Source of the DNA: Promethearchaeota archaeon
GTDB lineage: Archaea > Asgardarchaeota > Thorarchaeia > Thorarchaeales > Thorarchaeaceae
Direction of reading: 5' to 3'
Length of the DNA: 30,874 bases
Assembly: GCA_027031765.1 (NCBI GenBank)
Contig: JALVPN010000151.1
Location: 1-30,874, forward strand
The position numbers were made by a program, and so were the translations under genes. The notes below the pieces were generated by a model, which ran no database searches, was not told the DNA's origin, and saw only the letters and a program-made list of their open reading frames with translations. Position 1 is the stretch's first letter; each line of letters starts with the position of its first letter. This document shows, piece by piece, positions 1 to 30,874 of this stretch.

Positions 1-180
1 CGGCAGCCGCGGCATTGGGAGGGCCGCATCAAATGCGTTCATAGCAAGGTAGCGCCGAGCAATCTCGACGCCCTCCGTGAGTTCCAGCGCCCTGACCACC
101 CTCTCGACGATGTTGGCGTCGCCGTCCACTGGCAACGGGATCCTCGAAGAGCGGTCATGGTCATCGTCGGACTCTGTCAA
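1..180 (-). CDS. Partial (runs off window start) putative VIT1/CCC1-like membrane protein
   Basis: Manual translation from TTG at 180: MTESDDDHDRSSRIPLPVDGDANIVERVVRALELTEGVEIARRYLAMNAFDAAL. The 'EIARRY..MNAFD' segment resembles the first-TM motif of archaeal VIT1/CCC1-like proteins. Only 60 codons are visible, and the last few (PMPRLP) do not look like a TM helix. Confidence 0.45.
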   Translation of the reverse strand, partial: MTESDDDHDRSSRIPLPVDGDANIVERVVRALELTEGVEIARRYLAMNAFDAALPMPRLP

Positions 181-306
181 CTAGGATCTGTTCTCCCCGT
201 AGGAATCTTCACCACACTCTCGACACGCAAGGATATAAACCAGACGAAGTGGTGCAGCACACAGGTACCACGTGGGCGCCGTACACAAGAGTAATAGGCC
301 TCGGAT

Positions 307-1794
307 ATGGACTCTGGTCGTAGGCAAGCGCCACCCGTTGGTGATCCATTGCACGACACACAGGTTCTCACAATCTTCGACCGGCCCGCTGGGCTCAGGG
401 TCATCGGGCTCACCCAAGTCGCCTTTGGGACCGTTGGGCTAGTGGGTTCAGTGGGGCTACTTGTCGCAACTCTGATGGGTGTCCCGGCGCTCTCAGAGAA
501 CGGGTACCTCTACTCAGCCCTCGTGTTCGTGGGCATTGCAGTGCCATGTCTTGTGATAGGCAACTACGTGGACGACCTGAGAAGGGGGGCCGTCATCGCC
601 CAGATGGGATACAGTGCCATAGCGGCCACACTTGCGGGATACCTGCTCATTGTCCGCGGTCCCGACTATGAGTGGACGGTCCCGGTCTTCGGTATCACAG
701 TACAGGTCGCAGTGGGCCGGGTGGCGCTGATGATTGTCGTGGTCCAGGTACTCATAGCACTCTACCTGATAGCGAGATGGGAGCGCGTAGTGCCACCGGA
801 CACAGCAGTGGTCGTCAGGGACAGGACGAGGGCCAGACTGGTCGAACGGGGCATAGTCCAGCTGCCTGTCGGAGAGCACCTGCTCGCACCGGATGGGACC
901 AGCATCCACGACCCGGACGAGGTCCAACACGTCCTTGAGGCACGGAGGGTCGTGAGTGAAGAGGGCACGGCAATACTCTGTCCGAACTGTGGGGGCGCGA
1001 CCTCACTGTCGAAGGTGAACGAGGACAACACACTCACGTGTGACTACTGCGGCGTGAGAGTGGCGGTCGGCAGTGTGTTCGTACCGTGTACCAACCACCC
1101 GGAATACCTTGCTGCAGCGACCTGTGCGGTATGTGGTCAGCACTTCTGTAGGCGCTGTCTGACCGCACAGGAACCGCCCGTAGACGAGCGCTGGCGGGGC
1201 TCCCTCGTGCTACTGTGCAGGGACTGCTTTGAGGGCAGGTACATACCCGCAGTCGCGACCACTGCCTTCGCACTCCCGATAGAAGAGCTCTTTGGAGAGG
1301 CCGGCTCAAGGTTCAGGGCTGTGGCCCACCTGTACCGCAAGTTCCTCAGTGCGTATGCGAAAGTGGTGCGCTTTACGGTCCGGCTGTCCGTGGAGGTGCT
1401 GCCCCGGCTCATTGCGAGGGGGAGCCGGGAACGGTCTGACAACTGCGTTGCTTTCCTGTTCGCAGTTATCATCGCCATCATTGCCGTCCCCATCATCGTC
1501 GGTGTGCTGCTCCTCTTGGGCGCAGTCATAGTGGTACCGCTGCTCTTCTATGCAGGCCTCATAGGAGTCGTCGTGCAGGCGGTGCGCATCCTGCGCGGAA
1601 CCGACTTTGTCAGCCTTGACGAAGCAAGAGAGAGGGGCCTCCTCAAGAGGAAGAGGACCGAGATACCCAAGGAGTCGGAGCTGAGGCGCGACAGCCGTCA
1701 CTGGGAGCGCGGACGGACAGAGCCAAGGGGGTCCTACAAGGCCCCACTCTTCGACACGAGCTACGACCGTGGTGAGCCCACGAGGAGGTGGTGA
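307..1794 (+). CDS. Membrane protein with C4 zinc ribbon and B-box-type zinc finger
   Basis: About 4 N-terminal hydrophobic helices, then CPNC-x16-CDYC, then CTNH-x8-CAVC-x4-CRRC-x19-CRDC, then a C-terminal hydrophobic hairpin. Confidence 0.8.
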   Translation: MDSGRRQAPPVGDPLHDTQVLTIFDRPAGLRVIGLTQVAFGTVGLVGSVGLLVATLMGVPALSENGYLYSALVFVGIAVPCLVIGNYVDDLRRGAVIAQMGYSAIAATLAGYLLIVRGPDYEWTVPVFGITVQVAVGRVALMIVVVQVLIALYLIARWERVVPPDTAVVVRDRTRARLVERGIVQLPVGEHLLAPDGTSIHDPDEVQHVLEARRVVSEEGTAILCPNCGGATSLSKVNEDNTLTCDYCGVRVAVGSVFVPCTNHPEYLAAATCAVCGQHFCRRCLTAQEPPVDERWRGSLVLLCRDCFEGRYIPAVATTAFALPIEELFGEAGSRFRAVAHLYRKFLSAYAKVVRFTVRLSVEVLPRLIARGSRERSDNCVAFLFAVIIAIIAVPIIVGVLLLLGAVIVVPLLFYAGLIGVVVQAVRILRGTDFVSLDEARERGLLKRKRTEIPKESELRRDSRHWERGRTEPRGSYKAPLFDTSYDRGEPTRRW

Positions 1795-1800
1795 GGGCTG

Positions 1801-2643
1801 ATGGGACTGGACGGGACACAGCAGGACACGGACGAGTCTGGCGCGATCATGTGTCCGGTGTGTGGGGGCAGAGTGGTCATCGAGCACAATGACAGGGTGA
1901 ACTACTGCGAGTACTGCGGCAGCCCAGTGATGGGCCCGGCCCAGGACAGGAACTGCGCCTACCACCCCGACAGGCTGGCAAAACAGGTCTGTCACGTCTG
2001 TGGCCGTCTCATCTGTGAGGAGTGCACCACGAGGCGTGTGGGCCTCTACGGTGGAAAGGCACTCACGGCCTTCCACTGTCCGGAGCCAGAGTGCAAGGCG
2101 GCACTCTCGTGGATGGAGCCGGTGCGCGAGGAGTACAGCAGGCTGCTGGACATGGAGTGGGCTGCCAAACGTGACGTCTTCGCATTCAGGGTGGGCGGTG
2201 TGGGGGCCATCCTGTTCATGCTCGCCGAGCTGGTACTGGTACTCATGATGCTGGGTGAACAGTTCTTCACGGCGTGGGGCACCAGCACGTTCCCATACCT
2301 CTTCGTGAGAGGGGACCTGACCGTAATAGTGAGTGTCGCTGGGAACCTCACTTCGGCAGCGATGCTCCAGGTCACAATCATGGTCTATGACCACCTCAGG
2401 CAGATGACAGCAGGGGCCCTCGCCCTCGTGTTCGTCGTAGTGGAGTGGCTGCTCGTATGGGGACGGGTGGTACTCTTCAACCTCTTCGCGGCCGTCCATG
2501 CCAGTTCGTTCGTCCTGATAGTTGCGGTCATGGCCTTTGCAACGGTGTTCTTGGTCCCGGCTGCGAGTGTCGCGGTGGTAACGGGACTTGAGAAACTCCA
2601 CCAGATACGGCTTGCGCGGAGTACGTTGGTACGGGACTCGTGA
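1801..2643 (+). CDS. Zinc ribbon and B-box-type zinc finger membrane protein (paralogue of upstream gene)
   Basis: CPVC-x14-CEYC, CAYH-x8-CHVC-x4-CEEC-x17-CPEPEC, then about 4 TM helices. It starts 6 nt after the upstream stop. Confidence 0.8.
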   Translation: MGLDGTQQDTDESGAIMCPVCGGRVVIEHNDRVNYCEYCGSPVMGPAQDRNCAYHPDRLAKQVCHVCGRLICEECTTRRVGLYGGKALTAFHCPEPECKAALSWMEPVREEYSRLLDMEWAAKRDVFAFRVGGVGAILFMLAELVLVLMMLGEQFFTAWGTSTFPYLFVRGDLTVIVSVAGNLTSAAMLQVTIMVYDHLRQMTAGALALVFVVVEWLLVWGRVVLFNLFAAVHASSFVLIVAVMAFATVFLVPAASVAVVTGLEKLHQIRLARSTLVRDS

Positions 2644-2649
2644 GTGTCT

Positions 2650-4398
2650 TCACTCCTCAACATCGAACAGGTCGATTATCCTGAACCGCTCGACATCCAC
2701 GAGGCCACGGTCCGTTATCTTGAGCTCCGGGATCACGGGTAGTGACAGGAACGCCATTGCCATGAAGGGCTCGTCAAGGGTGACACCCAGTCGGTCAGTG
2801 GCACTCTTCAGTGCCCCCAGGCGTTCGCTCACCTCCTCAATTGGCCTGTCGGACATCAGTCCTGCTATTGGTAGTGGGAGCGACTCCAGCACCCGACCAC
2901 CCTGGACCACGGCAAGACCGCCATGCATCCGCACCACCTGTATTGCGGCCTCAATCAGGTCGTGGTCGTTGGTAGCAACAGCGACAATGTTGTGACTGTC
3001 ATGGGCGATGGACGACACCATTGCGCCGTCCTGGAGGCCGATGCCCTTTACAAAGCCGACAGAGTGTGGTACCGAGGCGTTGTGACGTTCGATGATTGTC
3101 ACCTTTGTTATGTCGCGGTCAGGGTCAGGGACCACAAGTCCGTCCCGCACAGGTGCCTCTTCGATCAGCCGGTCAGTGACTATCTGGTGCGTGCGCACAC
3201 CAATCACATTGATGTGGTCGCCCTTCGCCGGCACCCTGAAGTCATCAGGCTCCAGCCAGTGGATGTTCACAGAACGGCGGAGCCGTGGCGGCTCAACGTG
3301 TTCACGTCCACCGACCATCCTGCCGTCCTTGGCCACAAGCACACCGCGCTTGAACACCATCTCGACGCCCACGCGTTCCAGGGAGTCCAGGACGACGAGG
3401 TCGGCGTAATAGCCTGGTGCAACGGCCCCTGCATACTGGATGCCGTAGTGGCGTGCCGTAGAGAGAGTGGCGACCTTGATGGCAAGGACCGGGTCGACAC
3501 CGTACTCAACAGCCTCGCGTATCATACTGTCAATATGGCCCTTTGTCAGCAAGTCCAGTGGGTTGCGGTCGTCCGTCACGAAGCTGCAGAACATCGCCGT
3601 GTGTGGCTGGATGAGCGGGGCCAGGGCCTTCAGGTCGCGGGCTGTGGAGCCCTCGCGGATGTGGATGTGCATGCCCGCAGCCAGCTTCCTGCGCGCCTCA
3701 TCAAGAGTTGTGCACTCGTGTTCTGACGTAATCCTCGCTACAACGTAGGCGTTCAGGTCCAGGCCGTCGAGTCCGGGAGCGTGCCCGTCAACACGCTTGC
3801 CCATCGCAAGTGCAACGCGGATCTTGTGGAGCACATCCGGGTCGCGGTATATGACCCCAGGATAGTTCATCGCCTCAGCAAGGCCCAGGACGTAGTGCTC
3901 CGTCATCAGCGGCTTGATGTCCAGAAAGTCAAGGGCCACGCCGTTGGTCTCCAGGTCCGTGGAAGGCACACACGACGGCAGCATGATGAAGAAGTCCAGC
4001 GCGCTGCCACGCATGCTCTTGCTCATGTACATGATGCCCTCCATGCCCAGAACGTTCGCTATCTCGTGGGGGTCCGCAACGACGGCCCCGGTACCGTGGG
4101 GTACCACCGCACGAGCGTACTGGAGCGGCATCACCATTGAGGACTCAACGTGGACGTGGCCATCAAAGAATGAGGGTGCAACATAGTGGCCGTGGAGGTC
4201 TATTACCTTGCTCCCCACGTAGTCGCCAATCCCGGCAACATAGCCTGCGTGAATGGCAATGTCACCCTCAACGATGTCGTCTGTGAACACATTCACGACA
4301 CGCGCGTTCTTTAGGACAAGGCCGGCCCGCGTCCGTCCTGAGGCGACATCAATCATCTCGTCAATGGGATAATTGGCCGAGCGGGTCCTGGACATCAT
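2650..4398 (-). CDS. ade: Adenine deaminase
   Basis: Amidohydrolase motifs DGHVHVESSM, DPHEIANVLG, AEAMNYPGV, DGHAPGL, VTDDRNP and SIAHDSHN; about 582 aa. Start may be 4401 (TTG), 4398 or 4395. Confidence 0.95.
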   Translation of the reverse strand: MMSRTRSANYPIDEMIDVASGRTRAGLVLKNARVVNVFTDDIVEGDIAIHAGYVAGIGDYVGSKVIDLHGHYVAPSFFDGHVHVESSMVMPLQYARAVVPHGTGAVVADPHEIANVLGMEGIMYMSKSMRGSALDFFIMLPSCVPSTDLETNGVALDFLDIKPLMTEHYVLGLAEAMNYPGVIYRDPDVLHKIRVALAMGKRVDGHAPGLDGLDLNAYVVARITSEHECTTLDEARRKLAAGMHIHIREGSTARDLKALAPLIQPHTAMFCSFVTDDRNPLDLLTKGHIDSMIREAVEYGVDPVLAIKVATLSTARHYGIQYAGAVAPGYYADLVVLDSLERVGVEMVFKRGVLVAKDGRMVGGREHVEPPRLRRSVNIHWLEPDDFRVPAKGDHINVIGVRTHQIVTDRLIEEAPVRDGLVVPDPDRDITKVTIIERHNASVPHSVGFVKGIGLQDGAMVSSIAHDSHNIVAVATNDHDLIEAAIQVVRMHGGLAVVQGGRVLESLPLPIAGLMSDRPIEEVSERLGALKSATDRLGVTLDEPFMAMAFLSLPVIPELKITDRGLVDVERFRIIDLFDVEE

Positions 4399-4446
4399 CA
4401 ATCACTTATATGGCCAGCCCATCCACAGCTGAAAAGGGTTTCCGAA

Positions 4447-4476
4447 TGTCACCCCTGTGTGCAAACACTGGTGACA
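4447..4476. promoter_or_regulatory. Inverted repeat or hairpin upstream of ade
   Basis: TGTCACC(4447-4453)...GGTGACA(4470-4476), with an inner GTGT-GCAA-ACAC stem-loop, about 50 nt upstream of the ade start. Function unknown. Confidence 0.35.
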
Positions 4477-4655
4477 GGCAGGATGACGCGTTTCGCTGCA
4501 ATATCGGGGTGCACAGTCCACAGCGTCCTCCAGACGCAACTGGCCCGCTACCAGTGGAGTCAGCCACCACGCTGGTCAGGAGATGTCCGCACAGGTCTGG
4601 CGGCGGCTACTGTCATGACCACAGGGCTGCAACGACGACCCGACCCCGGGCGGAC

Positions 4656-5036
4656 TCACGCCAGCGCTATCGCCTCTACTTCAATCCCCACATCCTTTGG
4701 CAGTCGCGCGACCTCGACTGCAGCCCGTGCCGGGGGGTCTTCCTTGAACCATCGCGCGTACTCCTCATTCATCTCAGGAAAGTCGTCCATGTCCCTGAGG
4801 AAGACCGTGACCTTCACCACCCGTTCAAGGCAAGAACCCGCGGCCTCGAGGACCGCCTTCAGGTTAGACATGACCTGACGCGTCTGGTCAGCAATGGGGC
4901 CTGTTACGAGCTTGCCGGTTGACGGGTCCAGCGGGATCTGTCCAGAGCAGAACACTAGACCGGCCGCACGCACTGCCTGTGAGTATGGGCCGATTGCCCG
5001 CGGGGCAGCTTCTGTAGATATGACCTCGCGACTCAT
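4656..5036 (-). CDS. ridA: RidA/YjgF/UK114 enamine-imine deaminase
   Basis: [22 protein letters not shown]...[10 protein letters not shown]...[24 protein letters not shown], including the catalytic Arg in PAR; 126 aa from ATG 5036. Confidence 0.95.
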
Positions 5037-5106
5037 GTTCCATCGGACCCCAGGTGTGCGCCCGTGGCGGATTAATCTAGTGGTGGGCGACCCGAGTCGG
5101 GAGGGG

Positions 5107-6078
5107 TCAGCCCGGTGGTGGTGGCGGCACCGGGTGGCCACGTACGATGCGCGTCCCGGCCTCTCCGTGCAGGGCACGGGTTATGTTGGGGGGGTCAGTG
5201 ATTATTGCGATGCCCCCCGTGTGGCGGACGAAGTCCACGCACGCCTCTATCTTGGGGAGCATGCTGCCGGGGGCGAAGTGTCCTTCCTCAATGTAGCGCT
5301 GTGCCTCCACGTGGTCCATCTGTCGGACTGGTGTCTGTTCTGGCGTGCCATAGTTGAGATATGCCTGCTCCACGGCTGTGGAGATGAGCAGGAGGTCTGC
5401 ACCCAGTCCCTTCGCCAAGAGGGACGACGCTCGGTCCTTGTCGATGACCGCAGCAACACCCTCGAGCTGACCACGCTCGTCCTCGACAACAGGGATGCCG
5501 CCACCGCCCACTGCGTACACAATGAAGCCCTCGTCCAGCAGGGTGCGTATCACTGGCAGCTCGATAATCCTCCGGGGGGCTGGAGAGGGCACCACCCGCC
5601 GCCAGCCGCGGCCTGCGTCCTCGCGTACCACCCAGCCCTCTTCACGTTCGCGCCGCCGCGCCGTCTCTTCGTCCATGAACGAGCCCACCGGCTTTGTGGG
5701 GTCCTCGAAGGCCGGGTCGTCACGGTCTACGAGCACCTGGGTCACAATACTTGCAGCCAGCCGGTCCATGCCCCGCCTCCGGAACTCGTTGTACATCGCC
5801 CTCTGGATCATGTAACCGATTGCGCCCTGTGTGTCTGCACCACAGTAGTCGAGTGGCACCTCGTGGAGCTCGTGGGCAGCGAGCTCTGAACGCCTCAGCA
5901 TGAAGCCGACTTGGGGGCCGTTGCCGGACGTGACTACCACATCCCAGCCCTCCTCAATCATATCCACAATGTGCTTGCACGTCTCTGCAGCCGCAGCATA
6001 CTGGTCAGGGATTGTACGGTGCGCACTGTCCCTGATCAGGGAGTTCCCTCCAATCGCAATGACGGCCTTCTTTGGCAT
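5107..6078 (-). CDS. arcC: Carbamate kinase
   Basis: [48 protein letters not shown] and [11 protein letters not shown]-like GGGTGA precedes ATG 6078. Confidence 0.95.
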
Positions 6079-6520
6079 TGTCACCCAACTCCTCTAGGTT
6101 GGAGGGGCCAAACGGGGTCAGTCCCCCTTATTAACATGAGGCATCTTGACCACAGTGCTGCCTCACATACGGATACGAGGCTGACAGGACACGGCAGCAA
6201 GGGTCGGCACAGCCCTGGCCCACACCCGGGGGCGAACTTGACAGGGACCGCACAGTCACAAGTGTCCTGGGACTGCCAGCTGTGACTGGTGAACTCCTAT
6301 ACCAGCATGTTTTTCACACCATCAAGACAAGTCGACCTACCATTGTTGCTGTCCGACAGAAGAGGAGAGCTCCACGGCGATGACGTGGGGCGCACAGCAG
6401 CCCTGACGCACAGGTCGGCAAAGGACACACCCCTCAGTCATAGCGTACTGCGTGGACAGACGCTGTTGGTGGCCGGGGTAACACTTGCCACTGTTGGGCC
6501 ATGAGCACCAATGCCACTCT

Positions 6521-8005
6521 ATGAAGGTGTTGCACTTAGACGCGACTATCTCCGGACGCCAAGGAGGCCACGAAACAGAAGAGTTCCACATACTGTTCAA
6601 TGCCATCCCAGAGGCTGCGTTCCTGTGGGTCCAACAACATGACGGCACAATAGTCCTGCGCGCAATCAACCGCGCGATGAGCCTCTTCTCACGTGGTGCA
6701 GCTGATGCCTTTGTCGGGAGGAGAATCGGAGAAGTCTTCGACAAGGACGAGTGGACGTGCGGAGCAGTGAGGGAGGTGCTCAGGACAGGCCGGAGTATGA
6801 GACGTGAGGCCCCCGCCACAGACCACCTTGCCAGGGCACGCCGGTCTGTTTGGGAGATGACCCGCATATCTGGAAACGCCGCAGTGCTGGTCATCCGGAT
6901 GATTGATGTCAGCCGGAGCGAGATTGAGAGGTCGCAGAGGCAGGAACAGCGGTACAGGACGGTGCTCGGGGCCTCTCCGGACGCCATCTACCTTGTGGCT
7001 GCTGACGGCACCATAGAGATGGTGAACCGTGTTGCCGTCACCCTGAGTGGTTGCAAGGGGTATGACGAGCTCGTGGGGCGGAGCGTGTATGACTTTGTCA
7101 CGCAGGTCCACAAGGACGACGCAAGAGAGTTCATCCGCAGGGTGCTCAGAGAGGCCGGCCCAGTAAGGACAGAGTCCATCATGACGAGAGTGGACGGCAC
7201 GACCGTTGATGTCGAACTGCGCGCCGCCGCCATAGTTGACCCAGAGGACGGCCTGGAGGCGGTCGTACTGGTGGTCAGGGACATGTCCGACTGGAAACGG
7301 AGAGGGACAGAACTACGCTACGCCCGCGAGCGCGCGATGCTGTACCTTGACATCCTCGGCCATGACATCAGGAACCAGTTACAAGTGATAGTCGCGGCGG
7401 CCGAGATTGTTGAGCAAGGTACCCGGTCAGGCCCAGTATCAGAGAGCGTCCAGAGGATCAAGGATGCTACGAGCCGGTGCGCCACAATCATAGGCAAGGT
7501 GGAGGCCACCGAAGGGCTGAGCGCACTCAGACTAGTGCCCAGGGACATGTGCGACGTGGTGACCGAGGCCGTCAGGAGAACACAGAGGATGTACCCTGAC
7601 GTAACCATCGGGCTAGTGTCTGACGTTGAACACGTTGTTGTGGACGCTGACAGGTTCCTCGATGACATACTTATGAACCTGCTCGACAATGCGGTACGCC
7701 ACAACCCCGGGTCGACCGAGCACGTATGGGTCACTATCCACATGGCGCCCAAGGGGGGAGTCGTGGTCTCAATTGCTGACAACGGGCGCGGTATCCCGGA
7801 CCCCGTGAAACGAGCCCTCCTCGGACCGGCACGGCGCTACGGCGGCGTCAGCCTACACCAGATAGAAGAAATCGTGCACAAGTACGGGGGCCGCCTGACA
7901 ATCCAGGACCGCATCGAGGGGCGGCCTGACATGGGGGCAATGTTCCAGGTCCGGCTCCCTGCGAGCAGTAGCGTACTGCAGCCGAGCCCACCTAGTGGCC
8001 TGTAG
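6521..8005 (+). CDS. PAS-domain sensor histidine kinase (PAS-PAS-HisKA-HATPase)
   Basis: PAS-like segments FNAIPEAAF and YRTVLGASPDAIY. H-box LDILGHDIRNQL, N-box MNLLDNAVRHN, G1 IADNGRGIPD, and an atypical G2 (YGGVSL). Start uncertain (6485 TTG or 6521 ATG). Confidence 0.9.
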   Translation: MKVLHLDATISGRQGGHETEEFHILFNAIPEAAFLWVQQHDGTIVLRAINRAMSLFSRGAADAFVGRRIGEVFDKDEWTCGAVREVLRTGRSMRREAPATDHLARARRSVWEMTRISGNAAVLVIRMIDVSRSEIERSQRQEQRYRTVLGASPDAIYLVAADGTIEMVNRVAVTLSGCKGYDELVGRSVYDFVTQVHKDDAREFIRRVLREAGPVRTESIMTRVDGTTVDVELRAAAIVDPEDGLEAVVLVVRDMSDWKRRGTELRYARERAMLYLDILGHDIRNQLQVIVAAAEIVEQGTRSGPVSESVQRIKDATSRCATIIGKVEATEGLSALRLVPRDMCDVVTEAVRRTQRMYPDVTIGLVSDVEHVVVDADRFLDDILMNLLDNAVRHNPGSTEHVWVTIHMAPKGGVVVSIADNGRGIPDPVKRALLGPARRYGGVSLHQIEEIVHKYGGRLTIQDRIEGRPDMGAMFQVRLPASSSVLQPSPPSGL

Positions 8006-8020
8006 TCCGCACGTCAGCTC

Positions 8021-8758
8021 TCAGGGCCCTCTTTGCAGCCACCGTTCCAAGTATTCGCCCTCAGCCCTAGTGGCCTCCTGAGGCGTCCTGCCGGCCAAGT
8101 CGTCCAGCATCCTCTTCGTATGGAGGACTACCCACCAGTCCCGCGACAGCAGTGCTGCGGCGTATTCTCTGACCTCGTCCATCAGCATGTCACGAGGTAC
8201 CACTCTGTTGGCAAGACCAAGTCCGTAGGCCTCCTGTGCCGACAGGGCACGCCCAGACAGGAGGATGTCCTTGGCACGCGAGACCCCCACCAGGTCAACG
8301 AGAGGGGAGGCTGCACCCGCAGCTGGGAGTATGTCCAGCTCGACCTCCGGTAAGCGGAACACCGCGTCCTCAGAGAAGAAGCGGAGGTCACAGCTGATTG
8401 CAAGTATGGCACCAAAACCAATGGCGTAGCCGTTGACCGCAGCTATTGTGATACACGAGTCAGAGGAGGACAGCCGTGCCATTGATGACTCCAGCAGTTT
8501 GAAGAACCGGTACCTCGCGTCGCCCTGGAGTGACTGTACTGTCGTGAGGTCGAACCCAGCAGAGAACGCGCGGTCCCCGTCCCCAGTAAAGACCACAACT
8601 CGTACGTCAGGGTCACCAAGTAGCTCCGTGACCGTCCTGTCGAACGACTCCAGCATCTCCTGTGTCACAGAGTTGAGCTTCGTCGGACGTGACACGGTCA
8701 CAGTCGTGATGTGCCCAGTGCGGTCGACGAGGATGCGTCCACTGTCGGGGCTTTCCAT
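8021..8758 (-). CDS. Enoyl-CoA hydratase/isomerase (crotonase) family protein
   Basis: RPTKLNS, FSAGFDL oxyanion motif, AAVNGYAIGFG, FRLPEV, LSAQEAYGLGLANRVVP. Confidence 0.9.
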   Translation of the reverse strand: MESPDSGRILVDRTGHITTVTVSRPTKLNSVTQEMLESFDRTVTELLGDPDVRVVVFTGDGDRAFSAGFDLTTVQSLQGDARYRFFKLLESSMARLSSSDSCITIAAVNGYAIGFGAILAISCDLRFFSEDAVFRLPEVELDILPAAGAASPLVDLVGVSRAKDILLSGRALSAQEAYGLGLANRVVPRDMLMDEVREYAAALLSRDWWVVLHTKRMLDDLAGRTPQEATRAEGEYLERWLQRGP

Positions 8759-9001
8759 GGCTATCCAGTCCTGTCCGTCCTGCGCAGTTGCTGGCTGTCC
8801 GCATCAAAAGCATTTCGGGCCCCCATGGCCAGGCTGGACACGGTACTGTTCCATTGCCGTGGCAGGGGATGACGGTGGGTGTGCCAAGCCAGCCACGCGG
8901 GCACTACACCAATGACGGGCCAGATAGGCACTAGCTTGGCGGTGTGGCGCCGACAACGGTCGTGCACATGTTGGTGGGAGTAGCCGCAAGTAGTGGTGCA
9001 C

Positions 9002-9418
9002 TCACTGAGACGCCTGCGCCGCCTCAGACCCATGGCCCTCTGCCTGTCCCTGACGTTTCCGCTGTTCATAGTCCTCGATTGCCTTGTGGAGGGCCTCTGC
9101 CGCCAAGTTGCTACAGTGCATCTTCTGCGGGGGCAGCCCCCCCAAGGCCTCCGCGACTTGCTGCCGGGTGATCTTCTTGGCCTCCTCAATGGTCAGGCCA
9201 ATGGCCATCTGGGTGGTCATCGACGAGGTTGCAATGGCGGCCACACAGCCGAAGGTCTCCACTTTGATGTCCACAATCCGGCCGTCTTCCACCCGGATGT
9301 AGAGGCGCAACATGTCACCACACACGGGGTTCCCCACGGTGCCAACACCGTCAGGGTCCTCAATCCGCCCCATGTTCTTAGGGTCCCTAAAGTTCTCCAT
9401 CACCTTGTCGCTGTACAA
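9002..9418 (-). CDS. iscU: IscU/NifU-N-type Fe-S cluster scaffold
   Basis: From TTG 9418: MYSDKVMENFRDPKNMG...GNPVCGD...TFGCVAAIA...LPPQKMHCSNLA, with three conserved Cys and the conserved Asp. GAGGT SD-like motif upstream. Confidence 0.95.
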   Translation of the reverse strand: MYSDKVMENFRDPKNMGRIEDPDGVGTVGNPVCGDMLRLYIRVEDGRIVDIKVETFGCVAAIATSSMTTQMAIGLTIEEAKKITRQQVAEALGGLPPQKMHCSNLAAEALHKAIEDYEQRKRQGQAEGHGSEAAQASQ

Positions 9419-9441
9419 GAGGGCAACCTCGCACCACCTAC

Positions 9442-9459
9442 TTAACAACTGTTAAAAAA
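9442..9459 (-). promoter_or_regulatory. TATA-like element with overlapping 6-2-6 palindrome upstream of iscU
   Basis: Minus strand TTTTTTAA (9459-9452), about 34 nt before the TTG start. Perfect TTAACA-AC-TGTTAA palindrome at 9442-9455. Confidence 0.55.
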
Positions 9460-9558
9460 CGTTCCGGAATGACCGGCCGGCAGCGGGTCGGACAAGGGGT
9501 ATGTCACAACAACAGTAATAGCCTTCACCCAAGCCGGACATGGCGAGAGGAAACAGAG

Positions 9559-10029
9559 ATGTCGACAGCAGCACCCGGTGGCGAGTCAGTTGAGATAGCC
9601 CCGGTACGGATGATACGGGAACGACTTGTTCAGTTCGAGCTCCAAGTCCCAGTGTGGGGCCTCATAGTCTTCACGGTGGACGGCTATATTATCGCCCACA
9701 AGCTGTTCTGTGAAGGGATGCCGACGAACGTCGAGATGGCGGTCTCGAGCCTGTCAGCAGGGCTCATAACGATCTCGGAGGACTTCGTGAGGGTGGTAGA
9801 CCAGACGAAAATGCTCGGCCAGGTCATCGTCGACTCGGAAGACAGTGCAGGAGAGCACGCGTTCTCGATCCTGCTGAAACACATTGCAGAGAACGTCATG
9901 CTGGCATGCATCTTCCCGAGCAGCACACAGCTGGGCCTGTTGACGTTCGAAGTGGAGAACCTGAGCAGGTACATACTTGAGATCGTGAACGAGTGGGATG
10001 TCAAGCTCCACAGTCAGACCATGACGTGA
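9559..10029 (+). CDS. Roadblock/LC7 (MglB/LAMTOR-like) domain protein
   Basis: Pattern helix - VWGLIVFTVDGYIIA - helix VSSLSAGLITISEDF - LGQVIVDS...ILLKHIAENVMLACIF - LGLLTFEV helix, typical of Roadblock folds. ATG 9559 is preceded by GAGAGGA. Confidence 0.7.
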   Translation: MSTAAPGGESVEIAPVRMIRERLVQFELQVPVWGLIVFTVDGYIIAHKLFCEGMPTNVEMAVSSLSAGLITISEDFVRVVDQTKMLGQVIVDSEDSAGEHAFSILLKHIAENVMLACIFPSSTQLGLLTFEVENLSRYILEIVNEWDVKLHSQTMT

Positions 10030-10061
10030 GACCTGACACCTCGTGTGCCGGACGCAAGACC

Positions 10062-10107
10062 ACCTACCTACCTACCCACCTACCTACCTACCTACCTACC
10101 CACCCAC
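10062..10107. repeat. Tetranucleotide microsatellite (ACCY)11
   Basis: ACCT x3, ACCC, ACCT x5, ACCC x2, then AC; intergenic between the Roadblock gene and dinB. Confidence 0.95.
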
Positions 10108-10115
10108 AGGCACCG

Positions 10116-10165
10116 AGGACAGGACGGTACCGGACGGCACCAGGTCAGGACAGGTCAGGACAGGC
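10116..10165. repeat. Degenerate pentamer tandem array
   Basis: AGGAC AGGAC GGTAC CGGAC GGCAC CAGGT CAGGA CAGGT CAGGA CAGGC, including an exact CAGGTCAGGA x2 at 10141-10160. Confidence 0.75.
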
Positions 10166-10315
10166 ACTGACCAGTACCGCGCAGCATGGCATGGTACCCC
10201 GGGTGCAGAATACATTTGGTGACCTCTCCATGCCCCCGGAGTACGACTGACCGGACTGGTATGCTGCATAACCGACTTACAGGGGTACGCAGACCTCTCT
10301 CAGGGTGGTACTGCT

Positions 10316-11410
10316 TTGCGCTGGGTGATGCACGTCGATATGGACGCTTTCTTCGCCTCCGTGGAGCAGTTCAGGAACCACCCGCATCTCCAGGGCCAGC
10401 CCGTCTGCGTGGGGCCAGACCCACGTACTGGTGCAACCCGCGGTGTAGTGAGTACGGCCTCCTACGAGGCCCGTGCCTTTGGTGTCAGGTCGGGCATGCC
10501 GGTCGTGAAGGCGCTGCAGCTCTGCCCCCAAGCGGTGTTCGTAAGGAGTAGCTATGCGCTCTACAGGGAGGCCTCTGATGAGGTGATTGCGGTCCTCCGT
10601 GAGTACGCCGATGGGCAGGGTGTGAGAGTTGCGAGCATTGATGAGGCATACCTTGATGTTACCGATGCGGTCCCACAGTACCCTGCACCAGCCGACCTTG
10701 CACGGGACGTCCAGTCCAGGATCCTAGCTGAGACAAAGCTACCGTGCTCCATTGGCCTTGGCCCGAACATGACAGTGGCCAAGATTGCCACCGGGATGAA
10801 CAAGCCCCGTGGGATAACCGTGGCCCCACAGGGATCTCAGGCCGTGGCCGAGTTCCTCCGCGACCTGCCCGTGAGAGCGATAAGTGGCGTGGGACCTGTC
10901 ACCGCAGACCGGCTCGCACGACATGGGATACATACCATCGGTCAGGTACAGGATACCGACCTCATGGAACTCATGGCCGCCGTGGGTAGGGCGGCGGAGT
11001 GGCTGTGGAAGAGAGCAATGGGGATTGACGACCGGCCGGTGGTCGAGAGTAGCAGTCGCATGCGGAGGTCAATCAGCAGGGAAAGGACACTGACTGAGGA
11101 CATCCCCGGCAACGACCAGCGGCTCAGACGTGTGGTACAGGAACTCTGCAGCATGGTGGCTAGGCGGGTGGCTGATAAGCACCTACGCTTCAAGTGCGTC
11201 ACACTGAAAATCCGCTACAGTGACTTCACGACCGTGCATCGTTCACGGAGCCTGACCGCAGCCACTTCCGATGAGCGTGTGCCGTACAGGGTCGCAGCAG
11301 ACCTGCTGTCAAGACACTGTGACCCGGAAAGACGTGTCCGACAGCTGGGCGTCAGGGTCTCAGAACTCCGGCAGGCCGATGACCAGGCCCTGCTCACGCA
11401 GTTCGTCTGA
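10316..11410 (+). CDS. dinB: Y-family DNA polymerase IV (DinB/Dpo4-like)
   Basis: MHVDMDAFFASVEQ, STASYEARAFGVRSGMP, catalytic SIDEAYLD, AKIATGMNKPRG, and little-finger SISRERTL...VTLKIRYSDF. Confidence 0.95.
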   Translation: MRWVMHVDMDAFFASVEQFRNHPHLQGQPVCVGPDPRTGATRGVVSTASYEARAFGVRSGMPVVKALQLCPQAVFVRSSYALYREASDEVIAVLREYADGQGVRVASIDEAYLDVTDAVPQYPAPADLARDVQSRILAETKLPCSIGLGPNMTVAKIATGMNKPRGITVAPQGSQAVAEFLRDLPVRAISGVGPVTADRLARHGIHTIGQVQDTDLMELMAAVGRAAEWLWKRAMGIDDRPVVESSSRMRRSISRERTLTEDIPGNDQRLRRVVQELCSMVARRVADKHLRFKCVTLKIRYSDFTTVHRSRSLTAATSDERVPYRVAADLLSRHCDPERRVRQLGVRVSELRQADDQALLTQFV

Positions 11411-11633
11411 GGACTGTTGTCTTGCCGGTGTCACTGCCAAGCGGGGGGTGCACATCCACCTGGTCCCTCTGGCACATTGTCCGCCCACGGTCCGGGAGAC
11501 CCCGTGGGCCCGTCAGTCGGGAGGTCAGACAGCGGGACAGCAGACACTTGGGGCGCCCAGGAGGTGGAGCTGGACGACAGGGTGCTCGACCACATCAAAA
11601 CCTAGATATGTAGAGGCAGACCAGGGGCGAGGG

Positions 11634-12341
11634 ATGGACGACCCGGGAGTCAGACAGGCACGGCGCGTGGACAGGCCGAGCCGCCTCCTCGCAAGGGTGG
11701 TACTTGACAGCACGACCGTGGAGGCATTCGTACCGAACCCCGGACGTATGCACGAGCTCATGGTGCCCGGGGCAGAGGTGTTCGTGCGGCATGTGGCGCA
11801 TGCGGGCAGGAGGACAGAGTACGACCTCATTGCGGTCATGCACGGGGGGGTGCTCGTGTCCATAGACTCCAACCTGCCCAACAGGTTCATGAAGCGTATG
11901 CTCACTGAGCACAGACTGGAGCAGCTCACGGGCTATGAGAGGGTGGTACCAGAACCGGAGCTGTTCCATGGGAGGGCTGACTTCAGGCTTGAGGGGAAAG
12001 ACGGCACGGTGCTGATCGAGGTCAAGTCGTGCACGCTCGTGGAGGAGGGTGTCGCACTCTTCCCGGATGCACCAACAACCCGCGGGGCAAGGCACATGAG
12101 AGACCTTGCCAGAGCACTCCACGGTGGTCTGGCCACACGCGCACTGGCAGTGTTCGTCATCCAGAGGCCGGATGCGGCCCTGTTCAGACCAAACGACGCG
12201 ACTGACCCGGCCTTTGGGTCGGCCCTCCGGGAGGCGCACGCCCATGGTGTGGAAATCCTGTCACTGGCAACGAGGCTGAACCACTGGTCCCTGGAGCTGG
12301 TACGTCAGATACCGTACGACCTGAAATACACAGGCGGTTGA
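11634..12341 (+). CDS. sfsA: SfsA-family DNA/RNA nuclease (PD-(D/E)xK fold)
   Basis: PNPGRMHEL, RADF, IEVKSCTL, FPDAPTTRGARH and VFVIQR; 235 aa from ATG 11634. The longer ORF from 11271 overlaps dinB and is not credible. Confidence 0.92.
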   Translation: MDDPGVRQARRVDRPSRLLARVVLDSTTVEAFVPNPGRMHELMVPGAEVFVRHVAHAGRRTEYDLIAVMHGGVLVSIDSNLPNRFMKRMLTEHRLEQLTGYERVVPEPELFHGRADFRLEGKDGTVLIEVKSCTLVEEGVALFPDAPTTRGARHMRDLARALHGGLATRALAVFVIQRPDAALFRPNDATDPAFGSALREAHAHGVEILSLATRLNHWSLELVRQIPYDLKYTGG

Positions 12342-12423
12342 CATGTACTTGCAGGTGGGAACGACCATGCGTTGAAGGGTGGTGTTATAGCACCTGTGCG
12401 CCCAGTACTATCCGTCTACTCCG

Positions 12424-13587
12424 GTGGCCGTGTACATGGTGTTGTCGCGACTCTACCGCGTAGAGCTCCTGCTGCTTGGCGTCATGCTCATGATGCCGTA
12501 CTACGTGGTGGTGACGACCACACCCTCAGGCACCTCGGTCTACCTGCTGGCACTGGCGTGGGAGGCCGGGTCGTCGCCCCTACACGGTACTGTGCCATCA
12601 CACCGGTACCCTGTTTTCCCACCTGTCACCCTCGCAGCCATGGTGCTCGTGCTTCCACTGTACTTCATAGTGCGGGAGGTACGTGCCCCACCACACGAGT
12701 CCCTTGGCACTACAGCAGTCATAGTCAGCACTGTGCTGTGGACCGTCGTCCTGGCCGTCGTCCCGAGACCGCTGTACTGTGACGGCTTCGCAGTACTACC
12801 ACTGGCCGAGTACTGGGTCGTGTTGCCAGACTATGCAGCACTCCTCACTGCGGTGACAGTGGTCACGCCCACGCTCCTGCGGCTAGGGGCCCGTGTCAGC
12901 GAAGCAGAACTTGGTCCTGTACTGCCAGAACAGAGTGCACCACCGGAATGGATGGAGCGGCTGCGTAGACGTGGCGTGTACGTCCTCGTTGCGGTGATGA
13001 TGATAGTACCGGACTTCTTGTCCTCGGCATATGGTAGCACTGTCACCGGTGAGCATGGTCACCTCACGGAAATGGCGGCACTCACGTGGACGCTGAGCGT
13101 CCAGAGCATGATGACATCGCAGGGCCAGGTCACAGTATGGCTCTTGACCCTTGGGCCAGCGGTCGCGATGCCGGCGACCGTGCTGAGATGGGGCCTGTAT
13201 GCCGCAGTGGTGAGAGAGACCGTGCTCTGCACCAAGGGCGAGTCCAGCGTGATACGGGTGGTGGGCCTTGTCTCACTGTCCGTGCTCGTACAGGTGGCCA
13301 GCTCCCTCGCGTACTCCACGCCATCAGGGTCGGGCCAACTGATGGTGCGGCCCGTACCGCTGCCGGCACTCCAAGCTGCAGCCCTCTTCATGGCGGGGCT
13401 GGTACTGTACGTACGGTGGAAGACGAAACGAGCGACGGGCAACGATGTGGTCGAGGTGGTGGTACCATGGGGGCTCCTCGTGAAGTCGTGGTGCCGCAGA
13501 CTACGGCACAGAGTGAAAGAGCATGCAGAGGCAAGACACGATGCCCGAGAGCACAACAGAGATAGTCACGATGATGACGGACAGTGA
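12424..13587 (+). CDS. Uncharacterised polytopic membrane protein (about 8 TM, possible internal duplication)
   Basis: Two hydrophobic blocks of about 4 helices joined by a polar linker, with a charged C-tail. It overlaps the start of the ABC ATPase gene. Confidence 0.7.
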   Translation: MAVYMVLSRLYRVELLLLGVMLMMPYYVVVTTTPSGTSVYLLALAWEAGSSPLHGTVPSHRYPVFPPVTLAAMVLVLPLYFIVREVRAPPHESLGTTAVIVSTVLWTVVLAVVPRPLYCDGFAVLPLAEYWVVLPDYAALLTAVTVVTPTLLRLGARVSEAELGPVLPEQSAPPEWMERLRRRGVYVLVAVMMIVPDFLSSAYGSTVTGEHGHLTEMAALTWTLSVQSMMTSQGQVTVWLLTLGPAVAMPATVLRWGLYAAVVRETVLCTKGESSVIRVVGLVSLSVLVQVASSLAYSTPSGSGQLMVRPVPLPALQAAALFMAGLVLYVRWKTKRATGNDVVEVVVPWGLLVKSWCRRLRHRVKEHAEARHDAREHNRDSHDDDGQ

Positions 13588-14467
13588 GTTGCTACGGCTC
13601 GCGGATGCAGTGGGCGTGCCCATGCCCGGGCGGCGGGTGACAAGAGAGTGGCTTGAGGACGCCGTGCTGGAGGCGGTCTTGGAGCATGGGATGGGGATAG
13701 AGGAAACACCGCAGACCCCACTCACAGACCCGGCCATCGAGGTTGAGGGGATGTCAAAACGCTTTGGGTCACGAGTGGCTGTCCGGGCCCTTGACCTGAG
13801 AGTGAGGCCCGGGGAGATTGTGACGCTGGTCGGCCCAAATGGGGCGGGAAAGACAACGACAATGAGGGTCATCACAGGGATTGTCCGACAAGATGGTGGC
13901 AGGGTAGTGGTCAATGGTCACGACGTGCTCAGAGAGCCAGAGCTGGCAAAACGGGTGGTCGGGTACATCCCAGAACGGCCAGCATGTTACCCGAGCCTTC
14001 GTGTGCACGAGTACCTGACCTTTGTTGCAAGACTGTACGGGACACCCCGGGTGCGGGCCCTACTCCGGATGTCATGGTGCGCAAGGGTGTTCCAGCTCGA
14101 AGAGTACATGGACGCATTCATGGGCACGCTGTCAAAGGGCAACCTCCAGCGGGTCCTCGTGGCCAGCATCCTCGTCAGAGACCCACCCTTCGTCCTCCTG
14201 CTGGACGAACCGATCTACGGCCTCGACCCGAGGGGCGCATGGGCGTTCAAGAACGAGCTCAGGAGGCTCAGGGACGGGGGCTCGGCAGTACTCCTCTCGA
14301 CGCACATACTAGAAGCAGCGGAGGGCATCAGTGACAGGTTGGTGGTCATGAACGAGGGCGAGGTGGTGGGCCGCGGCACCATGGACGAACTGCGCAGTGT
14401 ACACCCCGGTGCTACCACCCTTGAAGAGGTGTTCCTCGAGCTGACCGGCGGGGTCCCGCGTCCGTAG
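13571..14467 (+). CDS. ABC-2-type exporter ATP-binding protein with N-terminal helical extension
   Basis: Walker A GPNGAGKTT, signature LSKGN, Walker B LLLDEP, H-loop LSTH. About 45 extra residues precede the NBD. Start could be 13541, 13571 or 13574. Confidence 0.9.
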   Translation: MMTDSELLRLADAVGVPMPGRRVTREWLEDAVLEAVLEHGMGIEETPQTPLTDPAIEVEGMSKRFGSRVAVRALDLRVRPGEIVTLVGPNGAGKTTTMRVITGIVRQDGGRVVVNGHDVLREPELAKRVVGYIPERPACYPSLRVHEYLTFVARLYGTPRVRALLRMSWCARVFQLEEYMDAFMGTLSKGNLQRVLVASILVRDPPFVLLLDEPIYGLDPRGAWAFKNELRRLRDGGSAVLLSTHILEAAEGISDRLVVMNEGEVVGRGTMDELRSVHPGATTLEEVFLELTGGVPRP

Positions 14468-14486
14468 CGTCCACGGAGGTGACAGT

Positions 14487-16067
14487 GTGACTGGGACGAG
14501 ACCCGTACTGGCCATGGTTGTGAAGGAACAGCTGAACCACCTACGGCGCACCATCACGTCACCCGCCCTGCTCCTGTTCTACACCCTCACGGTGATTGGA
14601 GTATGGGCAGTCAGTTCCCTCGTGGCCGTCCTCGTCGGTCTCGGCCCCGCCCTCGGCAGCCTGGTCAGCCTGTTCGAGGAGTCTGTCGAACGCGACGTGG
14701 TGTTCCTAGCATGTGCTGGTGCGACTGCCACATCTGTCCTTGTCGGACAGTCAGGACATGGGCTGACGTCGCTCCTGAGGCCATACGATGAGAACACCCT
14801 CATGTCAGCGCCAGTCACACCGCGTCAGGTGTTCGTTGCCGGCTATTTCAGGAGGGTCACACGGAGGGGTATGCTGACCGTGCTTGCCATGGGCATACTG
14901 CTACCGCTGCACCAGGTCTCGTGGACCGCGTACTGGAGTGCGGTCACTGTCGTAGGCACCGTTGTCCTACTCCTCGAGTTCAACTATCTCCTTGGTGGGC
15001 TGGCTGCAACGTTGCGGCTGAAACTGGAACGCAGGAGCACACAACGACGGTGGCAACGCGCAGGACTGAGCGGACTGCTCATCATCGTCATGTTGAGTGG
15101 GTCACCAGTGGTCACCGGAATGCGGCCCGCGTGGGCGCTGCCCTACAACGCAGTGGCTGCAATGGTGCTGAAGTTATCGGGAGTCCTCACCGACGGGCCC
15201 ACGGTCATCGAGACCGTTGCCGTAGTGACACTTGGGATCCTTGCGGCACTGTCTGTACTGGCACACAGCCTTGACGCCGGGTTCTACGAGCTCGCCGTGG
15301 TCGGTCGTCAAGAGGAACAGCGTGGGGGGCGTGTGAGCAGGCTGCTACGGGGCGAGGTCGACTTCACACGCTCCCGTGCGAGCGACCCGGTCGTCTGGCT
15401 GATGGCCAAGGACTTCTGGACGGAGATGCGCCGGCCACTCCAAGTGTGGAAGTACATCTATGTTGTCGTTGGGACTGCGCTGTCCGTGGTGCTCAACACG
15501 ACCGATACAATGGCGCTTGGCCGCGTCAGGATTCCCCACGAGCTCGAGTATGCTGCCGTGCCTGCAATGGTGTTCATGTTGGTGCTGGTCGTACAGCTCG
15601 TGAGTGTGGGCTCCCTGCTAGGCTTTGTTGACGAGCGCGACATGATATACCAGCTGCGGGCAAGTCCCCTGAGAGCTGTGGACATAGTCATGGCAAAGTA
15701 CATCCCGAGTGTGGTCGAGGCCACCCTGCTCGTGCTCCCGGCCTGCGGCATGGTAGCATACATCTTCCCGGTCAAGGGCGGTCTCATCCTACTCTCCCTC
15801 TGCGCACCGCTGGTCATCGTGTTCTGTGCAGCCGGCACCATGATAGGGGCGTCAGTCCCTGTGTTCACGGCAGACCCCCGCACGCCCCCCCTGCCACTCG
15901 CACTCGCACTGCCGACCATCAACTTCGTATCCGCAGGCATCGTCATCGGCGTGCTCGTACTTGCAGGGGGCACTGTCCTGGCGCTCGTGGCGCTGCCAGC
16001 AGTGACTGTCAGCCTGACTGCACTGTTCCTCGGACTGGGTGTCCTGTCCCTCAGGCAGTACCGCTAG
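14487..16067 (+). CDS. Putative ABC-2 exporter permease
   Basis: About 12 hydrophobic helices, with SAPVTPRQVF and QLRASPL..DIVMAK motifs typical of double-length ABC-2 permeases. GGAGGTGA SD precedes the GTG start. Confidence 0.8.
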   Translation: MTGTRPVLAMVVKEQLNHLRRTITSPALLLFYTLTVIGVWAVSSLVAVLVGLGPALGSLVSLFEESVERDVVFLACAGATATSVLVGQSGHGLTSLLRPYDENTLMSAPVTPRQVFVAGYFRRVTRRGMLTVLAMGILLPLHQVSWTAYWSAVTVVGTVVLLLEFNYLLGGLAATLRLKLERRSTQRRWQRAGLSGLLIIVMLSGSPVVTGMRPAWALPYNAVAAMVLKLSGVLTDGPTVIETVAVVTLGILAALSVLAHSLDAGFYELAVVGRQEEQRGGRVSRLLRGEVDFTRSRASDPVVWLMAKDFWTEMRRPLQVWKYIYVVVGTALSVVLNTTDTMALGRVRIPHELEYAAVPAMVFMLVLVVQLVSVGSLLGFVDERDMIYQLRASPLRAVDIVMAKYIPSVVEATLLVLPACGMVAYIFPVKGGLILLSLCAPLVIVFCAAGTMIGASVPVFTADPRTPPLPLALALPTINFVSAGIVIGVLVLAGGTVLALVALPAVTVSLTALFLGLGVLSLRQYR

Positions 16068-17991
16068 GCGAGTTGGTAGCAGGGCCGGCACGGACGAGCC
16101 GCATTGCATTTGCCACCACTGCAAGGGTCAGACCGACATCTCCGAACAGGACTGCCACCCACAGGCCCACAAGCCCCGCGATAGACAGGAGTGTGAGTAG
16201 GACCTTGACCGAAAGGGACACCCCGACATTCTGACGCACAACACGCATCGTCCTCCGCGCCCTGTCGATGACAGCAGGGATACGGCGCAGGTCGTCACCC
16301 ATCACCGCCACGTCTGCGGCCTCCAGTGCGATGTCGCTTGATGCAGCACCCAGGGCCACACCCACGTCCGCCGCAGCCAGGGCAGGGGCATCGTTTATCC
16401 CGTCACCGACCATGACCACTGCACCTTCTTTCCTGAGCTGCCTCACCATGGCGACCTTGTCCTCTGGCAGCAGCCCGGCGTAGAACTCTTCAATCCCGAG
16501 GCCCTCAGCAACACGCCTGGCCGTGTGCTCGTTGTCCCCGGTCAGCATGACCGTGCGGATGCCCATCCTGTGCAGGAGCTGGACGGTCTCCCTGCTCTCG
16601 CCACGTGTCTGGTCGCCAAGTATTATTGTGCCAAGGTGTTGGCCATCACGGGCCACGTATACCGAGGTGCCGACACCACACATGTGGTCACGACCCACGG
16701 CCACGTCCTGCTCGTCGAGGAGCCTGAGGTTTCCCACGGCATACCGCTCGTCACCAACGCGTCCAATCATCCCCTTGCCCGGGACGGCCCGGAACTCCGC
16801 CGGTCTGGAAAGAGTGAGGCCCCGCTCACGGCTGTTGTCGGCAATGGCCATAGAAACTGGGTGTTCAGACATCTGACCCAGTGAAGCGGCGGCAGTGAGC
16901 ACCTCATCTTCGGAGCCTGCATCGTGGACACACACGCCCTCCACACCGAGCTGGCCCTGGGTGAGTGTGCCCGTCTTGTCGAAGGCCACAGTCCGTGTCC
17001 TGCTGAGGTGCTCGATGTACTCCGGCCCCTTCACTAGGACGCCAGAGCGGGCAGCCCCACCAAGCGCGCTCACCATGCTCACAGGGATGGAGATTGCAAA
17101 GGCACACGGACACGATATCACGAGCAGGGTCAGGCCCCTGTACACTGCAGCCACGAGGGGCGTGCCCAGGAGTGCCGAGATGGCAGAAACAGAGATGGCA
17201 AGCGCGACCACCACCGGCGTGTACATGTGGGAGACCCGTGACACGAGCAGTTCTGTTGGGGCACGGTGCTCTTCGGTCTCCCTGACGAGCTTGATCGTCC
17301 TTGCCAACACCGTGTCGTCAGACCACCTGGTCACCTCGACCTCCAAGTACCCTTCTTGGTTGAGAGTGCCTGCAAAGACGTCGTCGCCGGGCCCTTTCGT
17401 CACCGGCAAGGACTCGCCTGTGATGGGCGCCTCGTCCACCGAAGACGTGCCCGCCACCACCCGTCCGTCCAGGCCGATGCGTTCACCCGGGCGTACCAAC
17501 ATGACAGAGCCGACCTCGACCTCCTCCACATCCATGCAGACCTCGGCGCCGTCCACCTTGACTGTGACCGTCGGGCGTTCGAGGGCCAGTAGTGACTCAA
17601 TCTCCCTGTGCACCACCCGGTCAGTCCTGTGCTCCAGCAGGTCCGCGATGAAGAACAGGAACATCACTGCGGCACCCTCTGTCGGTGCACCAATGACCAT
17701 GGCGGCAGCAGCCGCAAAGGTCATGAGAAAGTTGGTGTCAAGGTGCAGACGTGCAGCCCCGCGTAGACCACGTGGGATGGTCCACCGGCCCGACACCAGC
17801 ATGGCAACAAGGAGGAATGCATAGGAGTACACGACACCTGCACCCACATACTGACTGAGCAGCCCGAGAAGGAATGCAGTCCCCCCGACCACTGCGACAA
17901 CGTATCGGCTGCGCATGTCCACCGTCCTTTCCCGCTCCTCTTCTCGGGCGCAGTGGGCACACACATGACTGTGACTACCGGCCTCTGACAT
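16051..17991 (-). CDS. Heavy-metal P1B-type ATPase (ZntA/CadA-like, probably Zn/Cd/Pb)
   Basis: TGES, ISCPCA, DKTGTLT, SEHP, MLTGDN and GDGINDAPAL. Lys in TM7 (VSLSVKV) and GD in TM8 fit the P1B-2 subgroup. The 3' end overlaps the permease by 17 nt. Confidence 0.95.
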   Translation of the reverse strand: MSEAGSHSHVCAHCAREEERERTVDMRSRYVVAVVGGTAFLLGLLSQYVGAGVVYSYAFLLVAMLVSGRWTIPRGLRGAARLHLDTNFLMTFAAAAAMVIGAPTEGAAVMFLFFIADLLEHRTDRVVHREIESLLALERPTVTVKVDGAEVCMDVEEVEVGSVMLVRPGERIGLDGRVVAGTSSVDEAPITGESLPVTKGPGDDVFAGTLNQEGYLEVEVTRWSDDTVLARTIKLVRETEEHRAPTELLVSRVSHMYTPVVVALAISVSAISALLGTPLVAAVYRGLTLLVISCPCAFAISIPVSMVSALGGAARSGVLVKGPEYIEHLSRTRTVAFDKTGTLTQGQLGVEGVCVHDAGSEDEVLTAAASLGQMSEHPVSMAIADNSRERGLTLSRPAEFRAVPGKGMIGRVGDERYAVGNLRLLDEQDVAVGRDHMCGVGTSVYVARDGQHLGTIILGDQTRGESRETVQLLHRMGIRTVMLTGDNEHTARRVAEGLGIEEFYAGLLPEDKVAMVRQLRKEGAVVMVGDGINDAPALAAADVGVALGAASSDIALEAADVAVMGDDLRRIPAVIDRARRTMRVVRQNVGVSLSVKVLLTLLSIAGLVGLWVAVLFGDVGLTLAVVANAMRLVRAGPATNSPSGTA

Positions 17992-18313
17992 GGGCCCCTG
18001 TCCTCCTCAGTACGTCAACAATGCACTCATCGCTCACACGGTAGTGGGTCCGCTTTCCTCTGCGCTCACGCTCCACAAAGCCCAGGGCCTCCAGCATCGA
18101 GAGGTGGTGGCTAACATTGCTCACTGTAAGGCCCAGCTCTCTGCTGATATCGGACACGCACAGTCCTGGCCGCCCAATGAGGAGGAGCAGGATCCGCACA
18201 CGGCTCTCATCAGCGAGGAGCTTGAATATCCGTACCATGTCACGTAGCTCCCCGCGTGAGGGGAGCACTTCAGATACGACCGGCACTATCTTGTCACCGC
18301 CAACATATTCCAT
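17975..18313 (-). CDS. ArsR/SmtB-family transcriptional regulator
   Basis: FKLLADESRVRILLLL, LCVSDI, SNVSHHL..L and RRGKRTHY. It overlaps the ATPase start by 17 nt. Confidence 0.93.
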   Translation of the reverse strand: MEYVGGDKIVPVVSEVLPSRGELRDMVRIFKLLADESRVRILLLLIGRPGLCVSDISRELGLTVSNVSHHLSMLEALGFVERERRGKRTHYRVSDECIVDVLRRTGAHVRGR

Positions 18314-18317
18314 CCAC

Positions 18318-18345
18318 TGAATAGCTGTTCAAGTGTTCATATATA
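18318..18345 (-). promoter_or_regulatory. TATA box and SmtB/ArsR-type operator of the arsR-P1B operon
   Basis: Minus strand reads TATATA-TGAACA-CT-TGAACA-GC-TATTCA-GTGG-ATG. The 6-2-6 core resembles the cyanobacterial smt operator. Confidence 0.75.
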
Positions 18346-18494
18346 GCCTTTGGTGTGTGGCCGGCTGTCCGCACGGCAGCTCACGCCTTACAGGTAGAGC
18401 TCAACAACAATTATCAGGCGTCACACGGAGCTGTACAACACATGACTACACCATATCACACCCCCAGCGCCCCACGGTTTGGGAGAGGACACAG

Positions 18495-20246
18495 TTGGAG
18501 TCACGAGTAGGTGATGACAAGTACCGCAGCACCCTTGAGATGGCCAACGACGGTATAGTGGTGGTACGCGAGGGCAGAATTGTACTCGCGAACAGGGCTT
18601 TCAGGGAGATGCTCGGCCTAGACAAGATGGATGTGACGGGTGCAACATTGGAGGACGTACTGGGCCCACTGACAAAGCACCTGCGGGGTGACCACGAGAG
18701 ACTTACGGACTGGGGGGCTGCCGGCAGCTCAACGTTCACACTAGAAATCGGACGCACCTCTTCTCAGAGGCGCGTGGTGGAGGTCACAACGGGGCCGCTG
18801 GTCTACGACGGCACGCCAGCCGTGGTGGCAGTGGTGCATGACATAACCGAACGGGTAAGGCTTGAGGCGGCCATGAAAGAATCGGAGCTCAAGTACAAGA
18901 CCCTGTTCAACTCCTCGCCCATCGCATACTTCACACTCACGCCCTCCGGCACCATAAAGCAGGCCAATGAGGCAGCGTACGAGCTGCTCAAGTACGAAGA
19001 GGGGGAGCTGCTACGGAGGAACATAAGGACGTTCATCGTGCGTCCAAAGGAAGGCCCTGATGTGATACAACAGGTACTGGACGAGGTCATGCAGGGCAAG
19101 ATGGTGACAGACATTGAAGTGGAGGTACGTCGGTCGGATGGGGAGAAACGCTGGGTCAGCGTGACAGCGAGGGTCCTGCCCACTGCTGGTCAGACACGCG
19201 AGATTGCCTTCATGGCCAGCGACATCCACAGGCGAAAGGTGGCAGAACGGCGCGAGCGTGAGGAACGTGCGCGGGCCGACCTGTACCTTGAAGTCATGAC
19301 CCACGACCTGAACAACGTGAACCAGAGCCTCATGCTGTCACTGGAGCTGCTCGAACAGACCGTTGAGCTCCCAGAGCGCGCACAAGAGATGCTCAGACAG
19401 ACGACGTGGAGTATCCGTAGGTCCGCACGCATGATTGCCAACATGCGGGCCCTCATGACGCTGCGCGACAGCCCACCGCCAAAGGAGCCTTTCGACCTTG
19501 CGCACGCCCTGCAGATTGCCCTCGACGCTGTGGAGAACGACTACCCGTGGAAGTCCCTGCGTCTGAACACAAACATTGCCGAGGGGCGGTTCATTGCCAG
19601 GGCCCACAAGTACCTTGTGAACGTGTTCCTCGAAATCCTGCACAACTCGATGCTGTTCACAGATGAGGACGAGGCTTGTGTGGATATCACAGCATCACTG
19701 GACGAGAGCACCGACAGGATCAGGGTCGAGATTGTGGACCGGGGGCCGGGTGTACCGGACGGACTCAAAGAGGCCATATTCAGGCGCACAGGCGAGCCGT
19801 CACACCAGGATGTGGGGAGGGGGCTGGGACTGACGGTTGTCGACAACATAGTGAGAGACCTTGAGGGCCGGATCTGGGTTGAGGACAGGGTGCCCGGAGA
19901 CCATACGCAGGGCGCCAGGTTCGTCTTCGAAGTGCCCGTGTGGCGCCCGCAGCGAGAGCTCCCCTGCGGGTGTGACAACTGCATCAAGTTCTACACGTCT
20001 GAACGCTGTCTGTTCTGCAGGCCAACAAAGGACATCGTGCTCGCGGTCATGGAGGAGATGGGAGTCCCCCGGAGGCTCATCACTTTCGTGGATGTCGACG
20101 ACCCCAGCACCGGGGTGGACCCGGACGAGCTGCCCATGCTGCCTACCGTCAAGATCTGCGACACGGAGCTCACCGGCCTCGTTAGTGACGACCAAGTGCG
20201 CACCGCGCTCACAGCACTTGTGCTGAAGCCATGCTGCCCACTCTGA
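18495..20246 (+). CDS. PAS-PAS histidine kinase with C-terminal Cys-rich thioredoxin-fold domain
   Basis: Two PAS segments; H-box LEVMTHDLNN, N-box LEILHNS, G1 DRGPGVPD, F IFRR, G2 GRGLGL; then about 95 aa with FYTSERCLFC, FVDVD and LPTVKI. TTG start at 18495 follows GGGAGAGGA. Confidence 0.88.
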   Translation: MESRVGDDKYRSTLEMANDGIVVVREGRIVLANRAFREMLGLDKMDVTGATLEDVLGPLTKHLRGDHERLTDWGAAGSSTFTLEIGRTSSQRRVVEVTTGPLVYDGTPAVVAVVHDITERVRLEAAMKESELKYKTLFNSSPIAYFTLTPSGTIKQANEAAYELLKYEEGELLRRNIRTFIVRPKEGPDVIQQVLDEVMQGKMVTDIEVEVRRSDGEKRWVSVTARVLPTAGQTREIAFMASDIHRRKVAERREREERARADLYLEVMTHDLNNVNQSLMLSLELLEQTVELPERAQEMLRQTTWSIRRSARMIANMRALMTLRDSPPPKEPFDLAHALQIALDAVENDYPWKSLRLNTNIAEGRFIARAHKYLVNVFLEILHNSMLFTDEDEACVDITASLDESTDRIRVEIVDRGPGVPDGLKEAIFRRTGEPSHQDVGRGLGLTVVDNIVRDLEGRIWVEDRVPGDHTQGARFVFEVPVWRPQRELPCGCDNCIKFYTSERCLFCRPTKDIVLAVMEEMGVPRRLITFVDVDDPSTGVDPDELPMLPTVKICDTELTGLVSDDQVRTALTALVLKPCCPL

Positions 20247-20578
20247 AACACCCACGGTACTGATATCCTGTGGCCCCGGACACGGACGGGATGACGGCAT
20301 CCACCATGTTGGTACCACAGGTCCAGCACTGCGGGCCACAAGAGCAGACGGTGAGGAGGCCCGTGCAGACACCTGCAGCAGCGTGTCAGAGTGAGCCCTG
20401 CCACACAGCACCCATGATACTGTTCCGAGGACGATGCGGACAGCCAACATGCGGGGGCCCACGGAGCCGGAAGAATAGCAGGCACCTCCTGCGTTCCTGT
20501 CCTAGGACATCCGGAGGGTCTACCACCGGACCACCTGCTGACGGCCCCGTCTGCGGGCCTAGTTGTCAGGCGTGGCTA

Positions 20579-23242
20579 CTACCAGTAAGACTCCTCAATG
20601 CGGGACACAGCCCACATGACAACGACAAGGCCAAGGAATGCCACACCGAGCAGCGCCAGACGTGGGATGTCCGCCTCGGAGAGCAGGGGGAGACCGGTGC
20701 GCACGGTGGTAGAGGTAGTGGGCGTAGTTGTTGTGGTGGTGGGTACTGGCAGCGACACGATGCCCAGCTTCCAAGACACGAACGCAATCTCGTTTCTCCA
20801 CAGCTCATAGGCGTCGCGACCGGTGGAGCCATCAGAGTCGGCATTGAACTCGACCAGGAGCATGCCATTTGCAATGGCACGGCCGGACCTGTGGACGACT
20901 ATCAGGGCCCTGTCGGCCGCCACGGCACCCGTGGACCCTGCAATGGCTCTACTATCCGTTGTGGGCGCGAGCATTGCGCCGTGACCAGGGACAGGACGGG
21001 CTGTGGGGATCATTGCGGAGCCGTTAAAGTCATGCGGGTACCTGAGCACGGGGTCGTCCGAGAGCCAGGGGTAGACCGTGGGCGCGCTGCTAAAGTCGGC
21101 AACATAGGTGAAGCCCATCGCTGACCACAGGGACTGAGCTGCAGTGTTCGAGTACGCGTATGTGGACACTATGAGTCCGTGTCCGGCCTTGAGGTGGCTG
21201 ACCAGTGCGCTCACGGTTGCGGTGGTGAAGATGTCACCCTCCTCGGGGTTGTCGATGATGATGAGGGACCAGTTCCGAGAGGTCAGCATCAGTCGGAAGT
21301 ACAGCCCAGTGGTCGTGAGCAGGTAGGGCAGACCGATGTCATTGAGAGCATGGGCGACTGGACCCCTGAACGGGTTGTCGTTCATGTCCTCTGCAGTGTT
21401 CAGACTGTCTGCGAGCACGAGCACCTGTGCACTGTCGGCAGTCAACCAGTTCATGGTATTGAGTACGAACCGCAGGTTCTGCCGTTGACCGATGTGCGTA
21501 CGGGCCACCCAGTCTGGGCCACCGGACATGACCAGACGGCCAGAATGGAACGTACTGCATGCCACAACGGGCATCCCCTGGTAGTTCCACAGACTCACAG
21601 CCCCCGGTTGGAGGGAAAGGTACGCGTGGGGCCCAATGCTGAGTTCTGAACACTCATCCAGGGCCACGTGTGCGCCAGACGTACCGAGCACCCTGGACTC
21701 GTTATCACCACCGGACGTTCCCACACTGATGCCCATCGACGACGTGATAGCGCTGAGCCGGCTATCAGCAGACATGACGGCCGGGTCCGACACATTGTAG
21801 CCACCGATGACGAACAGGGCGCCACCTGCTCCGACCCAGTCCACAATGGCCTCGACCTCCGGGGTCGTGAACTCGCTCTCTGGGAGGACCAGGAAGAGCA
21901 CATCGTAGCCGCCCAGAGTACTGGCAGTTATCGCGTCTCCGACAGTGGGTGCATATAGCTTGTCAATTGTGAACGCATTCTGTACCAGTGCATTGCGGAA
22001 GTCGCTGTAGTCGCCGGGGTGTCGACACATGGTGTCCCATGGGTCAACTCCATACATGGGGTTGTGCGCCAGGTCGAAGAGAGCACGGGCCTTCGCACGC
22101 GGAGAGAGCCAGTCCACTGCATTCAACAGGAGACGCGCAATATCAGTGCTCACCGATGAGACCGGGGTACCAATGTGGACGGCCCTGCCACCACGGACAA
22201 CGTCCCGCCGTGCGAGCAGTGAGACGTGGTCGGTCATGCCTGCGGCGTAGGCGAGTGGCGTCACAAGGTCGGCCTCTGTTGTCGATGAGAAGCCCGGCCA
22301 CTTGACGACGGCCCAGCCTGAAGACGACACCGCCACGGAGTCCCCAATCTGCCAGTTGCGTGTCACGGGATGCCTAGCAGCGACTTCATGTCTGTCCATG
22401 ACATAGTAGGTCCACATGGAGCCGTAACCGTCCGTGCCGGCATGCCCAGGTGCGAGTATCCCTGAATAGAAGAGATAGGACATGCCGCTGTTGATCGATA
22501 GGACGCCACCACCGCCCAGCCAGAAGTCGAGGACGTACTGTGTGATGGACTCGCGCGGCACCTGGTCCGGGAGGACGAGCACATCAAAGTCACGTGTGGT
22601 CAACCGGTGCTCAAGGATGTCCTGCGTGCTGACCGTGGAGACCACCGTGTTGTTGCTCGTCAGAGCCGCGACCACTGCACTCGGGTCACCGTTCAGGGTA
22701 CCCGCGGTCATGTAGTCTGGACGGGTCGTGTTCGGCTCGGCATACACGGCGACCCGTACTGTCTGCATGGCCCCCACTGTCTCGGAAAAAGCCGCACTTT
22801 CGAATGTGAACGTGACGGTCAGCGTGAAGGAGCCGCTGCCTGAGTAGGCATAGACCATGAAGTACCAGCGTCCAGCTCTCACAGATGACGTAGAGTAGGA
22901 CTCGTCCGGGGAACTGCTCCCCCGACGCCAGTCGTAGGTGCTGGTAGTGGGAGGACTGCCAGTACGCCCATAGAGGTCAAAGTCCTGGCCATCGGGGCCG
23001 TCAAGGATGGCAGTCAGCGAAGTTGCAAAGGCCGGCACGTCGAGGTAGAAGGTCTCCGACTCGCCCGTGCCCGACAGGTACCCTGAATGCGGCTGACCAT
23101 TGCTGAGCGGTGTCTGGGCCGGACTTAGTGGGGTGCCGTGGTACGGCGTCCGGGCACTGACGGGTGCCAGACAGGGCACTGCTAGGGGGAAGACCATTAC
23201 GATGGAGATGAGTAGAATGGCCACGTATCTCTGCTCATACAT
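20579..23242 (-). CDS. Large cell-surface protein: signal/TM, PPC domain, GATase1/GIFT-like domains, Thr-rich linker, C-terminal TM anchor
   Basis: N-terminal hydrophobic leader; PPC-like DFDLYGRTGSPPTTSTYD..RWYFMVYAYSGSG; GIFT/DUF4350-like LFDLAH...YSDFRNAL...YDVLFL...EVEAIVDWVGAGGALFVIG; PTTTTTTPTTSTT linker; LALLGVAFLGLVVVMWAV anchor. Confidence 0.75.
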   Translation of the reverse strand: MYEQRYVAILLISIVMVFPLAVPCLAPVSARTPYHGTPLSPAQTPLSNGQPHSGYLSGTGESETFYLDVPAFATSLTAILDGPDGQDFDLYGRTGSPPTTSTYDWRRGSSSPDESYSTSSVRAGRWYFMVYAYSGSGSFTLTVTFTFESAAFSETVGAMQTVRVAVYAEPNTTRPDYMTAGTLNGDPSAVVAALTSNNTVVSTVSTQDILEHRLTTRDFDVLVLPDQVPRESITQYVLDFWLGGGGVLSINSGMSYLFYSGILAPGHAGTDGYGSMWTYYVMDRHEVAARHPVTRNWQIGDSVAVSSSGWAVVKWPGFSSTTEADLVTPLAYAAGMTDHVSLLARRDVVRGGRAVHIGTPVSSVSTDIARLLLNAVDWLSPRAKARALFDLAHNPMYGVDPWDTMCRHPGDYSDFRNALVQNAFTIDKLYAPTVGDAITASTLGGYDVLFLVLPESEFTTPEVEAIVDWVGAGGALFVIGGYNVSDPAVMSADSRLSAITSSMGISVGTSGGDNESRVLGTSGAHVALDECSELSIGPHAYLSLQPGAVSLWNYQGMPVVACSTFHSGRLVMSGGPDWVARTHIGQRQNLRFVLNTMNWLTADSAQVLVLADSLNTAEDMNDNPFRGPVAHALNDIGLPYLLTTTGLYFRLMLTSRNWSLIIIDNPEEGDIFTTATVSALVSHLKAGHGLIVSTYAYSNTAAQSLWSAMGFTYVADFSSAPTVYPWLSDDPVLRYPHDFNGSAMIPTARPVPGHGAMLAPTTDSRAIAGSTGAVAADRALIVVHRSGRAIANGMLLVEFNADSDGSTGRDAYELWRNEIAFVSWKLGIVSLPVPTTTTTTPTTSTTVRTGLPLLSEADIPRLALLGVAFLGLVVVMWAVSRIEESYW

Positions 23243-23388
23243 TCTTCATCAATCCTCTGGGGGGCTCATATGGGGCTATTGACGGTTATAGAGGACAACA
23301 CTCGCAATACTGTCGGCCACAGAGATATTTTAGGCTTCGCAGTCTACACACGTGAAATGCGTCACACATGGTAGACACGCACAACAGG

Positions 23389-23424
23389 TTAATAAATGAT
23401 AATGCGGGGGATGTGTGCGAGGTG
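23389..23424 (+). promoter_or_regulatory. TATA box and Shine-Dalgarno of the YbjN-like gene
   Basis: TTAATAAA at 23389-23396 and GAGGTG at 23419-23424, 7 nt before an in-frame CTG. Confidence 0.55.
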
Positions 23425-23431
23425 CATCAAA

Positions 23432-23824
23432 CTGGCCATACTGGATCATATTGAGAACCTTCTGCAGCAGATTGACATCAAGTACACGCGCGAGGAAAGC
23501 TCAATCCTGATGCGTTGGCAGACCGACCACTTCGAAGACCTCAAAGTCCGCATCATCCCCAATGATGACGAGTCGTGGCTCTATATCTACGCGCCATTTA
23601 CAAGCATCAATGAGATTCCGGAGCCAAAGAAGACAAAGTTCCTCTACGATATGCTTAAGGAGTCCTGGAAAGCAAACGGCGTCAAGTTCGCAGTCGACCA
23701 GGACGACGATATCGCGATCATCGCTGAAACGAATGACACTGACATCACTGCTGAAGAGATCCGCACTCTGATCGGGCACGTTGTCCATGCATGCGATGTC
23801 CTCTGGGAGATATACCCAGAGTAG
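23432..23824 (+). CDS. YbjN / type III chaperone-like small acidic protein
   Basis: Helix-strand pattern AILDHIENLLQQIDIKY...LKVRII...WLYIYAPF...FLYDMLKESWKANGVKFAVDQDDDIAI...IRTLIGHVV. The ORF track starts at 23396; a CTG start at 23432 is inferred. Confidence 0.7.
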   Translation: MAILDHIENLLQQIDIKYTREESSILMRWQTDHFEDLKVRIIPNDDESWLYIYAPFTSINEIPEPKKTKFLYDMLKESWKANGVKFAVDQDDDIAIIAETNDTDITAEEIRTLIGHVVHACDVLWEIYPE

Positions 23825-23871
23825 CTGTCACAGGTGCTTGATAGAGGAGAAAAACAGTAGAGACCACTGCG

Positions 23872-23904
23872 CCGGCCCGGCTCTGGGCCGGATCCCTTAT
23901 TTTT
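23872..23904 (+). terminator. Putative terminator-like hairpin with T-rich tail
   Basis: CCGGCCC-GGCTCT-GGGCCGG stem-loop followed by ATCCCTTATTTTT, downstream of the YbjN-like gene. Confidence 0.45.
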
Positions 23905-24086
23905 CGAGAGACCAATACCTGCACTGGGCACCACCGGACATGTCCACCTACCGGACTCGGACAGGGCACGTGACGGGCAGCACAGGGGCGCCACATGTCC
24001 CGTACTGGAGGCCACTACATGGTATGGGCATCCGAGACCTCTGCCACCAGACATCTTGATAAGGCGGGCGCGGGCACCACATCACC

Positions 24087-24644
24087 ATGAGTGCCGGTGA
24101 CGGAGAGACCAGCCCAGTGACGCCTGCACAGCGTGAGAAACTGGTCATGATACTCCACCCACGAAGAGTAGGGTACCTGTTCCACTACGTGGTGGGTGTG
24201 GCCCTGTTCGTGATCGGGCTACTGTTCAACATCATGAGTGCAGCGCATTTCCTGCCCTACCAGTTCATATCGTGGCTCATCGGGCTCGTCGGTATCGTGA
24301 CCGGTTGGCTCATCGTGGCATGGGCAGAGCTACACAGGCGCTCAAGCTGGTACATCATAACGACGTGGAATGTCCGGGTCAGGCGCGGCATCATCTGGAA
24401 GGAGAAGAAGAGGGTGTTCTATGATGACATCACGGACGTACGCACGACGAGTGACCCGGAAGAACGGATTGCCCAGATGGGAGATGTGGAGGTATACACT
24501 GCTCACGACGGGGACACACCAACAATAGTGTTCGAGGACGTGCGGTACCCCAATGGTGTGGCCGAAATAGTGCGGCGCTTTGTCCGGACAATGGGCGACC
24601 CTGTGCCATGGGCACACATCGACAAGTCGCAGGAACCGCTCTAG
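24087..24644 (+). CDS. Membrane protein with bacterial PH (bPH_2/YdbS-like) domain
   Basis: Two TM helices, then WYIITTWNVRVRRGII...VFYDDITDV...MGDVEVYTA...IVFEDV. Confidence 0.8.
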   Translation: MSAGDGETSPVTPAQREKLVMILHPRRVGYLFHYVVGVALFVIGLLFNIMSAAHFLPYQFISWLIGLVGIVTGWLIVAWAELHRRSSWYIITTWNVRVRRGIIWKEKKRVFYDDITDVRTTSDPEERIAQMGDVEVYTAHDGDTPTIVFEDVRYPNGVAEIVRRFVRTMGDPVPWAHIDKSQEPL

Positions 24645-24706
24645 AGGTCATATCCGCGTGACACTAGCTCTCTTCTGCATGGTCGTGCCACACTGTTGTG
24701 ATGCTC

Positions 24707-25456
24707 ATGTCAGGCGTAGAGGACATCGTGGCACGTCAGACGCTGAAGGTGGCAGGCGTCCTGCAAGAGATCCGTGACCTGTGGACGCGCAGGCTGAACG
24801 GCTACTTCGAGCAGGTCGAGGCGCTAGTACGCGGGGAGTGGTTCGACACCAGCGACATCGCCGGCCTCGTACGCGAGATGAAGATGGCGGCGCGTGAGGC
24901 CCTTGACGGCCTGAGCAACGACCTCAGTGCCGAGATAGTGCACGCGTCCAACGGCCTGCTGGCAAGGTCCGCCCGGGAGAGGGAGAGCATGCAGGAGGAG
25001 ATCAGAGACCTAAGGGAGGCATACATGCGTGCCGTCTCGGGCGACGAGAACACTGTGCGCAGGGAGAACGAGCGGCTGCGTACCGCCCTGTTTGGAGTAC
25101 CACAGTACGCCCTCCTCAGAGAACTCGAACGCATGGGCATGGCGTCGTACGCCGCCCTCTGCAAGGCGACCGGGATGAAGAGGTCTCGTGTGACAGCGGC
25201 CGTGAAGGCTCTCACAGCCCAGGGCTATGTGAGTGTGGACCGCAGGAAAAGACCTCACACCGTGGTCTTCCTAGGGGCGCCATGGGACACGCCAGAGGAC
25301 ATGCCCGTCAGCCACGTCCAAGGGACTCCCAGCCGGGCCCCACACACGCCCCAGCGGTACGGGACCCCCGCAGCCCAGCAGCAGCACCCGGATGAAGAGG
25401 GGGGGCAGGGGTCTGCACCGGCGCTCACTCGTCAGACGTCACGTCAAACATGCTGA
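24707..25456 (+). CDS. Helical/coiled-coil protein with C-terminal winged helix-turn-helix
   Basis: Heptad-rich RERESMQEEIRDLREAY..ENERLR, then QYALLRELERMG-ASYAALCKATGMKRSRVTAAVKALTAQGYVSV (wHTH), then a low-complexity tail. Start 24701 or 24707. Confidence 0.7.
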   Translation: MSGVEDIVARQTLKVAGVLQEIRDLWTRRLNGYFEQVEALVRGEWFDTSDIAGLVREMKMAAREALDGLSNDLSAEIVHASNGLLARSARERESMQEEIRDLREAYMRAVSGDENTVRRENERLRTALFGVPQYALLRELERMGMASYAALCKATGMKRSRVTAAVKALTAQGYVSVDRRKRPHTVVFLGAPWDTPEDMPVSHVQGTPSRAPHTPQRYGTPAAQQQHPDEEGGQGSAPALTRQTSRQTC

Positions 25457-26321
25457 GCCTGATCCGTTTCATCCCAAGACGTGTAGCCAGCCAGTGGACT
25501 GCAGGGACGAAACGCGGCAGCAGCAGCTCGTGGAACAACACCACCGGCATGACGAATGCCATCACGAGGACGGGGAGGCCGACCGTCGCGAATACGCTCT
25601 GGAACACGGACATGGCGGTAATCGGAATCCCGCGTATGACAAAGGCCTGGTAGAAGTACCGGTTGGCCATCGTAATAGGGAAGGCCAGCAGTGCGAAGCC
25701 TGAGATGAAACTGTTGAACCACTTGCCCACACCCTCAAAGTCAGGGCACTGGCGCATCTCCAGCTCCTCACGACGCAGGTGGGACACGATGCCGGCATCG
25801 TTCAGGAGCCAGGTCGGCGCGAACAGCGGCAGCGCCACCGCCAGGCTCATCAGGGCTGCGAGCAGGGAGAGGAGCGGATAGATGATGTTGACCAGTCCCG
25901 GGTCGTGCACTGACGGCTCGTTGAACAGCCAGCCCGGTGCGAGACCGACAATGAGCTCGCCGAACGAGAGGCTGAAGAGTGCTGGCACCACCGACCTGCG
26001 GATGAGCCGGAAGGCACTGAACCCCTGTCCTATGTCCACTATGCTCTGGGTGTAGCGGCCGGCCCGCGCCACCCTGTTCACCAGCACCATCACCAGGGCA
26101 ATCGGGAACGTGAAGACGATGAGCTCCACCAAGTACACAGGGACGACCACCGTGAGCAGGTACATTGCATCAGAGGCGAGCCTCCCCCGCACAGGTGCTA
26201 TGAGGTCGTACCCTGGCATGAAGTGACCAACGATGCCAGACAGCCAGTCTACAACGACCACTGCACAGGCAATCCCGGCAATGGCAAACAGAGTCGGGAC
26301 TATGAGTCTTCGTCTGTCCAT
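25425..26321 (-). CDS. Uncharacterised polytopic membrane protein
   Basis: About 6 TM helices, with a PTWLLNDAGIV...EGVGKWF soluble loop. ATG 26321 follows GGTGTGGTGTG. The 3' end overlaps the convergent gene by 32 nt. Confidence 0.75.
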   Translation of the reverse strand: MDRRRLIVPTLFAIAGIACAVVVVDWLSGIVGHFMPGYDLIAPVRGRLASDAMYLLTVVVPVYLVELIVFTFPIALVMVLVNRVARAGRYTQSIVDIGQGFSAFRLIRRSVVPALFSLSFGELIVGLAPGWLFNEPSVHDPGLVNIIYPLLSLLAALMSLAVALPLFAPTWLLNDAGIVSHLRREELEMRQCPDFEGVGKWFNSFISGFALLAFPITMANRYFYQAFVIRGIPITAMSVFQSVFATVGLPVLVMAFVMPVVLFHELLLPRFVPAVHWLATRLGMKRIRLSMFDVTSDE

Positions 26322-26521
26322 ATCACACCACACCAGCTCCGTCATGCACCTCGCCATCTAAGCGTTTCTGGTCTGGGCTGACACTCCCGTACGGTGCTCC
26401 GTGGTCGCCGGATGTTCCCAGTCCCCATGCTCCCAGGACGACAACGTGGAACGTGCACATGCCACGGCCGCTGGCGTGGGCCCGGTACTGACCACAGGCG
26501 GCGGCCCAGCAGACCAAGCGC

Positions 26522-26584
26522 TTGTGCATGGACGGTGCACAAACGTTATATACGGCCGTGCGCCTGTGCAGACGTAGTGCACAA
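26522..26584 (+). promoter_or_regulatory. Tandem palindromic operator flanking the TATA box of tlpA-ccdA
   Basis: TTGTGCA-TGGACGG-TGCACAA (26522-26542), TTATATA (26546-26552), CTGTGCA-GACGTAG-TGCACAA (26564-26584). Confidence 0.75.
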
Positions 26585-26600
26585 CCGAAGAGGGAAGGAC

Positions 26601-27182
26601 ATGGAACCCGAAAAGATGATGCTTGCTGGTCTTGTTGCGGTACTCGCAGTGGTCGGCCTGGCAGTTGCCGTGGTGACGGTCGGCCTTGGGGGCAGCCCTC
26701 CAACGAACGCCGGGGGCTCAGGTAGTGGCGACCCATCAATGATCACTGACGACGTCGACCTCATCGACCTGTCGTTGCGCCTCCCAAACTGGCCAATACT
26801 CTTGTCGAATGAGACCCTGATTGAGACGAACGACCTGAGGGGCAAGTTCCTTCTAGTGGACCTGATGGCCACATGGTGTTCAGCGTGCAAGATGCAGAAC
26901 ACGTACCTCCTCGATGCGTATGGCAGCTTCTCTGGTGATGTGCGGTTCCTGTCGCTGAGCGTGGATGTCAGCGACACACCTGCCATGATGGAGGACTACA
27001 AGAACGAGAACGGTCTGCCTTGGACGCACGGCCTGGACACCAACAGTGCGTTCAGTGACTACTTCAGCGTGAGCGCGGTGCCCACCATGGTCATCATCGA
27101 TGACCGTGGCTATGTCCGGTGGCGTCACCAGGGCCTCTGGGACGCGGACGCAATTGCCGACGCTCTCCTGCAGCTGATGTAG
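26601..27182 (+). CDS. Membrane-anchored TlpA/ResA-family thiol-disulfide oxidoreductase
   Basis: N-terminal TM, GKFLLVDLMATWCSAC, FLSLSVD, cis-Pro motif VSAVPTMVIID; ATG 26601. Confidence 0.9.
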   Translation: MEPEKMMLAGLVAVLAVVGLAVAVVTVGLGGSPPTNAGGSGSGDPSMITDDVDLIDLSLRLPNWPILLSNETLIETNDLRGKFLLVDLMATWCSACKMQNTYLLDAYGSFSGDVRFLSLSVDVSDTPAMMEDYKNENGLPWTHGLDTNSAFSDYFSVSAVPTMVIIDDRGYVRWRHQGLWDADAIADALLQLM

Positions 27183-27221
27183 TCGGGCCCGGGAAACAAT
27201 GACCGGAGGTGAGTCACCGAC

Positions 27222-27908
27222 TTGCAGGGAGTCCTTGAGGTCGCACTGATGGTGGGCACGGTGTTCGGCGCTGGACTGTACGTCGCCATGTCACCGTGCC
27301 TCTTCCCCCTCTTGCCACTGTTCCTGATGAGGAGTCTGAACTCGGTGGACAGCCGCAGACGCGGGGTCCTTGTGAGCGCCGTACTGGTCCTGGGTATCCT
27401 GTCGTCCCTAGCGGTGTTCATACTGGTGGCCCAGTTTGTCAGCCTCTTCCTCCTCCAACACTTCACGCAGATACAGGCAGTGCTAGGTGTGTTCATCGCC
27501 TTCTTCGGCATCCTCACCATGTCTGAGCGGCTGCGCAATGCTCTGGGAATCAGCATGTTCTCACTGGGTGAACAGCCCGAGGAACCCACCGGTCTCCTTG
27601 GCGTCTACGTCGTGGGGCTGGGATACTCGCTGCTGGCAGCGCCGTGCTCGGGGACGACAATCGTCGGCCTGGTGCTCCTCCTCGGGGGCCAGAGCAACCC
27701 ACTGCTCCTCGCCCTCATGTTTGCCGTCATGGCGGTTGCAGTTGCCATACCATACCTTGCCATCGCCGTGGTCACTGGCGAGGCAAGACTGAGGATGACC
27801 GCCTCGCTTGCTGCAAACGCAAGACGTGTGGAGGTCGCTGCTGGAGCACTCCTCTTCATTGTGGGGGTCATCCTGGTACTGCCACTGTTCGGCATCAAGC
27901 TGCTGTAG
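27222..27908 (+). CDS. ccdA: CcdA/DsbD-type transmembrane electron transporter
   Basis: Two PC motifs (MSPCLFPLLP and AAPCSG) in 6 TM helices. GGAGGTGA SD precedes the TTG start. Confidence 0.9.
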   Translation: MQGVLEVALMVGTVFGAGLYVAMSPCLFPLLPLFLMRSLNSVDSRRRGVLVSAVLVLGILSSLAVFILVAQFVSLFLLQHFTQIQAVLGVFIAFFGILTMSERLRNALGISMFSLGEQPEEPTGLLGVYVVGLGYSLLAAPCSGTTIVGLVLLLGGQSNPLLLALMFAVMAVAVAIPYLAIAVVTGEARLRMTASLAANARRVEVAAGALLFIVGVILVLPLFGIKLL

Positions 27909-27991
27909 TTGTCCCACCTGGACGCCACCAGTTGGGAGGGCCCAGTCGTGACCTGTCCATGGCCGCGCGGCGGCAGGGGCACAGGTGTGTG

Positions 27992-28648
27992 TCAGTCACC
28001 ATCGGGCACGGTCTCTCCGCCACTGTCGGTCGGCCCTCCACCGGGTGGGACGAGCTCTGCCTGCATGGCAAGACTGGACGGTACGGCCCTGAACAGGAGG
28101 ACACCACCGAAGACGTTGATGGCGGCCTGAAGGAAGTTCCAGGGCACGAGGACGAGCGAGGCCGCAAGAGCGGTCTCGGGCGTATAGAACACCGGATAGA
28201 AGACCGGCAGCAGTACTATGTTTGCGAAGAACATACCCACACCACGAGACAACATGGCCGCGACCGTGTAGGACAGGAGCTCGCCCCGTGGGCCAAGGCG
28301 GTGTCCAGAGGTCGCGAGGCGCGCAGCAGCGACCCCAAGGACGGTCAGGGCCTCGGCTACCGTCTTGAACACGGCACCAGGTACGTTCCTGTACGCAATG
28401 GCAACTGCCATGGCGCCCACAACAAAGAACGCGTCACTAGTACCGAGCCCGAGAAGGACCACGATGATTGGGATGCCGGTCCAGTCGACCGTGAAAGGGA
28501 TCCCTGCAGGGTAGACCTTGATGTCGGTGAACGGAGGGAGTGGGAACACCTCAAGTGCCACCACCATCGAGGCGAACACAGCAAGCAGTGCCACCCGTTT
28601 CGACTGGGTGCGGGCCTCGGAGGACAGCCGGCTCATCCTAGTCGTCAT
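27992..28648 (-). CDS. ECF-transporter substrate-binding S component
   Basis: About 6 TM helices, with ALLAVFASMVVALE, VDWTGIPIIVVLL, RGVGMFFANIVLLP and PWNFLQAAIN. Substrate is not assignable. Start 28648 or 28636. Confidence 0.75.
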   Translation of the reverse strand: MTTRMSRLSSEARTQSKRVALLAVFASMVVALEVFPLPPFTDIKVYPAGIPFTVDWTGIPIIVVLLGLGTSDAFFVVGAMAVAIAYRNVPGAVFKTVAEALTVLGVAAARLATSGHRLGPRGELLSYTVAAMLSRGVGMFFANIVLLPVFYPVFYTPETALAASLVLVPWNFLQAAINVFGGVLLFRAVPSSLAMQAELVPPGGGPTDSGGETVPDGD

Positions 28649-28678
28649 CTCCCTAGGCGGTGCCGCAGACGTGGCCGG

Positions 28679-28685
28679 ATATAAA
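28679..28685 (-). promoter_or_regulatory. TATA box of the ECF S-component gene
   Basis: Minus strand TTTATAT, about 30 nt upstream of ATG 28648, implying a very short leader. Confidence 0.55.
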
Positions 28686-28820
28686 GGTATCACGCACCCC
28701 TACTCGTGACTACAGTACCGCATGACAACAGGCACACCCATGACCACCTGTTGTTGCCCCACTGCCGTGACACCGCACGCGGGGCAGTGTGCCGGGGCCC
28801 CGAGCTGGATGGTGCGGAGT

Positions 28821-28834
28821 GTGACAGCTGTCAC
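28821..28834. other. Perfect 14-bp palindrome in divergent intergenic region
   Basis: GTGACAGCTGTCAC, flanked by direct repeats TGGTGCGG (28810-28817 and 28841-28848). Confidence 0.5.
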
Positions 28835-28993
28835 GAACGGTGGTGCGGGGACAACAGGCCACCGGGTCGATAGCAGGCCAGTGGCCACAGCCCCACATCA
28901 CGGGTGCCTGTGCTGGCCAGCAGGCCGGTGGCCCCGTATGTTGGTGGGAACAGATAAATGGGTGGAGAACCCCGGAGGGACGGGGTACGTCCA

Positions 28994-29989
28994 GTGCGTG
29001 TGTTGGTGACCGGTGCCACAGGGTTCATTGGACGGAGGCTCGTGCCCCGACTCCTTGAGGAGGGCCATGAGGTAGTGGCCCTTGTCCGTAGGACGAGCAA
29101 CACAGAGGGACTGCCGGAGAGCGTCGAGTTCAGAGAGGCCGAGCTTCTTGACATTGACACCATCGAGCCGCACACAGGTGACGCGGACGCAGTGGTCCAC
29201 CTTGCAGCATACTTCGACTTCTATCCCAGCGACGAGGAGCTCATGTTCAGGGTCAATGTCGATGGCACGAGGAACCTGATGAACGCCTGCGTAGGGACGT
29301 CTGTGGAGCGGTTCATATACTGCTCGACGACAGAGACCATAGGGCCGGTGGAGCACCCGCCGGGCGATGAGGAGACCGAGTTGCGCCCATCATTCGAGTA
29401 TGGGCGGAGCAAGGTGATGGCAGAGGAGGCAGTGCGGGAGATCTCGGCGGACACGGGCCTGAAGCACATCATCCTGCGGCCCACGGGAGTGCTCGGTGAG
29501 GGCGACTTCTACACGGCCTTCGAGCTCATCAAGGCCCTCAACGATGGCGAGGTCCGCTTCATGGTCGGGGACGGGGAGAAGCACATAATGTACACGCACA
29601 TCGACGATGTTGTCGACGGCTTCGTCAAGGCACTGACCAGTGACAGGGCACTGGACGAGACCATCATCCTGTGTCCGGACGCGCCCATGAGGTACTATGA
29701 CCTCATCCACTACATCTGCAGTCTGCTTGGCGTCGAACCACCGAGACGCAAGGTCCCAGTGTTACTTGCCAAGTTGGGCGTGGCACTGATGAGCCCGATA
29801 AAGAACAGGGGGCGCACCACCTTCCTGTGGCACGTGAAGAGCATTGAGGCCATGGACACCGAACGGTGGTACACGAACGCAAAGGCCAAGGAGCTCCTGG
29901 ACTGGAGCCCCAAGCTCTCAATGCAGGAGGGTATTGCCCGGGCAGTCGACTGGTACTTCGAGCACGGACACCTTGAGAAGAGGGACTAG
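28994..29989 (+). CDS. Extended SDR, NAD(P)-dependent epimerase/dehydratase (3beta-HSD/HpnA-like)
   Basis: From GTG 28994: MRVLVTGATGFIG, VVHLAA, VNVDGTRNL, YCST, and YGRSK (YxxxK). Confidence 0.9.
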   Translation: MRVLVTGATGFIGRRLVPRLLEEGHEVVALVRRTSNTEGLPESVEFREAELLDIDTIEPHTGDADAVVHLAAYFDFYPSDEELMFRVNVDGTRNLMNACVGTSVERFIYCSTTETIGPVEHPPGDEETELRPSFEYGRSKVMAEEAVREISADTGLKHIILRPTGVLGEGDFYTAFELIKALNDGEVRFMVGDGEKHIMYTHIDDVVDGFVKALTSDRALDETIILCPDAPMRYYDLIHYICSLLGVEPPRRKVPVLLAKLGVALMSPIKNRGRTTFLWHVKSIEAMDTERWYTNAKAKELLDWSPKLSMQEGIARAVDWYFEHGHLEKRD

Positions 29990-29992
29990 GAA

Positions 29993-30874
29993 ATGGACGC
30001 ACTCATTGGTTTCATCCTGATAATAGCACCGATTGTACTCGCCTTCATCATGCTTGTGTTCATGAGGAGGGCTGCAGACGTGACCGGCGTCGTTGTCTGG
30101 CTGGTGACACTCGTCATCGCAGTGCTCGCCTTCAGGACCGACGTCGCAGTCGCACTCACAGCAAGCTACGCCGGCATCATATTCAGTTTCCCCATATCGC
30201 TGATGGTCGCCACGTCCATCTTCATGATGACCTACATGCAGGAGACCGGGGCCCTCCAGAGGCTCATTGTGTTCTTCAAGACCCTCGGTGGCGGTAGCAG
30301 GCCGATGCAGATAATGCTCATCAGTCTGGGCCTGGGCCTGTTCCTCGTCGGCATCGGTGCCACGCCGGTCTCTATGCTCCCACCGGTGATGCTGGCACTC
30401 GGGTTCTCGCCGCTGGTAGCAGTAGCACTACCATCAATTGGGTACGACCCGCTCACCACCTTTGCACTCCTCGGCGTGCCAGCGCAGGTCTTCCACACAG
30501 AGTACATGAGCGTGTCTGGTACGCAGTTCGAGCTGTGGGAGTCAGGTGCGGCGTTTGCGATGTACATGCCAGTCATCACCACCGGGATTGCCATCTCCAT
30601 GCTCTGGATCGCAGGAGGACGTGAGCTGCTGACCGACCGTGAGGGGCTCGGCCTCGCGGTACTGTGCGGCGTCACAGCTGGTGGCACGGCAATCGTGACG
30701 AACACCGCGTGGGTCAACCAGACGGTACTGACGAACGTATTTGCGGGGGCTGCCGTGATGCTGGTGCTGTTCCTCTACACACGGGTCCGGGGACAGCCAA
30801 TCATTGACCGCAGCACCCTTACTGAGGAGGACATGGCCGTCGAACAACAGCTCAGCCTCAGGAGGGCCGCCATC
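29993..30874 (+). CDS. Partial L-lactate permease (LctP) family protein; runs off window end and is absent from the ORF track
   Basis: Manual translation: MDALIGFILIIAPIVLAFIMLVFMRRAADVTG...MQETGALQRLI...GATPVSMLPPVMLALGFSPLVAVALPSIGYDPLTTFALLGVP. It is open to the window end and starts 3 nt after the SDR stop. Confidence 0.75.
   Translation, partial: MDALIGFILIIAPIVLAFIMLVFMRRAADVTGVVVWLVTLVIAVLAFRTDVAVALTASYAGIIFSFPISLMVATSIFMMTYMQETGALQRLIVFFKTLGGGSRPMQIMLISLGLGLFLVGIGATPVSMLPPVMLALGFSPLVAVALPSIGYDPLTTFALLGVPAQVFHTEYMSVSGTQFELWESGAAFAMYMPVITTGIAISMLWIAGGRELLTDREGLGLAVLCGVTAGGTAIVTNTAWVNQTVLTNVFAGAAVMLVLFLYTRVRGQPIIDRSTLTEEDMAVEQQLSLRRAAI

Follow-up and report, generated by a model that had tools for sequence, protein, structure and literature searches.

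Histidine kinases normally sense through their N-terminal regions and then signal to a receiver domain. The window analysed here, a 30,874-nucleotide stretch of contig JALVPN010000151.1 from a Promethearchaeota archaeon (assembly GCA_027031765.1), encodes a kinase whose reading frame runs on past its ATP-binding domain into a cysteine-rich tail. Is this tail a genuine part of the protein, what kind of domain does it form, and what might it contribute to the kinase?

An earlier note on this DNA had described the open frame, a CLFC motif at 20007-20018 and a tail holding eight of the protein's nine cysteines, and each of these features is found where the note placed it. The gene product is a soluble, cytoplasmic sensor histidine kinase of the order PAS-PAS-DHp-CA, followed by a domain of predicted thioredoxin fold. 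The public records name the tailed kinases only 'PAS domain S-box protein', and stand-alone relatives of the tail are labelled 'hypothetical protein'.

The kinase and its fused tail

In the ORF map the open frame is given as 18333/18495..20246 on the forward strand, with a TGA stop at 20244-20246. The start codon is ambiguous between TTG 18495, GTG 18507 and ATG 18540, the last of which is the start used in the public gene call P0003 (568 aa). Counted from the TTG, the protein has 583 residues, and eight of its cysteines fall within the last 98. Its features, with those of the tail numbered from the first residue of the tail region, are as follows.

18495..20246, + strand: histidine kinase gene with C-terminal thioredoxin-fold domain (open frame, domain matches, full-length relatives)
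18519..18866, + strand: PAS domain 1, residues ~9-124 (Pfam PAS_4/PAS_8/PAS_7)
18891..19226, + strand: PAS domain 2, residues 133-244 (Pfam PAS_9/PAS)
19242..19484, + strand: DHp helices (weak HisKA match at residues 266-321; DHp plus CA aligns to solved kinases)
19614..19940, + strand: HATPase_c domain with N, G1, F and G2 boxes (Pfam PF02518)
19941..19964, + strand: linker VWRPQREL-P, from the ATP-binding domain to the first conserved cysteine (alignment)
19965..20243, + strand: predicted six-cysteine thioredoxin-fold domain, 93 aa (AF2 model, Foldseek, VIA-align, family profile)
19965..19982, + strand: auxiliary cysteine pair C6 and C11 (C-G-x3-C), just before strand 1 (cysteine table, alignment)
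20007..20018, + strand: CLFC, the CxxC motif where helix 1 begins, in the canonical active-site position of thioredoxins (alignment, AF2)
20142..20144, + strand: Pro65, directly before strand 3, at the thioredoxin cis-proline position (alignment, AF2)
20157..20159, + strand: auxiliary cysteine C70, in the strand 3-4 turn (cysteine table)
20232..20234, + strand: auxiliary cysteine C95, four residues past the terminal helix (cysteine table, alignment)

The motifs of the kinase core lie where the earlier note had read them, and relatives share the candidate phospho-acceptor His as well as the N, G1, F and G2 boxes; the HisKA profile match is weak (16.6 bits, below the Pfam cut-off of 26.9). The candidate phospho-acceptor is His270 (codon 19302-19304, motif EVMTHDLNN), which is kept in 13 of 14 tailed kinases, and the DHp-plus-CA region aligns structurally with the solved kinases 5c93 and 4u7n. 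HATPase_c is matched at 60.4 bits against a cut-off of 26.4 and ends at residue ~482 of 583; this ATP-binding domain also matches the HK853 structures 2c2a and 3dge with E about 9e-9, and N369, D400-G402-G404 and G426-G430 are nearly invariant among 20 relatives. Additional domains behind the ATP-binding domain are known from CheA, whose P5 domain is regulatory, and from hybrid kinases with REC or HPt domains. Their folds are unrelated to the tail, and searches of the kinase protein returned no REC or HPt match (Pfam, NCBIfam) and no CheW-like domain (Pfam).

The relatives read uninterrupted past the HATPase domain, so the fusion that the earlier note had proposed is real and not the product of a missed stop or frameshift. 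Strong matches to the tail occur in 84 of the 85 genomes of the source family. About half of the strong matches are stand-alone genes of 104-163 aa, and it is their presence in the same family of genomes that could suggest an artefact, in which an annotation or assembly error has merged a free thioredoxin gene with that of a kinase. This explanation is refuted by the identical, uninterrupted fusion found across dozens of independent genomes and in records at NCBI, ENA and JGI, by the constant length of the linker and by the tree, in which the fused tails make up a group of their own, and we give it practically no credence. Among the 150 best matches, ~79 lie in frames of 477-641 aa and only two of these contain an internal stop; HATPase_c is present in 19 of 20 fused partners. 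Full-length relatives of the kinase share 48-50% identity with it, and kinases of 587-598 aa carry tails 56-57% identical to this one.

Conservation across 14 tailed kinases places the tail on a par with the catalytic core: the tail and CA both have a mean pairwise identity of 51% and DHp one of 55%, against 46% for PAS domain 2 and 32% for PAS domain 1, the least conserved domain. In the alignment of the same 14 proteins the eight-residue linker has zero indels; it is a rigid connection that ties the ATP-binding domain to a lineage-specific thioredoxin-fold domain. A domain of redox-competent appearance is kept behind the ATP-binding domain in essentially every genome of one Asgard family. 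A literature search, whose coverage was incomplete and which is no proof of absence, returned no described archaeal kinase-thioredoxin fusion, and a 2018 census of archaeal two-component systems makes no mention of a thioredoxin architecture behind the HATPase domain (PMC5847659).

A predicted thioredoxin fold with six conserved cysteines

The AF2 model of the tail (pLDDT 89.6, pTM 0.80) places strands at residues 12-16, 44-48, 66-69 and 72-75 and helices at 23-37 and 80-91. The resulting beta-alpha-beta...beta-beta-alpha topology is the order of the thioredoxin-fold core, and along the chain strand 1 is followed by the CxxC, helix 1, strand 2, a loop, the proline, strands 3 and 4, and helix 3. 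The thioredoxin layout that the earlier note had drawn from the letters agrees with this predicted secondary structure residue for residue (IKFYT, the helix after the CxxC, ITFVD, Pro65, the hairpin and the terminal helix), and its supposition that the tail would model as such a fold was borne out by AF2 and Foldseek; none of the outcomes that it had named as refuting its reading was encountered. All of the best 50 Foldseek matches are thioredoxin or NrdH-type chains, some of them inside fusion constructs, with TM about 0.6, and thioredoxins are likewise the top matches in VIA-align, with Z up to 9.5.

At the level of sequence, thioredoxins are reached by the family profile only and not by single-sequence searches with the tail. 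Searched against the PDB, the profile finds MTH895 (1nho) and MJ0307 (1fo5) as the best solved relatives, at E about 2e-6; the single sequence returns only chance EF-hand matches at E 0.4-0.9. The tail sequence alone matches zero Pfam families at E up to 1, and in NCBIfam it matches TIGR00411 at 13.8 bits (E 0.046, cut-off 92.75) over residues 12-41 only. Its relatives give weak Pfam matches, the best being to Glrx-like (E 1.3e-4, in 35 of 57). The domain thus falls below every curated family cut-off in Pfam and NCBIfam, including those of Thioredoxin, Glutaredoxin, Thioredoxin_3 and Glrx-like.

On its predicted structure, the tail belongs with the thioredoxin-fold domains and is akin to the small archaeal thioredoxins of the MJ0307 type, and it defines a six-cysteine thioredoxin family that is so far unannotated. 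The earlier note had likened it to MTH807 and MJ0307; the latter is indeed among the best matches, but the former is absent from the best 60 of 105. MJ0307, MTH895 and TIGR00411 share with the tail a minimal thioredoxin/glutaredoxin-like fold of about 85 residues, its CxxC after strand 1, its proline before strand 3 and a glycine after strand 4. Unlike them, the tail has C-L-F-C rather than CPxC, carries four extra conserved cysteines, is fused to a kinase and is confined to one Asgard family. The genome encodes three ordinary small thioredoxins elsewhere, which argues that the tail is not a housekeeping thioredoxin.

All eight tail cysteines counted in the earlier note are present, but only six are conserved: the CxxC pair together with C6, C11, C70 and C95. 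C8, in the middle of CGCDNC, and C96, the second of the terminal CC, are peculiar to this genome. Among the 57 family members compared, the first cysteine of the CxxC (C20) is kept in 56 and the second (C23), at which helix 1 begins, in all. Pro65, immediately before strand 3 (residues 66-69), is also invariant (57 of 57) and is by its position a candidate cis-proline. In the CxxC and the proline, the tail retains both features that mark a thiol-disulfide oxidoreductase. The residue before the CxxC is nearly always His in the fused relatives and is Arg in this protein.

The four remaining cysteines behave as a set. C70 is kept in 52 of 57 members and is missing only in the five that are devoid of all four auxiliary cysteines, and in one kinase subclade (99/99 support) the four have been lost jointly while the CxxC was kept. 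The paralogue on contig C188 of this same genome belongs to that subclade. Since the subclade keeps the CxxC without the other four, we regard the CxxC as the essential part of the tail. Canonical thioredoxin topology, combined with the predicted secondary structure, would bring the auxiliary cysteines together at the pole opposite the CxxC. This predicted clustering and the shared loss make a structural Zn (or Fe) site their most likely role, the joint loss being weak as covariation because it is a single evolutionary event in one clade. Trx2-type zinc-finger thioredoxins, which rank high among the structural matches (7d6l and 2ppt, Z 9.4 and 8.4), resemble the tail in having an extra four-cysteine site, the metal being only proposed here. 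Trx2 has its four cysteines in a separate finger at the N-terminus, as two CxxC motifs, whereas those of the tail are dispersed (Cx4C, residues 70 and 95), lie outside any such finger and would be gathered by the fold.

The neighbouring metal-efflux block

The kinase gene is transcribed away from an ArsR gene and a heavy-metal ATPase gene, a divergent arrangement that the earlier note had recognized and that is also kept in other genera.

13523..16067, + strand: ABC transporter pair, ATPase 13523-14467 and ABC-2 permease 14487-16067 (Pfam ABC_tran, ABC2_membrane)
16051..17991, - strand: P1B-2 (Zn/Cd/Pb-type) heavy-metal P-type ATPase (NCBIfam TIGR01512)
17975..18313, - strand: ArsR/SmtB-family metalloregulator, divergent from the kinase (Pfam HTH_5, NCBIfam HTH_metalloreg)
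18314..18494, no strand: divergent intergenic region between the ArsR and kinase genes, with their presumed promoters (ORF map)

The ArsR protein scores 81.3 bits against the NCBIfam HTH_metalloreg model (cut-off 55), its motifs SHHL, D[DE]C and [DE]HV are conserved in nine orthologues, and the stop of its gene overlaps the start of the ATPase gene. The ATPase exceeds the cut-off of the cadmium family TIGR01512 (478 bits versus 313.5) and falls short of that of the copper model TIGR01511 (384 versus 397). It has no HMA domain and bears a short N-terminal CxxC, which is kept in the ten syntenic orthologues of an 11-member cluster; the remaining member, L027, is a longer paralogue of 936 aa. An inverted-repeat search of 18314..18494 gave one 9-nt palindrome and no clear operator.

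The block of ABC transporter, P1B-2 ATPase, ArsR and kinase is retained in 9-10 of 13 sampled relatives, which represent five further genera (six with the source), and in 10-11 of the 13 the ABC genes are neighbours of the ATPase or kinase gene. The downstream flank of the kinase is variable in the same sample, and some tailed kinases lie outside the block (L024, L025, L030 and contig C188). Such conservation could reflect inherited synteny within one family and not functional linkage. At six loci stand-alone relatives of the tail are adjoined by a flavodoxin gene. Receivers are few in the genome, with three REC matches (on contigs C177, C12 and C202) against 18 of HATPase_c and no REC near the kinase gene, a scarcity that is circumstantially in keeping with an orphan kinase.

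Possible roles of the tail

The best explanation that we can offer, and one in which our confidence is about even, is that the tail serves as a module through which thiol redox state (or a thiophilic metal) regulates the kinase. The earlier note had likewise suggested a thiol-redox or soft-metal switch, with a non-receiver output that may stand in for a response regulator as its alternative. The CxxC of the tail would switch between dithiol and disulfide, or bind a thiophilic metal, and this change of state would alter the reach of the neighbouring ATP-binding domain to the phospho-acceptor histidine. Thiol redox or metal stress would thereby be added to the signal sensed by the two PAS domains. 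The four auxiliary cysteines would hold structural Zn (or Fe) at the pole opposite the CxxC, and the kinase would share its physiology with the adjacent block of ArsR, Zn/Cd-type P1B ATPase and ABC transporter. In favour of this account are the predicted fold with its active-site features, the conserved fusion, the retention of the CxxC where the other four cysteines have gone, the conserved gene block and the sensor-side thioredoxin domain of another Asgard kinase, described below. Against it, ArsR and the ATPase already suffice on their own as a metal-response unit, the residue ahead of the CxxC, nearly always His in fused relatives, is Arg in this very protein, and the synteny of the block may be inherited, some tailed kinases being located elsewhere. 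Structure prediction is neutral on the packing of tail against kinase. The full-length AF2 model, built from a four-sequence alignment, is too poor (mean pLDDT 54) to place the tail on the kinase, and a complex prediction with two DHp-CA cores and two tails scored 0.10 against a mark of 0.32, which speaks neither for nor against contact.

Control of kinase activity by reversible thiol chemistry, the mechanism proposed here, is familiar from ArcB and RegB/PrrB, in which the cysteines lie in PAS or DHp regions; to our knowledge, none of these kinases uses a dedicated thioredoxin-fold domain after its catalytic domain. If the tail does tune the kinase, it would show, in compact form, how a thiol or metal input can enter two-component signalling among the archaeal relatives of eukaryotes.

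The neighbourhood invites a narrower reading, in which the tail would be a sensor of a thiophilic metal (Zn, Cd or another soft metal) that acts through the CxxC, the four auxiliary cysteines or both and co-regulates or backs up the efflux block. The beta1-CxxC-alpha1 element is a metal site in HMA domains and in Sco-type thioredoxin folds, and the adjacent ATPase is devoid of an HMA domain. Eight cysteines in 98 residues, the conservation of the ATPase and ArsR/SmtB block in six genera and the extra CxCGC-type motifs that many stand-alone relatives carry in a loop beside the active site are all consistent with metal binding. Yet ArsR possesses conserved candidate metal ligands of its own, paralogous tailed kinases occur in unrelated contexts, the synteny within one family may be inherited, and the CxxC-plus-proline pattern is that of an oxidoreductase and not of any known metal-sensor family, so that we think this reading unlikely. 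Less probable again is an iron-sulfur cluster sensor, ligated by the two tails of a dimer or by the six cysteines of one tail, in which oxidative loss of the cluster switches the kinase. The motif C-[LVI]-F-C is free of the proline that keeps CPYC glutaredoxins from binding a cluster, as is the CxxC of Fe-S glutaredoxins. Human glutaredoxin 2, matched weakly by the profile (E about 0.002-0.003), the anaerobic host lineage and the flavodoxin gene beside stand-alone relatives point the same way. The Pfam matches listed, however, include no Fe-S family, not even the thioredoxin-like [2Fe-2S] ferredoxin, and a single six-cysteine site is unlikely because topology would set the auxiliary cysteines far from the CxxC; we regard the cluster sensor as very doubtful.

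The position of the tail behind the catalytic core could instead mark it as an output other than a receiver, with ATP binding or histidine phosphorylation gating the access of the thioredoxin domain to its clients and the signal leaving as thiol-disulfide exchange. Hybrid kinases do carry downstream modules in this position, receivers are scarce in the genome and absent near the gene, and the apparent catalytic hallmarks of an active oxidoreductase are retained. But many archaea are short of receivers, and such a shortage does not reveal what the output is; moreover, the thioredoxin domain of an independent kinase fusion, described below, sits among sensor PAS domains and not at an output end. 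We know of no precedent for a thioredoxin-domain output of a histidine kinase and judge the idea improbable. In its most specific form, to which we give slightly less weight still, the idea is that in Thorarchaeota, rich in histidine kinases and very poor in receivers, this kinase could dispense with a response regulator. Its state of phosphorylation or nucleotide binding would gate the built-in thioredoxin, which would reduce or oxidise targets such as the divergent ArsR. If true, such a phosphate-to-thiol relay would be undescribed in any two-component system.

Lastly, the tail could be redox-inert, a docking module or a mere stabilizer of the kinase. The cyanobacterial kinase SasA uses a thioredoxin-like fold for docking to KaiC (PMC3161067; bioRxiv 10.1101/2020.06.17.158394), and the tail model aligns both with the N-terminal domain of SasA (1t4z, Z 8.1) and with KaiB (4kun, Z 8.0); one of the 57 tail relatives matches Pfam KaiB (E 0.04). 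SasA offers a parallel as a histidine kinase with a thioredoxin-fold signalling domain, but that domain is N-terminal and lacks a CxxC, as does KaiB, whereas the domain studied here follows the ATP-binding domain at the C-terminus and has kept its redox motif. That fused and free members alike retain the CxxC and the proline almost without exception suggests that chemistry, and not just shape, has been preserved. Ordinary thioredoxins also outscore SasA in the structural alignment. A redox-inert role is one to which we assign a very slight probability.

A thioredoxin domain does appear to serve as a sensor-side module in another Asgard family. A PAS-Trx-PAS histidine kinase (locus L048:949-2934), conserved in 12 of 12 genomes, resembles the tailed kinase in having a small CxxC thioredoxin domain within a PAS-containing kinase. 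It differs in being an independent fusion with the thioredoxin domain between the sensor PAS domains, in passing the Pfam Thioredoxin cut-off (29 bits) and in having zero auxiliary cysteines. A fusion of a Ras-like GTPase with a thioredoxin domain was seen in another Asgard family as well, and taken together the tailed kinase, the PAS-Trx-PAS kinase and the Ras-like GTPase fusion suggest repeated use of small thioredoxin domains as signalling modules in the Asgard archaea.

The kinase and the fold of its C-terminal domain

The gene and its landmarks are as follows.
18495-20246 (+): histidine kinase gene, PAS-PAS-DHp-HATPase_c, 583 residues counted from 18495
19302-19304 (+): codon of the phospho-acceptor His
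19950-20243 (+): last 98 residues, the Cys-rich tail
20007-20018 (+): CxxC motif of the tail, CLFC

The ORF map of the window shows the frame ending at 20246 to be open from 18333. Translation likely starts at TTG 18495, GTG 18507 or ATG 18540, and the first two are favored because aligned relatives begin approximately 19 residues ahead of a conserved 'A-x-DGIVV'. Pfam recognizes two PAS domains, a HATPase_c domain ending near residue 482 and, weakly, HisKA; HK853 is among the solved kinases to which the core aligns. A second PAS histidine kinase of 506 aa (6485-8005, +) is encoded in the window without any C-terminal extension. The genome, 95% complete, contains 18 HATPase_c matches (not all necessarily kinases) versus only three receiver domains, none of them near the kinase gene. 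The kinase is an orphan, and orphan kinases are common in archaea.

No Pfam family matches the last 98 residues. Their sole NCBIfam match, to MJ0307-type thioredoxin, is sub-threshold (13.8 bits versus a cut-off of 92.75), and no curated family has a threshold that the tail reaches. When the tail was searched against 1.84 billion representative proteins, 58 relatives came up at E up to 1e-3. An AF2 model computed from a family alignment of 57 tail sequences is confident (pLDDT 89.6, pTM 0.80) and runs strand 12-16, helix 23-37, strand 44-48, strands 66-69 and 72-75, and helix 80-91 (tail numbering), exactly the thioredoxin layout that the earlier note had read from the sequence. With this model as query, the top 50 Foldseek hits in the PDB are all thioredoxins or NrdH-type proteins, some within fusion constructs, at TM of approximately 0.6; an exhaustive VIA-align search returned thioredoxins up to Z 9.5, with the SasA N-terminal domain and KaiB at Z of approximately 8. 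The solved structures best matched by the family profile are MTH895 (1nho, E 1.9e-6) and MJ0307 (1fo5, E 2.3e-6), the latter bearing out the likeness to MJ0307-type thioredoxins proposed earlier. Taken together, the model, both structural searches and the profile matches establish the tail as a divergent member of the thioredoxin-fold superfamily, nearest to small archaeal thioredoxins.

Distribution and constraint of the fusion

The same uninterrupted fusion is kept across many genomes and archives, which excludes a missed stop or frameshift as its origin. NCBI, ENA and JGI data contain kinases of 587-598 aa whose tails are 56-57% identical, labeled just 'PAS domain S-box protein [Candidatus Thorarchaeota archaeon]'. 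The architecture sketched in the earlier note, HATPase_c followed by a C-terminal thioredoxin, does recur: HATPase_c is present in 19 and PAS in 15 of 20 fused relatives. When 400 genomes of the phylum were searched, strong tail matches were found in 84 of the 85 genomes of the window's own family (one to nine per genome, nearly all at E < 1e-27, two incomplete genomes reaching only about 1e-14). Among the best 150 matches, approximately 79 lie in open frames of 477-641 aa, just two with an internal stop, and approximately 66 in frames of 104-163 aa. Other Asgard families yield weak matches only, which turned out, where inspected, to be small thioredoxins of the ordinary two-Cys type. In the ESM Atlas, 91 Thorarchaeota PAS/HATPase_c proteins form a cluster whose tail fits our model at TM 0.92, and 'hypothetical' tail relatives of approximately 113 aa form further Thorarchaeota clusters.

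In a tree of the tail domain, the fused copies fall into a single group (support 89/89), joined by three sequences labeled stand-alone; at least one of these comes from a truncated kinase call. This group belongs to a polytomy of about ten lineages, which otherwise consists of stand-alone proteins and is not resolved further. The tree is midpoint-rooted with an unresolved backbone, and the direction of domain transfer is not readable from it; it is compatible with a free, lineage-specific thioredoxin having been added once to the end of a PAS kinase. Averaged over pairs of 14 tailed kinases, identity in the tail and in the ATP-binding (CA) domain alike is 51%; DHp reaches 55%, and the first and second PAS domains 32% and 46%. 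The linker from the end of CA to the first Cys is constant in length. The tail is therefore as constrained as the catalytic core and held close to it.

A fusion independent of the window's occurs in another Asgard family, where a 662-aa kinase (genome G082, locus L048:949-2934, +) has the order PAS-Trx-PAS-DHp-HATPase_c. Its CxxC thioredoxin domain scores above the Pfam Thioredoxin cut-off (29 bits), its second PAS is only a PAS-like region, and the thioredoxin segment is 76-100% identical in all 12 genomes of that family, where the frames measure 558-703 aa. The same genome also encodes a Ras/Arf-like small GTPase (L051:1471-2355, -; Pfam Ras, 113 bits) with a C-terminal CxxC thioredoxin (Pfam Thioredoxin, 25.6 bits). 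A 2018 survey of two-component systems in archaea includes receivers fused to thioredoxin reductase and contains no kinase-thioredoxin fusion (PMC5847659); our literature searches found no description of one.

Cysteines of the tail

Eight of the nine Cys of the kinase lie in the tail; this count, the CLFC coordinates and the stop codon, all reported previously, proved correct on re-checking. Six are conserved in the family: the C-G-x3-C pair C6 and C11, ahead of strand 1; the CxxC pair C20 and C23; C70, in the strand 3-4 turn; and C95, which follows the terminal helix. Of the CGCDNC and CC motifs singled out in the earlier note, C6, C11 and C95 are thus conserved, and C8 and C96 are not. In canonical thioredoxins, strand 1 points toward the active site and strand 3 in the reverse direction, and the final helix terminates at a distance from the site. 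The pole opposite the CxxC is therefore where strand 1 begins, strand 3 turns into strand 4 and the chain ends. By this analogy, the four auxiliary Cys (C6, C11, C70 and C95) would form one putative site at that pole, most simply a structural Zn.

Five family members possess the CxxC only, lacking all four auxiliary Cys, and constitute a single clade (99/99) inside the fused group. This joint loss is modest evidence that the four may act as a unit, since it represents one evolutionary event. A PAS-PAS-kinase paralogue of the CxxC-only type is encoded in the window's own genome (contig C188:6849-8579, locus L044), next to an FtsX/ABC transporter and a GyrI-like protein rather than ArsR or a P1B ATPase. 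Additional Cys motifs (e.g., G-C-x-C-G-C) are present in many stand-alone relatives, in the loop beside the active site, and the family as a whole may be metal-binding. In genome G372, a tailed paralogue (L025:7094-8845, +) has Ser in place of the phospho-acceptor His (IMASDLNN) with the six-Cys tail intact, and may be a pseudokinase that still keeps its thioredoxin domain.

Genomic neighborhood and possible function

As noted earlier, the kinase gene is divergent from an ArsR/P1B operon, and this arrangement extends beyond the window. The ArsR/SmtB regulator gene (NCBIfam HTH_metalloreg, 81 bits) overlaps that of a P1B ATPase, which scores above the cut-off of the cadmium-family model TIGR01512 (478 bits), fails the copper model and, read by eye, bears the CPC(x)4SxP, N(x)7K and DxG motifs of Zn/Cd/Pb pumps; it lacks an HMA domain and has a short N-terminal CxxC kept in orthologues. 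Past the ATPase gene comes an ABC ATPase/permease pair. Of 13 sampled relatives, 9-10, spanning five further genera, share the gene order ABC ATPase, ABC-2 permease, P1B ATPase, ArsR, kinase, which may reflect function or just inherited synteny. Genes downstream of the kinase vary, and some tailed kinases, probably paralogues, lie outside the block. Stand-alone six-Cys relatives have a different set of conserved neighbors: flavodoxin, Hjc-like endonuclease, M42 peptidase, NfeD and an MFS transporter. The flavodoxin gene lies upstream on the same strand at six stand-alone loci, with gaps of 89-369 bp in the three measured, and in most sampled loci the stand-alone gene is followed closely, on the other strand, by that of the endonuclease.

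Fold, motifs, conservation, fusion, distribution and neighborhood are established by the data above, and all statements on function are inferences. We give about an even chance to the tail being a thiol-redox regulatory module of the kinase, and rate this reading highest because the oxidoreductase hallmarks are essentially invariant, because a rigid connection joins the domain to the ATP-binding domain and because the independent fusion has the same kind of domain on its sensor side. Its main rival, a metal-sensing variant of the tail, draws on the conserved Zn/Cd-efflux neighborhood and the Cys richness, and we regard it as a distinctly smaller possibility. That the tail is the output of the kinase appears unlikely, since the placement of the L048 thioredoxin among sensor domains favors a sensory or regulatory reading of such fusions. 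An Fe-S sensor and a SasA-like inert docking module both seem improbable.

Two further window proteins were observed. Convergent with the kinase is an 887-aa protein (20579-23242, -) with PPC and DUF4350 domains, a signal-peptide-like N-terminus, a poly-Thr linker and a C-terminal hydrophobic anchor, missing from the corresponding position in relatives. A 495-aa protein (307-1794, +) matches IBR (half-RING finger) marginally (25.0 bits versus a cut-off of 24.3) and is possibly one of the Asgard ubiquitin-system-like proteins.
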